Part shown: positions 1 through 64,000 of the stretch, piece after piece
How positions within the stretch are numbered: the first letter of the stretch is position 1
Layout of the letters: each line of letters opens with the position of its first letter
Assembly (NCBI GenBank): GCA_965223325.1
Contig: CBDCWI010000001.1
Coordinates: forward strand, 1,664,001-1,728,000
DNA: 64,000 nt
Reading direction: 5' to 3'
From: Candidatus Multivoradales bacterium
GTDB taxonomy: Bacteria > Acidobacteriota > Thermoanaerobaculia > Multivoradales > Multivoraceae
The notes under the pieces: generated by a model
What the model was told of the DNA's origin: nothing
Databases searched by the model: none
The model's input: the letters and a program-made list of their open reading frames with translations, nothing else
Made by a program: the position numbers and the translations under genes

Positions 1-457
1 TACCAAAGGAAGAGCGACCCAGGCCAGAGCGACCCAGGCCGGAGCGACCCAGGGGAGAGCGACCGAAAGCCCGCGCCCCTTCGAGCCGCAACTGACTCAG
101 CTCCAGAACGTTGGCCTCTCCGAGGCTCACGATGCGCCCATCCGCCGGTGCGTTCACGGTGGTCATGGACTCGGTGCGCGTGTGATCGCAAGCGCTGGTA
201 TAGCCACCGCGAATCTCGAGGCTCCCTCCAATGGTGGCCGTATAGGTAGCGCCCCCCTCGAGCTCGAGCTCATCGAGCGGCTCGGCATCTTCGAGCGCTG
301 CTGCCAGTGTTGCGTAGTCACACCCCAGGCCAGATCCGACGGTGAGTACAGCCGCCACCCCCGGTCCTGCGCCGAGACCCCCTAGAACGAAGACGAGAGC
401 AGCGAGCCCGACGCAGGAAGTGAAACGGTTGGCGTTGGCACGGGGTGGGATCGGCAT
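1..457 (-). CDS. Secreted protein, partial (runs off left edge); N-terminus resembles pectin-lyase-like/beta-helix surface proteins
   Basis: Absent from ORF track. Manual translation from ATG at 457: MPIPPRANANRFTSCVGLAALVFVLGGLGAGPGVAAVLTVGSGLGCDYATLAAALEDAEP...; GGAGGT upstream, signal-peptide-like stretch, no stop before position 1. Confidence 0.7.
   Translation of the reverse strand, partial: MPIPPRANANRFTSCVGLAALVFVLGGLGAGPGVAAVLTVGSGLGCDYATLAAALEDAEPLDELELEGGATYTATIGGSLEIRGGYTSACDHTRTESMTTVNAPADGRIVSLGEANVLELSQLRLEGARAFGRSPLGRSGLGRSGLGRSSFG
11..70. repeat. Four tandem 15-bp units (AGAGCGACCCAGGCC consensus), encoding GRS-containing pentapeptides in the minus-strand ORF
   Basis: Units at 11, 26, 41 and 56 read directly. 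Confidence 0.85.
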
Positions 458-880
458 CGGCAGGAACCTCCAGTGAAGCAGGGAAAGTCGTACGTCGGAC
501 TCGGCGCAGATTCCACGATGGGGTCGCCCGGGAAGAGGTCCTGGGAGCCTCGGAGCGAGGGCCCCAATCGTGACCAAACCACGTGATCACGGGGAAGTCG
601 TCGTTTTCGAGCTCGCGACTCAGCACGCGAGAACCCTCTGACCCATTGCTCCCCCTGAGTGAGTGCAGAGTCCACCGCGGAGCTTCCGGCCGCCCGGCAC
701 CAAGAACGATGCCCGCCGGAGAAATCGAAACATCCGCACTCATAAATATATCATCCGACCGCCAGCGCGCAACCAAGGCAGCGACGTCGCCTCGGGGCTT
801 CGCCAGGGCCGACCCGCTCCTCAAGTGGGAAGGCAGGGCTACGACTGCGTTCAGGGATGGGCTGGCGCTAGACTGGTCGG

Positions 881-3781
881 GTGACCGGCCCCTTCGAACG
901 CTTTGCGGAGTTGGACGCGCTGCTCGAGCGGGTGCTTGGCCTCGAGCCCGCAAGCAGGCGAGCCTTCTTGGAAGGCATCCGAGGATCCGACGAGCCGCTG
1001 CACTCCGCGTTGCGAAGTCTGCTCCAGGGCAGTGCCCTGGGAACCCTTCCGGCGATTGAGTCCACCAACCGTCTCGAGACCCTAGAACGGGGTGACCTCG
1101 AAGAACTGCTCGAACTGGTCGGCAGGGAGCCCCAGGGTGTCGAGGTGGGCAGGCAGCTGGGACCGTACAAAGTCCGGTCCAGGCTTGGCGCCGGTGGAAT
1201 GGGCGAGGTCTATATGGCGACTGATACGCGCCTTGGACGAGAGGTTGCGATCAAGGTCTTGCCCTCGCGGATCCGAAGCAGCGCGGAGCTGCGCGCACGG
1301 TTCGAACGGGAAGCACGACTGATCTCTCGCCTGACTCACCCCAACATCTGCACCCTTCACGACATCGGTGAGGAAGACGGAGTCGCGTTCCTGGTGATGG
1401 AACGGCTGGTCGGCGAGACGTTGCAAGAGCGCCTTGCTGCCCAGGGCAAGTTGCGACCGCGTGAAGCGCTTCGAGTCGGAGCCGACACCGCGCGTGCCCT
1501 TGCCGCCGCCCATGCAGAGGGTGTCGTTCATCGTGATCTCAAACCCGGCAACTTGTTCCTCACCGAAACTGGCACGAAGCTCCTCGACTTCGGCCTGGCT
1601 CGCTCGGCGCGTGTGCCGCTCGAGTTCACTTCACAGTCTCCAACCGAGGACGAGGCTCTTACGGTAGAAGGAACCATCCTCGGCACGCTGCAGTACATGT
1701 CGCCGGAACAGGTCGAGGGACGCGAGGTCGATGCGCGAAGCGACATCTTCTCGCTTGGTTGTGTGTTGTACGAGATGTTGTGTGGCGAGCGCCCGTTCGA
1801 GGGCGAGACCCCGGCCCGACTGATCACCAGCATCTTGTCTCACGAACCTCAGAGAGTTTCACGGGCCGCCGATGACGTGTACCGGCAGCTGGACCCGCTG
1901 GTCGCCACCTGCCTTTCGAAACGGCCAGAGGAGCGATGGCAGTCGGCGGCCGACCTGGCGCGGCAACTCGAGTTCACGCTCGACTTCCATGACGGAGAGC
2001 AAGACCGGCGCCCGCAGCCAGAAGGTGCTGCGGCGCGCTCCGACCGCCGATCCCACGGTTGGTGGACGACGGGACTCGTTGCAGTGGCGAGCGGCCTCGC
2101 GGTTCTCTTGGGCACGCTCCTCTGGCCGGGCACCGCCAAGGAAGCTGGAACACCAATGGTCTTCGACCTCGAAGTGGATCTCGGCGACGGAGTCGACGAC
2201 CGCTTCCCGGCCTTTGCGATTTCGCCCGACGGCACCCGGGTTGTCGCTCGTCGACAAGCAGGTCTTTTGGGGCAGCTCTACATCCGGCATCTCGATCGCC
2301 CGGGGTGGGAACCCATTGGGCCGGACGATGTCTTTGGCGAGGTGGTGTTCTCGCCCGATGGAGAGTGGTTGCTGACGGGTCTGGGATTCGCCAATCAGCT
2401 GGTCAAGATCCCCGTAGCGGGCGGTCCGACAGTCACTCTCAGGGATGGGCGGGACCTCATGTGGGCCTCATGGCAACATCCTCACGAGATTCTGGTCTCC
2501 GGCTATGGGCAGCCGGTGGTTCGTCTCTCGCCGCAGGGGGAAATCCTGGAGGAAGTCACCGAGCTCGGCGACGATCTCGCTCACCAGGATCCGCAGCTGC
2601 TACCCGGCGGCGACGCCCTGCTCTTTCGTCGCGGGTTCGGAGGGAGGCGCTCGATTGTGGTCAAAGATCTGGCCAGTGGCATCGAGAACACCCTTCTAGA
2701 AGACGCCCGGATTCCGCGACTCGTCCGGGATCGGATCCTGCTCTTCGAGCGCGACGGCACCTTGTGGGCCCAGGAGTTTGACACCAGGTCGCGCTCTCTC
2801 AAGGGTGAGCCAGTGGCCGCGCTCACCGACATTGCCATCGGCGGCAACAACGGAGCCCAGTTCGACGTCTCCAGGACCGGCACGCTGGTCTACCTGCCGC
2901 ACTACGAGCCTACCTATGGCCTCAGCCTGCGGGCTCGTGATGGCCGGCACCTCGAGACCTTCGCGGACATGAACGACACTCGAGAGCTGCGCCTGTCATC
3001 CGACCAGCGGTCCCTGGCGTTCGTTAGGGACTCTGGTGGGACACGTCCTGACGTCTGGGTTCGCGATGTCGAGTCCGGCGTGTCGACGCGTGTGACGACG
3101 ACCGGTGGCGGAGACCCAATGTGGCATCCTGCCGCCGGGAAACTGACGCATATCCAGCTCAAGGACGATCGATGGCGTAGCTACCTGGTCGACCTCACAA
3201 CCTTCGAGACAGAGCAGTTCTACGAGCAGGAGACGTTCCACTATCTGATGGGCTGGGGCAGCAACGACTTCGTTGTCATCGAAGAACCAGGTGCTGGCCA
3301 GGGGCGGGATGTCACACTGCTCGACCCGCAAAGGAAGAAGGTCGAGCTCGCCAACACCGAACACGACGAACGGGACCCCGCCATGTCCTATGACGGACGG
3401 TTCGTGGCCTACTGCTCCAACCTGGCCGGCACGGTAGACGTCTACCTGGCACCGGTGGCCGCCCCCTTGGAAAAGAAACGGGTCACCACCCACGGTGGAA
3501 GCCAGCCGAGGTTCTCGATCCCAGCTCCGGGTGAGCCGCTCGAACTGTTCTTTGTCACCCCGGATGGTTTTCTGAACGCAACGACGCTTCTCGACGAAAA
3601 GGGTAACCACAGTCCACCTGAGAAACTGTTCGCCGTCCCGTTCGCCACAGGTCCGTACGCTCGTTACGAGGTCGCCCCCAACGGCGGCTTCTTCGTGACG
3701 GAGGGTCGGGAGGAGGACTTCGTGCCGAATCTCCGAGTCGTTCTCAATTGGGTGGACCATCTCGAGACCCTGGTCAACTGA
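881..3781 (+). CDS. Hanks-type Ser/Thr protein kinase with TM segment and C-terminal TolB/PD40-like beta-propeller
   Basis: GAGGMGEVY, VAIK, HRDLKPGN, DFGLA, YMSPEQ; TM helix; SPDG repeats. Confidence 0.93.
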   Translation: MTGPFERFAELDALLERVLGLEPASRRAFLEGIRGSDEPLHSALRSLLQGSALGTLPAIESTNRLETLERGDLEELLELVGREPQGVEVGRQLGPYKVRSRLGAGGMGEVYMATDTRLGREVAIKVLPSRIRSSAELRARFEREARLISRLTHPNICTLHDIGEEDGVAFLVMERLVGETLQERLAAQGKLRPREALRVGADTARALAAAHAEGVVHRDLKPGNLFLTETGTKLLDFGLARSARVPLEFTSQSPTEDEALTVEGTILGTLQYMSPEQVEGREVDARSDIFSLGCVLYEMLCGERPFEGETPARLITSILSHEPQRVSRAADDVYRQLDPLVATCLSKRPEERWQSAADLARQLEFTLDFHDGEQDRRPQPEGAAARSDRRSHGWWTTGLVAVASGLAVLLGTLLWPGTAKEAGTPMVFDLEVDLGDGVDDRFPAFAISPDGTRVVARRQAGLLGQLYIRHLDRPGWEPIGPDDVFGEVVFSPDGEWLLTGLGFANQLVKIPVAGGPTVTLRDGRDLMWASWQHPHEILVSGYGQPVVRLSPQGEILEEVTELGDDLAHQDPQLLPGGDALLFRRGFGGRRSIVVKDLASGIENTLLEDARIPRLVRDRILLFERDGTLWAQEFDTRSRSLKGEPVAALTDIAIGGNNGAQFDVSRTGTLVYLPHYEPTYGLSLRARDGRHLETFADMNDTRELRLSSDQRSLAFVRDSGGTRPDVWVRDVESGVSTRVTTTGGGDPMWHPAAGKLTHIQLKDDRWRSYLVDLTTFETEQFYEQETFHYLMGWGSNDFVVIEEPGAGQGRDVTLLDPQRKKVELANTEHDERDPAMSYDGRFVAYCSNLAGTVDVYLAPVAAPLEKKRVTTHGGSQPRFSIPAPGEPLELFFVTPDGFLNATTLLDEKGNHSPPEKLFAVPFATGPYARYEVAPNGGFFVTEGREEDFVPNLRVVLNWVDHLETLVN

Positions 3782-3951
3782 GGACTTGGCCACCGGCGCG
3801 AGACCGCTGTCGTACAGGACGCGGTGGCACGGTTCTCCGCCCACCGATCAAAACCGCCGCACCTGCCACGCGCCTCGGTGCTCGTGGACCAGCGAGCTAC
3901 GTCGTAGAGACGCCCTCGCCGGGAAACGAATCAACCGGATCCTTGCCGAGA

Positions 3952-5580
<1,629 letters not shown>

Positions 5581-5616
5581 GACGGTTCTCACTTTGCTTC
5601 TACTGAATCGGAGGGG

Positions 5617-6621
5617 CTAGGAGACTTCTTTGGCTTCCATGAAGGGCATCATCGCGCGCAGCCTGCGGCCGACGCTTTCGATCCCGTGGTCGAGCTCGCG
5701 GTCGCGGCGGGCGTTGAAGGTTGGCCGGCCGGCGCGGTTCTCTTCGATCCACAACTTGGCGTAGGTGCCGTCCTGGATGTCCTTCAAGGTCTTGTCGATC
5801 ACCGCCCGCACCTCGTTGGTGATGATCTGGTCGCCAGCGTGGTAGCCACCATGCTCGGCGGTGTCGGAGACCGAGTACCACATGCGCGACAGACCGCCTT
5901 CGTACATCAGGTCGACGATCAACTTGAGCTCGTGTAGGCACTCGAAGTAGGCGACCTCGGGCTGATAGCCGGCTTCAACGAGCTTCTCGAAACCAGCCCG
6001 CACCAGCGCCGCTGCCCCCCCGCACAGAACAACCTGTTCGCCGAACAAGTCGGTTTCGGTTTCTTCGGCAAAGGTCGTCTCAATGACTCCGGCGCGCGTG
6101 CAGCCGATACCTTTGGCGTAGGCGAGGGCGTTCTGGAGCGCCTCGCCCGAGGCGTCCTGATGAACCGCAACCAGGCCCGGGGTACCGGCGCCGTCGACGA
6201 ACACCTCGCGCACACGATGGCCAGGCGACTTCGGCGCCACCAGCGAAACGTCGACCGATTCGGGCGCCTCGATCTCTCCGTAGCGCACGTTGAACCCGTG
6301 CCCGAACATCAGCGTATTGCCCGCTTCGAGATTGGGCTCGATCGACTCTTTGTAGATCTCCGCCTGCATCGTGTCTGGTGCCAACAGCATGACGATCTGT
6401 GCGCGGCGGGCCGCGTCGGCCACATCGGTGACTTCGAAACCATCGGCCTCGGCGGCGGCACGGCTCTTGGAGCCCTCGTGCAAGCCGACGATGACGGTGG
6501 CGCCGCTGTCTTTCAGGTTCAGGGCATGGGCGTGCCCTTGACTGCCGTAGCCAATGACCGCGATGGTCTTGCCATCGAGCCTCGCCAGGTCGGCGTCGTC
6601 GTCGTAGTAGAGGGTTGCCAT
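5617..6621 (-). CDS. ilvC: Ketol-acid reductoisomerase
   Basis: [26 protein letters not shown]. Confidence 0.97.
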
Positions 6622-7193
6622 CAGAGTACGCTCCTGCGGCTGCCGGCCAGAACGCGCTGGGGCTGGTAGCCGTTGTCTTCGAGTGTGTGGCTACCGCGGC
6701 CCATCGCCACGACGCCGGTACGAACCATTTCAACGATTTTGTAGGGCCTCAGAACCTCGGTGAAGTTCTCGATCTTCTCTTCGTTGCCGGTGAGTTCGAG
6801 AATCATCGACTCGCTCGACACGTCAACGATGCGAGCGCGAAAGATGTCACAAAGCTGAGTGATCTCGCGACGCTCGTCGGGAGTGGCTTCGAGCTTGATC
6901 AGCGCCAGATCACGAACCACCGCCGGAACATCGGAGAGGTGCTCGACCTGGATGACGTTTTTCATCTTGTAGAGGTTCTTCTCGACGCGCTCGGCCTCTT
7001 CGAGGGTGCCTTCCATCACCATGGTGATGCGCGAGTAGTCGTCGCTCTGGGTGCGGCCGACGGTCAGGCTGTCGATGTTGAAGGCGCGGCGGCGAAAGAG
7101 ATTCGCCACTCGCACGAGCACCCCGGGCTGGTTCTCGACCAGAGCGGTGATGGTGTGCTTCTTGGTCATTGCGGCAGCGCGTTCACTATTCAT
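6621..7193 (-). CDS. ilvN: Acetolactate synthase small (regulatory) subunit
   Basis: ENQPGVL ACT domain, FNIDSL, EMVRTG; ATGA overlap with ilvB. Confidence 0.95.
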
Positions 7194-8986
7194 GACGAAG
7201 CTCCTGCCTTCTCGGCTGGCTCAGTCGCATCAACCGCCGGTTCTTGAGCTTTAGAAGCCGCACTCTCGCCGCCTCGCGGGCGCCGAATCATGTCTTCGAG
7301 GTTGGCGCCCGACGGCACCATCGGGTAAACGACGTCTTCCTTGTGAACCACGAACTCGACCACCACCGGCCCGTCTTCGATTGCCTCCGCCCACAGCACT
7401 GCATCTTCGACCTCGGTGCGTGCCTCGACGCGCCGGGTGGGGATTCCGTAGGCCTCGGCCAACTTGCAGAAGTCGGGACTGATCATCGGTGTGGCGTAGT
7501 AGCGCTCGTCGTAGAAGAACTCCTGCCACTGCCTGACCATGCCTAGAAAACCGTTGTTGATGATCGCGATCTTGACGTTGACCTTCTCTTGAACAGCGGT
7601 CGCGAGCTCCATCATGGTCATCTGAAAGCCCCCGTCACCTACGATCGCCCACACGTTCTCATGAGGGCAGCCCATCTTGGCGCCGATCGCCGCCGGAAAG
7701 CCGAACCCCATGGTGCCGAGGCCGCCGCTGGTGATCAGGGTACGCGGGCGGGCGTGCTGGTAGTACTGCGCCTCCCACATTTGATGCTGGCCGACGTCGG
7801 TCACCGTGACCGCTTCGCCACCCGTGATGCGGCAGAGATCGAGAATCACCTGACCCGCCAACAGTCTGTCGTCGCGGTCGCCGGGCACTGGCTCGCCCAC
7901 CGGGCGAATGTGCTCACGATCCTCCGAGTCGGTGCGCCAGGTGGTGAGCCGCTCGGTCCACTCGGCGCTATCTTCGCGCTCGAGCCCCGGCAAGAGCTGC
8001 GTGAGAACCGCTTTGAGATCGCCCACGATACCGACGTCGACCGGTACGTTCTTGTTGATCTCGGAAGGGTCGATGTCGACGTGGATCTTGCGCGATCCAC
8101 GGGCATAGGTCTTGAGGTTGCCGGTCACTCGATCGTCGAACCGCATACCGAAAGCCAGCAGCAGGTCGGCTTCCTGAATCGCTCGATTGACGTGGTAACC
8201 GCCATGCATACCCATCATGCCGAGACACAACGGGTGATGTTCAGAAATGCACCCCTTGCCGAGCAATGTGAGCGCGATCGGCACGTTGGCCTTCTCTGCA
8301 AACTCGCGCAGCTCGTTCATCGCATGGGCCTTGATCACTCCCTGGCCGGCGAGAATCAGCGGCCGCTTGGATTCAGAAACCAGCTCGAGAGCATTGGCGA
8401 CCTGGCTGTCTTCGGCGGTGGCCTGCGGGCGATAGCCGGGCAGGCGGACCGGTTCTTGGGGCCAGACGAAATCGCAGGTGGCGTTCTGGACGTCCTTGGG
8501 GATATCAATCAGCACCGGCCCCGGACGGCCGGTTCTCGCAATGTGGAAGGCCTCTTTGAAAGTCGGCGCCAGGTCCTCGATATGAGTGACCAGGTAGTTG
8601 TGCTTGGTGATTGGCAGCGTGATGCCGCTGATGTCGGTTTCCTGGAAGGCATCGGAACCGATCGCCGCCACCGGCACCTGGCCGGTGATGGCCACGATTG
8701 GAGCCGAATCCATCATCGCCGTCGCCAGGCCAGTGACCAGGTTGGTGGCGCCGGGCCCGCTGGTGGCGATCACCACACCGACCTTGCCGGTCGCACGGGC
8801 GTAGCCGTCGGCCATGTGCGAGGCACCCTGCTCGTGGCGCGTCAACACATGGTGCAGCTGCGGGTAGCGGGTGAGCGCGTCGTAGGTCGGAAGGATGGCG
8901 CCGCCGGGATAACCAAAGAGAAGGTCGACGCCCTCCTCGAGGAGGCACTCGCAGACGATCTCGGCACCGGTGATGTGCTTGGGCAT
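7190..8986 (-). CDS. ilvB: Acetolactate synthase large subunit
   Basis: FGYPGGAIL, RHEQGA, TSGPGATN, GDGGFQM TPP-binding motif. Confidence 0.96.
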   Translation of the reverse strand: MPKHITGAEIVCECLLEEGVDLLFGYPGGAILPTYDALTRYPQLHHVLTRHEQGASHMADGYARATGKVGVVIATSGPGATNLVTGLATAMMDSAPIVAITGQVPVAAIGSDAFQETDISGITLPITKHNYLVTHIEDLAPTFKEAFHIARTGRPGPVLIDIPKDVQNATCDFVWPQEPVRLPGYRPQATAEDSQVANALELVSESKRPLILAGQGVIKAHAMNELREFAEKANVPIALTLLGKGCISEHHPLCLGMMGMHGGYHVNRAIQEADLLLAFGMRFDDRVTGNLKTYARGSRKIHVDIDPSEINKNVPVDVGIVGDLKAVLTQLLPGLEREDSAEWTERLTTWRTDSEDREHIRPVGEPVPGDRDDRLLAGQVILDLCRITGGEAVTVTDVGQHQMWEAQYYQHARPRTLITSGGLGTMGFGFPAAIGAKMGCPHENVWAIVGDGGFQMTMMELATAVQEKVNVKIAIINNGFLGMVRQWQEFFYDERYYATPMISPDFCKLAEAYGIPTRRVEARTEVEDAVLWAEAIEDGPVVVEFVVHKEDVVYPMVPSGANLEDMIRRPRGGESAASKAQEPAVDATEPAEKAGASS

Positions 8987-9023
8987 GACAGTCGTTTCCT
9001 TCCGCTCCGGCCAGTACCTCCTC

Positions 9024-9974
9024 CTACGAGGTGGCAGCGGCCTCCATGGCGGGCACGTGAGTCAGCCAGCCGTACTTGTCTTCGGAGCGCCCCTCGACCA
9101 GGTCGAAGAACACCTTCTGCAAACTTTCGGTCACCGGCCCACGGGTGCCTTTTCCAATCGGTAGACGATCGACCGAACGAATCGCCGAGATCTCGGCCGC
9201 GGTCCCCGTCATGAACATCTCGTCGCCGAGGTAGAGCATGTCGCGGCTGATCGGCGCGAAGGTCACCGTGTAGCCGAGATCGCGCGCCAAGGTGATGACG
9301 GTGTCGCGGGTGATGCCGGCGAGAATCGACGAAGCGATGCCCGGCGTGATGATCTCGTCGCCCAACACCAGGAAGATGTTCTCGCCGGCACCCTCGGTGA
9401 TGTTGCCGTGCTCGTCGAGCAGGATGCCTTCGGCGAAACCGTTCTGGCGCGCCTCGATCGACACGAACTGGCTGGTGACGTACTGGCCGGCAATCTTGCC
9501 GAGCGGCGAGGCGGTGCCGGCATCGAAACGTCGCCAGGAACTGATGGCGACGTCGACTCCCTGCTCGATCGCCTCCTCACCCAGATAACGACCCCACTTG
9601 ACCGCGAACGACATCACTTCGACTGGAGTGTCGAGCGGGTTCAGACCCAGGGTGCCGCCGCCACGGAAAACCAGCGGCCGGATGTAGCAGGAGTCGAGAT
9701 TGTTGCGCGACACCGACTCGATGCAGATCTGTTCGAGCCGTTCCTGGGGATACTCGTCGAGCTCCATGCGCAGGATGCGACTCGAGTCGATGAGCCGCTC
9801 GACATGGGCGCCGAGGCGGAAGATCGCCGGGCCCTCCGCGGTCGAATAGGCGCGAATGCCTTCGAATGCCGCCGAGCCGTAGTGAAGTGCGTGGGTGGTG
9901 ACGTGGACGTTGGCGTCGTCCCAGGCTTTCCACTCACCGTTGAGGAAGATCCAGTCGGTCTTCTCGAGTGCCAT
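9024..9974 (-). CDS. ilvE: Branched-chain amino acid aminotransferase
   Basis: HALHYGSAAFEGIRAY, EGAGENIF, ILAGITR, TGTAAEI. Confidence 0.96.
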   Translation of the reverse strand: MALEKTDWIFLNGEWKAWDDANVHVTTHALHYGSAAFEGIRAYSTAEGPAIFRLGAHVERLIDSSRILRMELDEYPQERLEQICIESVSRNNLDSCYIRPLVFRGGGTLGLNPLDTPVEVMSFAVKWGRYLGEEAIEQGVDVAISSWRRFDAGTASPLGKIAGQYVTSQFVSIEARQNGFAEGILLDEHGNITEGAGENIFLVLGDEIITPGIASSILAGITRDTVITLARDLGYTVTFAPISRDMLYLGDEMFMTGTAAEISAIRSVDRLPIGKGTRGPVTESLQKVFFDLVEGRSEDKYGWLTHVPAMEAAATS

Positions 9975-10106
9975 TTCTGTCTCCGTTTCTTTTCTCTTCG
10001 CTTCTCTTCGCTGCGGCAGCACGGGAGTTCGGCGCCGTGAGCGGTAAGAGGGTTTAGCGCGTGTTGTGTCTCTAGTGTTCGAAGGGCGCCGCCTTGCGAC
10101 CCCCTG

Positions 10107-10139
10107 AAAATCAAAAACCCCCAGCGATCTGCTGGGGGC
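10107..10139 (-). terminator. Attenuator terminator of the ilv-leu leader
   Basis: Minus strand GCCCCCAGC-AGATC-GCTGGGGGT followed by TTTTGATTTT. Confidence 0.88.
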
Positions 10140-10169
10140 TTCGTACGATTACCATCTCCGGAGAGTGCC

Positions 10170-10346
10170 TTACGAAGCCCCTGGCGGCTGAATGCCAAGA
10201 AGACCGACGAGGGCAAGAACGCCGACGACTGCCTGGCCAGCCAGAAGAACTCCACCCTTCTTCTGGGAGCTGGCACCGGCATCGGACAGCACGCCCGGGA
10301 GACCGGCTAGCTGTCTTCTGTCGGCAGGAGAGGAGGTCTTGACCAT
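10170..10346 (-). CDS. Putative Leu/Val/Ile-rich leader peptide of the ilvE-ilvBN-ilvC-leuA operon (58 aa)
   Basis: MVKTSS...GVLLAGQAVVGVLALVGLLGIQPPGAS*; stop overlaps the antiterminator arm 10171-10181. Confidence 0.75.
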   Translation of the reverse strand: MVKTSSPADRRQLAGLPGVLSDAGASSQKKGGVLLAGQAVVGVLALVGLLGIQPPGAS

Positions 10347-10354
10347 GACGGGCG

Positions 10355-10384
10355 AGTGTATCTGCGCGCCAGAAGTCAGGTCAA
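10355..10384 (-). promoter_or_regulatory. Sigma70-like promoter for the ilv-leu leader
   Basis: TTGACC-N18-TACACT, 8 nt before the leader ATG. Confidence 0.6.
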
Positions 10385-10489
10385 CCGCCGCCTCTCGTCC
10401 CTCGACTCCCAACGCGCAATCGCCGATCGCAGGAAGCGGCCCTACCCAATGGGGGGAGGCGGGCGCTATCATCCCTTTCCCCTACCCTC

Positions 10490-13429
10490 ATGAAGCTCTT
10501 CCCAGACCTGGAATTTCACCGTACGGGCATCGGACTGGTCGCCGACCCGCACGAACCTGACCGCGGCTCTCCTGTCTATCTGGCCAATGTCGCCGGCAGC
10601 CGGAGACCGTTGACCTTCTGCAGCTGTTCGGCCGGGCGTCGTGCCGTGTGTGACTGCCTGCGGCGGCTCGAAGAGCAGATCAACGAATACCAGAAGAAGA
10701 GTGCCGGTCAGGCCTGGGGCGACACGTTCCCGGTCAGCCGTTTCCACCGCTTGGCGCAGAAGATCTTCGAGGGCGACCACACGACCTACGCCGACATCCG
10801 GGTCATTCAAGAGGGCGCCGAACAGCCGATGCGCTTCCTGACTCCAGATGGGGTCGAGGCGCTGCGCTACATCGAGCTCTCGCCAGCGACCGTGCGCTTC
10901 CTCGAGCGCACCGGCAAGGCGCCCGAAAAGCGCGGTTTTGCCGACCGGGCTGGCTTGATCGATCGCCTCTCGACCTTCTTGCGCAGCCCCGAAGAGCAGC
11001 ACTTGAACAAGGCGGGCCTGCAAACCAATCGTCAGACCTTCGAGTCGAGCCTCTGGTTTCGCCTCGCCTACCACTGCTTCCGCGAGTACGGAGACCAGGG
11101 GCGCTTCGAACCGATGGTCGAGCTGCGCACCGGCGAGATGTACCTCGAGTTCACCGTCGGCAAAGAAACGATCCTGCAGATGCAACTTCCGCGGGCTCAG
11201 GTGGCAGACGTCTTCGCGCTTCTCCGCCAGGAGCCCACCGACGCCGGGGCGATCCCCGACCCACTCGACATGACCGCTCTCTTCCTGGCGACCCCGGAAG
11301 TCGAGCTGGTCACCATGCGCGGCAAGAAAACGGAGGCGCGCAAGGCGTTGGCGCTGGTTCAGGCGCACGGCCGCGAGGCCTGGGTAGAAGAGAAAGACAA
11401 CGCCCGCTTTCACTACGGCGACCTGCGCTTCATCGAGCCTCTCGGAGTGCTCGCGGCGGGTGACGGCCGTGCCAGCCGCCGCGACGAAGAACCCGAGTCG
11501 CTCGACCTGGCGCGGGCGGCGATCGCCACTTTCAGCACCGAGCCTGCAGACCTCAGTCGCGAGTGCGAACTGCTTCTCGACGACCCAATGGCCGGCGTCG
11601 GCATCGTGACCGAGTTCGACTACATCGAACTCAAGCCCGAAGAGAAGGCCGAGACCGGCCACCGCCTCGAGGTCAACTACGGCTTCGGCGAGCACGAGGT
11701 CTCACTCAATGACCTCCTGCGAGCCAAGAAGGCCGGTCAGCCCTTCCTCGAGACCGAGGCCGGTTGGATCGACTTGAATTCGCCGTCGCTGCGCGGGCTG
11801 CAAGGCCTCTTGCGCAGAAAGGAGCTCCTGCGTTCGCTGACCGACAAGTCCGCGGACGGGAACGCCGTGCGGTTGACCTCCGCCGAGCTGCTGCGGCTGC
11901 AGGCATCGAGCGCCAAACCGATTCGCGTCGAGGGGCCAAAAGATCGCTCCGAGTTGCTCGAGCGTTTCCTCGAACTGCGCCCGGCCAGTCAGCCGGTCAT
12001 GCCGAACGGCCTCAGGTCCGAGTTGCGGCCGTACCAGAAGGTCGGGCTCGAGTGGCTGCAGTTCCTGTGGGAGAACGAGCTCGCGGGGTTGCTGTGCGAC
12101 GACATGGGTCTCGGGAAAACGCATCAGGCGATGGGCATGATGGTGCTCCTGCGTGAGCACTACGACGTCAAAGAACCGTTCCTCGTCGTTTGCCCCCGAA
12201 CGGTCATTTCACACTGGCGTAACAAGATCAACGAGTATGCGCCTGGCCTCACCCCCGTCTTTCATCACGGCCCGTTGCGTGACCTCGACCGCGCACTCAC
12301 CGAAGGTGACGTCATCCTCACGTCGTACGGTGTGCTACGCAACGACATCAAGCGCTTCAGCGATCATCGCTGGGGAATTGCGGTCTTCGACGAGATTCAG
12401 CAGATCAAGAACCGATCGACGCAGGGCTACCAGGCAGCGGCAGCCATTCCGTCGCGCATGAAGATCGGCCTGACCGGTACCCCGATCGAGAACTCGCTTT
12501 CCGAGCTCAAGGCACTGTTCGACCTCATCCTGCCGGGATACCTCGGTTCGGAAGACGACTTCCGCGACCGCTACGGCGCCGGCGATATCGACGAAGACTC
12601 CTGGCAGCTCTCGAGTCTCCGCCGGCTGACGGAACCTTTCGTACTGCGCCGCCTCAAGACTGCGGTCCTCGATGAGCTGCCCGAGAAGATCGAAGACATT
12701 CGCACCTGCCAGTTGTCAGACGAACAGATGGTGCTTTATCAACAGACCATTGCCACGCGCGGTGTGGCACTGATGGAGAAGATCCAGAAAGACAAGGAGC
12801 CGCTCCCCTACATCCACATCTTCGCGCTCCTCAACATGCTCAAGCAGATCTGCGATCACCCCGCCCTGGCGCTCAACAACCTCGAGAACTACACCGAGCA
12901 CGTCTCCGGCAAGTGGGACCTGTTCAAAGAGCTGCTCGAGGAGAGTCTCGAAAGCGGCCAGAAGGTCGTCGTGTTCACGCAGTACCTGGGCATGATCGCC
13001 ATCATGCAGAAGCACCTCGAGCAACTCGGAGTGCCGTTCGTGACTCTGACCGGCGCCAGCCGAAAGCGCGGCGAGATCGTCGACCGCTTCAACCTCGACC
13101 CGCAGTGCCGCGTGTTCCTCGGGTCGCTCAAGGCTGGCGGCACCGGCATCGACCTGGTCGGCGGCAGCGTGGTGATCCACTACGACCGCTGGTGGAACGC
13201 GGCGCGTGAAGACCAGGCGACCGACCGCTTGTACCGGATCGGCCAGAAACGCGTCGTCCAGGTGTTCAAGCTGATCACCGAAGACACCCTCGAAGAACGC
13301 ATCGCCGCGATCATCGATCGTAAGCGGCGACTGATGTCGAGCGTCGTCCAGGCCGATGACCCCAAGCTCGCCAAGATCTTCACGCGCGAGGAACTCATCG
13401 AGCTCCTGCAACGCCCGGACGACGAATGA
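10490..13429 (+). CDS. SNF2/SWI2-family helicase-like ATPase with N-terminal SWIM-like Cys cluster
   Basis: [30 protein letters not shown]; CSC..CDC near the N-terminus. Confidence 0.93.
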
Positions 13430-13454
13430 CCACTCACCTGGAGACCCGGCGGTC

Positions 13455-14522
13455 ATGAAAGCGAACATCCTGCTCCTGCCGGGCGACGGCGTCGGCCCCG
13501 AAGTCACCGCCGCGGCACGTTCGGTCCTCGAACGAATCGCAAGAGACGGCGGCTACGACTTCTCCTTCGACGAGGCCCTGGTCGGCGGCTGTGCGATCGA
13601 CGAACACGGCGTTTCGCTCCCGCCCGACACGCTCAGAGCGTGCAAGTCATCGTCGGCGATTCTGCTCGGGGCCGTAGGTGGGCCGAAGTGGTCGGACCCG
13701 ACGGCACCGGTGAGACCCGAACAGGGGTTGCTCGAACTGCGCGCCGAGCTCGGGCTGTTTGCCAACCTGAGACCAGTGCCGACGTTTGCTCCGCTTCGCA
13801 ACCAGGTCCCGCTGCGTGCCGAGTTGCTCGAGGGCGTTGACCTGTTCTTCATTCGTGAGCTCACCGGCGGCATCTACTTTGGCGAGCGCCAGGAAAAGGG
13901 CGACCACGACCACGCGTTCGACACCATGATATACAGCACCGCCGAGGTCGAGCGGGTTGCGCATGTGGCCTTTCGAGCGGCGCGCAAGCGGCGCAAGAAG
14001 GTCACGTCGGTCGACAAGGCGAATGTGCTGGCCTCGATGCGCCTCTGGCGCCAGGCTGTGGTGGCTGTCGCCGACCAGTACCCCGACGTTGAGCTCGAGC
14101 ACCAGCTGGTGGACGCGATGGCAATGCACATCCTGACTCGGCCGGCCGACTTCGACGTCATCGTGGCCGGCAACATGTTCGGCGACATTCTGAGCGACGA
14201 GGCAGCGGTTCTGGCGGGCTCGCTGGGCATGCTGCCCTCGGCGTCGGTGGGCGAAGGGTCGCTCGGCCTCTACGAACCGATTCATGGCTCGGCCCCGGAC
14301 ATCGCCGGCAAGGGCATTGCCAACCCGATCGCAACGATTCTGAGTGCCGCCATGCTCTTGCGCTACAGCCTCGACCTCGACGAAGACGCAACGCGCATTG
14401 AGGCGGCAGTCAACCAGGCGCTCGAAGACGGCCTACGAACGGCCGACCTGGTCCAGAAAGGCGAGCGTCATCGCGCCGCGTCGACCGTGGAGGCTACCGC
14501 CGCCATCCTGCAGACGCTGTAG
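13455..14522 (+). CDS. leuB: 3-isopropylmalate dehydrogenase
   Basis: [42 protein letters not shown]. Confidence 0.97.
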
Positions 14523-14545
14523 GTCGCCTTCGCTTCTGGTGGCAA

Positions 14546-15130
14546 CTAGCGTGACCGGCTGACGCGCACCGTCTGGTCGTGGCGGCGCCGTGGTCCCTCT
14601 GTGTCGCGCTTGGGGAACGGCATTTCCTTGGACGCCGACTCGCTGTAGCGCGCCGCCCGACACTCCACGTAGAGCCATTGATAGTCGGCGCAGTAGAGCG
14701 GGTTGTGCAGCTGCCGGCTCTCGATGAACTGCGCCAGCGACTCGTAGGAATCGATCACGCTGCCGCCCCAGTGCTGCACGAAGAGGTCGCGCGGCAGAAG
14801 GTCTTGTTTGATCATCAAACCGATCATGTTGTAGGTCGAACACACCAGCAGCACGTGGAACACGTCGCCGGCATCCCAGGATTGATGTGGCCGGCCCTTC
14901 ATGCGATTCCGCACCACCAGGAGCGCGGCGCGAAAGTCCTGATCGCGCAGCATCTCGAGAGCCGAGAGCATGTTCTGGGACTTGCGCGCGTCTTTGGCGA
15001 CACCTAGCTGTTCCTGCACGAAGTGCAGTTGCGCCAGGCTGTTGCGATGAAGGAACAAGGAGAGGATCAGCGTGCCGACCGCACCCAATGCGGCCGCCCC
15101 GCTGAGAAGCAGAACGAAGTTCGAAACCAT
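14546..15130 (-). CDS. Membrane-anchored hypothetical protein, DUF4760-like
   Basis: N-terminal TM helix and helical domain; family assignment from recalled pattern. Confidence 0.6.
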   Translation of the reverse strand: MVSNFVLLLSGAAALGAVGTLILSLFLHRNSLAQLHFVQEQLGVAKDARKSQNMLSALEMLRDQDFRAALLVVRNRMKGRPHQSWDAGDVFHVLLVCSTYNMIGLMIKQDLLPRDLFVQHWGGSVIDSYESLAQFIESRQLHNPLYCADYQWLYVECRAARYSESASKEMPFPKRDTEGPRRRHDQTVRVSRSR

Positions 15131-15295
15131 GGTCAGCAGACCTCCAGAGAATCTCCTGGCCTCAGAGGGAGAGAACCAAGCGCAATGTGAGGCGGGCTAG
15201 GGATTGACTGCAGACAAAGGTGGGCGATGGGCGTCTGCTAGAGGAAGAATCGAGAAGTGGGGTTTGAATAAACGGTACAGAAAATCTCGGGTTGA

Positions 15296-16360
15296 TCAGT
15301 TGCTCGGCAGGAACTGCTCGAACATCGCCTTGCTGTGGGCCTTGGCGTAGGCGGCCTCGGCACTGACCTCCTTGGCCTCGAAGAGCGCCATGATCGCTTC
15401 GTCCATCATCTGCATGCCCTCCTTGCGACCACCCTGGATGATGGAACGCAGCATGGGCGTGTTGCCCTCGCGAATGACGTTGGGCATTCCCTGAGTGCGT
15501 AACATGATCTCGAGGGCCGCGCGACGGCCTTTGCCGTCGGCAGTTGGCAAGAGGAGCTGCGAGACGACGGCGGCCAGTGCTTCGGCCAATGTGTTGCGCA
15601 CCTTGGACTGCTGCTCAGCCGGGAAGGCATCGATCAACCGGTCGATGGTGTTGATCGCTCCGTTGGTGTGCAGGGTACCGAAGACCAGGGCACCCATCTC
15701 GGCGGCGGTGATCGCCAGCGAGATGGTCTCGAGGTCGCGCATCTCGCCGACCAGAATGACGTCGGCGTCTTCACGGATGGCGCCGCGCAGCGCACTGGCG
15801 AAGCTGTCACAGTCATGCCCGACTTCGCGCTGCGAGAACACCGATGTGCGGTTGGGGTGAACGAACTCGACCGGATCTTCGATGGTGATGATGTGCTTGT
15901 TGTAGGTCCGGTTGATGCGATCGATGATCGCCGCCATGGTGGTCGACTTGCCCGAACCGGTCGGCCCGGTGACCAGGACCAGGCCCTGCTCGAGGTCGGC
16001 GAGTTTCTTGATCGCGTCGGGGTGGCCGAGGTCGTCGCAGGTCATGATGTCGGTCGGAATGATGCGGAACACCGCCGCCGCACCATTCTCCTGCTTGAGG
16101 AAGTTGCAGCGGAAACGCGCAACACCCGTCAGGCTGTAGGCGAAATCGAGATCACCGGTCGCCGAATACTCTTCCCACTGCGACGGTGTTGCGATCTCCG
16201 CCAGCATCGTGCTGAGCTCACTATGGTCGAGCTTTTCCCAGCCGCCGACCGCTTCGAGGGCACCGTGCACACGAACCCGCGGCTCCATTCCAGCAACGAG
16301 GTGGAGGTCGGAACCGTCGTTCTCGTGCACCCAGCGAAACAGCTCGTCGATTCGTGCCAT
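15296..16360 (-). CDS. pilT: Type IV pilus retraction ATPase, PilT family
   Basis: SDLHL, GPTGSGKSTT, TIEDPVE, GEMRD, GTLHT. Confidence 0.92.
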   Translation of the reverse strand: MARIDELFRWVHENDGSDLHLVAGMEPRVRVHGALEAVGGWEKLDHSELSTMLAEIATPSQWEEYSATGDLDFAYSLTGVARFRCNFLKQENGAAAVFRIIPTDIMTCDDLGHPDAIKKLADLEQGLVLVTGPTGSGKSTTMAAIIDRINRTYNKHIITIEDPVEFVHPNRTSVFSQREVGHDCDSFASALRGAIREDADVILVGEMRDLETISLAITAAEMGALVFGTLHTNGAINTIDRLIDAFPAEQQSKVRNTLAEALAAVVSQLLLPTADGKGRRAALEIMLRTQGMPNVIREGNTPMLRSIIQGGRKEGMQMMDEAIMALFEAKEVSAEAAYAKAHSKAMFEQFLPSN

Positions 16361-16366
16361 CTTCCT

Positions 16367-18142
16367 CTACGCTCCCGCCAGAATGGTCTTGGGGTTGTCA
16401 CACACCCGCAGGGCCTCTTCTTTGGTGATCTTCTTTTCTTTCATCAAGTTGACCAGCGACTGATCGAGCAGGCACATCCCGTGTTTGCGACCGCTCTGCA
16501 TGAGACCGGGTATCTGGAAGGTCTTCTCTTCGCGAATCAGATTCGCGATTGCCATGTTGAGCATCAGCACTTCGACTGCTGGCACACGGCCCGATCCGTC
16601 TGCCTTGACCACGAGGCGCTGCGACACGACGGCGCGCAGAGATTCCGACACCATGGTGCGAATCTGTGACTGCTCCTCGGGTGGGAAGGCACCGATCAAA
16701 CGACTCACCGTCGCGATCGCGGACAGCGTGTGCATGGTGCCGAGAACGAGATGGCCGGTCTCGGCCGCGGTCAGGGCGAGCGAGATCGTCTCGTGGTCGC
16801 GTAGCTCGCCAATCACGATCACATCCGGGTCTTCGCGCAGGGCACCCCGGAGGGCGCGAGCGAAGGAACCGGTGTGATTGTTGACCTGGCGTTGGTTGAC
16901 CAGACAGACCTTTGACGGGTGGATGTATTCGATGGGATCTTCGACCGTCAGAATGTGGTCGGGTTTGTCTTGATTGACAAGGTCGACCACCGCCGCCAGC
17001 GTTGAAGACTTGCCGCAACCGGTGGGCCCCGTAAAAAGCACCATGCCCTGGTGAAAGTGCGCCAGCTTGGCGAGCGACTCCGGCAACCCGAGCTCCTCGA
17101 GGCTCGGTGGCGCGGGCGGCACGATACGGAAGACGATGTCGGTCCCGTTCTGCTGCCGGTAGGCGTTGCAGCGGAGGCGCGCCTTGCCGGCCACGGTATG
17201 CGAGAAGTCGACCTGACCCGTCTCGGCCATTGCCTGATGGAGACTGGGTGGCAGGATCGCATCGAGAATGCGTTGGTTCTGGGCGGTTTCGGAAACGCGA
17301 CCCTCGAGATCGACCAGCGTGCCGTTGACCCGCACCTTGACCGGCACGGTGGCATGCAAGTGAAGATCGCTGGCGCCACGCTCGACGGCGATGCCGATGA
17401 GCTCGTCGAGTTCGGGAGCCGCCGACGATTCCCAGTCGCCATGTCCTACTGTTTTCCATTTCTGCTGGATCGGTGCGGCGGCAGCGGCAGCCGCCGGAGC
17501 CTGGGCGGGCTGGACCGGCTGCGGTGCCGCGACCGGCTGGGCGACAGCCGCCGGCGGATCCGGGGCAGCGGTCGAGACAGGTTCCGTGGGCTCGGCGACG
17601 GGTATCGGTTGCGCGGCCGGCGCCACATCGACCACCTGAATCGGCTCGGCGAGCGCCGCCGGCTCGACGGCAAGCGGCACGGCCTCGAGAGGCGGAGCGG
17701 GCGCCGCCTCGGCGACCGCCGCGTCCATCGCAATGGTGTCGACGGTGGAATCCACAGGCGCAGCCACAGCCATCAACGGCTCGGTCGACGGCGGTTCCAT
17801 CACCGGAACCTCGGCCGCCAGTGGCACGGCGCTCGGCTGCGTATCCGCCAGGCTCGCGGTTTCAAGAGCCATCGTCTCCACCATCTCCGGCGGAACCTCC
17901 GCCAGGGTCGGTGCCGGCGGTTCTTTGCCTTCTTCCCCCTGCTTCTCGAGGACCCAGGCGGCCTGCTCCATGGTCAGAGCGCCGGCATCGACCAGCAGCG
18001 CACCAATGCGACGCGTCGGATCCTCCATCTGTGCCATGAGGGCGTCTGACAATTGATCACTGGTGCAAAGACCGTTCTCGACCGCAATCCGTCCGAACAA
18101 GAGCGCGTCTTCGTCGAGGGCAAAGGGACTCGCTTGACTCAT
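16367..18142 (-). CDS. pilT: PilT-family ATPase with N-terminal MshEN-like domain and Pro/Ala-rich linker
   Basis: GPTGCGKSST, LREDPD, GELRD, ANLIRE; two 24-aa MshEN-like motifs at the N-terminus. Confidence 0.88.
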   Translation of the reverse strand: MSQASPFALDEDALLFGRIAVENGLCTSDQLSDALMAQMEDPTRRIGALLVDAGALTMEQAAWVLEKQGEEGKEPPAPTLAEVPPEMVETMALETASLADTQPSAVPLAAEVPVMEPPSTEPLMAVAAPVDSTVDTIAMDAAVAEAAPAPPLEAVPLAVEPAALAEPIQVVDVAPAAQPIPVAEPTEPVSTAAPDPPAAVAQPVAAPQPVQPAQAPAAAAAAAPIQQKWKTVGHGDWESSAAPELDELIGIAVERGASDLHLHATVPVKVRVNGTLVDLEGRVSETAQNQRILDAILPPSLHQAMAETGQVDFSHTVAGKARLRCNAYRQQNGTDIVFRIVPPAPPSLEELGLPESLAKLAHFHQGMVLFTGPTGCGKSSTLAAVVDLVNQDKPDHILTVEDPIEYIHPSKVCLVNQRQVNNHTGSFARALRGALREDPDVIVIGELRDHETISLALTAAETGHLVLGTMHTLSAIATVSRLIGAFPPEEQSQIRTMVSESLRAVVSQRLVVKADGSGRVPAVEVLMLNMAIANLIREEKTFQIPGLMQSGRKHGMCLLDQSLVNLMKEKKITKEEALRVCDNPKTILAGA

Positions 18143-18266
18143 GAGAAATGACCTGGCTGAAGGGAGGTGAAGGTCTGAGAACCGGCCATACACGGCCGTG
18201 GCGATTCTACCAGCAAAACTAGTATTTACAAGTAAACCGGTAATCCATCGCCCTTCCCACCCACCA

Positions 18267-18365
18267 CCCGGGCAATCCCCGGGCGTTTCCCGGGCGCTTC
18301 CCGGGCGTCTCCCGGGCGTCTCCCGGGCGTCTCCCGGGCGTTTCCCGGGCGTCTCCCGGGCGATC
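18267..18365. repeat. Nine tandem 11-bp units, consensus CCCGGGCGTCT
   Basis: Units start at 18267, 18278, ... 18355; intergenic between divergent genes. Confidence 0.92.
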
Positions 18366-18437
18366 GACTGGGGTGATTCTTGGGATTCTCGGGGGGTTCC
18401 CTCGAAGGGGCGGGCGAGGCGCTATATTGCGCCCCTT

Positions 18438-19481
18438 ATGCCTCTACTTCGTGGTTCGGTCTCGATGACCCGCTTCAACGTTGCCAGCCTCCCCGACGAG
18501 CCTGACTTCGATGGTCAGGCGTGGAAGGAAATTGGCCCGGGCTCGCAGCTGCGTGAATCGATTGGCTTCGTGCCCTTCGAGCCTGGGGCACCCTGGCTGG
18601 CGGGGATCCGTCGTTTCGCGGCGCGTGTTCGCATCGACACCCTGAAGCCCGATCCGACAGGGGTGCGCGAGCGGTTTCAGGATCTCTGCCGGCTCGAGCT
18701 CGAGCACGGCGGTCTCGATTTCGTCGGCCCGAAGAAACGACGTGAGCTCAAGAACCTCGCCGAGGAGGAACTGCTGCTGCGCGCCGCGCCACGCTCGCGC
18801 ATCATCGAGACAGTAATCGATCGCGGTGTGCTCTACGTCGGTTCGACCGCCAACCTTCATCTCGGCAAGATTATTCAGCTCTACCGGCGCGCGGGCGTCG
18901 TAGCCGACTTCAAGACCCCGTGGATCGACCACGGCCAGGCCGAGGCAACCAGCGAGATTCTCGAGATCCACGACCCGGTGCAGTCGGCGCACGGGGCGCA
19001 CTTCCTGCGTGATCTGGTCGATGACCCGGAGATCAAGTTCGAGCCAATCGGTGGCTACGTTCGCCTGCAGAATCGACACGCCCGCATCTCGTTGACTGGC
19101 GCTGTCCTGCGCGACCTCTACCGCTTCCTCGAAGAAGACGCGGAGCTGTTGGCGGCCAAGTTGGTCACCGCCGAGCACACCTTTCGCTTCGACGCCCTAC
19201 CTTTTCGGATTTCAGGCTGCAACATCGAAAACAGCCGCCACGCCCACTGGATCGAGCAGCTCGACGAACGCCTCGAGGGAATCGAGTCGGTGTGGGAGGT
19301 CCTGGAAAACCGCTACAAGGAGCATCGCGGCATCGGCAAGAAGCGCAAGAGCCCGGTCGCGGACCTGCGAAAGATCAGAGAAGCACACCTTTCACAGCAG
19401 ACAGAACGCGAGCCCGGCATCGATGACGAACCGCCGCCTCTGCCCCCCAGAACCGAAAGCGACAGCGAAGTGCCCTTCTAG
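18438..19481 (+). CDS. RdgC-like recombination-associated protein
   Basis: LRGSVSMTRF, RVRIDT, KKRRELK..EEELLLRAAP pattern resembles RdgC family; TATATT upstream. Confidence 0.6.
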   Translation: MPLLRGSVSMTRFNVASLPDEPDFDGQAWKEIGPGSQLRESIGFVPFEPGAPWLAGIRRFAARVRIDTLKPDPTGVRERFQDLCRLELEHGGLDFVGPKKRRELKNLAEEELLLRAAPRSRIIETVIDRGVLYVGSTANLHLGKIIQLYRRAGVVADFKTPWIDHGQAEATSEILEIHDPVQSAHGAHFLRDLVDDPEIKFEPIGGYVRLQNRHARISLTGAVLRDLYRFLEEDAELLAAKLVTAEHTFRFDALPFRISGCNIENSRHAHWIEQLDERLEGIESVWEVLENRYKEHRGIGKKRKSPVADLRKIREAHLSQQTEREPGIDDEPPPLPPRTESDSEVPF

Positions 19482-19560
19482 GGGCTGTTCTCGCTCGCCA
19501 CTCGAGGTCTAGCGCTACCGCTGGCTGAGTACTACGCCGCAGCCAACGGCGATGCCCGAA

Positions 19561-20373
19561 CTAGCGCGGTAGAAACAGGGCGAGGAGAGCCAGGCCCAGC
19601 AACACCCGATAGACGACGAAGACCAGCATCGAGCGACTCTCGAGCCAGTGCAGCAGGCGGTCGATCACCAGGTACCCGACCACTGCCGAAACAACCACCA
19701 CGATGGCGAGCGGCACCAGGTCGATCGGACCGACCTCACCGCGCGCCAGGTCGAAGAAGTCCTTCGCAGCAACCAGGAGACCGACGGGCACCGCGAGCAG
19801 GAACGCCATGCGGGCGGCGGCCGGTCGATCGAAGCGCAGCCCCATGGCAGCGGTCATCGTCACACCCGAGCGCGACACGCCGGGAAACAGCGCCACCGCC
19901 TGGGCCAGACCCACCAGCCACCAGTCGCGCCAACTCGCCTCGGCAACCTGACGCCGCCCGGCCATGTAGCGATCGGCAACCCACAGCAACACACCGAAAA
20001 CGATCGAGCCCACCGCGACCACCAGCGGACTGCGCGCCGCGCCGCCGACGACGTCTTGCAGCAACAATCCAAGAAGGCCGACCGGAATCGTCGCCAGCAG
20101 AATGCTCCAGGCAGTCGACTCCTCTCGATCCATGGAATGCGAAGGAGCGGCGAGGCGAGCCAAGAGGGCTCGGGCATACCGCGCCAGATCGTTCCGGAAG
20201 TACACCAGTACCGCCAGGAGAGTTCCTGTATTGGCCGCCGCGTCGGCGACCAGCCCCTGATCCGGCCAACCCGTCAACACCGGCACCAGCACCAGGTGCG
20301 CCGACGAAGAAATCGGCAGGAATTCGGTAAACCCCTGGATCAGGCCAAGGACAAGCGCTTGGAGAATGCTCAT
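19561..20373 (-). CDS. uppP: Undecaprenyl-diphosphate phosphatase
   Basis: GLIQGFTEFLPISSSAHL, PGVSRSGVT. Confidence 0.96.
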   Translation of the reverse strand: MSILQALVLGLIQGFTEFLPISSSAHLVLVPVLTGWPDQGLVADAAANTGTLLAVLVYFRNDLARYARALLARLAAPSHSMDREESTAWSILLATIPVGLLGLLLQDVVGGAARSPLVVAVGSIVFGVLLWVADRYMAGRRQVAEASWRDWWLVGLAQAVALFPGVSRSGVTMTAAMGLRFDRPAAARMAFLLAVPVGLLVAAKDFFDLARGEVGPIDLVPLAIVVVVSAVVGYLVIDRLLHWLESRSMLVFVVYRVLLGLALLALFLPR

Positions 20374-20566
20374 GATGCGGCATCGGATGGTACCTGGATC
20401 GGGTCCGAGACACCCTTCGGATGCCCGCATGCGGCCGGCGCACCGGCCGTGCCCGTGTTAGCCTCGCAGCCGCGAGCTCGAAACGCCGTTGGGCTCCCAC
20501 AGACCGCTACGTCCTCTCCGCCCGGACACCACCGGTGCGCCATGGAACGTGCCCAATCCAGTTGAC

Positions 20567-21781
20567 ATGAGCGTCGCGACGTCCAGCCCTACCCAAACGC
20601 AAGACCCACCAGAGACCGTCTCCGACGGGGTCTTGGCCAGACTGCGCGGCCCTCTTCCAGGACCGACCCTGGTGGTGATCGCCGGTCTGCACGGCAATGA
20701 GACTTCCGGTCTCAGAGCCGCCGAGAGGGTTCTCCACGACTTCCCGGAAGACGGCCTGGTGCGCGGGGACTTCTTGATCCTCGAGGGCAACCGCGAGGCG
20801 ATTCGGACCGCACAGCGCTACGTCGATCGCGACCTCAACCGCAACTGGTTCCCGGCCGAGATCAGCTCGATGTTCGCAGGCACCCACGCCCCCGAAACCG
20901 CCGAAGATCTCGAGATCAAGCGCATCGCGGAGCAGCTGCAGGCAGCCCGCCACGCGGCACGCGGCAACACCTACCTGCTCGACCTGCACTCCACATCGGG
21001 GGCTAGCCTTCCGTTCATCAACGTTGGCGACGCCATTCCCAGTCGGCGGTTGACGCGCTACTTCCCGGTACCCGCCGTGCTGGGCCTCGACGAGTCGCTC
21101 GCGGGAACCCTCCTGCAATGGGCAGAAGAGGCCGGGTGGGTGGGCCTGGTTTTCGAAGGTGGTCAGCACGAGGCCGATTCGAGCATCGATGCCGCCGAAG
21201 CGGCGATCTGGATCGGCCTCGGCGATCTCGGCCTGGTAGCGCCCGAGGTCGGTCGACCCGCCGCGGAGCAAGCACGAAGCGTATTGGCGCGCCTCGCGGG
21301 TGGTGAACGAGGCATGTTCGAAGTGGTGGCGCGTCACGCCATCGAAGACCGTCAACTGTTCGAGATGAATGAGGGCTTCGCTAGTTTCGACCTCATCGCA
21401 GAAGGCGAGCACCTCGCCGAAGACGCCGGAGAAGCCGTCACCGCCTCGCGCGACAGCTGGCTCCTGATGCCGCTCTACCAGCCCCAGGGAAGCGACGGCT
21501 TCTTTCTCATGCGCCGTTTCGGCCCGATTCGCCAGGTTCTCTCACGCGCCTTGCGGCGCCTAGGCAGCGACCGCCTGCTGCCGCTCTTGCCGGGCCTCGA
21601 ACGACCCAACGAACGCAGCCGGCGCCGCCTGCTGGTGCCACCCGGCTGGCTCTCGGGACCCCGGTGGCGCCTCCTTGTTCTGCTGGGCTACCGCCGCCAG
21701 GTCGCAGACATCGGCGACAAGGTGCTGCTCGAACGGCGGCGCCAACGCATGGCTCCGCTCGCGTCTCTCGGCGAGGACTGA
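20567..21781 (+). CDS. Succinylglutamate desuccinylase/aspartoacylase family (M14-like) protein
   Basis: GLHGNE, DLNR, LDLHST, FEGGQH; start uncertain. Confidence 0.88.
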   Translation: MSVATSSPTQTQDPPETVSDGVLARLRGPLPGPTLVVIAGLHGNETSGLRAAERVLHDFPEDGLVRGDFLILEGNREAIRTAQRYVDRDLNRNWFPAEISSMFAGTHAPETAEDLEIKRIAEQLQAARHAARGNTYLLDLHSTSGASLPFINVGDAIPSRRLTRYFPVPAVLGLDESLAGTLLQWAEEAGWVGLVFEGGQHEADSSIDAAEAAIWIGLGDLGLVAPEVGRPAAEQARSVLARLAGGERGMFEVVARHAIEDRQLFEMNEGFASFDLIAEGEHLAEDAGEAVTASRDSWLLMPLYQPQGSDGFFLMRRFGPIRQVLSRALRRLGSDRLLPLLPGLERPNERSRRRLLVPPGWLSGPRWRLLVLLGYRRQVADIGDKVLLERRRQRMAPLASLGED

Positions 21782-22075
21782 AACCTTCCAAAGGCGGGAG
21801 CCGTGCCAGCTGGCAGGTGCTCTGATAGCCTCCCCAACGCCCGCCCGCCGGTTCTCCTGGCTACCCGGCAAGCTCGACCCCCACTCTCGAGCCCTCCGGT
21901 TCCCTACCGAGCCTCCACCCCGGCGGCGAAGTGGGAAACCCCCACCAATCAGCTCACCACCAGAACACAGCCCTCCCAGATCTCCGAAGAACCCTTAGGG
22001 TTCCTCGACCCACTCATCTCTGGCCAGAGAAGCCCCAGCGCTTCTCCTGGATCTTTCTTCGAAAGGCATCACCCC

Positions 22076-22798
22076 ATGAAAACCATTGGACTCCGTGTCC
22101 TCGTCCCCCTTGTCGCACTGCTTGCCGTCGTGGCCGCATGTGGCAACGGCAGCGTCGCAACCGCCACTGCCGCACCCGCCGCCACTCAAGCTCCGGAGAG
22201 CGAATTGGACAAAACCAGCTACGCCCTTGGCGTTACGCTTGCCCAGCCCGTACCCGCCGAAGATCTCGACCTCAACATCGACCAGGTTCTACAAGGCGTC
22301 CGCGACGCCCTGACCGGCGCCGACCTGGCGCTCGACGAGGCAGCGATTGGCGCCGCGATGCAAGGTCTTCAGCAGCAGGTCCAAGAAGCCAGCAACAAGA
22401 AGGCCGCGGCAGCGCAGGCCGACGGCCTCGCCTTCCTCGAAGAGAACTCGAAGAAGGACGGTGTGACGGTGACCGAAAGCGGCCTGCAGTACGAAGTGAT
22501 CACTGCCGCCGACGGCCCCAAGCCGACCGCCACCGACCGCGTCACCGTGCACTACGAAGGTCGCCTGACCAACGGCGACGTCTTCGACAGCTCCATACAA
22601 CGGGGCGAGCCAGTGACCTTCCCGCTCAACCAGGTGATTGCCGGCTGGACCGAAGGCGTGCAGCTGATGTCACCGGGCGCCAAGTATCGCTTCACCATTC
22701 CTTCGGATCTCGGCTATGGAGCCGCCGGCGCGGGCGCCAAGATTCCCCCCAACTCGACCCTGGTCTTCGATGTCGAGCTGATCAAGATCGAAGAGTAG
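22076..22798 (+). CDS. FKBP-type peptidyl-prolyl isomerase, FkpA/Mip-like lipoprotein
   Basis: Lipobox VVAAC, SYALG, VTVHYEG, VIAGWTEG, IPPNSTLVFDVEL. Confidence 0.95.
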   Translation: MKTIGLRVLVPLVALLAVVAACGNGSVATATAAPAATQAPESELDKTSYALGVTLAQPVPAEDLDLNIDQVLQGVRDALTGADLALDEAAIGAAMQGLQQQVQEASNKKAAAAQADGLAFLEENSKKDGVTVTESGLQYEVITAADGPKPTATDRVTVHYEGRLTNGDVFDSSIQRGEPVTFPLNQVIAGWTEGVQLMSPGAKYRFTIPSDLGYGAAGAGAKIPPNSTLVFDVELIKIEE

Positions 22799-22885
22799 AC
22801 GGCCCCAGAGACCGCAGCCCGAGCCCCCGCCACCCCCGCTGGTCGCGGGGGCTTTACCCGTTGGCCCGTGAGAGAGTGCACAGTC

Positions 22886-23977
22886 ATGCGACAGATGCAC
22901 ACCAACGACGACGGTTACCAGCTGTTCGAGCTCGAAGGGCCCGACCTCGAACAGCCGTCGGAGCGCCGCCAGCTTCTCGAGATGATCGACGTCGCCTGGG
23001 CGCACGACTACAAGGGCACAGTGCGCCTCGACTTCAACGACGCCGTGCTCGCCAAGATGACTGCCGGAGACCATTGGACGGCGGTGCTGGTGCGGGCGCC
23101 CGACGGTTCCCCGGTGGGTTTCGAAGTGGCGCTCGAGCGTGAGCTTTGGGTAGGCACGCACAAGTTCCGCGTCTACTACGTTTCGATTCTCAGCGTCTCG
23201 GCTAAACATCGCCGCCAGGGACTCGGCCGGCTGGTCCTCGAGGGGATCAACCAGTTGGTCTTCGAGAAGCTGGGTGCCGACCTGATCGTCTCGACCTTTC
23301 ACCAGGGGTACTCGGGCGCACCGGCTGTAGAAAAGACCTTCTCCTCGATCGAGGGTTGGGGGGTGTTGCACTTTCACACCAGCTCGATGTGGAGCCTGCG
23401 GATGGACAAGGGAGCGCTCGAAGCACCGGTCGAAACGCTCGACTACACAGACCTGGAACTCGACGGCCGCCAGCAGCTCCGCGAGGGCTGGAGTAGCAGG
23501 GAAGGTACTCCTGCCGACGCCAACACGCTCGAAGATCCTGTGCGCTCCTCCTGCCCACTCGGCTTTCACCTGTCGAAGAGCCTGGCAGTGCAGTACCTCA
23601 ACCCCGCAAACCCCGCTTCGGGCCTTCGCCTCTATTCCTTCGCCGGCGAGCGCTCGGCACTCGCGGGTTGGAACATCCTGCCCATGGCGCTCGATGAGCG
23701 ACGCCTGGCACCGATCGGCCAACTGCAGCTCTTCTGGACAACGCAACTGGAAGCGTCGGAGCGCGCCGACGTGGTGCGCCACCTCGCCGGCTCACTGGCG
23801 AATCGCGGGTGTTTCGCCATCACCGGCCTCGACGGCCTCGGCGTGTCGGAACAGGAGTTCAAAGACCTCGGTTTCGTCGCCACCGGCGACCGCATTCACT
23901 TCGCCGCCCGCGGCCCCAAAGAGAAGCTGGCCGCCCTCGAGGGACAACCACCGCCCTACTTCCTCGACTTCACCTGA
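22886..23977 (+). CDS. Double-GNAT acyltransferase, N-myristoyltransferase-like architecture
   Basis: Motif A LSVSAKHRRQGLG; second GNAT-like half ending FKDLGF...YFLDFT*. Confidence 0.7.
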   Translation: MRQMHTNDDGYQLFELEGPDLEQPSERRQLLEMIDVAWAHDYKGTVRLDFNDAVLAKMTAGDHWTAVLVRAPDGSPVGFEVALERELWVGTHKFRVYYVSILSVSAKHRRQGLGRLVLEGINQLVFEKLGADLIVSTFHQGYSGAPAVEKTFSSIEGWGVLHFHTSSMWSLRMDKGALEAPVETLDYTDLELDGRQQLREGWSSREGTPADANTLEDPVRSSCPLGFHLSKSLAVQYLNPANPASGLRLYSFAGERSALAGWNILPMALDERRLAPIGQLQLFWTTQLEASERADVVRHLAGSLANRGCFAITGLDGLGVSEQEFKDLGFVATGDRIHFAARGPKEKLAALEGQPPPYFLDFT

Positions 23978-23982
23978 CGCAC

Positions 23983-24522
23983 TCAGAAGAGGTCTTCGAC
24001 CGCGGGGATGACTCCCGCCTCCCGGGCCTTCTCGAACAGTTCGGGGGTCGCCACCACCGCATAGATGACCTGGTCCAGAACCGGCAGCGGCAGGAAGCGG
24101 TGGTCCAGGCCCTTGGCAGCGAGCGCCTGGTTGATCAGCTCGTGGACCTTCTGGTTCACCCAGTCGCCGTTGGCGGGAAAGGAAACGCGAAACGTTTCCC
24201 CCTCCGAGGTGAAGCCAACCCTGTGCTCCTGGGATGCCTCGTCGAACTCATCAGCAATCGCCGTAGGACTGAAGAGGCCTGCTGAACCGGCGGCGTAGAG
24301 TTCGATGAGCGTGTGATAGCTGAAGGGCACGTTGCCGCCCGGCCCAAACCCCTCGATCATCTCAGTGTCGAACTCTACCGAGGCGAGGCTGAGAAAAGCG
24401 TCCCCGTCGTACTCCCAGGCCGCCTGCCGAGCAATGAACTCTTCGCGGTACGAACTCGGGAGCCCCTCCCACCAGCCGATGGCGTCGAGGGCGGCCAATC
24501 GTTGATCCTTGGTCACGGTCAC
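23983..24522 (-). CDS. Hypothetical protein, coupled to the upstream response regulator
   Basis: 179 aa, protein-like composition, 4-nt overlap with the RR. Confidence 0.7.
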   Translation of the reverse strand: MTVTKDQRLAALDAIGWWEGLPSSYREEFIARQAAWEYDGDAFLSLASVEFDTEMIEGFGPGGNVPFSYHTLIELYAAGSAGLFSPTAIADEFDEASQEHRVGFTSEGETFRVSFPANGDWVNQKVHELINQALAAKGLDHRFLPLPVLDQVIYAVVATPELFEKAREAGVIPAVEDLF

Positions 24523-25262
24523 CTCTTTCTGGTGCCCTGCGGAAGGGCTCCGTTCGGTTCCCTGGTGAAGCGATAGCCGACGCCGCGGACGGTGTGGAAG
24601 TGGCGTGGCTGTTCGGGTTCACGCTCGAATCGTTTTCGCAGGCGCAACAGGAAATTGTCGATCGTGCGCGCCGAGGGAAAGGTCTCGCCACCCCAGACCC
24701 GGTCGAGCAACAGGTCGCGCGAGACCACCCTCCCCTCCTGTTCGGAAAGCAAGGCGATAATGCCCGCCTCTTTGGCGGTCAGCGAGTACTGCTCGCCGTT
24801 CCAAGCGACGGCCTGATGAGCGTCGAGGTCGATCCGGTTGCCTCCGAACGCAAGCCGACCGCGAGACAGAGGTGACGAGCGCTCGGTATCTTTCGTGCGC
24901 CGCAAGATCGCCTGCACGCGTAGCAACAGTTCGCGCAACCTGAAGGGCTTGGCGAGGTAGTCGTCGGCTCCTGCTTCCAGCCCACGAATGCGATCGTCGG
25001 GCGCACCGCGTGCCGTCAGAAAGAGGACTGGGGTCTTCTCGCCGCGGGCACGGGCGATCTCACACAAGGTAAAGCCATCCATTCGCGGCAGCATAACGTC
25101 GAGAACCACCAGGTCGAAGTTGCCACCCACCATCCGGTCGAGCCCCGCGCGACCATCACCCACCACCTCTACGGTGAGACCTTCGGCCTCGAGGTTCTCG
25201 GCGATGCCGAGCGCCAGGTGACGCTCGTCTTCGACCACCAACACGCGCCGCGCCGTTTGCAT
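24519..25262 (-). CDS. OmpR/PhoB-family response regulator
   Basis: VVEDE, LDVMLP, GADDYLAKPF, TVRGVGYRF. Confidence 0.95.
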   Translation of the reverse strand: MQTARRVLVVEDERHLALGIAENLEAEGLTVEVVGDGRAGLDRMVGGNFDLVVLDVMLPRMDGFTLCEIARARGEKTPVLFLTARGAPDDRIRGLEAGADDYLAKPFRLRELLLRVQAILRRTKDTERSSPLSRGRLAFGGNRIDLDAHQAVAWNGEQYSLTAKEAGIIALLSEQEGRVVSRDLLLDRVWGGETFPSARTIDNFLLRLRKRFEREPEQPRHFHTVRGVGYRFTREPNGALPQGTRKR

Positions 25263-26381
25263 CTACGGGGTTCTCTCGCGCCGCGGCCATTCGACGACAA
25301 AAGAGGCGCCAGTTCCGGGCCCGGCACTTTCCGCGCGCACTCTCGCTCCCTCGAGCTGGAGGAAGCGGCGCGCCAGCCACAGGCCGAGACCGGTGCCGCG
25401 GGTCCGCCGCGTCATCTCGTCGCCGGTGCGGTAGAAGCGGTCGAACAGACGTTCCGCTTCGTCGGCGGCAAAGCCCAGGCCATCGTCGCGCACTTCGAGC
25501 ACGACCGAGTGCGGCTCCTCTCGGGCGTGAACCGTCACCGTGCCACCACCTGCCGCAACAACAGACTCGACCGCGTTGGCCAGAAGGTTGCGCAAGACAG
25601 CGTCCAGGGCGTTCTTGTCTGCCCAGACCTCGAGGTCCGACGCGATCTCGACCGAGACCGCCACGTCGGGTTCCTCTCGCGTCGGCAGGGTCTCGACGAT
25701 CTCGGCCACTGCCTTGCCCAAGAGCTGGGACCGCTGCCTGAGGGCTACAGTGGGCTCTCCGAGCCGGGTGGTGTCGAGCAGGTTGTAGACCAGCCGTTCG
25801 AGCCGCGAGACGTCGGCCAGCGAGCGCTCGAGCAGGCGATGGCGCTGCGCAGTTGCCTCGGAACGTTCCCGGTCGCGCAGGAGTAGCGTCTCGGTAGAGA
25901 GTCGTAGCGAGGCCAGCGGGCTCTTGAGCTCGTGCGAAACCGCGGCCAGAAAATTCTGCTGCGCTCCGCGCAGGTTGCGCTCCTGCCGGAGTATGCGACC
26001 TAGAACCAGCATCACCAGCGACAGAACAAAGAGAAAGAACAGGCCCTCGAAGACGTACTGCCGCACGTGCTCGCGACGCGCCGCGCGCAGGCCTTCGAGG
26101 GCTGCGGGATCGATTGAGACATCGCCACCGCCGAATTCGAGATGGGGATAGCGAGCTCGCAGGAGGCTCTCCGCAGTGCCCTCTCTGAGGAGTTCCTCGG
26201 CCGAGAGCAAGTCGACCTGCCAATGCTCGAGTTGCTCACTTCTGACCTCGCCTGAGTAGTTAGTTTGGTCGACGACCCACCAGACGACCTGCGCGAACGC
26301 CACGACGAGCAACAGAAGAAAGACCACGAACGCACGCCGCGACCGGCTGGAACCATCTGGAGCGTTGTTGGCCCCCGTCAC
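25263..26381 (-). CDS. Sensor histidine kinase
   Basis: Two TM helices, SHELKSPL, NLLANA, DDGLG, GTGLGL. Confidence 0.94.
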   Translation of the reverse strand: MTGANNAPDGSSRSRRAFVVFLLLLVVAFAQVVWWVVDQTNYSGEVRSEQLEHWQVDLLSAEELLREGTAESLLRARYPHLEFGGGDVSIDPAALEGLRAARREHVRQYVFEGLFFLFVLSLVMLVLGRILRQERNLRGAQQNFLAAVSHELKSPLASLRLSTETLLLRDRERSEATAQRHRLLERSLADVSRLERLVYNLLDTTRLGEPTVALRQRSQLLGKAVAEIVETLPTREEPDVAVSVEIASDLEVWADKNALDAVLRNLLANAVESVVAAGGGTVTVHAREEPHSVVLEVRDDGLGFAADEAERLFDRFYRTGDEMTRRTRGTGLGLWLARRFLQLEGARVRAESAGPGTGASFVVEWPRRERTP

Positions 26382-26417
26382 GTTCAGTCACTCCGAAAAG
26401 CCGCGGCCAACCGCAGG

Positions 26418-27488
26418 CTACGGCAGAAGGCCGCTTCTCTGAATCGCTTCGAGGGTTGGCGCAAGAGCCGCGGCGATCTTCTCGGACTCGACTCGTGCCA
26501 TCGACATCCCGGCAAGCGACGGTACGCCGGCAGCCGTCTCCACCGAGGCCAGAAGCGGGTACTCGAACGTCTCCTGGGCAAAGTACCTCTGCGCCTCTTC
26601 CGACAACAGGTAGTCGACCAGCGTCCTGGCCGCCTGGCTGTCGGCCAGAACGCCAACGCCGGCGACGTTCATGAACGCGGACACACCGTCGTCGGCCGGC
26701 ATGAAGTAGTTCACTCCACGAACGTCGGGGTTCTCGGCCAGCGCCCGGTGCAGGTAGTAGTGGTTGACCAACCCCCAGTCGATCTCACCGTTGATCGTGG
26801 CCTCGACGATGCTGCGGTTGTTGGCGTAGCGCTGCGGTTCGTTGGCAGTGACGGCTTGCAACCACGCGTCGAGCGCTTCGCTCCCGCGCACCGCGCGCAT
26901 GAGCGCCATGTGCGCCTGGAACGAGCCGTTGGCCGGAGCGAGGCCGAAGGTCCCGCGATAGCGTGGGTCAGAAACGTCGTCGAGACTCTGCGGCAGGTGC
27001 TCGCGCACGATGCGGTCGGGGTTGTAGACCACGACACGGGCACGGCCAGAGACCCCCACCCAGGTACCGTCGGCGGCGCGGAACTCGGGCGCTGTCCGCT
27101 CGAGGACGGAAGCAGCGAGGGTTTGGAATCGACCGGCATTGGCCACCGCACCAAGCGCCCCGGCGTCCTGGGCAAAGAACACATCGGCTGGGCTGGCGGC
27201 GCCCTCCTCGAGAATCGTCGCGGCGAGCTCGGCGGTGTCGCCGTACCGAACCTGAACGGCTATTCCCGTGTCCTCGGTGAACCTCGCCAGGAGCGGGCCG
27301 ATCAGGTTCTCGTTGCGCCCCGAGTAGACCGTAATCGAAGAAGGAGCCGCGGCATCCGTGTCGCCATCGCGAACCGGCTCTTGGTCGTCGCCCGAGCCGC
27401 AACCGGAGATCGAGAAACAAAGGGCGAAGAGGGCGATGGCAATCGAGCGCCAACTCTTCTGTAGCTTGGTGCCTGGGGGAACCGTCAT
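26418..27488 (-). CDS. Fe(III) ABC transporter substrate-binding lipoprotein (FutA/FbpA family)
   Basis: ITVYSGR, SPADVF, GRARV, NHYY; lipobox ISGC. Confidence 0.9.
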   Translation of the reverse strand: MTVPPGTKLQKSWRSIAIALFALCFSISGCGSGDDQEPVRDGDTDAAAPSSITVYSGRNENLIGPLLARFTEDTGIAVQVRYGDTAELAATILEEGAASPADVFFAQDAGALGAVANAGRFQTLAASVLERTAPEFRAADGTWVGVSGRARVVVYNPDRIVREHLPQSLDDVSDPRYRGTFGLAPANGSFQAHMALMRAVRGSEALDAWLQAVTANEPQRYANNRSIVEATINGEIDWGLVNHYYLHRALAENPDVRGVNYFMPADDGVSAFMNVAGVGVLADSQAARTLVDYLLSEEAQRYFAQETFEYPLLASVETAAGVPSLAGMSMARVESEKIAAALAPTLEAIQRSGLLP

Positions 27489-27550
27489 CTCGGAATCCTC
27501 ATGGGCCCGCGGGCCGTGCGCTGGGGGTGGGAAGCGACGGGCTCACCCTA

Positions 27551-28795
27551 TCAACGGCGACCCTTCCAACCACCCGCCCGGCGTACGACATCGAAGCCGT
27601 ACTTCCCGCGTAGCGCATCAATCGATCGATGGAGGTCTTCATCGCCCGGGAGCAACTCGAGCTGTGCGCTCGCGAGGCTGAGATTCGACAACGCAACGCC
27701 CAGAAGTCTCACCCGTCGTGGGGCCCTGCGCCCCGCGGTTTTTTGAGAGTTGGCGTCGCGATAGAGCTCCCGGATGACCCGCAGGATCTCGTTCTCGGAG
27801 CAAGTCGGAGCACCGCTCTTGGAACGCGTCAGGGTCTCGAAGTTCGCATAGCGCAGCTTCAAGGTCACGGTGCGCGCTTTGACCCCTCGCTTGCGAGCCC
27901 GCCAGCCCACTCGGTCGCACAGGTGGCAGAGCTGCCGGTCGATGCTGCGTGGGTCCGAGACGTCGTGCCTGAAGGTGCGTTCGTTCGAGATGCTCGACAT
28001 CAACTCGCCGCTCGGGTCGTGCTCTCTGAAGGCCGGCCGATCGCGCGAAAGATCCGCCGAACCGCGACCGAGAGCGCCGCGCCTCAGCCCGTCGGCCCAC
28101 GACCCGAACCAGCGGCGCAACTTCGACGGGTCGGTGCTGGCCAGTTGACCGAGGGTCGAGATGCCGCGCGCCGCCAGTTTCTCTTCGCCGACCGGGCCGA
28201 TGCCCGGCAACTTGCGCACCGGAAGCGGCGCCAGGAACTCACGCTCGGTGCCGGCCTTGACCATGAGGACACCGGCGGGTTTGGCGAGCCCCGAAGCGAT
28301 CTTGGACAGGGACCGACTGGTCGCAATGCCAACACTCGCTGGCAAGCCGAGTTCTCGATCGATGGCGCGGGTGATTTCGCGCACCGTGCGCTCGATGGTC
28401 TCGTCTTCGCCGTGATCCCACTTGCCACGGTAAAGCGCCTCGCAGCCGCTGAGGTCGAAGTACATCTCGTCGATGCTGGCGACCTGGACGACCGGCGTGT
28501 AGCGCGCCACGATCTCACGCACCTTCTTGGAGTACTCGCTGTACTGCCGGTCGCGCACCGAGAGGTAGATCGCTCGCGGCGCCAGGCGACCCGCCTCGAA
28601 GAGCGACATCCCCGAGCGCACGCCCAGCTTTCGCACCTCGTAGCTACAGGCCGTGACCACGCCGCGCGTCCCCGGCTGGCCGCCGATGATCACCGGCTTC
28701 CCCACCAGGCTCGGGTCGAGCACCCGCTCGACCGACACGAAGAAGGTGTCGAGGTCGAGGCAACAAATGCGTGGCTTCTGAAGCGGGAGGGTCAT
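27551..28795 (-). CDS. dinB: DNA polymerase IV (Y family)
   Basis: LDLDTFFVSVE, CSYEVR, SIDEMY, KPAG. Confidence 0.95.
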   Translation of the reverse strand: MTLPLQKPRICCLDLDTFFVSVERVLDPSLVGKPVIIGGQPGTRGVVTACSYEVRKLGVRSGMSLFEAGRLAPRAIYLSVRDRQYSEYSKKVREIVARYTPVVQVASIDEMYFDLSGCEALYRGKWDHGEDETIERTVREITRAIDRELGLPASVGIATSRSLSKIASGLAKPAGVLMVKAGTEREFLAPLPVRKLPGIGPVGEEKLAARGISTLGQLASTDPSKLRRWFGSWADGLRRGALGRGSADLSRDRPAFREHDPSGELMSSISNERTFRHDVSDPRSIDRQLCHLCDRVGWRARKRGVKARTVTLKLRYANFETLTRSKSGAPTCSENEILRVIRELYRDANSQKTAGRRAPRRVRLLGVALSNLSLASAQLELLPGDEDLHRSIDALRGKYGFDVVRRAGGWKGRR

Positions 28796-28890
28796 GACAG
28801 CATGGCGCAAATAGGGCGTATATTCTGCCTCGCTTCCGGCCACCGGTCAAGGCGGATGGGCCGGCGCGCGGCCGGCGGTAGGCTGGCAGT

Positions 28891-30885
28891 ATGCGTTACA
28901 CATCCAGGTTCCTCTTTCCTACGCTGCGGTCTTACCTCGCGCTCCTCGCCCTCGCGGCCACTCTCGCCGGGGCGGTGGCGGGTCAAGCGCCGGTCACCGC
29001 CAACACTGACAGCGACACCGACTGGGCCTTTAGTACCGGCCCGTGGGGTAGCCAACGCTACGCGCCTCTTTCCCAGATCAACGGCAGCAACCTCGATCGA
29101 CTCGCCGTCGCCTGGCGCTGGTCGTCGCCCGACAATGCCCTGCGCGCAGAAGACGAGTCCCTCCAGAGCGCCCGCATGGAACCTGGCAGTCACGAGGTCA
29201 CGCCGATCAAGCACGGCAGCGTGCTCTATGCCACCACCGGCTACTCGCAAGTCGCGGCCCTCGACCCCGGCACCGGTGAAACCCGCTGGACCTACGACCC
29301 GGAGTCCTACCGCAGCGGACGGCCGCCCAACCTGGGATTCGTCCATCGTGGCGCCACCTACTGGGAAGACAAGGAAGGCCGCGGGCGCGTGTTCTATGCC
29401 ACTGGCGATGCGTACCTCAAAGCCATCGACGCAACGACTGGCGAACCGGTTGGCAGTTTCGGAACCGGCGGCAGCGTCGACCTCACCAAGGGACTGCGAC
29501 GAGAGTTCAGCCGCCGCGGCTATGGGGTGAGCTCCCCGGTGATTCCCTGTCGCGGTGTGCTCGTGGTCGGTTCATCGATTTCAGACGGTCAGACGCATCC
29601 CAAGGCTCCCCCTGGCGACGTGCGCGGCTTCGATGCGGTGACCGGAAAGCAGCTGTGGGCTTTTCACTCGGTGGCCCAGGAGGGCGAGTTCGGCAACGAC
29701 ACCTGGCTGGACGACTCCTGGAAAGACACCGGCAACACCAACGTCTGGACACTGTCGAGCCACGATGAAGCGCTCGGCATGGTGTACCTCCCGTTCGGAA
29801 CGCCAACCAACGACTGGTACGGCGGCCATCGTCGCGGCGACAATCTCTTTGCCGAGACCCTCGTCGCCCTCGACTGTGAGACCGGTGAGCGGCGTTGGCA
29901 CTTCCAGACCACCCACCACGGGGTCTGGGACTACGACCTGGTGACCTCACCGATCCTCGGCGACGTCGTGGTCGACGGCGAGAAGAAGAAGGCTGTCTTC
30001 CAGCTCACCAAACAGGCCTTCGTGTTCGCCTTCGACCGCGTGACCGGCGAACCGCTTTGGCCGATCGAGGAGCGCCCGGTTCCACAGAGCACGGTGCCCG
30101 GCGAACAGACCAGCCCGACTCAACCCTTCCCCACCAAACCGCCTCCCTACGATGCGCAAGGGCTCAACGAAGAGCAATTGATCGCTTTGACACCCGAGCT
30201 CTTCCGTGAAGCCAAAAAGATTCTCGCGCAGTACAACCACGGGCCCATCTACACGCCGCCGGTCGTCGGCAAGACAACTCTCAACCTGCCGGGCTGGGCG
30301 GGCGGCTCGAGCTGGCAAGGCGGCGGCTTCGACCCCGAGACCGGCATGCTTTACGTGCCGTCGTTCACCATTCCAATCGGCGTCACACTCCAGGCACCCG
30401 ATCCGGCGCGTTCGAGCTTTCGCTACGTCGCCGGAATTCAACCAATCATCGAAGGGCCGCAGGGTCTTCCGCTGGTCAAGCCGCCCTGGAGCCGGCTGAC
30501 TGCCTACGACATGAACGCGGGCGAGATCCGTTGGGTCAAGGCACTCGGCGACGGCCCCACGGACCATCCCGCCCTGGCCGGGCTCGACCTGCCCCCAATG
30601 GGTGACCTGGCGCGCAGTCACGTGCTGGTGACCAAGACCCTCCTGTTCGTCAATTCAAGCGCTGGCCTCGGGCGTGGCTACGCACCCGAGCGCGACGATG
30701 CCCGGTCCTACCTTCGCATCTTCGAGAAAAAGACCGGCGAGCTGCTGCGCGAGATCGAGCTGCCTGCAACCTCAGACGGCTCCCCGGCGACCTACATGCA
30801 CGAAGGGAGGCAGTACATCGTCTTCGCGCTCGGAGGCCGCGAAGACCCGCAAGAGCTGATCGCGTTCGCGTTGGCAGAAGAATAG
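28891..30885 (+). CDS. PQQ-dependent (quinoprotein glucose-type) dehydrogenase
   Basis: Signal peptide, PQQ propeller repeats, HHGVWDYD, WPIEERPVP, PPWSRL. Confidence 0.9.
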   Translation: MRYTSRFLFPTLRSYLALLALAATLAGAVAGQAPVTANTDSDTDWAFSTGPWGSQRYAPLSQINGSNLDRLAVAWRWSSPDNALRAEDESLQSARMEPGSHEVTPIKHGSVLYATTGYSQVAALDPGTGETRWTYDPESYRSGRPPNLGFVHRGATYWEDKEGRGRVFYATGDAYLKAIDATTGEPVGSFGTGGSVDLTKGLRREFSRRGYGVSSPVIPCRGVLVVGSSISDGQTHPKAPPGDVRGFDAVTGKQLWAFHSVAQEGEFGNDTWLDDSWKDTGNTNVWTLSSHDEALGMVYLPFGTPTNDWYGGHRRGDNLFAETLVALDCETGERRWHFQTTHHGVWDYDLVTSPILGDVVVDGEKKKAVFQLTKQAFVFAFDRVTGEPLWPIEERPVPQSTVPGEQTSPTQPFPTKPPPYDAQGLNEEQLIALTPELFREAKKILAQYNHGPIYTPPVVGKTTLNLPGWAGGSSWQGGGFDPETGMLYVPSFTIPIGVTLQAPDPARSSFRYVAGIQPIIEGPQGLPLVKPPWSRLTAYDMNAGEIRWVKALGDGPTDHPALAGLDLPPMGDLARSHVLVTKTLLFVNSSAGLGRGYAPERDDARSYLRIFEKKTGELLREIELPATSDGSPATYMHEGRQYIVFALGGREDPQELIAFALAEE

Positions 30886-31026
30886 AGATACAACGAGAAT
30901 CCCGGCTCGTCGCATTGCAGACATGCGGTGAACCGCGCCGAAGGATAGGGAGCTTCCGCGCATCCTCATGGTTCGAGGTCCGAACGTCCGGTTCGAGCCC
31001 GAGCCATGTTCACAGGAGCGTTTCCA

Positions 31027-31737
31027 ATGTCACGGTTTCTCGCCTTCATCTTCTCGACAGTGGTTCTCTTCCTCGCGGTTGACCCCGCGGCCGCCAAACA
31101 CAAGGAGGTGATCGAACTCTCCGACGCTCGCGTCATCATCGAAATCAACGACACCGACGGGGACTCGGGGATTCAGATCTTCCTCGACGCCGAGGGCTGG
31201 AAGTGGATGGCCGTCTACGATCCGTACTTCCGTCGTGTCATGACGTTTCGAGCGTCGGGCAGCGCTCGCCAGACCGGCGTGACCGAGCTGTTCCTCGAAA
31301 GCGCCGAGCCCGGCTTCGACGACCTACCGCTCGACGAGTTCCTCCACCGCTTCCCTGAGGGCACCTACCTGTTCTGGGGCCGGACCGTCGATGGCGACAT
31401 CCTGATCGGCGAGGCCGAGTTGACCCACGCCCTTCCCGACGGGCCCGTGTTGGTCTCGCCGGAAGAAGACGAGACCACCACTGCTGACAACACCATCGTC
31501 GAGTGGCTGCCTGTGTCAGACCCCGAGGGCAGCTCGATCGTCAACTACCAGGTTCTGGTCGTCCAGGAAGAGCCAACCCTTCGGGTCCTCGACATGATGC
31601 TGCCGGCCGATGCGACCAGCGTGAAGATTCCCTTCGCGTTCCTGGCGCCAGGCGGCACCTACAAGTACGAGATTCTGGCAATCGAGGAGAGCGGCAACCA
31701 GACGCTCTCCGAGCGCGAGTTCGAAGTCGAAGGCTAG
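31027..31737 (+). CDS. Secreted hypothetical protein with C-terminal FnIII-like domain
   Basis: AGGAG RBS, signal peptide, VEW..YQV..YKYEILA pattern. Confidence 0.7.
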   Translation: MSRFLAFIFSTVVLFLAVDPAAAKHKEVIELSDARVIIEINDTDGDSGIQIFLDAEGWKWMAVYDPYFRRVMTFRASGSARQTGVTELFLESAEPGFDDLPLDEFLHRFPEGTYLFWGRTVDGDILIGEAELTHALPDGPVLVSPEEDETTTADNTIVEWLPVSDPEGSSIVNYQVLVVQEEPTLRVLDMMLPADATSVKIPFAFLAPGGTYKYEILAIEESGNQTLSEREFEVEG

Positions 31738-31748
31738 GACTCACCGAG

Positions 31749-31799
31749 CGACCGAACCCTGCGTCGCCTCTTCGAACACTCGAACGCAGGGTTCGGTCG
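31749..31799. terminator. 16-bp inverted repeat between convergent genes
   Basis: CGACCGAACCCTGCGT / ACGCAGGGTTCGGTCG. Confidence 0.65.
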
Positions 31800-31817
31800 T
31801 TCGAAGAAGGCCCAGTC

Positions 31818-32693
31818 TCAGAGCGCGAGTTCGGCCGGCAGGTAGCGACTCATCAGGTCTTCGTAGTACGGCCTCAGCTCGCCGACATCAGGCGGGCTGG
31901 GGCTTTTCGAGTAGAGGTCGTAGGGGTTGAAGCGCTTGACCCACTCGAACATCTCGCGATCATGATCGTTCAGGAGATCGTCGTAGGCACCCTCTCGATG
32001 ACAGGCGTAGAACGAGTGGTAACGCACCATGTAGAGGGCCGGCTCTGGTAGATAGTCCTTGACCACCTGGTAGAGATACTCGTCGTGACCCCACGACATG
32101 TGCACCGCGTCGAGGCCGCAACCCCGCTCGTAGATTCCGAGCTCGCTGGAGTACTCCGGGTTCGACGCATCGGGGTTGGCGGCGAAGAACTCCGGGTAGA
32201 CAATCGCCTCGGAGAACGCACAACCCACTGGGAACGTATCGCCGACGACCGCCCACTGCGGCTCGCCCCACAGGCAGAGCACCTTGCCGAGATCGTGCAG
32301 GAAGCCAGTGAGGATGAACCACTCCGGGTGGCCATCGGCGCGGATCGCTTCGGCGGTCTGCAGCAGATGCTGAAGCTGTGAGAGGTCGATGTCGGGATCG
32401 GAGTCGTCGACCAGCGTGTCGAGGTACTCGAGCGCCTGCCAGGGCGTCATGCGCTGGCGGTCGAGCGTTCCGAACTCCGCCTTCTTGGCGAGCACGAAGT
32501 CGAGCGTCTGGTGTTGGTGGTTGAGGCGGTAGAACTCCTCCACCGTGTCGCGCGCTGGGTCGTCGTAGTTGCGGTAGTCCTCGCGCGCCTTGGCGGCTAC
32601 ACCGTTCGCTTCCGGATAGACGTGCTCGACGAAGTCTTCCCAGTCGTCGAGAGAGGCGAGAGGTTGCGCTTCGGGGTCTTGAGCTTGGTTCAC
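31818..32693 (-). CDS. Myo-inositol oxygenase (MIOX family, HD diiron)
   Basis: [46 protein letters not shown]. Confidence 0.93.
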
Positions 32694-32765
32694 GTTGGGA
32701 TTGCTCCGGGTCAGGTACCTGGGTTACTCCCATTCTAGGCGCCGCCGGCACTGACTCCCCGCCGC

Positions 32766-33902
32766 CTACTGGGCGATACAGGTCTCGGCAGTTTCCTGGG
32801 TGCAGACATCGAGGCCGGTCAGGATCGGGTCGGGGACGTCGAGCGGCTCCCCGGCCGCCTCGGCCGCCAGCACCTCGGCCAGCAGATGCATGGCGCGATA
32901 GCCCATCTCGTAGGGGCGCTGGCCAACTTGACCGTGGCTGAGCCCCTCCCGCAGGAGGGCCATCTGCATCGGCAGGGTGTCGGTCACCAGAACATGAATG
33001 TCACCGGATTCAAGGCGCTCCCGGTGCACCTGGACCGCCTGACGGTAGGCCTGGTCGACGAACTGCGGAAAGCCGCCGGTGGCGACAAAGGCAGCGAGAC
33101 CGTCGATCGAGGCGAGGGCGTCGGTCATCTGTTGAACGGCGAGGGGAAAATCGTCGTTGGAATACAACGGACACGCCGGCGCTTCGATCCAACCGTTGAC
33201 GCCCTCGAGGCGGTCTCCCGGAGGAGCCTCCGATGGCACGCCGCTCAAGGTGTCGCGCAGACCCTGCATGCGCTCGTTGTGGTTCTGAGCCGCTGCACCG
33301 CCAGACTGGATGCAAAGGGTGCCGGCGGCCGGCCGAAGAGTCTGTAGGAGCCGGCCGAGCTCGACACCAATCTCACGGTTGTCGGTGCCGATGTAGGTCA
33401 GACGCAGATGCTGGTCTTCGGCAAGAAGATCCGAATCCCAGGTGATCACCGGGATACCTGCCTGCGCAGCCCGCCCGAGCACCGAAGCCATCGCCGGCGC
33501 GTTCGACGGTGCGATCGCCAGAGCGTCGACGCCGCGCGTGATGAGGTCCTGGACAATCTGAATCTGCTCCGCCTCGGTGGCCTCACCCGGGCCGATGTAT
33601 TCACAACGGGTGTGCTCGAGCTCGGCCTCGGCCGCTTTGCAGCCGTCGCGCGCCTGGTCGAAGAACGGGTTGTTCATCGCCTTGGGGACGACCGCAATGG
33701 TGATCATCTCGGCGCTCTCGGGCTCTCCTCCCTGGCAGCTTGCGAGGAGGAGCACAGAAAGGACAGGGGACGCTAGCGCAACCAGAGCACGGGCCGGCGC
33801 AATCAAACAGGGGCGGGCGATCAAATCGAAGCTCTCCTTCTTTCTTTCTCTCTCTCTCGTCTCTGGCGCCGACTCTAGCGCTCCGCCTTCAGGCCTCTTC
33901 AC
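32766..33902 (-). CDS. Sugar ABC substrate-binding lipoprotein (RbsB type); start uncertain
   Basis: LLASC lipobox, PKAMNNPFF, YIGTDN, QRPYEMG. Confidence 0.88.
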   Translation of the reverse strand: MKRPEGGALESAPETRERERKKESFDLIARPCLIAPARALVALASPVLSVLLLASCQGGEPESAEMITIAVVPKAMNNPFFDQARDGCKAAEAELEHTRCEYIGPGEATEAEQIQIVQDLITRGVDALAIAPSNAPAMASVLGRAAQAGIPVITWDSDLLAEDQHLRLTYIGTDNREIGVELGRLLQTLRPAAGTLCIQSGGAAAQNHNERMQGLRDTLSGVPSEAPPGDRLEGVNGWIEAPACPLYSNDDFPLAVQQMTDALASIDGLAAFVATGGFPQFVDQAYRQAVQVHRERLESGDIHVLVTDTLPMQMALLREGLSHGQVGQRPYEMGYRAMHLLAEVLAAEAAGEPLDVPDPILTGLDVCTQETAETCIAQ

Positions 33903-34833
33903 CGCGGTGCCGAAAGCGCTCGAGCACCACGGCAAGAATAATGAACCCGCCAACGAAGGCTCCCTGCCAGTAGGGGTCGACGCCGAGCAACAGGAGGGCA
34001 TTGCGGATGAGTTCGATCAGAGCCGCACCCAGAACCGCACCGAGCGCTCCGCCTTCACCACCCATCAGGTTGGCGCCACCGAGAACCGAAGCCGCGATGA
34101 CCCGCAGTTCATAGCCCTGGCCGAGGGCATTGGTGACCGCACCCAGCCAACCCACCATCAAGACCGCCGAGACGCCAGCGAGAAAGCTCGACAACACGTA
34201 GGCCAGCGTCTTGACCCTCGCGACCGGCACACCGGTGCGCACGGCTGCCTCTTCGTTACCACCGATGGCATAGAGGTAACGACCCCAACGGGTCGCCCGC
34301 AAGAGGAACACGACGATGGCAACCGCTGCCACCAGGATCCAGACCGGGTTTGCCAGGCCGAGAGTCGAGCCGCCGCCGAGAGCCAGAAAGCGCTCCTCGT
34401 CGGGCCCGAGGTCGTGGAACATACGGTTGTTCGACACCACGAGAGCAAGCGAGCGGGCAATCGAAAGCATGCCGAGAGTGACCACGAAAGGCGACAGTCG
34501 CAAATAGGCGATCAAGACTCCGTTGGCCAGCCCACAGAGAAGCGCCACTCCAAGGCCCGCTAGAACACCGGCCTCCATACCGCCACCCGAAGCCAGAACG
34601 AGCCCGGTGGTCACACCTGAGAGACCCATCACAGAACCCACCGAAAGGTCGATGCCGGCCGTCAGGATGACCGCGGTCTGCCCGAGCGCCGCGATGGCTA
34701 CAAAGGCGAAGTTGCGGCTGAGGTTGAAGAGGTTGCCGCCGGTGGCAAAGCTCTCGGTCGAGAACGTCATGAACAACGAAAGCAAAAGAGCCGCCAGCGC
34801 GATCCAGAACGGCTGGGTCATGCGGGCGGCCAT
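33889..34833 (-). CDS. Sugar ABC permease (RbsC type)
   Basis: GIDLSVG, PFVVTLG, AIGGNEEAA, YELRVIAA. Confidence 0.92.
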   Translation of the reverse strand: MAARMTQPFWIALAALLLSLFMTFSTESFATGGNLFNLSRNFAFVAIAALGQTAVILTAGIDLSVGSVMGLSGVTTGLVLASGGGMEAGVLAGLGVALLCGLANGVLIAYLRLSPFVVTLGMLSIARSLALVVSNNRMFHDLGPDEERFLALGGGSTLGLANPVWILVAAVAIVVFLLRATRWGRYLYAIGGNEEAAVRTGVPVARVKTLAYVLSSFLAGVSAVLMVGWLGAVTNALGQGYELRVIAASVLGGANLMGGEGGALGAVLGAALIELIRNALLLLGVDPYWQGAFVGGFIILAVVLERFRHRGEEA

Positions 34834-34856
34834 GGTTGGCCGTGCTATTTCACCAC

Positions 34857-35606
34857 TCAAGGCGAGCCCTCTCCGCGAATCGCACCGGTGATCAAACCGG
34901 TGATCTCTTCGGGCGTTGTGCTGGCCGTCTCGAGGTCGGCGACCTTCTCCCCGCGCCTGAGCACCACCAGTCGATCGCAGGTGCTGAACACGTCCGGCAT
35001 CCGGTGGCTGACCAACAACACCGCCACTCCCCGCTCCTTGAGCCGACGAATGAGCGCCAGCACCTCGGCGACCTGTTTGACGCTGATCGCCGCCGTTGGT
35101 TCGTCGAACAAGACGATCCGTGCATCGGCCAGCCGGGTGCGGGCAATGGCCACTGCCTGGCGCTGACCACCCGACAGATTGGCCACCAGATCGTCGGGTC
35201 GGGCATCCGAGCCCAGCTCGTCGAGGAGCGTGTGCGCACGGTGACGCATCGCTGCGCGGTCCAGGACCCGGAAAGGACCCACACCGCGCAACGCCTCGCG
35301 ACCGAGGAAGAGATTCTCCGTGGCGGTCAGATTCGGACACAGCGCCAGGTCCTGGTAGACGACCTCGATGCCAGCGGCGCGTGCGTCGGTCGCTCGACGA
35401 AAGCGCTGTTTCTGCCCAGCCAACCGAATTGCGCCGGCCGTCGGCCGAAGATTCCCAGCGACCAGCTTCAGAAGCGTCGACTTGCCCGCGCCGTTGTCAC
35501 CGAGTAGACCCACCGCCTCGCCCGCGTCGACCGTGAGGTCAACGCCGGCCAGCGCCCGCACGCCACCGAAGTCGCGGTACAGGTCAGAGATTTCGAGCAG
35601 GGACAC
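34857..35606 (-). CDS. Sugar ABC ATP-binding protein (single NBD)
   Basis: GDNGAGKST, LSGGQRQ, FDEPT. Confidence 0.93.
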   Translation of the reverse strand: MSLLEISDLYRDFGGVRALAGVDLTVDAGEAVGLLGDNGAGKSTLLKLVAGNLRPTAGAIRLAGQKQRFRRATDARAAGIEVVYQDLALCPNLTATENLFLGREALRGVGPFRVLDRAAMRHRAHTLLDELGSDARPDDLVANLSGGQRQAVAIARTRLADARIVLFDEPTAAISVKQVAEVLALIRRLKERGVAVLLVSHRMPDVFSTCDRLVVLRRGEKVADLETASTTPEEITGLITGAIRGEGSP

Positions 35607-35726
35607 CTCGCCAGCCTACCGCCCTCCTTGGTGGCACCCGGCAGGGCTCGACCCGGTGGGCGGCAGGCGCGATAAGCTTGAGGGAGTACCTGCCCCATGC
35701 ACTACCGATACGAACGAGGACACCCC

Positions 35727-36794
35727 ATGATCCGCCTCCTCTTGATCGCCAGTCTCTTGCTGCCGGCCGCGACCTCTAGCGCGCTCGCTTCCGAGGGCGA
35801 CATCCCGCGTACACCCTCCGGCCACCCCGACCTGAGCGGCACCTACAACATCGCCACCCTGACGCCAATGCAGCGGCCGAGAGAGTTCGGCGACAACCTC
35901 TACCTGACCCCCGAACAGGCCGAGGCGATCATCGAGGAGGAGCGCGCCCAGATCGCCAAGGGCGCCGCTCCGAGTGACCCCGACCGCGGCGCCCCGAGCG
36001 AGGGTGGCGCCGCACCGGTGGGCCTCGACGAGTCACAGCGCGAAAATCTCGGCGCCGGCAACGTCGGCGGCTACAACAACTTCTGGATCGATCGGGGCGA
36101 CTCGGTGGTCGAGATCGACGGCAAGTTCCGCACCTCGATCATCAGCGAGCCATCCAACGGTCGCTACCCACCGCTCACCCCGGGCGCAATGCAGAAGCTC
36201 GCCGGTCTACGCGATCTCTTCCGGCCCAACGACGGTACCGCCTACTGGGCCGACTGGGATCGCCCCGGCCCCTACGACAACATGGAGCAGCGCCCCCTGG
36301 CGGAGCGTTGCCTGACGAGCTTCGCCTCCACCGTTCCGGCGAGCCCGGCGCTCTACAACAACTACAAGCGCATCATCCAGACCGAAGACCGTGTGCTGAT
36401 CCTCAACGAGATGGTCCACGACGCGCGGGTCGTGCGAATGAACGCGGAACACCTTCCCGACGACGTCCGTCTGTGGCTGGGCGACTCGATCGGCTGGTGG
36501 GAAGGCGACACCCTGGTGGTCGATACCACCAACTTCCGCGACGAGCCCGGCAGCTTCGGCAGCCTCTCCCCAACCCTGCACGTGGTCGAGCGCTTCACGC
36601 GTCGCGACGCGGACTCACTGCTCTACGAGTTCGAGGTCTCCGACCCGGAGCGGTTTCAGACGTCCTACAAGGGCGACTACATCTGGCCGGCCGCCGATGG
36701 CCAGGTCTACGAGTATGCCTGCCACGAGGGCAACCATGCGCTCGGTGGCATCATGCGCGGCGCGCGGGTTCTCGAGGCCGACGCCGCGAAGTAG
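35727..36794 (+). CDS. Conserved secreted hypothetical protein
   Basis: GAGGA RBS, signal peptide, GHPDLSG, WLGDSIGWWEGDTLVVDT, YEYACHEGN. Confidence 0.85.
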   Translation: MIRLLLIASLLLPAATSSALASEGDIPRTPSGHPDLSGTYNIATLTPMQRPREFGDNLYLTPEQAEAIIEEERAQIAKGAAPSDPDRGAPSEGGAAPVGLDESQRENLGAGNVGGYNNFWIDRGDSVVEIDGKFRTSIISEPSNGRYPPLTPGAMQKLAGLRDLFRPNDGTAYWADWDRPGPYDNMEQRPLAERCLTSFASTVPASPALYNNYKRIIQTEDRVLILNEMVHDARVVRMNAEHLPDDVRLWLGDSIGWWEGDTLVVDTTNFRDEPGSFGSLSPTLHVVERFTRRDADSLLYEFEVSDPERFQTSYKGDYIWPAADGQVYEYACHEGNHALGGIMRGARVLEADAAK

Positions 36795-36831
36795 CCGCAG
36801 TAGCTCTGCGAGACCGCACCTCGACGCCGGG

Positions 36832-38274
36832 TCACTCGATGTAGCCGAGAGCGCGAAGTTCATCACGGTCGGCCTCGTCGAGGTCGACCCTTTCGCGCTC
36901 ACCGCTCGGGGACAACGGCTTACGGTCGCGCAGCAGCGCCTCGTCTGCCAGGCGGTTGATGTCTGGCCGTTGTTCCGCCAGCGAGTTCGACTCGGTGACG
37001 TCAATCGACGTCAGGTAAAGCTCGCCTTGCCGCGGCGCAGGAAAACGCAGCCGGTGCCAGAGCTCGCGCCCCTGGTAGTACGTCGACCAGCTCCCAGAGC
37101 CGTCGGTGGCGTGTGCAAAGCGAGCTTCGGATACTCCGGCGCGACGGCTCTCTGCGAGCAAACTGGAGAAACCGCGCGTCGCCGCGAGGCCTTCCATGGG
37201 CACTCCAGCGAGGGCCGCAAGAGTCGGTGCAAGGCCAACGATCTCTACCAACGTGGGTTCCCGTCGCGATGAAACATCGGGATGGAGAACGAGAAGTGGG
37301 ACGTGCAGGATCTCGTCGTAGAGCTGGTGATGGTTGAGGCTGCCGTGATCCATGAACTCCTCACCGTGGTCTGACGTGACGACGACCACCGAGTCCTCCA
37401 GAACTCCGCGCGCATCGAGCTCGGCGAAGAAGCCTTCGAGCACCGAATCGAGCGAGCGGATCTCGGCGTCGTAGAGCGCCACCAGCCAGCGACGGACGTT
37501 GTCTGGGATCTGCCGATCTTCTTCCTGCGCGCGGCGCAGCTCGGGGCCAGTCGGCGGAAAGGCGTCGGGCGGCGCGGGCCCTTCCCAGAACATCTCGAGC
37601 CACTCCGGCTCGGGAACGTAGGGAGCGTGCACGGCATAGGTGTGCAGGAAGAGAAAGAAGGGCTCGTCGGCCGCCAGGCCGTCGAGAAAACGCAGGCCAC
37701 GGTCGAAGGTCTTTTTGACCTGGTTTCGGCCCTGGCGATCGCGCGAATCGAAGTCATCGAAGCCACGCCTGAAACCGTAGCGACCTCGCATGTAGCCACC
37801 CTCGGTGTAGCCGGCGGTGCGAAAGCCACCGCGCTTCAAAACCTCGGCGAGAAGCGGTGTGTCTTCGGCCAGCTTCCCGTCGGGCGGAAAGACCCCGTGC
37901 TCCCAGGGGAAGAAGCCCGTCAGCATGCTCACGTGGGAGGTCAAGGTACTCGGAAACTGCACCACAGCGCGATCGAACACCACTGCCCGCTCCGCCAGCC
38001 GATCGAGAAACGGGCTGGTGTCTCTGCTGTAACCGTAGAGACCGAGGTGGTCGGCACGCAGCGTGTCGAGCGAGATGAGAACCAACCCGCGCACCGGCTC
38101 GAGTCGAGCCACGGGTTCGCCACGCGCTGTGGCCTCCGAAACGGCCCCAGGAGGCGCCTCGGCATCGCCAGCGCAGCCACAGATCACGACGCAGATCACG
38201 ACGCCAAGGGCCAGTGACAGAGCGCCACTAGAACCGGCGGACCGGTACCTGCGCTTGGGTCTAGGAGCTGTCAT
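36832..38274 (-). CDS. Sulfatase-like hydrolase/transferase (alkaline phosphatase superfamily)
   Basis: DTLRADH, TLTSHVSMLTG, HAPY, SDHGEEF, LRALGY. Confidence 0.88.
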   Translation of the reverse strand: MTAPRPKRRYRSAGSSGALSLALGVVICVVICGCAGDAEAPPGAVSEATARGEPVARLEPVRGLVLISLDTLRADHLGLYGYSRDTSPFLDRLAERAVVFDRAVVQFPSTLTSHVSMLTGFFPWEHGVFPPDGKLAEDTPLLAEVLKRGGFRTAGYTEGGYMRGRYGFRRGFDDFDSRDRQGRNQVKKTFDRGLRFLDGLAADEPFFLFLHTYAVHAPYVPEPEWLEMFWEGPAPPDAFPPTGPELRRAQEEDRQIPDNVRRWLVALYDAEIRSLDSVLEGFFAELDARGVLEDSVVVVTSDHGEEFMDHGSLNHHQLYDEILHVPLLVLHPDVSSRREPTLVEIVGLAPTLAALAGVPMEGLAATRGFSSLLAESRRAGVSEARFAHATDGSGSWSTYYQGRELWHRLRFPAPRQGELYLTSIDVTESNSLAEQRPDINRLADEALLRDRKPLSPSGERERVDLDEADRDELRALGYIE

Positions 38275-38496
38275 CAGAGGCCTTTCGGTCGGCAGATCGG
38301 AGGGGTCGAGGTCAGAAGTGTCACATGTCCGACCACCCCTTGTCCTCGGTTTCTCAGCCGAGCGGTGAAACATTTCTCCGCCCTTCCGGAAGGAGTTCCA
38401 AGAAGCCGACCCAGCAACCATTGCCAAGGATCGACCCATGACCCCCTCATCCACGCCGACCGGGCACGTGCTCCACCCTGGAGCAACGTCGTGAGC

Positions 38497-40542
38497 ATGT
38501 GGACGGGCGGGGCGCTCGGGTTCGGCAACTGGATGGCCAGTCTGGGCGGCGCAGGCGATCTCGACGCCACGGACCGGGGTTCCGACCCCAGCGTGGACTC
38601 CGGAGGCAGCTTCGGTTTGTTCGGCGACGGCTATCAACGCGCCGAAAGCGGCGGCCTCTTCGACCCTCCTGGTCAGCTCAGCGAGCAAGAGCCAGAAGCG
38701 GCCTTCGACCTGGGGCTCGACGAGAGTCGGCTCTTCGACCTTGACCTCGATCAGGGCGGCGACTGGTGGCTGGACGAACCCTCCGACCTCGGCAACGACC
38801 CCTGGTGGAGCGCGGGCGACGAGGAAACCGAGTTCGATCTCGGCCTCGACGAGTCGTGGACGAACAGCATCCTCAGCCCCGGCGCGCCCGACGAAGAGCG
38901 CCTCTTCGATCTCGGCCTCGAAGACTTCTGGCTCCCCGACTCCTGGCAGTCGTCGGAAGGAGCCGAGCCCGACGACGCCTTCGATCGCCTGGAACCCCTA
39001 CCAGAGAGCCCCGGCTACACCATGACCGCCAGACCAGGCGACACGCTGTGGGACATGGCGCAGCAACTCGGCGTTGAACTGCGCCTTCTGACCGAGACCA
39101 ACCCTCACCTGGCGGACGGCAACCTGCGACCGGGCGACAAGGTCATCGTGCCCACCGCGCTCTACATCGACACCACCTCGGTCGTTGGTGCGGACCCACA
39201 GCGACTCGCCCAGGAAGATGCTTTCCAACGTCAGCAGCACATCGACCAGGTCACGAGGGCCATCAACAAGACCCTCGACGCCAACCTGTCGATCGGAACG
39301 CGCTCGGCCCGGCTCCTTCAGCAGGTTCACGACGCCGGAGCGGGCAACGGCCAAGCGCTCCTCGAAGCGCTGGGCCCCGAGGGTCAAGATCGGTTGATGC
39401 GGGCGTTTCGTGCCGCCGACCGCGACCTCGTGCAGGAACGCATTCATGCCCTCGACGGTGGAACGATCGACTTCACCGAACCGGCCGTCGAACAACTCTT
39501 CTACGGCCTCTTCGAAGGTCTCACTGAGGGAGCAGTCGACTCCGTCGAGTTCGCCAAGGCACTCTTTCGCGGCCGCACCTACAAGGAACTCGGCGCCTTC
39601 GGCTGGAAGGTCTTCCAGGCAACGAACCCCGCCGTTCGCACCCTGAATCCCGAAGCCCACTACGCCGCCCAGGCCGACCTACTCCTCATGGCCGACGGCG
39701 CCTGGTCGGCCTTTCGCGACCAATGGAAAGAGGCCAGGGAGACGGGCACCGAGACTCGCTTCATCGCCGAGATAGCCGGCAAAGGGACCTTCGAGCTCCT
39801 CCTCACCCGCGGAGCCGGTGCAGCCGCAGCAGGCACAAAGCGGACGATCGAAATCGGCCTCGGCGCCGGCCTCCCGCCGCGCCTCGCCACCAGGCTCGGC
39901 CAGACCGCAGCTCTGCTCGACGACGCCCAGGTCGAACGGCTCGGTGAGATCCTCGAGAACGCCACCCCGGAAGACATCGCGCGCATGAAGAACGGCGACT
40001 TGACCGAGGCCCTGGCCGTCAACCCGGACATTCTCGAAGCCTGGTCGGAAGTCCTCATCGCACAGGGACTTCGCCACTCCACCAACGCCTCGACCTGGGC
40101 CGCAATGGTCGAAGGCCTACAGCGCTCCGGGACCGGCTCGAGGCTCGGCACCCCGGAGACCCGCCACCAGGTCGACGCCTACCGCAACGGCAGGATGGTC
40201 GCGGATCTGGCGACAATGGCGACCAAGAACCCCAACGCCCGCACGATCGTGCTCGGCAAGTTCAACGAAGGCGGCGTCTCCTACGCGCAAGTCGCGAGAG
40301 ATCTCGAACTGACCTACTTCGAGCTCGACCCCTGGACCCGGGTCGCTGGTAGTTTGGGAGACGACGCGATGTGGGAGATCAACAAGGCTTTTCTCAAACA
40401 GCAGCTTGCTCAGGGGAAGGGCATTGTCTTGACGCACGACCCCTGGAAAGCGACCGGCTACTTCAAACGGGAGGTAAGACACCTACTGAGGGCCGGCTAC
40501 ACGTTCACCAGAGTTGGATCCGAATGGAGGGCCGTCAGATGA
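38497..40542 (+). CDS. LysM-containing protein with putative C-terminal toxin domain; start uncertain (38365-38533)
   Basis: Acidic FDLGLDE repeats, LysM (PGDTLWDMAQQLGV..NPHL..LRPGDKVIVP), helical linker, compact C-terminal domain. Confidence 0.7.
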   Translation: MWTGGALGFGNWMASLGGAGDLDATDRGSDPSVDSGGSFGLFGDGYQRAESGGLFDPPGQLSEQEPEAAFDLGLDESRLFDLDLDQGGDWWLDEPSDLGNDPWWSAGDEETEFDLGLDESWTNSILSPGAPDEERLFDLGLEDFWLPDSWQSSEGAEPDDAFDRLEPLPESPGYTMTARPGDTLWDMAQQLGVELRLLTETNPHLADGNLRPGDKVIVPTALYIDTTSVVGADPQRLAQEDAFQRQQHIDQVTRAINKTLDANLSIGTRSARLLQQVHDAGAGNGQALLEALGPEGQDRLMRAFRAADRDLVQERIHALDGGTIDFTEPAVEQLFYGLFEGLTEGAVDSVEFAKALFRGRTYKELGAFGWKVFQATNPAVRTLNPEAHYAAQADLLLMADGAWSAFRDQWKEARETGTETRFIAEIAGKGTFELLLTRGAGAAAAGTKRTIEIGLGAGLPPRLATRLGQTAALLDDAQVERLGEILENATPEDIARMKNGDLTEALAVNPDILEAWSEVLIAQGLRHSTNASTWAAMVEGLQRSGTGSRLGTPETRHQVDAYRNGRMVADLATMATKNPNARTIVLGKFNEGGVSYAQVARDLELTYFELDPWTRVAGSLGDDAMWEINKAFLKQQLAQGKGIVLTHDPWKATGYFKREVRHLLRAGYTFTRVGSEWRAVR

Positions 40543-40907
40543 CCAACGAGGACCTGGAAGCCGCTCTCAAGCGGGCCGATGCGGCTGACCGACATGACTA
40601 CCGCGGCCTTCGCGAAGTCACGGACAACGTTCACCAGAGCTTCAAAGGACGAGGCGGCTTCTTCAAGATCAACCCTTTCGTCCATGAAGACGATGAATTC
40701 CATGTCTTCGTCTTCTTCAACCTCGACCGCAACATCGAGGCCGCACACGAAAGCGGCCTGCTCGCCGAAATCGAAGACGCAATCTACGAAGAGCTCGAGA
40801 AAGTCGGTCGCGGGACACGTGACGAGATCTCGGTCCAACTCGAAGTCGACTCGGACGAGAACGTCCAACGGAACTACAACGGCTCCTACTTCAATCGTCT
40901 ACGCTAG
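40539..40907 (+). CDS. Putative immunity protein (122 aa, acidic)
   Basis: ATGA overlap with the upstream stop; MTNEDL...DSDENVQRNYNGSYFNRLR. Confidence 0.6.
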   Translation: MTNEDLEAALKRADAADRHDYRGLREVTDNVHQSFKGRGGFFKINPFVHEDDEFHVFVFFNLDRNIEAAHESGLLAEIEDAIYEELEKVGRGTRDEISVQLEVDSDENVQRNYNGSYFNRLR

Positions 40908-41006
40908 CGCTCACCCAGCGGGAGCGTCTGGTCGATCTCGAACTCGACGATCTCGACGAGAAGACCACCGCCCCAACCGGCCCCACCCCAATCGCCTACG
41001 CCACCC

Positions 41007-44000
41007 TCAGCCGCGGCCGATGTTCTCAGAAGGCCGAAAGAGCGGAGTCACCCAGTTCAGACCACGGTAGTCGGGCAAAAACCCGCCCTTCTCAAAAACT
41101 ACCGCGTGCACTGACTCACCTGCCGGCTGGCCATCGATCTTCTCGAGCAGCATCGAACGGCGACGGCCGCGACGGGCGAGCTCCGGCAAGGCTTCGACGG
41201 CCGCGAGGGCGCGAGCACCGCCTCGGTCTTCGGCGAAGGACTTGAAGGTCACGACCGAGCGGCCGCTCTTCTCCAGGAAGAGGAAGGGGAGGCCGGCAAC
41301 GCTAATCACCCAGGCACCGGCGACGCGCCGGGGTCGCGGCCCAGAGTCCAAGCTCTTCGGCGGCCAGGGCAGGAGGGAGCCCCACGCGTTCGCTGGATCG
41401 ACACTGGCGACGGTCTGGACGGGAATGTCGTCTTCCGGGCCAAAGGCCGGGGCGTCCTCGCTGCGCGCGGCACGCAGGCGGTCGACGGCGCCGGGCAGCG
41501 CGTACTGACGACCCGAAAGGCCCTCCACGAACCAGCCGCGGCGAATGCGCCCGGCATCTTCCATGGCCTGCAGCACAGGAACGATTGCGGCGAAGCCACC
41601 GGGGATGCCTTCGTAGAGGGCGGCCTCGCGGCTGACCACGCCATAGCGCTCGAGCAACATGACGACGATGGCGTGAGCGCGCTCGGTGTCGGTCACCCGC
41701 TCGTCGGCGAGCTCCGAGACCAGCGACCAGCGCCCGCCCGCGACTTTTGCATTCCTTCGGGCGCGCCGGCGAACCGGGACCGCACCGATCTCACCCGTCT
41801 TCGGGTTCCACCGGGGCATGGGGGGCGAGCGATCGACGCCCACGGCACGCTTCCAACGCAAAGCGAGACTGGAGAGGGGCAGGAAGGTGTCGTTGGTGAT
41901 CTCGCCCGCCCAGACGAGATCCCAAAGGGCATCCTCCAGGTCGCTGGCGACGGCCCCGGCTGGCTCAGCGAGCTTCTCGAGCTCGACGGTAAACGCCGGC
42001 CCGCGGCTTCGGAGCCGTTCGAGAATCGCTTGCCGAAGCCGGCTCTCTACAGCGTCAACGCTCAGAGCGGCATCGCCTGCGCCGTCGCCTTCTTCTCCCT
42101 CATCGACCGCCCGTTTGGCCAGCAACTCGGCGACGCGATCGCGCCGATAGAGCGCAACCTTGCCGTCTTTGGTACCCAACGCGCCACACCCCACCCAGAC
42201 GATCTCGCCGCTCGCCGCCATCATGTCGAGCATCTCGGGCCGAAAGTCCAGAACCCGCTCGGGCAGAACGATCTCCGACAGGCTCGACCAGGGAATCGGC
42301 AGCCCTTCGAGCTGCGCAATGACCTCCTCGAGACGGGCGGTGCCCATGCTGCGACGGCGCTCACCATCGGCCTGGGCACCCCGGACTCCCTGCCAGGCTG
42401 GCAGGAACCGGCCCATCGCCTCGGCATCGACCGGCGCAATCTCACGACGAAGACCTGCCAGGGTTCGCCGACGGATCCGCCTGAGCACTTCCGGGTCGCA
42501 CCACTCGGGCCGCGAGCCCCCCGGCAGAATGTCGCCGCGTTCGAGGCGACCGGCTTCCTGGAGCGACCGGAGAATCGGCTCGACGACGGCGGGCAACAGC
42601 CCCAACCGCTCCGCCAGCGCCTCGGTGTAGAAGGGACCGTGACAGCGCGCGTAACGGCGGACGAGATCTTCGAGCGGAGTCTCGTTGACCTCGAGGAGCG
42701 TCTCGGGCAACCCGCCCGGGAGTCGCACACCAAGTGCATCGCGATAGCGCGAAGCATCTTCGGCGGCGATCCAGCGTTCCTCTCCGGCGACCGCCACCTG
42801 GACCGCCCGGCGCTCTTCGGCCAGCCGCGCCAACCACTCTTCGAAAGCCGGCGGTGTCAACTCGGGATCTGGGGTTGCGTCCCGACGTTCCTTCTCGAAC
42901 CCTACCCGGTCGGCGATCTCACCGATCGAGAGATCACCGACCCGCCGCAGAAGATCGTGCAGCTCGTCGGCGTTGCGCGCCCGACGCTCGGAGGCAAGCC
43001 CCTGCATTTCAAGGTACACGTCGCGCACGATGCCTTCGTCGAGCAACCGGCGCAGCTCGTCCTGCCCAAGGAGTTCTCGGAGCAGAGAGCGGTCGAGCGT
43101 CAGGGCCTGTGCCCGACGCTCGGCGAGGGGCGAATCCTGCTCGTAGAGGAAGTTCGCCACGAAGGCGAAGACCAGGGAGCGCGCAAACGGCGAAGCGCTC
43201 GGCGTCTCGACGTCGTGCACCTTCACCTTGCGATCACGGACGTGGATCAAGAGGTCTTCGAGGGCCGGCAGATCGAAAATGTCCTGCAGGCAATGGCGGT
43301 AGGTCTCGAGGACGATCGGGAAGCTCGGATAGCGCTTGACCACCGCCAACAGGTTCTTGGCCCGCAGGCGCTGCAGCCAGAGCGCCGTGCGCTTACCCGG
43401 GCGATTGCGCGGCAAGAGAAGCGCGCGGGCGGCGTTCTCGCGAAACACTGAGGCAAAGAGCGCACTCGAACCGACCTGCTCCACCACCAGATCTTCGAGG
43501 TCTTCGGGAGCAGGAAACAGATCGGCCGTATCGGGCAGGTCGTCGCTGTCGGCAAAGCGCAAGACGATGCCGTCGTCGGTGTACATGGTCTGGACGTCGT
43601 AGCCCGCTTTCCCACCCAGCAGATGCTCGATCGCCATGGCCCACGGGGCGTGCACACGGTTGCCGAACGGAGTCAGGATCGAGATCCGCCAGTCGCCGAG
43701 CTGGTCGCGGAACCGTTCGACGGTGATCGACCGGTCGGTGGGCAACGCGCCCGTCCACGCCTTCTGCTCGAAGATGTAGGCGAGAAGGTTCTCGCGGGCG
43801 TACTCGTCGAGGGGCGTTCTGGCCTCGAGATGCGACCGCGCTCGCGCCTCGGTCAACCCTCCCATCTCGCGCAGAAAAGACCCCAGGGCGCGCCCGAGCT
43901 CGATCGGGCGACCGGGTCCTTCACCGTGCCAGAAGGGCATCCGACCTGGTTCGCCAGGTGCCGGCTGCACGACGACGCGATCGCGGGTGATGTCGATGAT

Positions 44001-45779
44001 GCGCCAAGTGCTGGCGCCGAGAATAAACGTGTTGCCCTTGCGACTCTCGTGCACCATCTCTTCGTCGAGCTCGCCAACCCGCGGGCCTTCGGCACCTACA
44101 TGCACACCGTAGAGGCCACGATCTGGAATCGTGCCGGCGTTCAAGCGCGTCAACATCGGTGCACCCTTGCGCGCGCTGAGAACGTCGCGACCGCGATCCC
44201 AGGAGATGCGCGGCCGCAGCTCGCCGAACTCTTCAGAGGGATAGCGCCCGCTCAACATGTCGAGCACGGCGGTGAAGGCATCACCGGTCAAGTCTCGATA
44301 GGGCCACGAACGACGCACCAGCGCCAGCACCTCGCCAACCTCGCGCGGCCGGTCGACGCACATCGCCACCACCTGCTGCGCCAGCACATCGAGGGCATTG
44401 GTCGGCACCCGCAGGGGTTCGATCTCACCCGCCAGCATCGATTGGGCGGTGACCGTGGCCTCGAGCAGGTCGCCGCGAAACTTGGGAAACAGCACCCCGC
44501 GGCTGATCTCACCGACCGAGTGCCCTGCCCGCCCAACGCGCTGCAACCCACTGGCCACCGAACCCGGTGATTCGACGAGCACGACCAGGTCGACCGCCCC
44601 CATGTCGATGCCGAGCTCGAGCGAGCTGGTGGCGACGATGGCGCGCAGCTTGCCGCTCTTGAGGCCGTCTTCCATCTCGGCGCGTTTGGCGTGCGACACA
44701 CTGCCATGGTGGGCGCGAATCGGATCGCCACCCTCGGGCTCGGGTTCACCGTTTTCCTGGCGTCGCTCGCGCCACTGGTCGTTGAGTCGTTGCGCCAGGC
44801 GTTCGCAGAGACCGCGACTGTTGGTGAAGATGATCGTTGAGCGGTGCTCGAGGATGAGGTCGAGCAACGGCGGGTAGATCGTTGGCCAGATGCCCTGCTC
44901 GCGCGGCGCTTCGGAATCGGCGATCTCCTCGGCGAGCAGCGACCCACCAACGACCTGTCGCTGCCCGTCGCCGCCCTTGCCCGCAGGAGCGGCGGGTGGA
45001 TTCTCCATGTCGGCAACCGGCACACGGATCTCGAGCTCAATGTGCGGGCGTTCCGAGGCGTCGACAACCGACACCTCCCGGTCGCCACCCAACATGCGCG
45101 CCGCGGTCTCGGCCGGGTGAACCGTCGCCGAGAGGCCAATGCGTTGCGGTTCGGGCCGCTCCTCGTCGGCTCCATCGGGATCGACCGTCGTGACCACCTC
45201 AGAAAGGCGCTCGAGCGACAGCGCCAGGTGCACGCCGCGCTTGCTCGGCGCAATCGAATGAATCTCGTCGACGATCACCGTATGCACACTCGCCAGGGTC
45301 AGAGCCGCGCGCGAGCCCAATAGTAGGTACAGCGACTCTGGCGTGGTGACCAGGATCTCGCCTGGATCTCGCACCTGCCGGCGACGATCCTTGGGCGGCG
45401 TGTCACCGGTACGCACATCGACCCGCGGCCGGTACACATCGAGCCCGAGCCGATCGGCGGCGTACCCAATACCGATGAGCGGCGCCCGCAGGTTGCGTTC
45501 GATGTCGTAGACCAGCGCCTTGAGCGGCGACACGTAGAGCACCCGCACGCCCGCCGGGGCGGCGGGATCGAGCCGCATGACCTGGTCGATACCCCACAGG
45601 AAAGCCGCCAAGGTCTTGCCGCTTCCCGTCGGGGCGATCAAAAGCGAGTTCTCACCCGCCACCAGGCGCGGCCAGCCCTCGGCCTGGACTCGCGTGGGCT
45701 CCTTGAAGGTTGCTTCGAACCAGGCCCTGGTTGGCGCCGAGAACAGGTCGAGGGCTCCAGGTGGTCGTGGCGAGGGCAT
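41007..45779 (-). CDS. lhr: Lhr-family ATP-dependent helicase, long form with C-terminal extension
   Basis: APTGSGKT, SPLKAL, DEIH, HHGS, SLELGID, QRVGRAGH. Confidence 0.93.
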   Translation of the reverse strand: MPSPRPPGALDLFSAPTRAWFEATFKEPTRVQAEGWPRLVAGENSLLIAPTGSGKTLAAFLWGIDQVMRLDPAAPAGVRVLYVSPLKALVYDIERNLRAPLIGIGYAADRLGLDVYRPRVDVRTGDTPPKDRRRQVRDPGEILVTTPESLYLLLGSRAALTLASVHTVIVDEIHSIAPSKRGVHLALSLERLSEVVTTVDPDGADEERPEPQRIGLSATVHPAETAARMLGGDREVSVVDASERPHIELEIRVPVADMENPPAAPAGKGGDGQRQVVGGSLLAEEIADSEAPREQGIWPTIYPPLLDLILEHRSTIIFTNSRGLCERLAQRLNDQWRERRQENGEPEPEGGDPIRAHHGSVSHAKRAEMEDGLKSGKLRAIVATSSLELGIDMGAVDLVVLVESPGSVASGLQRVGRAGHSVGEISRGVLFPKFRGDLLEATVTAQSMLAGEIEPLRVPTNALDVLAQQVVAMCVDRPREVGEVLALVRRSWPYRDLTGDAFTAVLDMLSGRYPSEEFGELRPRISWDRGRDVLSARKGAPMLTRLNAGTIPDRGLYGVHVGAEGPRVGELDEEMVHESRKGNTFILGASTWRIIDITRDRVVVQPAPGEPGRMPFWHGEGPGRPIELGRALGSFLREMGGLTEARARSHLEARTPLDEYARENLLAYIFEQKAWTGALPTDRSITVERFRDQLGDWRISILTPFGNRVHAPWAMAIEHLLGGKAGYDVQTMYTDDGIVLRFADSDDLPDTADLFPAPEDLEDLVVEQVGSSALFASVFRENAARALLLPRNRPGKRTALWLQRLRAKNLLAVVKRYPSFPIVLETYRHCLQDIFDLPALEDLLIHVRDRKVKVHDVETPSASPFARSLVFAFVANFLYEQDSPLAERRAQALTLDRSLLRELLGQDELRRLLDEGIVRDVYLEMQGLASERRARNADELHDLLRRVGDLSIGEIADRVGFEKERRDATPDPELTPPAFEEWLARLAEERRAVQVAVAGEERWIAAEDASRYRDALGVRLPGGLPETLLEVNETPLEDLVRRYARCHGPFYTEALAERLGLLPAVVEPILRSLQEAGRLERGDILPGGSRPEWCDPEVLRRIRRRTLAGLRREIAPVDAEAMGRFLPAWQGVRGAQADGERRRSMGTARLEEVIAQLEGLPIPWSSLSEIVLPERVLDFRPEMLDMMAASGEIVWVGCGALGTKDGKVALYRRDRVAELLAKRAVDEGEEGDGAGDAALSVDAVESRLRQAILERLRSRGPAFTVELEKLAEPAGAVASDLEDALWDLVWAGEITNDTFLPLSSLALRWKRAVGVDRSPPMPRWNPKTGEIGAVPVRRRARRNAKVAGGRWSLVSELADERVTDTERAHAIVVMLLERYGVVSREAALYEGIPGGFAAIVPVLQAMEDAGRIRRGWFVEGLSGRQYALPGAVDRLRAARSEDAPAFGPEDDIPVQTVASVDPANAWGSLLPWPPKSLDSGPRPRRVAGAWVISVAGLPFLFLEKSGRSVVTFKSFAEDRGGARALAAVEALPELARRGRRRSMLLEKIDGQPAGESVHAVVFEKGGFLPDYRGLNWVTPLFRPSENIGRG

Positions 45780-45920
45780 CCCTCGATCGTAGTCGATACG
45801 GAGACTCCGTAGGTTCGAGGGGTGCTCTACCGGGCCACAACCGCGCTGCAACGCAATACACTCGGAAGACCACGCGGGGCGACCACCCTCTAGCCCCCTC
45901 CACATGCCAAAGGAGATCTC

Positions 45921-46292
45921 ATGGAGCTTGCACCTGTCATCCAGATCAGCGACGACGTTCCGGTCCGTTCGAAGGTCGAGGAACTGGTCGAGGCGCGCGC
46001 CAGCCGCCTCGACCGCTTCCACGCTCGCATCACCAGCTGCGACGTTCTGGTCGAGTTACACAGCAAGCACCACTCCGCCAAGCACCCCCTGCGCGTGCGC
46101 ATCGTCTGCAAGGTGCCGCCCGGTCAAGAACTGATTGTCGACCGGCCGCCCGAGGCCCACGACGCCCACACCCCCAACGACACGGTCATCCGCCACGCCT
46201 TCCAGGCCATGGAACGACAGCTGCGGGACCTCTCCGACAAGCAGCACGACCACGACGGTGCCGATCGCGGCGCCGCTCTCCAAACGGAGTAG
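45921..46292 (+). CDS. HPF/RaiA-family ribosome-associated protein
   Basis: AAGGAG RBS; ITSCDVLVE, IRHAFQAMERQL. Confidence 0.8.
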   Translation: MELAPVIQISDDVPVRSKVEELVEARASRLDRFHARITSCDVLVELHSKHHSAKHPLRVRIVCKVPPGQELIVDRPPEAHDAHTPNDTVIRHAFQAMERQLRDLSDKQHDHDGADRGAALQTE

Positions 46293-46313
46293 GCCGACAA
46301 CCAGAGCGACTGA

Positions 46314-46592
46314 GTGAAGGACCCCAGGTTCTATCTGCGGCCAGTCTTCGCGGTCGCCGATCTCGAGGCAAGCCTCGCCTACTACTGCCAGGCGCTGGGT
46401 TTCGGCCGCGACTGGCAGTTCCCAGCCAGCAAACCCTTCATCGCCCAGATCAACCGCGACGATCTGGACCTCATCCTGGACGCGGGCAGTGTGATTCCAC
46501 GCGCGGCCAACCCTTCGGTTCTCTCGCTCACCCTCCATCAGGGCGAAGAGCTCGACGGCAATCTGCTGGTCTTCTGGGGGCAGGGAACCTGA
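46314..46592 (+). CDS. VOC/glyoxalase-family protein, apparently internally shortened
   Basis: PVFAVADLEASLAYYCQALGF and DGNLLVFW, only 92 aa. Confidence 0.6.
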   Translation: MKDPRFYLRPVFAVADLEASLAYYCQALGFGRDWQFPASKPFIAQINRDDLDLILDAGSVIPRAANPSVLSLTLHQGEELDGNLLVFWGQGT

Positions 46593-46797
46593 GGGTGTTA
46601 CGAGCCGTTGGTGATTAGTAGGTGTCCGGAAAGACATACACCTACCGTCTAGAATGACTTCCAGCTGCGCTCTCGTAAACCGCGGAGAACGCCGCAACCG
46701 TAGAGGTTTCGGCGCTCCCCGGTTGGTACGTTTCTCGCTCTCTCCTTGAGGGTCCTTCGTCGCCTCAGCGTGAAACGAACCCCCAAGGAGTGACCCC

Positions 46798-48204
46798 ATG
46801 CGCACCGATTACGATCGCCGCGTGCCTCGAGTTCAAAAGAGGCCGAGCATCATGGCGCTGCTAGCAGCCCTATTGGTTGCACTCTCAGCCGGCCCACTTG
46901 CAGTCCCGCTTGCCGGCCAGACACAAGAGCCATCCCAGAGCACCGACTGGGAATCGCCGACTTTCTTCATCGAGAGCATTCGCATCGACGGCTTGCGCCA
47001 TGCGCGTCCCGGCCCGATCCTCGCTGAACTTCGACTGAACGAAGGTGCGACCTACAGCGAGAACGAGCTCCGCCAGGCGACCTATCGCGCTCAGCGTCTG
47101 CCCTTTGTGTTGACGGCCGACCTGCGACTCGAAAAGGGCAGCGAGCGTGAGCGTTTCGTTCTGGTCGTTGGGGTGGATGAGACCAGCCGCTTCTTCCTGG
47201 TCGACGACCTGAGCTATCGCTACCGAGAGGGACAGACCTTCGAATTCACGACCGTCGACCCAGACGGCCGACTTGTCACAGAGTCGCAACGCGTTCCGGG
47301 AGACTACGAGACGGTTGGCGCCGAACCCACCGGCGGCGCCCGCCTCTTCCTAGGCCGAAACGGCATGGCGTTCGCCACCGTCAGCCCGCTGGGCGTCAGT
47401 GTCGGCTATACCCAGTACAACCTGTTCGGCACGCGCGGGTTCGCCACAGTTGCGGTGCGCGAGTCAACGAAGGACGGCGGCGTCGTTCGCGAAGACGACG
47501 AAACCGGGTTCGCTAAATCGACCAACCGCGAGTTCTCACTCGCAGCCGGGTTTCCCATCGGTCGCAACCAGTCTTTGCAGTTCACTCTCTCGGCCGACGA
47601 GGACAACGACGACGTGGTCCTGAACCAAGAAAGCACGGGTGCAGAGCTACGTTGGTTCCACGACACGACCGACGATCCCTTCTTTCCTACCAACGGCTGG
47701 CGCGTCACCTCTGGAGCCGCACTGCTCGAAGGAGAGTTCTCGTTTCTCATCGCCAACGACTCCATCGTCTCGAAGGCGGACGAAACTGCGTTGTTCGCAT
47801 CGGGCCTGCGCTACTTCCCGGTTGGCGAACGCTCGACGCTGTGGGCGGGTGCCGGCTATCGAGCGAATCGGGCCGACATCACCCAGACGCGGACATTCGG
47901 TGGGCCTCCTTTCGAGTCCGGTACCCTGACCCGAGACTCCACGATCGAGCGGGGACGCGCCAGCGCCTCGTTGGGTTGGGGCCGCCCGCTGTTTGAACGG
48001 CGCTCGGGAAGAAAGTTCGAGCTCCGGCTCGAGACCGCGGTCGAGGGCGCCTGGTTCGACGAAGACGTTGAGTCGTCGTTTGACGTATTCCGCCCCGGCA
48101 TCGAGCTCGACTCTGAAGTCGAGCTCAGCATCGCGCTGGCGTTTCGCAATCGCTGGTCGGTGCTGCGAGTGGGCGTTGGCTACATCGACCAGGACTACAA
48201 CTGA
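46798..48204 (+). CDS. Outer-membrane protein with one POTRA domain and Omp85/TamA-like barrel
   Basis: Signal peptide; IESIRIDG..L.EG..YSE POTRA; NLFG; DTTDDPFFPTNG. Confidence 0.72.
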   Translation: MRTDYDRRVPRVQKRPSIMALLAALLVALSAGPLAVPLAGQTQEPSQSTDWESPTFFIESIRIDGLRHARPGPILAELRLNEGATYSENELRQATYRAQRLPFVLTADLRLEKGSERERFVLVVGVDETSRFFLVDDLSYRYREGQTFEFTTVDPDGRLVTESQRVPGDYETVGAEPTGGARLFLGRNGMAFATVSPLGVSVGYTQYNLFGTRGFATVAVRESTKDGGVVREDDETGFAKSTNREFSLAAGFPIGRNQSLQFTLSADEDNDDVVLNQESTGAELRWFHDTTDDPFFPTNGWRVTSGAALLEGEFSFLIANDSIVSKADETALFASGLRYFPVGERSTLWAGAGYRANRADITQTRTFGGPPFESGTLTRDSTIERGRASASLGWGRPLFERRSGRKFELRLETAVEGAWFDEDVESSFDVFRPGIELDSEVELSIALAFRNRWSVLRVGVGYIDQDYN

Positions 48205-48821
48205 TGAAGGTCCTGGCCAGCCTCTCGGCGAGCGCGGCGATCCTCGTCGCTTCACTGGGTCCCGTAGCTGCCGAAGAAGCGACCTATGACCCGACGGCTC
48301 GGCACGTCGCGATCACGCAACTTCCCAATCCCTTCCTCGACCAGTCCTTCGTTGACAATCTCACCAGCGGCCTCAGCACCATGGTCGTCGCCAGTGCTGA
48401 ATCGAAGATCGGCTCCGGAGATAGAGCCACCGAAGGTCGCCTGCGCATTCGCTACGACCTCTGGGACGAGCTCTTCATCGTCGACAGTGTGGGCTTCGGA
48501 GACAACGGCAATCGGCGCTTCGAAGACCAGAGGGAGCTCGAAGACTGGTGGCGCAAGAGATCGCTCAGCCTCGGCCCACTGGAACGTCCGCCACGCACTG
48601 TGCGGGTGCGCCTGGTTGTCCTGCCGTTCAGTGCCAGCGAAGGCAACGACGCCCGGCTCTGGTTTTCGCGCTCTGTTCGGCGTGCGGGGACGAACGTCGG
48701 ACGCTCTTCAGAAGAACTCGGCACACTCCTAGAACGCGTGATGGCGACCGCCATTCGTCGGCAGCGGCTGTTGACCTTCGATCGAACGGTCACCGTCACC
48801 GGAACATCCGATTCGAGGTAG
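48204..48821 (+). CDS. Periplasmic protein, DUF4390-like
   Basis: Signal peptide; L.SGL and IRYDLWDE patterns; precedes an NtrY-like kinase. Confidence 0.55.
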   Translation: MKVLASLSASAAILVASLGPVAAEEATYDPTARHVAITQLPNPFLDQSFVDNLTSGLSTMVVASAESKIGSGDRATEGRLRIRYDLWDELFIVDSVGFGDNGNRRFEDQRELEDWWRKRSLSLGPLERPPRTVRVRLVVLPFSASEGNDARLWFSRSVRRAGTNVGRSSEELGTLLERVMATAIRRQRLLTFDRTVTVTGTSDSR

Positions 48822-48827
48822 ACACAC

Positions 48828-50183
48828 GTGACCCCGCCCTCCATCTCTTCGAAGTTGCCCGCCCCAACACGGATCGCCATCGCCGTGGCGCTTGTCATGA
48901 TCATGGCAACCGGCTGGTTTCTCAGCCGCCAGCTCGGTTCGACCTGGCTCCTCCTTGGGGCCCATCCCGAGGTCCTCAGAGAGCTCGAACAGTCTCTGGC
49001 TGAGCAGCGCGAGCTGGCAGTGCTTCAACCCGAGCGCGCTACCGCCATTCGCGAGCAGTTCGACGAGCGCCAGAAACTAGTACAGCGGCTGCGCATTCTC
49101 GAACTCAACCGCGAGCGCCTGGTGCGCGTGGTGGGGGGCTTCGTCGTTCTCTTGATGGCTGTCGTCGCGACGGTTGGAGCCGCGCTGGCGTGGGTGTTTC
49201 GACGCCTCACCCACCGTCGGCTCGAGCAGTTGCGGCGCGGGCTCGAAGACCTGTCAGCGGGCGAGGGTGCGGTGCGCGTCGTTGACGAAGGAGGCGGGGT
49301 GATCGGCGTGATCGCAGCGATGATCGAGGAGGTTTCGAGAACCGTCGGCGAGCAGCGCCGCCGGCTCCAGGAACTCGACGCGCTGCGCTCCTGGCGTCGT
49401 GGCAGTCGGCGCCTTGGGCATGAGATGCGCACGCCGCTGACGGCCATCCGGCTCGATCTCCAGCGGCTCGGCGACCACTTCGACGAGACCGACGCCCACC
49501 CAACTGCACCAGCGGATCCAAAGAGCCCCGCGGCAACCTACGATCGAGTCGTCCGCGATTTCGATGCTCTACGTGACCTGGTTGGGCGCATCACCAGCTC
49601 GGCGCGCCTGCCGGAACCGAAGCTCGCCCGCCTCGATCTCGAGAGGCTCGCCCGAGAGTTCACGGTGGCCTTCAAGAACGCCTGGCCACGGCTCGAGCTG
49701 GCGGTCGAGGCCAGAAGCGACGTGCCCGAGGTCTCTGGCGACGCCGAGCTTCTGCGCCAGATACTCGTCAACCTGGTTTCGAACACCGATGAAGCACTGG
49801 AGCGGGAACCGCATGGGCGCGAGCGACGTGGCCAGGTGCGGTTCGTCGTTGGCCGTGACCGAGATACTGCTTTCCTCGACGTGATCGACGACGGGCCAGG
49901 AGTGAGTAGCGAGCTTCGCTCCGAGATCTTCAGGCCCTATGTGTCGGGCGCACGATACGTGGGCACCATGGAGGACACAAGACCAGCAAACAAACCTTCT
50001 GAGTCGGACCGAAAGAACGGCGACGCGCGTCTCGGCCTCGGGCTCGCGATCTCGCGCATGATCGCCCTCGAACAGCGCGGCACCCTCGAGTACCGAGCAC
50101 CCGAGAAAGGCACAGGTGGTGCCACCTTCCGGCTCTCGCTCCCCCTCGCCACCTCGCCGGCCACGAAAGAATCGGCGGCATGA
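48828..50183 (+). CDS. NtrY-like sensor histidine kinase
   Basis: Two TM, HAMP-like region, W..RRLGHEMRTPLT, DDGPG, GLGL. Confidence 0.88.
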   Translation: MTPPSISSKLPAPTRIAIAVALVMIMATGWFLSRQLGSTWLLLGAHPEVLRELEQSLAEQRELAVLQPERATAIREQFDERQKLVQRLRILELNRERLVRVVGGFVVLLMAVVATVGAALAWVFRRLTHRRLEQLRRGLEDLSAGEGAVRVVDEGGGVIGVIAAMIEEVSRTVGEQRRRLQELDALRSWRRGSRRLGHEMRTPLTAIRLDLQRLGDHFDETDAHPTAPADPKSPAATYDRVVRDFDALRDLVGRITSSARLPEPKLARLDLERLAREFTVAFKNAWPRLELAVEARSDVPEVSGDAELLRQILVNLVSNTDEALEREPHGRERRGQVRFVVGRDRDTAFLDVIDDGPGVSSELRSEIFRPYVSGARYVGTMEDTRPANKPSESDRKNGDARLGLGLAISRMIALEQRGTLEYRAPEKGTGGATFRLSLPLATSPATKESAA

Positions 50184-51547
50184 CACGCATCCTGATCGTC
50201 GAAGACGACCCGCGGCTCCTGGCAACAATCGAGCTCCAACTGTCCGAGGCAGGTTTCGAGACGCTCCGTTGCGTCGAAGCCGGAAGCGCCCGCGCCGCCT
50301 GCACGCAGCCAGCCAGGCCGGATCTGCTCCTGGTGGACGTCCGGCTACCTGGCAAGAGTGGTATCGACCTGATCGAAGACCTGAAAGGCGATGGCCACCT
50401 GCCGCCGACGATCGTCATGTCAGGCGAGGCAACCATGAAGGAGACGGTGCGCGCGCTCAGACTCGGGGTCGTCGACTTCATCGAGAAGCCGTTCTCGCGC
50501 GAACGCTTGATTCGCTCGATCGAGCTCGCCCTCGAGCTCAGCGGCCTGCGTCGCCAGGTCCGCACCTACGAAGACGACCCGCTCGCAGCCATCCTGGGCG
50601 ATTCGCCGCCCATGCACGACCTCAAGCAGAAGATCGAGCGCGCAGCGATTTCCAATGCCCGAGTCTTGATTCATGGCGAAAGCGGAACCGGTAAGGAACT
50701 GGTCGCCGAAGCTCTTCATCGGCTGAGCCGAAGGAGCGGTGCCCCCTTCGTTCGCCTCAACTGCGGTGCACTCGCCCGCAACCTGATCGAAGACGAACTC
50801 TTCGGACACGCTGTCGGCGCCTTCACCGACGCCAAGAACGAACGGCCTGGCGTCTTCGAGGTGGCAGATGGCGGCACGCTGTTTCTCGACGAGATCGGTG
50901 ACCTCGAGGAGGCAGTGCAGTCTCGTCTGCTGCGCGTACTCGAAGACGGGAAGGTGCGCCGCCTGGGCGAAACGCGCGAGCGCCGCGTCGATGTACGCGT
51001 CATCTCAGCGACCCATCGGCCACTCGGCGCCGAGTCCTTCCGGCAAGACCTGTACTTCCGCCTTGCCGAGCTCCGCATCGAAGTGCCGCCGCTGTGCGAA
51101 CGCGGCGCCGACATCGAACTGCTCTTTCGCACCTTCCTCGACCAGGCCTGCCAGCGCGAAAAGAGCAGGCGGCGCACCGTCGCTCCCGAGCTCCTCGAGC
51201 GGCTGCTCGAGCACTCCTGGCCTGGCAACGTACGCGAGCTCAAAAACGTCTGTCATCACCTGGCGGTCTTCGGCGGCGAGACTCTGCGGCTCGACGACCT
51301 GCCGACTTCGCTTTCGCAAACAGGTGGTAGGGAGTCCCAGGTATCAGGCCTCCTCCGAACGGCCGAGTTGCCCCCGGACCTGTCGCTTAAGGAACTCAAG
51401 CGCCAGTCGGAGAGGGAGTTTCTCGAGGCTGTGCTGAGACGGTTCAGCTGGAATTTCACCCGCGCCGCCGAAGCGATGCAGATTCAGCGCACCCATCTCC
51501 ACGAGCGGGCGCGGGTTCTCGGTCTTTCACGTCCCGAAAAGAGCTGA
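50180..51547 (+). CDS. Sigma54-interacting response regulator (NtrC/NtrX family)
   Basis: Receiver domain, GESGTGKE, GAFTDA, LFLDEIG, WPGNVREL, Fis HTH. Confidence 0.94.
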   Translation: MTRILIVEDDPRLLATIELQLSEAGFETLRCVEAGSARAACTQPARPDLLLVDVRLPGKSGIDLIEDLKGDGHLPPTIVMSGEATMKETVRALRLGVVDFIEKPFSRERLIRSIELALELSGLRRQVRTYEDDPLAAILGDSPPMHDLKQKIERAAISNARVLIHGESGTGKELVAEALHRLSRRSGAPFVRLNCGALARNLIEDELFGHAVGAFTDAKNERPGVFEVADGGTLFLDEIGDLEEAVQSRLLRVLEDGKVRRLGETRERRVDVRVISATHRPLGAESFRQDLYFRLAELRIEVPPLCERGADIELLFRTFLDQACQREKSRRRTVAPELLERLLEHSWPGNVRELKNVCHHLAVFGGETLRLDDLPTSLSQTGGRESQVSGLLRTAELPPDLSLKELKRQSEREFLEAVLRRFSWNFTRAAEAMQIQRTHLHERARVLGLSRPEKS

Positions 51548-51606
51548 GGTCTCCTGGGCGCGGCCCGGCAGGGGGGCGGGAGAGGGCTCTGTGCTAGAAT
51601 TTTGGG

Positions 51607-52581
51607 ATGTCAAAAACTCTTGCCTGGCGGGCCCGATCTGCCGTAGTCGGCCTCGCTACAGTTCTCCTCCTCGCTGGCTGTCAGGGCTCTTTTGAGCCCT
51701 CAGACTCCCCCGCGCCCGCTGGGAAACTCAACATCGTCGCCACCACCGGGATGATCGCCGATGCCGCCCTTCGCATCGCCGGTGACCATGCCACCGTCAC
51801 TGCGCTCATGGGGCCAGGGATCGACCCGCATCTCTACAAGGCCAGCGAAAGCGACGTGCGCCGATTGTCGGAGGCCGACCTGATCCTCTATCAGGGCCTC
51901 TACCTCGAGGGGCGGATGGCCGACATCCTCAACAAGATGTCGCGCACCAGACCGGTCCTGGCGGTCGGTGAGACGATCCCCGAAGAGGAGCTTTTGCCCT
52001 GGACTCTGGGGGGCAAAGAACATGACCCTCACTTGTGGTTCGACGTGCGGCTGTGGTCACGCATTCTGGCTCCGATCGCCGCCGAGCTCAGCGCTTTGCG
52101 ACCTGAAGAGGCAGCGACCTTCGAGGCCAACGCCCTTGCATACCAGCAGGAGCTCACCGAGCTCGACGCGTGGGCCGAATCCCGCTTCAACGAGCTGCCC
52201 CGAGAGCGGCGCATCCTGGTCACCGCCCATGACGCGTTCGGCTACATGGGTCGCCGCTACGATCTCGAGGTCGTTGGCATCCAGGGTGTATCGACAGTGG
52301 CCGAAGCAGGCCTCGACGACCTCGAGCGTGTGATCGAACTGGTGGTCGAGAAGAAGGTACCGGCCGTTTTCGTCGAGTCGAGCGTCTCGCCACGCTCCAT
52401 TGAAGCGCTGCAGAAGGGCGCAGAGAAGCTCGGCCACTCAGTCGCGATTGGCGCGCAGCTCTTCTCGGATGCACTGGGCCCGGCCGACGGTCCGGCGGGG
52501 AACTACCCCGGCATGGTGCGCACCAACGTCTCAAACATCGTCGGAGCGCTCGGGAACGACGGCGCTGAGGGCGGCTCATGA
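51607..52581 (+). CDS. troA: Mn/Zn/Fe ABC substrate-binding lipoprotein (TroA/MntA type)
   Basis: LLAGC, DPHLY, DPHLWFD, HDAFGY, LFSDALG. Confidence 0.88.
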   Translation: MSKTLAWRARSAVVGLATVLLLAGCQGSFEPSDSPAPAGKLNIVATTGMIADAALRIAGDHATVTALMGPGIDPHLYKASESDVRRLSEADLILYQGLYLEGRMADILNKMSRTRPVLAVGETIPEEELLPWTLGGKEHDPHLWFDVRLWSRILAPIAAELSALRPEEAATFEANALAYQQELTELDAWAESRFNELPRERRILVTAHDAFGYMGRRYDLEVVGIQGVSTVAEAGLDDLERVIELVVEKKVPAVFVESSVSPRSIEALQKGAEKLGHSVAIGAQLFSDALGPADGPAGNYPGMVRTNVSNIVGALGNDGAEGGS

Positions 52582-53420
52582 CTGTTCTCGACAAATCGAA
52601 GGCAGACAGTACGGCCTCAAACAGCACGGACTCAGGTGCACTCCCCGCGATCGAAGTCCACGACCTGACCGTCGCGTACCACACGCAACCGGTTCTCTGG
52701 GACGTCGACCTGGCGTTGCCCGAGGGCAAGCTGATCGCGGTCGTCGGGCCGAACGGTGCCGGCAAGAGCACCCTTTTAAAGGCGATCCTCGGCCTGGTTG
52801 AACCGATCACGGGTTGGGTCAAGGTTTTTGGCGAACCCTACGAAGATCGTCGCTCCTGGGTTGGCTACGTGCCGCAACGTGAGAGCGTCGACTGGGACTT
52901 CCCCACCAACGCGCTCGATGTCGTGGCGATGGGTCTCTACGGCAACCTCGGTTGGTTCAAGCGCCCCGGGCGTCGCCACAAGGAGTTGGCGCTCGAGTGC
53001 CTCGACAAGGTCGGCATGCGCGACTACGCCGGCCGGCAGATCAGCCAGCTCTCGGGCGGCCAGCAGCAGCGGGTCTTCCTGGCGCGTGCTCTGGCGCAGG
53101 ATGCGCGCCTCTACTTGATGGATGAACCCTTCGCCGGTGTCGACGCAACCACCGAGCGCGCGATCCTCGGCCTCCTGCAACAACTGCGCTCCGAGGGCCG
53201 CACGGTGATTGCCGTGCACCACGATCTGCAAACCGTAGCCGAGTACTTCGACTACGTCGTGTTGCTCAACATGCGACTCGTCGCTTCGGGCCCGATCTCT
53301 GAGACCTTCAACAACGAGAACCTGCAGCGCACCTACGGCGGGCGTTTGACCGTCCTCACCCAGGCCACTGAAGCGATCATGGAAGCCGGCGCGGCCAAAC
53401 CTGGCCTACAAAGGCGCTAA
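52578..53420 (+). CDS. troB: Metal ABC ATP-binding protein
   Basis: GPNGAGKST, YVPQ, LSGGQQQR, HHDL. Confidence 0.88.
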   Translation: MTVLDKSKADSTASNSTDSGALPAIEVHDLTVAYHTQPVLWDVDLALPEGKLIAVVGPNGAGKSTLLKAILGLVEPITGWVKVFGEPYEDRRSWVGYVPQRESVDWDFPTNALDVVAMGLYGNLGWFKRPGRRHKELALECLDKVGMRDYAGRQISQLSGGQQQRVFLARALAQDARLYLMDEPFAGVDATTERAILGLLQQLRSEGRTVIAVHHDLQTVAEYFDYVVLLNMRLVASGPISETFNNENLQRTYGGRLTVLTQATEAIMEAGAAKPGLQRR

Positions 53421-53446
53421 CCACCCTTGGCCCGGGCGTCTCCTCC

Positions 53447-54748
53447 GTGTTTGAACTCTCCTTCACCGCGCGCAACGTTCTGATTGGCGCCAGCCTGCTT
53501 GGTGCAACCAGCGGGTTGGTGGGTTGCTTTGCACTCTTGAGGCGCCAGAGCCTGCTCGGAGACGCACTGGCGCACACGGCGCTGCCGGGAGTGTGTATCG
53601 CCTTTCTCTTGACCCAGACCAAAGCGTCACTGCCTCTCCTTCTGGGCGCCGCCGTCGCCGGTGTGCTCGGCGCGATCATCATCAGCTCGTTGTCGCGTCT
53701 CGAGCGGGTGACCGAGGACTCGGCCATCGGAATCATCCTGTCGGTGTTCTTCGGTTTCGGCATCGTTCTGTTGACGATCATTCAGCGCCTGCCGAGCGGC
53801 AACCAGAGCGGGCTCGACAAGTACCTGTTCGGCCAGGCCGCCACCCTGGTTCCCAAAGACCTGGTGATCCTGGCGGGCGTCTCACTCACCGTGCTCGCGC
53901 TCACCGTCATCTTCTTCAAAGAGCTCAAGATGCTCGCCTTCGACCGCGACTTCGGCGAGAGCCTCGGCTTTCGCATGCGGGGCCTCGAGCTCTTGCAGAT
54001 CGTGATGTTGGTGCTGGTCGTGGTGGTGGGGCTTCAGATGGTCGGCGTGGTCTTGATTGTGGCCGCACTCATCACTCCGGCTGCGGCGGCCCGCCAATGG
54101 ACCGACCGGCTGGCCGTCATGCTTCTGATTGCCGCGGGCATCGGCGCGATCTCAGGGTCGATCGGAGCGATGGTCTCGGCCCAGGTCTCGAAAGTCCCCA
54201 CCGGGCCAGTCATCGTCCTGGTCGCCAGCGCCTTTCTGATCGTCTCGCTCCTGCTCGCGCCGCGGCGCGGTCTGGTCTGGGCCTGGCTGCGCCAACGACG
54301 GGTGTCTCGGCGCATCCAACGCGAGAACCTGCTCAAGGATCTCTGGCTGTGGTGCGAACGCGCCAACGCTGACACCGACGCCCGGGTGCCCTGGTCGTAC
54401 CTGCGCGGCGGCCGCGGCCAGACGGGTCGGCGCATCGACCGCATCGCCCGAGGCCTGGCGCGCGACGATCACGTCGAAACCGACGCGCGCAGCGTGTGGC
54501 TGACGGCCAGCGGTGCCGAACATGCACAGCAGCTGGTCCGCAAGCATCGCTTGTGGGAGCTCTATCTGACCCGCCGTCTCGAGCTGGCCAGCGACCACGT
54601 CCACCGCGACGCCGACGCCATGGAACACACCCTCACCGACGAAGCTGTGGCGCGCATCGAAGAACTCCTCGACTACCCAACCCACGACCCACACGGGCAG
54701 ATCATTCCGCAGGCCGACAAAAAGAGCGCGCTGGAGCAAACGGCATGA
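53447..54748 (+). CDS. troC: Metal ABC permease fused to a C-terminal DtxR-like domain
   Basis: GDALAH..LPG permease; RKHRLWELYL, HRDADAMEH, PTHDPHG. Confidence 0.87.
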   Translation: MFELSFTARNVLIGASLLGATSGLVGCFALLRRQSLLGDALAHTALPGVCIAFLLTQTKASLPLLLGAAVAGVLGAIIISSLSRLERVTEDSAIGIILSVFFGFGIVLLTIIQRLPSGNQSGLDKYLFGQAATLVPKDLVILAGVSLTVLALTVIFFKELKMLAFDRDFGESLGFRMRGLELLQIVMLVLVVVVGLQMVGVVLIVAALITPAAAARQWTDRLAVMLLIAAGIGAISGSIGAMVSAQVSKVPTGPVIVLVASAFLIVSLLLAPRRGLVWAWLRQRRVSRRIQRENLLKDLWLWCERANADTDARVPWSYLRGGRGQTGRRIDRIARGLARDDHVETDARSVWLTASGAEHAQQLVRKHRLWELYLTRRLELASDHVHRDADAMEHTLTDEAVARIEELLDYPTHDPHGQIIPQADKKSALEQTA

Positions 54749-55848
54749 GCCCGATGTTGGTCATTCTGTTGGTCGGCTCGCTGGTCGGAGCGTCGTGCGC
54801 TCTCGTGGGCACGTTTCTCGTCTTGCGGCGCATGGCCTTGATCGGCGATGCGATCAGCCACGCGGTGCTCCCCGGTATCGCCATCGCTTTCTTGATGACC
54901 GGCAGCCGCAACCCCATCCCGATGGTCCTCGGCGCCGGCGTGCTCGGCGTCCTCACCGTATTTCTCGTCGAGCTCGCGCACCGCACGCGCCTGCTCAAAC
55001 AGGACGCGTCGATTGGCGTGGTGTTCCCGGCCCTGTTCTCGATCGGAGTAATCATCATCAGCCGCTACGCCGGCACGGTCGACCTCGATCTCGACTGCGT
55101 TCTACACGGCGAGATCGCCTACTCACCCTGGGACTTGCTCTACGTCGGCGAACAGTCCATCGGACCACAGGCTCTGTGGGTCAACGGCTCGGTGTTCTTG
55201 TTCAACCTCGCCCTGGTGCTCATCTTCTACAAAGAGCTCAAGCTTTCGACCTTTGACTCCGCCCTCGCCGCTTCGCTTGGCTTTGCACCGGTCCTCATCC
55301 ACTACGCCCTGATGGCCGCGGTGTCGATGACCGTCGTCGCGGCCTTTGAATCGGTCGGTGCAGTCCTGGTGGTGGCGATGTTGGTGGTGCCACCGGCGGC
55401 CGCCTGGCTGCTCACCGACCGCCTGAGCCATATGCTGATCGCGTCGGTCTCACTCGGCGTGTTGTCGGCCGTTGGCGGCTACTTCGGCGCCCGTCTGGTC
55501 GACGCCTCGATCGCCGGCATGATGGCGACCTGTGCCGGGCTGCTCTTTTTGGCAGCTTTCCTGTTGTCCCCGCGTCGTGGCTTGCTGGCTCGCACGCTGC
55601 GCAACCGTCGGCTCGGGCAGGCGATGTCGGAGCAGCTCTTGCTGCTCCATCTAGGAAGTGGCGAGCGGGCCCTACCGCTGAGCGAGGTGCGGCGCCGCTT
55701 TACCTGGGGCACCGGCCGTTTGAACGCCGTGGTGGCCGGCCTCGAAGAACGAGGTTGGTTGACCCAAAGCCCTGATGGGCTTCGACTTACGGCGACGGGT
55801 GAAGCCGCCCTCGAGGAGGCCGGCCAGGGCCCCCTCCGCCATCGCTAG
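54745..55848 (+). CDS. troD: Metal ABC permease with C-terminal winged-helix-like tail
   Basis: DAISHAVLPG, AFESVG; ATGA overlap; tail ending LRLTATG. Confidence 0.87.
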   Translation: MSPMLVILLVGSLVGASCALVGTFLVLRRMALIGDAISHAVLPGIAIAFLMTGSRNPIPMVLGAGVLGVLTVFLVELAHRTRLLKQDASIGVVFPALFSIGVIIISRYAGTVDLDLDCVLHGEIAYSPWDLLYVGEQSIGPQALWVNGSVFLFNLALVLIFYKELKLSTFDSALAASLGFAPVLIHYALMAAVSMTVVAAFESVGAVLVVAMLVVPPAAAWLLTDRLSHMLIASVSLGVLSAVGGYFGARLVDASIAGMMATCAGLLFLAAFLLSPRRGLLARTLRNRRLGQAMSEQLLLLHLGSGERALPLSEVRRRFTWGTGRLNAVVAGLEERGWLTQSPDGLRLTATGEAALEEAGQGPLRHR

Positions 55849-55885
55849 CCGAAGGGGGCTTGGCCCAGCCGAGGTCCGAGGAACG

Positions 55886-56287
55886 TTAGCCGCTGAGCGA
55901 GCTGACGATCGAGCGAGCGGTGTCGCCCAGGGTCGCACCGGGAGCCTCAGTGCAGAGATCCGTCAGCATGACGCGAATGGAATCGTCGTTCGAGCCGTCG
56001 GCTGCGACTTCGACGCCAGCCGCCTGGAGACCATCGACAACCGCGCCCAGCACGTGGTCGACTGCCTCGGTGGCTTCGGCGGCACCGGCCTCCGCCAGCA
56101 TGTTGTAGCGCTCGCACGACATGGCACCGATATCGACCGCTGCTGGTGTAGCCGCGGGTGCGGGCGCCGGTGCCGGTTCTGCAGGTGCCGGTTCGGGGGC
56201 CTTCTTGCAGCCTACGAGACCTAGAAGCAGCACGGTTGCCAGCAGGGACAGACCGGGGGTGCGAAACCTCGAGTTCTGGTTCTTCAT
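55886..56287 (-). CDS. Small lipoprotein, possibly HdeA/HdeB-like
   Basis: GGAG RBS, LVGC lipobox, PA linker, MSC...LC..AP cysteine pair. Confidence 0.6.
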   Translation of the reverse strand: MKNQNSRFRTPGLSLLATVLLLGLVGCKKAPEPAPAEPAPAPAPAATPAAVDIGAMSCERYNMLAEAGAAEATEAVDHVLGAVVDGLQAAGVEVAADGSNDDSIRVMLTDLCTEAPGATLGDTARSIVSSLSG

Positions 56288-56432
56288 TCGACTCTCCAGA
56301 TTGTCAGTTGGGGTGAACCCATCCACCTTAGCGTGTGTGTCACGTCCGGTGCTACGACGGACGACTGTGGCCACACGGTGGTCCATCCAGTGGGCTCAGA
56401 GTGGTGAACCAGGACAGAGGGCGAACGCAGCC

Positions 56433-56462
56433 AGAAAGGCCGGGAGGCGGTGACCTCCCGGC
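56433..56462 (-). terminator. Intrinsic terminator-like hairpin upstream of the lipoprotein gene
   Basis: GCCGGGAGG-TCACCG-CCTCCCGGC then CTTTCT. Confidence 0.55.
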
Positions 56463-56920
56463 GTTGAAACCCATGAGCTTCTTCACTCACGAGGGCGCTG
56501 TAGTGCGCTTGGTGAGTGCTTTCCGGAAACGGGTTCTGGGTGTTACAGAGCCCTGTGCCACGGGCGACGATGGAGGTGAAGTTCGCTGGGCCAGTTGACG
56601 ATTCAATATTCAAGTTGTGTTGTCGTGTTCTCTTCTATTGTTTGTTTCGACTGAGGCCGACGGCCGCATCTTCCGCTACGGCGCCTTCGGCGAGCTCCTC
56701 TGCGCCAGCTCGGTCTTCCCCGACAACCCGTGCGTTCAAGACGACGGGGAGGGGGACGCACCGGGAGGTGTGGTGGCGGAGCTGCGCCTGTCGGGCGGAA
56801 TGCCGAGGTCCATGAGTGGCGAAGGCGAGGGTTCGGCCCTTGGGATGACGCATCGAGGTAGTGGAGGAGGCCGACGGAGTGCTCCGGAAACGCGGTGCGC
56901 CGCCCAGTACGGCGCTGCCG

Positions 56921-56957
56921 TCAGAACTTACCCCCCCGTGCGCGGCATCGCCGTGCG
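56921..56957 (+). repeat. REP-like hairpin motif, copy 1
   Basis: TCAGAACTTACCCCC-CCGT-GCGCGGCATCGCCGTGCG; matches reverse complement of 63145-63183. Confidence 0.72.
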
Positions 56958-57084
56958 CGCGCTCGCGCTAAAGGCGTACCGCCGCGGGCTCGCTACGCGT
57001 TTCCGTAGGACCTTGGGATGAATACAGAATCTGACGCCGTCACCGGAAAGAGAAAACAAGCGATTCCGGTAGTACAGAATGGGT

Positions 57085-57630
57085 AGCAGGTCAGGCTTGC
57101 TGTAAGACACCAGCCCTTGATACCAACTCGCGGCACCTAGACGAACCGTGTCTGGGCGCAGCTCGCTGGTTAGGCCGCCGACGGCCAAGGGCTTCTGTTA
57201 GCCTAGCCAAGTCGCTCTCCCGCGCGGTCTCGTCGCAGAGACCCCTGGCTCCGACTCGCCGGTCGTCGCCCGCTGGAGCCCTGTTGATCGACCCCTCCTT
57301 CGATGCGCACAGACCTCTCGAACTAGATCGACCCTCACGACCTCGCACGCGGCCCGGCTGCGTTCGGTCGTCGTGAAGCCCTAACCGCGCTCCGCCGAAC
57401 GACGGTGGTTTCGGTGTGGGCCGTCGCGAAGCGGAAATCCGCGGAGCGCACATCGAGAGAAGAACCCCGAGAGCCTCACCAAAGGTCTCGGGAACCGCCG
57501 CGTCTGAGCCCAGCGGGTGGCGCTCCCAGGAGAGCACCACTTGCACCAGGACTGACGCGCTTTCAAGAGCTGCATCGTTCCTAGCGCGACCAAACGCCTT
57601 TGGTGCGAGTGGCTGGTGAGGAGATTCAGC
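57085..57630 (+). promoter_or_regulatory. Long structured 5' leader (putative attenuator) of the ABC-F gene
   Basis: Many nested stems plus alternative pairings that cover the RBS. Confidence 0.55.
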
Positions 57631-59373
57631 ATGGCGAAACGTCGAGCGACGGTTCGTGACGAGGGTCGTCGAGTGGTCGCCCAGGGTTCAGAGTCGAAGG
57701 AGCGCAGACCTGGGGCGGCCGGCCAGGTTCCGCTGCTTCAGGCGGTGGACCTCGCGTTCCATCCGTCACAGGTTCATCGACAGGGGCCTGTTTTTGAAGA
57801 GATCAACATGGCGTTGCACTTGGCGGAGGTGGTGGCGTTGGCTGGGCCGAATGGCTGTGGCAAGACAACGCTCCTGCGCTGCCTCGCGGGTGCCCTCGAG
57901 CCCGGCGAGTCCGCAGGCCTGCGCGGCACGATCATCAGGAATTGTGATCAGGGTGCGCTTGCCTGGTTGCGCCAGGCGGGCCGCGAGTCTTCGCACACCG
58001 CGAGTCGCGAGACGGTGTGGTCGCGAATGCTCGCAGCGCAGGAAGATCTCGCCGAGATCCGTCGCCGCCTGGACGACGGGGACTGGTCGGCGCTCGATGC
58101 CTGGGAGGGAGCTTCGGGCTACGCGCGCGAACGCGAGCTCGAGGTGATGGCCGAGGCCTTTGGTGTCGAGGACCTGCTCGGCCGCGCGGTAGGTGAACTC
58201 TCGCCAGGGCAGCTGCAACGGGTCGATCTGGTCGCGGCACTCGTCTACGCCGACTCTCGCCCGCGCAGTGTGCTGCTTCTCGACGAGCCGCTCAATCATC
58301 TAGACCTCGATGGGATCCGGTTGGTGGAGGAGGCGCTTCTCGATCCGCGGCGCCGCGAGAGAGCGGCGGTGCTCCTGGTGTCGCACGATCGGGAGCTCCT
58401 CGATCGGGTGGCTGACCGGACGCTCTTGTTTGCCGATGGCGAGTTGCTTTCCGTCGCCGGTGGCTACAGCGCCGCCCGGGAGCATCAGGGACTTCTGGTT
58501 CGGGCCCAGGAACACGAGGCCGAGGAGAGTCGTCGCCGCATCGCCAAGCTCGAGAAGGAGTACCGGCAGCGTGCGGGTTGGGCAGAGAAGAAGGAGCGTT
58601 CGAAGAGCGGGGCCGGTGCTTCCAAGCCATTCATCGCGAAGCGGGCCAAGAAGCTGGCGCGCCGAGCCAAGGACGTCGAGCGTCGACATCAGCGCGCTCT
58701 CGAGGACCTCTCGAAGACGGCGCGACGTCGCGCTCGACCGGTCGTCCTGCGGCGGGCGGAGTACGAGGTGACCCAACGGGTGGTCGCTCGCTTCGAGGCG
58801 GTCGAGGTCTCCTACGGAGAGCACTGCGTCTACTCGCAACTCGATCTGGTTCTGCGTAGCCGCGATCGCTGCGCTCTGCTCGGACCGAACGGTTCAGGCA
58901 AGTCGACCCTGCTTCGTCTCCTTCTGGGCGAAGTCGAGGCCGCAGCCGGCAGTGCCTACGTCAACCACGCTGTAGGTATCGGCTACCTTGCGCAGGACGC
59001 TGGCGAACCGAGCGATATGAAAGACGGCCGACTGCTCGAGACCTTCGCTGACCTCGATGTCGCGGAGTCTGAGGTGAGACGGCACCTAGGGTCGGTCGGC
59101 CTCAGGCGTGAGCGGGTCTTGCAGACAGTAGGTGCGCTCAGCCCTGGTGAGCGCATGCGTGCTGCCCTCGTTCGGCTGTTGCTCGAGCGCTCCGAGTTCC
59201 TGGTCCTCGACGAGCCGACCAACCATCTCGACACCGAGTCGATCGAGGTCCTGGAAGCGTTTCTTCGAGAGTTTCCGGGTGGCTTCCTGCTGGTGAGCCA
59301 CGACCGTCGCTTGATCTCGGCACTGGTCGAGAGGGTGCTAGTGGTCTCGGACGGACGGCTTGCGACGGTCTAG
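57631..59373 (+). CDS. ABC-F protein, Lsa-like ribosomal protection subfamily candidate
   Basis: Two NBDs (GPNGCGKT/LSPGQ/DEPLNHLD; GPNGSGKS/LSPGE/DEPTNHLD), no TM, extended basic linker; GAGGAG RBS. Confidence 0.85.
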   Translation: MAKRRATVRDEGRRVVAQGSESKERRPGAAGQVPLLQAVDLAFHPSQVHRQGPVFEEINMALHLAEVVALAGPNGCGKTTLLRCLAGALEPGESAGLRGTIIRNCDQGALAWLRQAGRESSHTASRETVWSRMLAAQEDLAEIRRRLDDGDWSALDAWEGASGYARERELEVMAEAFGVEDLLGRAVGELSPGQLQRVDLVAALVYADSRPRSVLLLDEPLNHLDLDGIRLVEEALLDPRRRERAAVLLVSHDRELLDRVADRTLLFADGELLSVAGGYSAAREHQGLLVRAQEHEAEESRRRIAKLEKEYRQRAGWAEKKERSKSGAGASKPFIAKRAKKLARRAKDVERRHQRALEDLSKTARRRARPVVLRRAEYEVTQRVVARFEAVEVSYGEHCVYSQLDLVLRSRDRCALLGPNGSGKSTLLRLLLGEVEAAAGSAYVNHAVGIGYLAQDAGEPSDMKDGRLLETFADLDVAESEVRRHLGSVGLRRERVLQTVGALSPGERMRAALVRLLLERSEFLVLDEPTNHLDTESIEVLEAFLREFPGGFLLVSHDRRLISALVERVLVVSDGRLATV

Positions 59374-59600
59374 TGCCCTCAGGAGGCTGCAGGGTCGGGT
59401 TCGATCTCGGGCTCGGCTTTAGCAAGTAGAGCAGTGGGCATGCCCGCTTTGTCGAAAGACACCGCGCTCTCCGGGAAGAGGCCTCGGTGGACAAGGAAGA
59501 TGGTACCGAACGACAGCGGCATGACAGGAAGGTGGGGAATGGAAGTAGCAGAACGGTGCGGCCACGCGGCATGATTGTTGAGATCGAGCAATCCAACCTA

Positions 59601-59838
59601 GCTTCGGATCCTCGGTGACTGGAAGTCCCCAACTGGGATGGCCCATACGACTCGTTCCCGGGCACGCGACGGAGGACCTGGCTCGTCGTTTCCGTTACGT
59701 CCTGGCTCAGGGCTGCGAGGCTGGGCTCGTGTCCTCGGCACGCAAGTGGCCTGGGGTGAGCCAGGCCCAGGTGCTCTGGTCGGGGAGTTTCGAGCTCAAA
59801 GGCATCTGGATCGATCGTTCGGCACTTCGGCGTGCTAG
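59601..59838 (+). pseudogene. Degraded fragment of a RAYT/Y1 transposase
   Basis: DLARRFRYVLAQGCEAGLVSSARKWPGVS..WIDRSALRRA is highly similar to the 63324 ORF; frameshifted upstream, HUH region missing. Confidence 0.82.
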
Positions 59839-60185
59839 CCCGACGACTCGGCACCCTCCTCGGCCTTCTGCCCCGAGACTCTCTTCACCCTTTGTCCGTA
59901 CAGAATCGATGTGGTCAAGCACTGATATCGTGCTGCACCGATACTGTGCTAAATCAGCCAGGGCTTCGAGTACGACGACCTGGGAGCGACCACCAGAATC
60001 CACTACCCCCGGTGCGAAACGGGCGGCTACGCGACACCCTGCACCAACGATCCCGCTCCCGCCCGCAGCGTGAGCTTCGAGTGCGGCCGCGGCTTCCTGC
60101 GCAAAGTCCCGGGCTACATCAACTCCGGCGGCTACCGGAACCAGGCTCTCTGGCTCTTTCGCCGTCTTAGCCGCCGCGAGCGACA

Positions 60186-60222
60186 AGAAAAAGGGCCGCG
60201 CCCGAAGGCGCGGCCCTTTTCT
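60186..60222. terminator. Bidirectional intrinsic terminator after the TonB receptor gene
   Basis: AAAAGGGCCGCGCC-CGAA-GGCGCGGCCCTTTT. Confidence 0.88.
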
Positions 60223-60237
60223 CTCGGGTCGTTTCCG

Positions 60238-63145
60238 TCAGAAACGGATCTCGGCTCCGAAACGTGCCTGCCAGAGCGAACGGTTCTCGAGCAGGTCCGT
60301 CAAGCCCCGGTCCGTGAAGCTCTCATAGACGAACTGGCCGTCGTCGTTGACCGACGAGCGAACGACTTGCGGCGTGAAGAAGAAGGCGTCGTACACCTTG
60401 CCGTAGTCGTCGTCAATGAAGTTGCCCACGTTGTAGAGCCGCACGAAGAATCGCCCGTTCAACTTGCTGAAGCCCACCGGGAAGTCCTGGTAGACGCCGA
60501 GGTCGAAGCGGTTGCTCCAACGGGCATGCTGACCGTTGCGCTCGGTGAAGCCCGGCGAGAGACCCTCGCGCGAAACCCAGTCGAAGAAGTCGTTGGTCGC
60601 GAACCCGTCCGCGAAGACTACGTTCGGATCGTCGACGCCCGTCGGCACGTTGAGGAGGTGACGACCGAAGAAGCCGTCGCCCTCTAGATCACCCGACCCC
60701 ATCGCGAAGCTCTGCGGTTGACCTTCCTGGAGGTAGGCGAACACCGTGAAGCGAGTCTCGAAACCCTCGATGAAGTCCCGACCGATGCTGGCCCGCAGGC
60801 TGAAGCGGTTGGGCACCTCATAGTTCGAGGTTGCCGGGCGCGGGTTGTTGATGTCGAGAGTCGCCAGGTTGTCGAAGTTCGACCCGGCGACCGAGGAGGT
60901 CATCGGGCTGATGTCTTCCGAATCCGTGTAGGCGTAGCCGAGGGAGGCGTCCAGGCCCCAGTCCCAGCGCTTGGTCAACAGAACCGAGAGCACGTCGGAC
61001 GACGCGTCGAAGCTCGAGTTGGTCAGCATGAAGTTATCCCGACCGTTGACGTAGTCGTAGATGGGCGTTCCAGCCCGGGTGGTGCCCACGATCTCCTGCG
61101 ACAGGTCGACGTAGTAGGCCGAGTCGACCAGCTCGGTGTGCATGTAGTCGAAGTCCACCTGGTACCCGCTATCGAAGCGATAGGTGAGACCGGTGGAGTA
61201 CTTCCACTCCGAGGGCTGCTCATAGTTCGGGTCGATGAGAACCAGGAAGCTGGTGCTGGCACTGTCGGGCGGTGGTGTTACCGACCGTGTCGAACAGGCT
61301 CTGGGGAATGTCGTATCCGGGCCGGCTGCCGGTCAACGGAATCGAACCATCGAGTACCGAGCCGGTCGCACCGAAGTTGTTCAGACGGACCTGAACGTTG
61401 GTGAGGCCATCGTTACTCCACGCGTTCGAGATCCACACGTTGGGGTTACCGCCGGAGTACCGACCGACGCTACCGCGTACCGAGAGGCTGGGCCGCGGGT
61501 TCCAGGTCAGACCGAGTCGAGGCATGAGCAGATCGACACCGTCGATGTTGGCGTCGTTGCGAAGGCCACCGTTGGCATCGGTGAACGCCTGGTTGAAGTT
61601 CGGGCGATCGCTACTGTCGAAGAACTCGTAACGCAGACCGGCCACCAACGTCACGTCGACGTTGTCGAAGAAGACTTCGTCCTGGATGTAGATGGAGTTC
61701 AGCGTGTTGGCGAAGTTCGCCGCCGCGTCATCAGGGTTGTTCGTTCCACCACCGCTACCGTAGTAGATGCGGCTCGGACGCCCCAGCTCGTAGCGATCGA
61801 TACCCGACAGCCCGCAGGCGGGGTTGTCGAGTCGACCCTGCGCTGTCAGGCCAGCACAGAAGGCAGGGTTCCCCGTCGAGTCATCGAAGAAGTCGTACTC
61901 GCCACCGCGGGAGTGCTGCACGAACTGGTTGAAGATGGTGGTCTCCTTGGACTCGTAGCCAGCGGTGATGACGTTGTTGCCCAGCAGGAACTGGCCCGAG
62001 AGCTTGGCGTAGTCGGTCTCGGTGTTGAGCCGGTTGGCCTGGCGGGAGTCGTCGGCACCGAGATAGACGGTGTTGAATCCAACGCTGATCTGGAAGTCGG
62101 CAAAGTCCGGCGGACCCACCGTGACCTGCGAGTCATCCATCGTGTTGGCACTGAGGAAGAACTCGGTCGAGAAGTTGTTGGTCCACTGTGAGGTGATCTT
62201 CCCGGTGACCGTCTCGGATTCGGCACCCTTCACATAGAAGTGGTTGGCGAACTCGAACTCGTCCGGATCACCGTCGGAATCGCGATCCTGGAAGCCGTCG
62301 TAGTAGTTGTAGATCAACGCGGCGTTGTGCTTGGAATTGATGTTCCAATCCAGCCGGCCCATTGGCTTGTCCTCTTCCTGACCACCGTCACCCGGCTGCC
62401 CGCCGGGGTCGTAGGCGTAGACATCGTTGGCAACCGAAACGATGCGGTCGTAGTCAGTCTGCGAGAGCCAATCACGCTCCACTCCGATTCCCGAACCGTC
62501 GAAGCCTCGTGCGAGGAAACGCGGCGAGTCGGTGTTCTCGAAAGCCGAGAAGAAGTGCAGCCGATCCTCCACCAGGCGCCCACCGAGGGTGAACCCGGCC
62601 TTGCGCGAGTTGAACGGTGGCGTTCCGAAGTCACGCGAGTCGCCACCGAGCGAGTCACCGCGCATGTCGTCGTCAGTGTGCTCGTAGAACGCGTTGCCGT
62701 GGAACTCGTTCGAGCCCGACTTGGTGACTGCGTTGATGGTGCAGGCTGAGAAGCCGCCGTAGGTCACGTCGGCAGGAGCGAGCTCGACCGCGAGCTGGGC
62801 GATCGCATCGTAGGGGAAGGGCATGCCGACCGCGGTCGAGTAGCCATTGGAGTTGAGGCCGAACTCGTCGTTGGCGCCAACACCGTCCAGGGTGACGCTG
62901 TTGAACCGGGGATGTTTACCGGCGCAGTTGACCTCGAAGCCGTCGTCCTCGTTGTCGATGTTGACCCGGGGATCGATGCCGTAGACATCGGTGATGTCGC
63001 GGTTGAAGGCGACAGACGTCTCCATCTTGAAGCTGTCGAAGGTGGCCGCGGGACCGGTCGCCACTTCGACGAAATCGCGCGATGCCACGACCGTCACCGC
63101 CTCCGTGAGGGTCGTGTCACGGGTGATGGCCAGGTTGTAGATGTC
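60238..63145 (-). pseudogene. Oar-type TonB-dependent receptor, 5'-truncated and frameshifted
   Basis: Plug NSVTLDG, INAVTKSGSNEFHG, C-terminal EIRF; one extra base at 61267-61269 splits ORFs 61220..63217 and 60238..61158; no signal peptide. Confidence 0.85.
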
Positions 63146-63183
63146 GCGCGGCGATGCCGCGCCCAGTCGGGGGTAAGTTTTGA
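63145..63183 (-). repeat. REP-like hairpin motif, copy 2, upstream of the RAYT
   Basis: Minus strand TCAAAACTTACCCCC-GACTGG-GCGCGGCATCGCCGCGCG. Confidence 0.72.
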
Positions 63184-63323
63184 GCCGAAGTCGTGGTGCA
63201 GAGCCAGGCCTCGCCACCGACCTGACGTGTAGCCCGATTCACAAATGACAGTTGGTCGATGGCGAGGGTCATCCGCTAAGATGAGGCTCCCTGCTAGGCA
63301 TCGATGGCTCCGTGCGAAGAGTC

Positions 63324-64000
63324 ATGGCCCATCAACTGAGGTATGTCCCCACCGACGGAAGCGGTTGGGGAGTCGTCGAAGTGACGGTGCGCATCGTCAA
63401 TGGGTTCTTCCTGTTGGCGCCATCGTCCCACCTACGCGAACTGCTCATCGGGATCATCGGCCGCGCGCAGCGAAAGACCGAAATTCGGATCCACGCCCTG
63501 GACTACCAGGTCAATCACGCTCATCTATTGCTGAGCGCTCGCGACGCCCAGCAGCTGGCGGATTTCATGCGGCGTATTCAGCACCAGACGAGTGTGGAAC
63601 TGCGGATCCTGCGAGGGTGGAAGGGGCCGAAGTGGGAAGGACCGTACAAAACGTCGTTCCCCGGTCACGCAAAGAAGGACCTCTGCCGTCGTTTCCGCTA
63701 CATCCTTGCCCAGGGCTGCAAGGCGGGGTTGGTGTCCTCTCCTCGGAAGTGGCCAGGAGTGTCGGTGGCGGAGGCGCTCTGGTCAGGGACCTTCGAGCTC
63801 GAGGGCACCTGGGTCGACCGTTCGGCCCTTCGTCGTGCCCGTTTCTCGAAGGCGGGGCGTCGCTTGAGCGAGAAGGACTTCTCGAGCCGCGAGACGGTCG
63901 TTTTGTCGAAGCTTCCGTGCTTCGAGGACCTCCCTGACGAGGCATACTTCGACTGGTCCCGCGGCATGATTGTAGAGATCGAGGACGAGACCCGGGCGCG
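63324..64000 (+). mobile_element. REP-associated tyrosine transposase (RAYT)/IS200-like Y1 HUH transposase, partial (runs off right edge)
   Basis: Absent from ORF track. Manual translation MAHQLRYVP..VEVTVR..IHALDYQVNHAHLLL..FMR..WEGPY..RYILAQGCKAGLVSSPRKWPGVS; HUH motif and catalytic Tyr, no stop to 64000. Confidence 0.85.

Follow-up and report, generated by a model that had tools for sequence, protein, structure and literature searches.

A long Y1/HUH nuclease gene and a box-and-hairpin motif beside a disrupted receptor gene in an Acidobacteriota bacterium

Genes and features of the locus

We analyzed a 64-kb stretch of DNA (hereafter, the window), the right-hand part of which carries the features listed in Table 1. 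Two copies of a short motif face each other across 6.2 kb, and a gene for a Y1/HUH nuclease begins beyond the second copy (ATG at 63324, 140 nt past 63183). No sigma-70-like promoter was found in the untranslated stretch between them, the sequence of which also did not resemble the DNA next to copy 1.

Table 1. Features at the right-hand end of the 64-kb window
Feature	Position	Strand	Remarks
Motif copy 1	56921-56957	+	TCAGAACTTACCCCC-CCGT-GCGCGGCATCGCCGTGCG
Gene-free stretch 5' of the ABC-F gene ("structured leader")	56958..57630	+	context
ABC-F ATPase gene, intact	57631..59373	+	two ABC_tran domains (Pfam)
Remnant of a second Y1 gene, diverged, decayed and rearranged	59560..60010	+	
TonB-dependent receptor pseudogene, Oar / CarboxypepD_reg type	60241..63144	-	Pfam OMP_b-brl_4
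Motif copy 2	63183-63145	-	TCAAAACTTACCCCC-GACTGG-GCGCGGCATCGCCGCGCG
Untranslated stretch from the putative end module to the Y1 start codon, 140 nt	63184..63323	+	
Y1/HUH nuclease gene, first two thirds only (codons for aa 1-225 of ~323), ends at window edge	63324..64000	+	

The first gene between the motif copies encodes an ABC-F ATPase and is context, outside the element proposed below. Its product aligned with positions 16-497 of the 499 positions of the NCBIfam model ribo_prot_ABC_F (336.8 bits; cut-off, 380) and reached 194-219 bits with the Sal, Lsa, Vga and Msr models, the cut-offs of which are 680-750. A preliminary description of the locus had called the gene resistance-like; the assignment to ABC-F stood, whereas that to a resistance type did not, the score being below every curated cut-off. 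The practical point for annotation is that neither mobility as cargo nor a role in resistance has been shown for the gene. The gene-free stretch in front of it, described earlier as a structured leader, found weak support in its RNA fold (z -2.8, with none of 20 shuffles as stable) and had no match in Rfam or, in any frame, in Pfam.

The Y1/HUH protein, its family and its copies

The open reading frame at the window edge is a Y1/HUH protein by both sequence and fold. It matched Pfam Y1_Tnp (PF01797) with 28.8 bits against a cut-off of 23, and the same model matched 16 of 19 family members at E≤0.01. The HUH motif consists of H65 and H67 (NHAHLLL), and the catalytic tyrosine is Y126 (RYILAQGCKAGLV), at a spacing of 59 residues without an insertion. 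Across 141 family members, H65 was conserved in all 141, H67 in 125 and Y126 in 140. The fourth residue after the tyrosine was Q in 66 members, H in 54 and N in 20, and the fifth was G in 122 and S in 16 and never P. The window protein reads YILAQGCKAG at this site, with the [VC]-K-x-G part kept; the family as a whole keeps K-x-G-L-V after the tyrosine, together with an N-terminal threonine (T21 in 106/141). The preliminary description was right about the position of this gene and about a tyrosine motif that departs from the usual form.

A structure model of the protein (pLDDT 83.6, pTM 0.85) placed Y126 on a helix formed by residues 117-128. The best PDB fold in a Foldseek search was the TnpA-REP structure 4er8_A (E 9e-5, TM 0.67 over 159 columns), followed by the TnpA proteins of IS608 and ISDra2, with a probability of 1.00 to 4er8, 2a6o and 2xma, whereas by sequence profile ISDra2 came out first among the PDB entries (E 5e-4). 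The best-scoring NCBIfam model was that for RAYTs (NF047646), with 34.4 bits for the window protein and 32.7 for its full-length paralog P0001 against a cut-off of 80; the IS200 model (NF033573) gave 19.6 bits for the window protein against 55. Among 19 family members at E≤0.01, the RAYT model matched all 19 and the IS200 model 6. The Y1 domain most resembles E. coli TnpA-REP but has Y-x3-[QHN]-G where the latter has Y-x3-NP. The family is large, with 1133 representatives (50% identity) reaching E≤1e-30, and its proteins, of about 310 aa, carry uninformative names in the sources ("hypothetical protein" or "transposase family protein"). A conserved and well-folded C-terminal half of ~170 aa matched no known relative. 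By length and key motifs, the family matches no published TnpA-Y1 subclass, of which there are 12.

The full-length protein P0001 (323 aa) is 97% identical to the window protein and belongs to a cluster of nine members at ≥90% identity. Other paralogs were P0002 and P0003, at 66-67%, and P0006, at 65% (four members). All four were listed with a longest contig of 2,144,090 bp, as was the window's own receptor open reading frame P0019; by this table column, at least four diverged paralog clusters (9+1+1+4 member sequences) are present on the window's own contig. Several paralog clusters on one contig are IS-like rather than RAYT-like.

The second Y1 sequence between the motif copies, which the preliminary description had recognized as decayed, proved to be such a remnant. 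Frame breaks interrupt nucleotides 59602-60010, which match aa ~93-235, and a 29-nt piece at 59560-59588 that matches aa ~212-220 lies upstream of the rest. In tblastn the remnant was 77% identical to P0001 over 60 aa and 47% identical to P0005 over 122 aa, and blastn gave two matches, one of 239 nt at 75% identity and one of 29 nt at 90%. The part at 59657-59836 shared 78% protein identity with the intact copy and reads RYVLAQGCEAGLV where the intact copy reads RYILAQGCKAGLV. The remnant open reading frame had no Pfam match.

The two motif copies and the receptor junction

Each motif copy consists of a 15-nt box, a spacer (4 nt in copy 1, 6 nt in copy 2) and a 7-bp GC hairpin. Boxes and hairpin blocks are identical at 14 of 15 and 17 of 18 positions, respectively, and the similarity is confined to these ~39 nt, ending at the motif edges. 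The decisive test of non-random recurrence was the joined two-block pattern, which occurred twice in 64 kb against 0.00 expected from 100 shuffles. The 15-mer alone, at up to two mismatches, also gave two matches (0.10 expected; 0/100 shuffles reached two), whereas two matches of the 18-mer alone, at up to three mismatches, were not significant (1.40 expected; 41/100 shuffles reached two). The pair in the preliminary description, with its identities, spacers and facing orientation, was in this way confirmed by sequence and shuffles. Both copies lie less than 7 kb from Y1 sequences; no third copy was present in the remaining 57 kb, even when two or three mismatches were allowed.

The two copies differ in their secondary structure. 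In copy 2, the hairpin GCGCGGC-ATC-GCCGCGC (7 bp with a 3-nt loop) is part of the minimum-energy fold (z -2.1). The stem of copy 1 has a G.T mismatch and is absent from the minimum-energy fold, which is no better than shuffles (z -0.6), leaving a clean hairpin in copy 2 only. Neither strand of the motif contains GTAG, as the preliminary description had stated. Copy 1 is a solo copy, opposite in orientation to copy 2, in a gene-free gap of 1.25 kb in which no reading frame matched Pfam, and no Y1 gene or remnant was found in the 1.4 kb to its left by tblastn, blastn or Pfam. The box side of copy 2 points towards the Y1 gene, and its hairpin side adjoins the truncated receptor gene.

Full-length homologs of this receptor are ~1065-1070 aa long and include PF13620. 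The pseudogene lacks codons 1 to ~99, which encode the signal peptide and the CarboxypepD_reg domain, and has one frameshift (61266-61268); it was correctly reported as broken. When the homolog P0020 was compared with the window by tblastn, aa 92-728 and aa 729-1070 aligned, in two frames, whereas aa 1-91 matched no part of the window at E≤1; with three full-length homologs, too, the N-terminus was absent from the window at the same threshold. Homology to P0020 starts at D-I-Y-N-L (GAC for D), at codon ~100 and nt 63145, the base after the stem, a junction set by protein alignment with a precision of about ±6 nt. All 13 homologs have VA[DE] before (I/T)(Y/F)N, whereas the window has PRD, of which PR is encoded by the motif. 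Judged from the sequence, the receptor pseudogene is host DNA disrupted at the edge of a putative element.

Because the receptor homology starts at the foot of the copy 2 hairpin, it is the hairpin side that forms the outer boundary of the inserted DNA; with both copies read in this way, the 6.2 kb lies outside them. This polarity, along with the lack of an element left of copy 1, contradicts the earlier proposals of a bracketed 6.2-kb cargo and of gene capture. The window covers one end of one copy, with the 3' third of the gene and the far flank lying beyond it.

Relatives of the Y1 gene were present in a metagenome-assembled genome (MAG) of another Acidobacteriota bacterium, as three family copies with 85-88% DNA identity over ~1.0-1.1 kb. 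In 62 kb of this MAG, 24 of the 26 occurrences of GGCACCTT lay less than ~350 nt from these genes, flanking them at either end and in the same strand orientation as the genes. These flanking repeats are direct rather than inverted, are unrelated in sequence to the window motif and fold no better than shuffles. Their clustering at the genes shows that family members travel with private flanking repeats. A tie between the private flanking motif and the Y1 family is plausible.

Candidate readings and related systems

We lean slightly towards a reading in which a single-gene Y1 element of ~1.3-1.5 kb, mobile now or until recently, has its left end at the right edge of the window, with the 39-nt motif as its terminal module and copy 1 as a solo end. 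Such an element would encode a single-strand-DNA nuclease-transposase of ~320 aa and would be recognized through the box and hairpin at its end. One copy may have landed in, or been joined to, the receptor gene at codon ~100, with the frameshift gained later, and 3.5 kb from it an older, diverged copy would have fallen into decay. Motif copy 1, at 56921, would be either the relic of a lost copy or an end mobilized on its own, and the 6.2 kb between the motifs would be ordinary decaying chromosome between ends rather than cargo. IS608, ISDra2 and E. coli TnpA-REP serve as models for the predicted mechanism: the N-terminal domain would bind the GC hairpin in single-stranded DNA, with the metal held by H65 and H67 together with Q130. 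Y126 would then cut beside the hairpin to form a 5'-phosphotyrosine link, and strand transfer would move the unit. The family-specific C-terminal half may bind the conserved box.

Several features are common to this putative element and the IS200/IS605 group (IS608 and ISDra2; subclass 1.1), which is multicopy, has a hairpin at the unit end and has a Y-x3-Q motif matched by the glutamine of the window copy; the MAG relatives likewise carry flank repeats on one strand at both sides. In contrast, IS200/IS605 TnpA proteins, at ~150 aa, are half as long as the window protein at full length (323 aa), and no tnpB partner was seen. Elements of the IS200/IS605 group have near-identical copies, subterminal hairpins on one strand at both ends and a fixed target tetranucleotide; of the window unit one end is visible, its hairpin lying at the receptor junction. 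The IS608 hairpin lies 10-19 nt inside the element end, unlike the window hairpin, which is at the very edge of the unit.

A domesticated system of the REPtron or TIRtron kind, in which a stationary Y1 gene spreads short REP- or TIR-like repeats and copy 1 is one of them, is rather doubtful. Copy 1 stands alone and fits a dispersed REP-like repeat equally well. TnpA-REP (PDB 4ER8; class 2) was the best fold match, the RAYT model matched all 19 members where the IS200 model matched 6, and RAYTs share with the window the Y1/HUH fold and a GC hairpin by the gene. The K-x-G-L-V segment and the N-terminal threonine are also common to both, the motif after the tyrosine of RAYTs being NP(L/V)(R/K)xG in the excerpted text of PMC2817692. 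On the other hand, the class 2 signature is Y-x3-NP (PMC6006769, Table 1), and NP is absent here, with 34 of the 80 bits required by the RAYT model. RAYTs have ~150-240 aa and Y-x3-NP, whereas the window protein has ~320 aa, Y-x3-[QHN]-G and an extra half of 170 aa. RAYT hairpins carry a 5' GTAG (GT[AG]G) foot, which the window hairpin lacks, and no further motif copy occurs in 57 kb. A RAYT gene is flanked by at least two inverted REPs, its cognate repeat being dispersed at high copy number; here the upstream flank is the visible one and has one motif copy, and the window as a whole has two in 64 kb, both near Y1 sequences. RAYTs are typically single-copy (PMC5581495, in the portion available), with at most a few diverged copies in a genome, unlike a family with several paralog clusters on one contig, one of them with nine near-identical members. 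Furthermore, the window unit was apparently inserted whole into a gene; that Y1 gene and motif together break into a conserved receptor gene suggests that the unit moved in its entirety. The label "RAYT-type" in the preliminary description was too specific for a multicopy family of twice the RAYT length.

It is improbable that the motif is a pre-existing host repeat beside which the Y1 element inserts, the motif then being outside the element. A solo motif copy exists without an element, and insertion sequences that enter REPs are known, such as ISPpu9 (PMC8450116, in the portion available), but copy 2 sits where the receptor coding sequence should run on. The repeat is thus not native there and would need a prior insertion.

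The composite transposon implied by the preliminary description, with two motif copies bracketing a 6.2-kb segment mobilized or captured by a RAYT, is very improbable. The copies do flank the segment in opposite orientations; however, their hairpin (outer) sides face it, copy 1 has no element on its left, the right-hand gene of the segment is a truncated host gene with full-length homologs elsewhere, the intact Y1 gene lies outside the motif pair and neither copy marks a GC step. Finally, inverted repeats can mediate inversion, but a recombination between the motif copies that inverted the segment and broke the receptor gene is barely credible, as it predicts that the first ~99 receptor codons read into copy 1 from the left, and such a piece was absent from the window (tblastn with three full-length homologs, E≤1) with no Pfam match at that place; this inversion was tested and is unsupported. 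Taken together, the observation in the preliminary description was real and its interpretation was partly supported: the Y1/HUH identity, the unusual tyrosine motif and the misfit with known subclasses stood, whereas the cargo, the capture and the RAYT type did not.

The element that we favor also resembles other described groups in part. In the excerpt of Di Nocera et al. 2013 (PMC3733652), TIRtrons or TIRYTs comprise RAYT-like genes with non-GTAG inverted repeats, some partly self-complementary and some present as moderately abundant solo copies, which speaks for the TIRtron reading; the window, too, has a RAYT-like gene beside a repeat unrelated to GTAG REPs, with a solo copy. The same excerpt describes an Acidobacteria-specific TIRYT group. 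It places long terminal inverted repeats, unrelated to REPs, around the gene; the window shows one flank, and the MAG relatives have direct repeats. The motif complement contains GGGGTAAG, which matches 7/8 of the GGGGWSAS consensus in that excerpt, a match that is not significant alone. TIRYTs belong mostly to subclass 2.1 (YIELNP, ~238 aa), which the window protein does not match.

Class 3 TnpA-Y1 proteins (Quentin et al. 2018, PMC6006769), an IS/REPtron intermediate from Acidobacteria and Planctomycetes, share with the window family several close copies per genome, a Gln-type tyrosine motif and flanking structures that are atypical, weak and devoid of GTAG. They differ in having ~178 aa, Y-x4-Q (YV[VI]xEQ) and NHVH, and their flanking units (CCGAGCCGCGACCGT.AGGGAGCGG, with a CnGA foot; PMC6006769, supplement 2) are unlike both the window motif and the MAG repeats. 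Subclass 2.3 (PMC6006769) is similar to the window family in its median length of 325 aa, NHYH, WE, long C-terminal tail, more than five diverged copies per genome and lack of REPs, but differs in YVDLNP and in its core of 172 aa, where 55 aa are inserted between beta3 and alphaC.

Y1/HUH enzymes stand at the junction of IS200/IS605 elements and RAYT/REP systems, and how selfish IS200/IS605 elements and domesticated RAYT/REP systems passed from one to the other is an open question (PMC6006769, PMC8266576). The family described here resembles RAYTs in sequence features but insertion sequences in copy number and in its apparent insertion as a whole unit, and the end motif beside a clean gene-disruption junction provides a concrete substrate for a cleavage assay. 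More tentatively, the ~310-aa clade may be an autonomous IS family with a Y1 nuclease of the RAYT type instead of the IS200 type, the C-terminal half of which reads a lineage-specific box by the hairpin and the ends of which can survive or spread on their own. If so, this clade would be a living intermediate on the way from IS200/IS605 elements to domesticated REP systems.

The Y1 protein and its family

The open reading frame at the right end of the window had been described as an HUH/Y1 nuclease, and a search with the Pfam Y1_Tnp profile bore this out (28.8 bits; cut-off, 23). The same ORF scored far under the curated NCBIfam cut-offs for RAYT (34.4 versus 80) and IS200 (19.6 versus 55). The window ends at its residue 225, and relatives of full length have about 300–325 aa. 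An AlphaFold model was made from an input alignment of 19 sequences for P0001, a database relative 97% identical to the window ORF, and was confident (pLDDT 83.6, pTM 0.85). The best structural match of its first ~160 residues was E. coli TnpA-REP (4er8_A; E 9e-5, TM 0.67 over 159 columns), followed by the TnpA proteins of IS608 and ISDra2, whereas sequence profiles gave the opposite ranking, with ISDra2 (E 5e-4) ahead of 4er8 (E 0.07). Residues ~160–310 were well folded, and this C-terminal half had no match among PDB folds and no usable match among the named clusters of the Atlas. A tblastn search with P0001 against plasmids gave no match.

Against 1.84 billion sequences, the family profile matched 14,811 representatives with E≤1e-3, of which 1,133 reached E≤1e-30; nearly all of the best 150 were full-length (~300–325 aa). 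The Atlas clusters of the family came from Acidobacteriota, Bdellovibrionota and Myxococcota, and their labels read either 'hypothetical protein' or 'transposase family protein'. For the family alignment, 141 of 166 sequences were used, and 25 were left out because their length was outside 280–340 aa. Its consensus comprised S-N-H-[YF]-H-L-L-L in the HUH region, W-x-R-R-Y, R-[LF]-R-Y-[LIV]-L-[AS]-[QHN]-G-[VC]-K-E-G-L-V around the catalytic Tyr, and F-P-x-G-x-F-P-P near the C-terminus. Residue Y+4 was Q, H or N, Y+5 was never P, and the RAYT-like K-x-G-L-V downstream was kept, so the remark in the preliminary description that the Y motif is unusual was right and proved informative.

In Quentin et al. 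(2018; PMC6006769), Y-x3-Q marks the IS200-type class 1, Y-x3-NP marks all of the RAYT-type class 2, and Y-x4-Q marks the rare class 3. Judged by length and key motifs, the family fitted none of the 12 TnpA-Y1 subclasses as set out there. Subclass 2.3 is similar in length and copy number but differs in its Y motif (YVDLNP) and in its 55-aa core insertion, which is absent from the family; class 3 differs in size (~178 aa), and its flanking units, as given in supplement 2, part 7, look unlike the window motif. GTAG was absent from both strands of the motif. The interpretation was right to this extent: the Y1 lineage is unclassified, with a putative hairpin motif of its own that lacks GTAG.

The box-plus-hairpin motif and the receptor junction

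The motif had been described as present in two copies made of conserved blocks, and its copies, positions and blocks proved exact. In each copy, a box of 15 nt that is A/T-richer (TCARAACTTACCCCC) is followed by a spacer of 4 or 6 nt and by GCGCGGCATCGCCGYGCG. The joined pattern occurred twice in the window against 0.00 expected (100 shuffles), and the box alone, with ≤2 mismatches, occurred twice against 0.10 expected. The GC block alone, with 3 mismatches, was unremarkable (two matches were reached in 41 of 100 shuffles). Outside the ~39-nt motif, no similarity was found between the two sites. In the minimum-energy fold of copy 2 (z -2.1), the GC block makes a hairpin with 7 bp and a 3-nt loop. 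The stem of copy 1 has a G.T mismatch, caused by a C-to-T change, and is missing from the best fold (z -0.6). A homolog search with a 51-aa ORF running outward from the Y1 leader across the motif was empty.

Coordinates of the motif copies and neighbouring genes in the window
Feature	Position	Strand	Remarks
Motif copy 1	56921-56957	+	box, spacer, GC block
ABC-F gene	57631-59373	+	
Decayed, diverged further Y1 copy	59560-60010		protein identity 78% over 60 residues, frame breaks
Receptor pseudogene (TonB-dependent)	60241-63144	-	
Motif copy 2	63183-63145	-	box, spacer, GC block
Y1 gene	from 63324	+	true start ATG at 63324, 140 nt from motif

Full-length homologs of the receptor have ~1065–1070 aa, with a CarboxypepD_reg domain at the N-terminus. 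When one of them (P0020) was compared with the window by tblastn, aa 92–728 aligned with 63169–61268 and aa 729–1070 with 61266–60241 in a different frame, indicating one receptor frameshift; aa 1–91 had no match anywhere in the window (E≤1). In all 13 homologs inspected, V-A precedes a conserved D/E-(I/T)-(Y/F)-N. The window has P-R at this place, encoded by the hairpin, so the receptor homology starts directly after the stem, with nt 63145, to within about 6 nt. Because this homology begins at the foot of the stem, the DNA bearing the Y1 gene has its outer edge on the hairpin side of the motif, with the box toward the gene. With the same polarity applied to copy 1, its inside is on the left and the 6.2 kb are on its outside. 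The DNA left of copy 1 contains only a gene-free stretch of 530 nt, one small ORF resembling a lipoprotein gene, and a Mn/Zn ABC transporter, and no Y1 homology was found there by blastn, tblastn or Pfam in all frames, which leaves copy 1 as a solo module. Just downstream of the receptor pseudogene stop, a GC-rich palindrome between A and T runs (60195–60230; aaaaagggccgcgcccgaaggcgcggcccttttct) resembles a bidirectional terminator and is absent from the list of the terminator scan.

The Y1 protein most likely acts in the manner of the IS608, ISDra2 and E. coli TnpA-REP systems (PMC6006769, PMC8266576, PMC3479197): its N-terminal domain would recognise the hairpin in single-stranded DNA, with a metal held by H65/H67 and the Q, H or N at Y+4. 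Y126 would then cleave beside the hairpin and become covalently linked, and the unit would be moved through strand transfer. These models differ in oligomeric state, IS200-type TnpA being a dimer and TnpA-REP a monomer. The box, fixed at 4–6 nt from the stem, might be bound by the extra C-terminal half, or might serve as a guide or cleavage determinant. TTAC is the left cleavage tetramer of IS608, and the receptor junction and TTAC are on opposite sides of the hairpin. The texts consulted gave no support for that IS608 role (0 occurrences of TTAC in PMC6006769).

The segment between the copies and the rest of the window

The 6.2-kb segment had been proposed to be a bracketed cargo, possibly acquired by gene capture. 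A cargo or composite transposon was rejected, since the left element is absent, the outer (hairpin) sides of the motif copies face the segment, and its edge is a truncated host gene; likewise, no evidence of gene capture was found. The overall interpretation thus survived in its unclassified Y1 lineage and hairpin motif and lost its headline. An inversion between the two motif copies was excluded as well, since the receptor N-terminus is found neither left of copy 1, running into it, nor elsewhere in the window, and a foreign origin of the segment was dismissed on its composition (GC 0.59–0.69, no compositional step).

The supposedly resistance-like gene within the segment is an intact ABC-F gene, yet it fell under all curated resistance-family cut-offs, and no observation connects it with the Y1 element. 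Its proposed structured leader, a 670-nt upstream region, folded a little more stably than its shuffles (z -2.8, n=20) but belonged to no Rfam family (whole window empty at gathering thresholds; 56300–57700 empty at E≤1). A 1.25-kb gap without genes separates divergent genes at 56387–57630, which is unusual in the otherwise dense window. No promoter-like site was found in it, and a pseudogene or Y1 remnant was ruled out by empty Pfam searches (E≤0.1, 12 stop-to-stop frames) and silent blastn and tblastn searches. At 53447–54745, one gene joins a Mn/Zn-type ABC-3 permease (aa 9–269) to a metal-binding/dimerisation domain of the DtxR type (Fe_dep_repr_C, aa 353–421, E 3e-24), and the surrounding operon comprises ZnuA, an ABC ATPase and two permeases.

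Elsewhere the window has the content of an ordinary chromosome, with ilv/leu genes, helicases, two-component systems and metal transport, and no other recombinase was found there. About nine tandem 11-nt units (CCCGGGCG plus 3 variable nt; TRF score 105–140) occupy 18267–18365, immediately beyond the 5′ end of a T2SSE-type ATPase gene on the minus strand (16370–18193). They lie inside a mechanically called ORF (18198–19478), and their period is no multiple of 3. The window opens with a tandem repeat of 15 nt (11–64; 3.6 copies, 89% matches).

Copy number and relatives

According to Bertels et al. (2017; PMC5581495), IS elements and single-copy RAYTs are told apart by copy number and near-identical duplicates. 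The receptor ORF of the window is in the protein database (P0019) with a longest contig of 2,144,090 bp, and four Y1 clusters are listed with a contig of the same length, namely P0001 (9 member sequences), P0002 and P0003 (66–67% identical to the window Y1) and P0006 (65% identical; 4 member sequences). From these database table columns only, we infer at least four Y1 paralog lineages in the source genome, possibly about 15 genes. The decayed Y1 copy in the window is permuted: a 29-nt piece of a later gene part, matching 63955–63983 (90%), stands 13 nt upstream of an earlier part matching 63600–63838 (75%), within 59560–59835. A deletion across two tandem copies could be the source of this arrangement.

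One genome-collection scan for relatives of the Y1 protein yielded 38 pattern matches, three of which were confirmed, all from a single, distant Acidobacteriota MAG (protein 35–36% identical to P0001). The MAG copies shared 85–88% DNA identity with one another over ~1.0–1.1 kb, a stretch that begins ~40 nt upstream of the start codon and ends ~200 nt beyond the gene. Short-repeat arrays lie on both sides of each copy, with a CGCAAGTCCCTGGCACC box followed by GGCACCTT..CGCG units; in 62 kb of the MAG, 24 of 26 occurrences of GGCACCTT were within ~350 nt of Y1 genes, all on the gene strand. Hairpin strength was rejected for these repeats, as the arrays folded no better than shuffles (z -0.4 to +1.3). 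Their sequences are unrelated to the window motif, which was absent from the three MAG loci. In one MAG copy (L002, 10001–11284) the stop codon is lost and the reading frame, 427 aa long, runs on into the downstream array, and ~60 nt of its 5′ leader (GGATTCTGGATTCTTGCTTGAGCTAT...) are duplicated upstream (L002, 9800–10003).

The main rival reading, which we consider rather improbable, is a domesticated system like the REPtrons or TIRtrons, which are likewise Y1 systems accompanied by repeats. The repeats of REPtrons and TIRtrons are inverted, whereas those flanking the MAG copies are direct, like the ends of IS200/IS605. We lean slightly toward a reading in which the window locus is one edge of an element that is multicopy, RAYT-like but IS-like in behaviour, and lies in a small decay zone. 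For the family, as distinct from the role of the window motif, the MAG loci show, judged by their sequences, that Y1 members are multicopy and carry lineage-specific flanking repeats.
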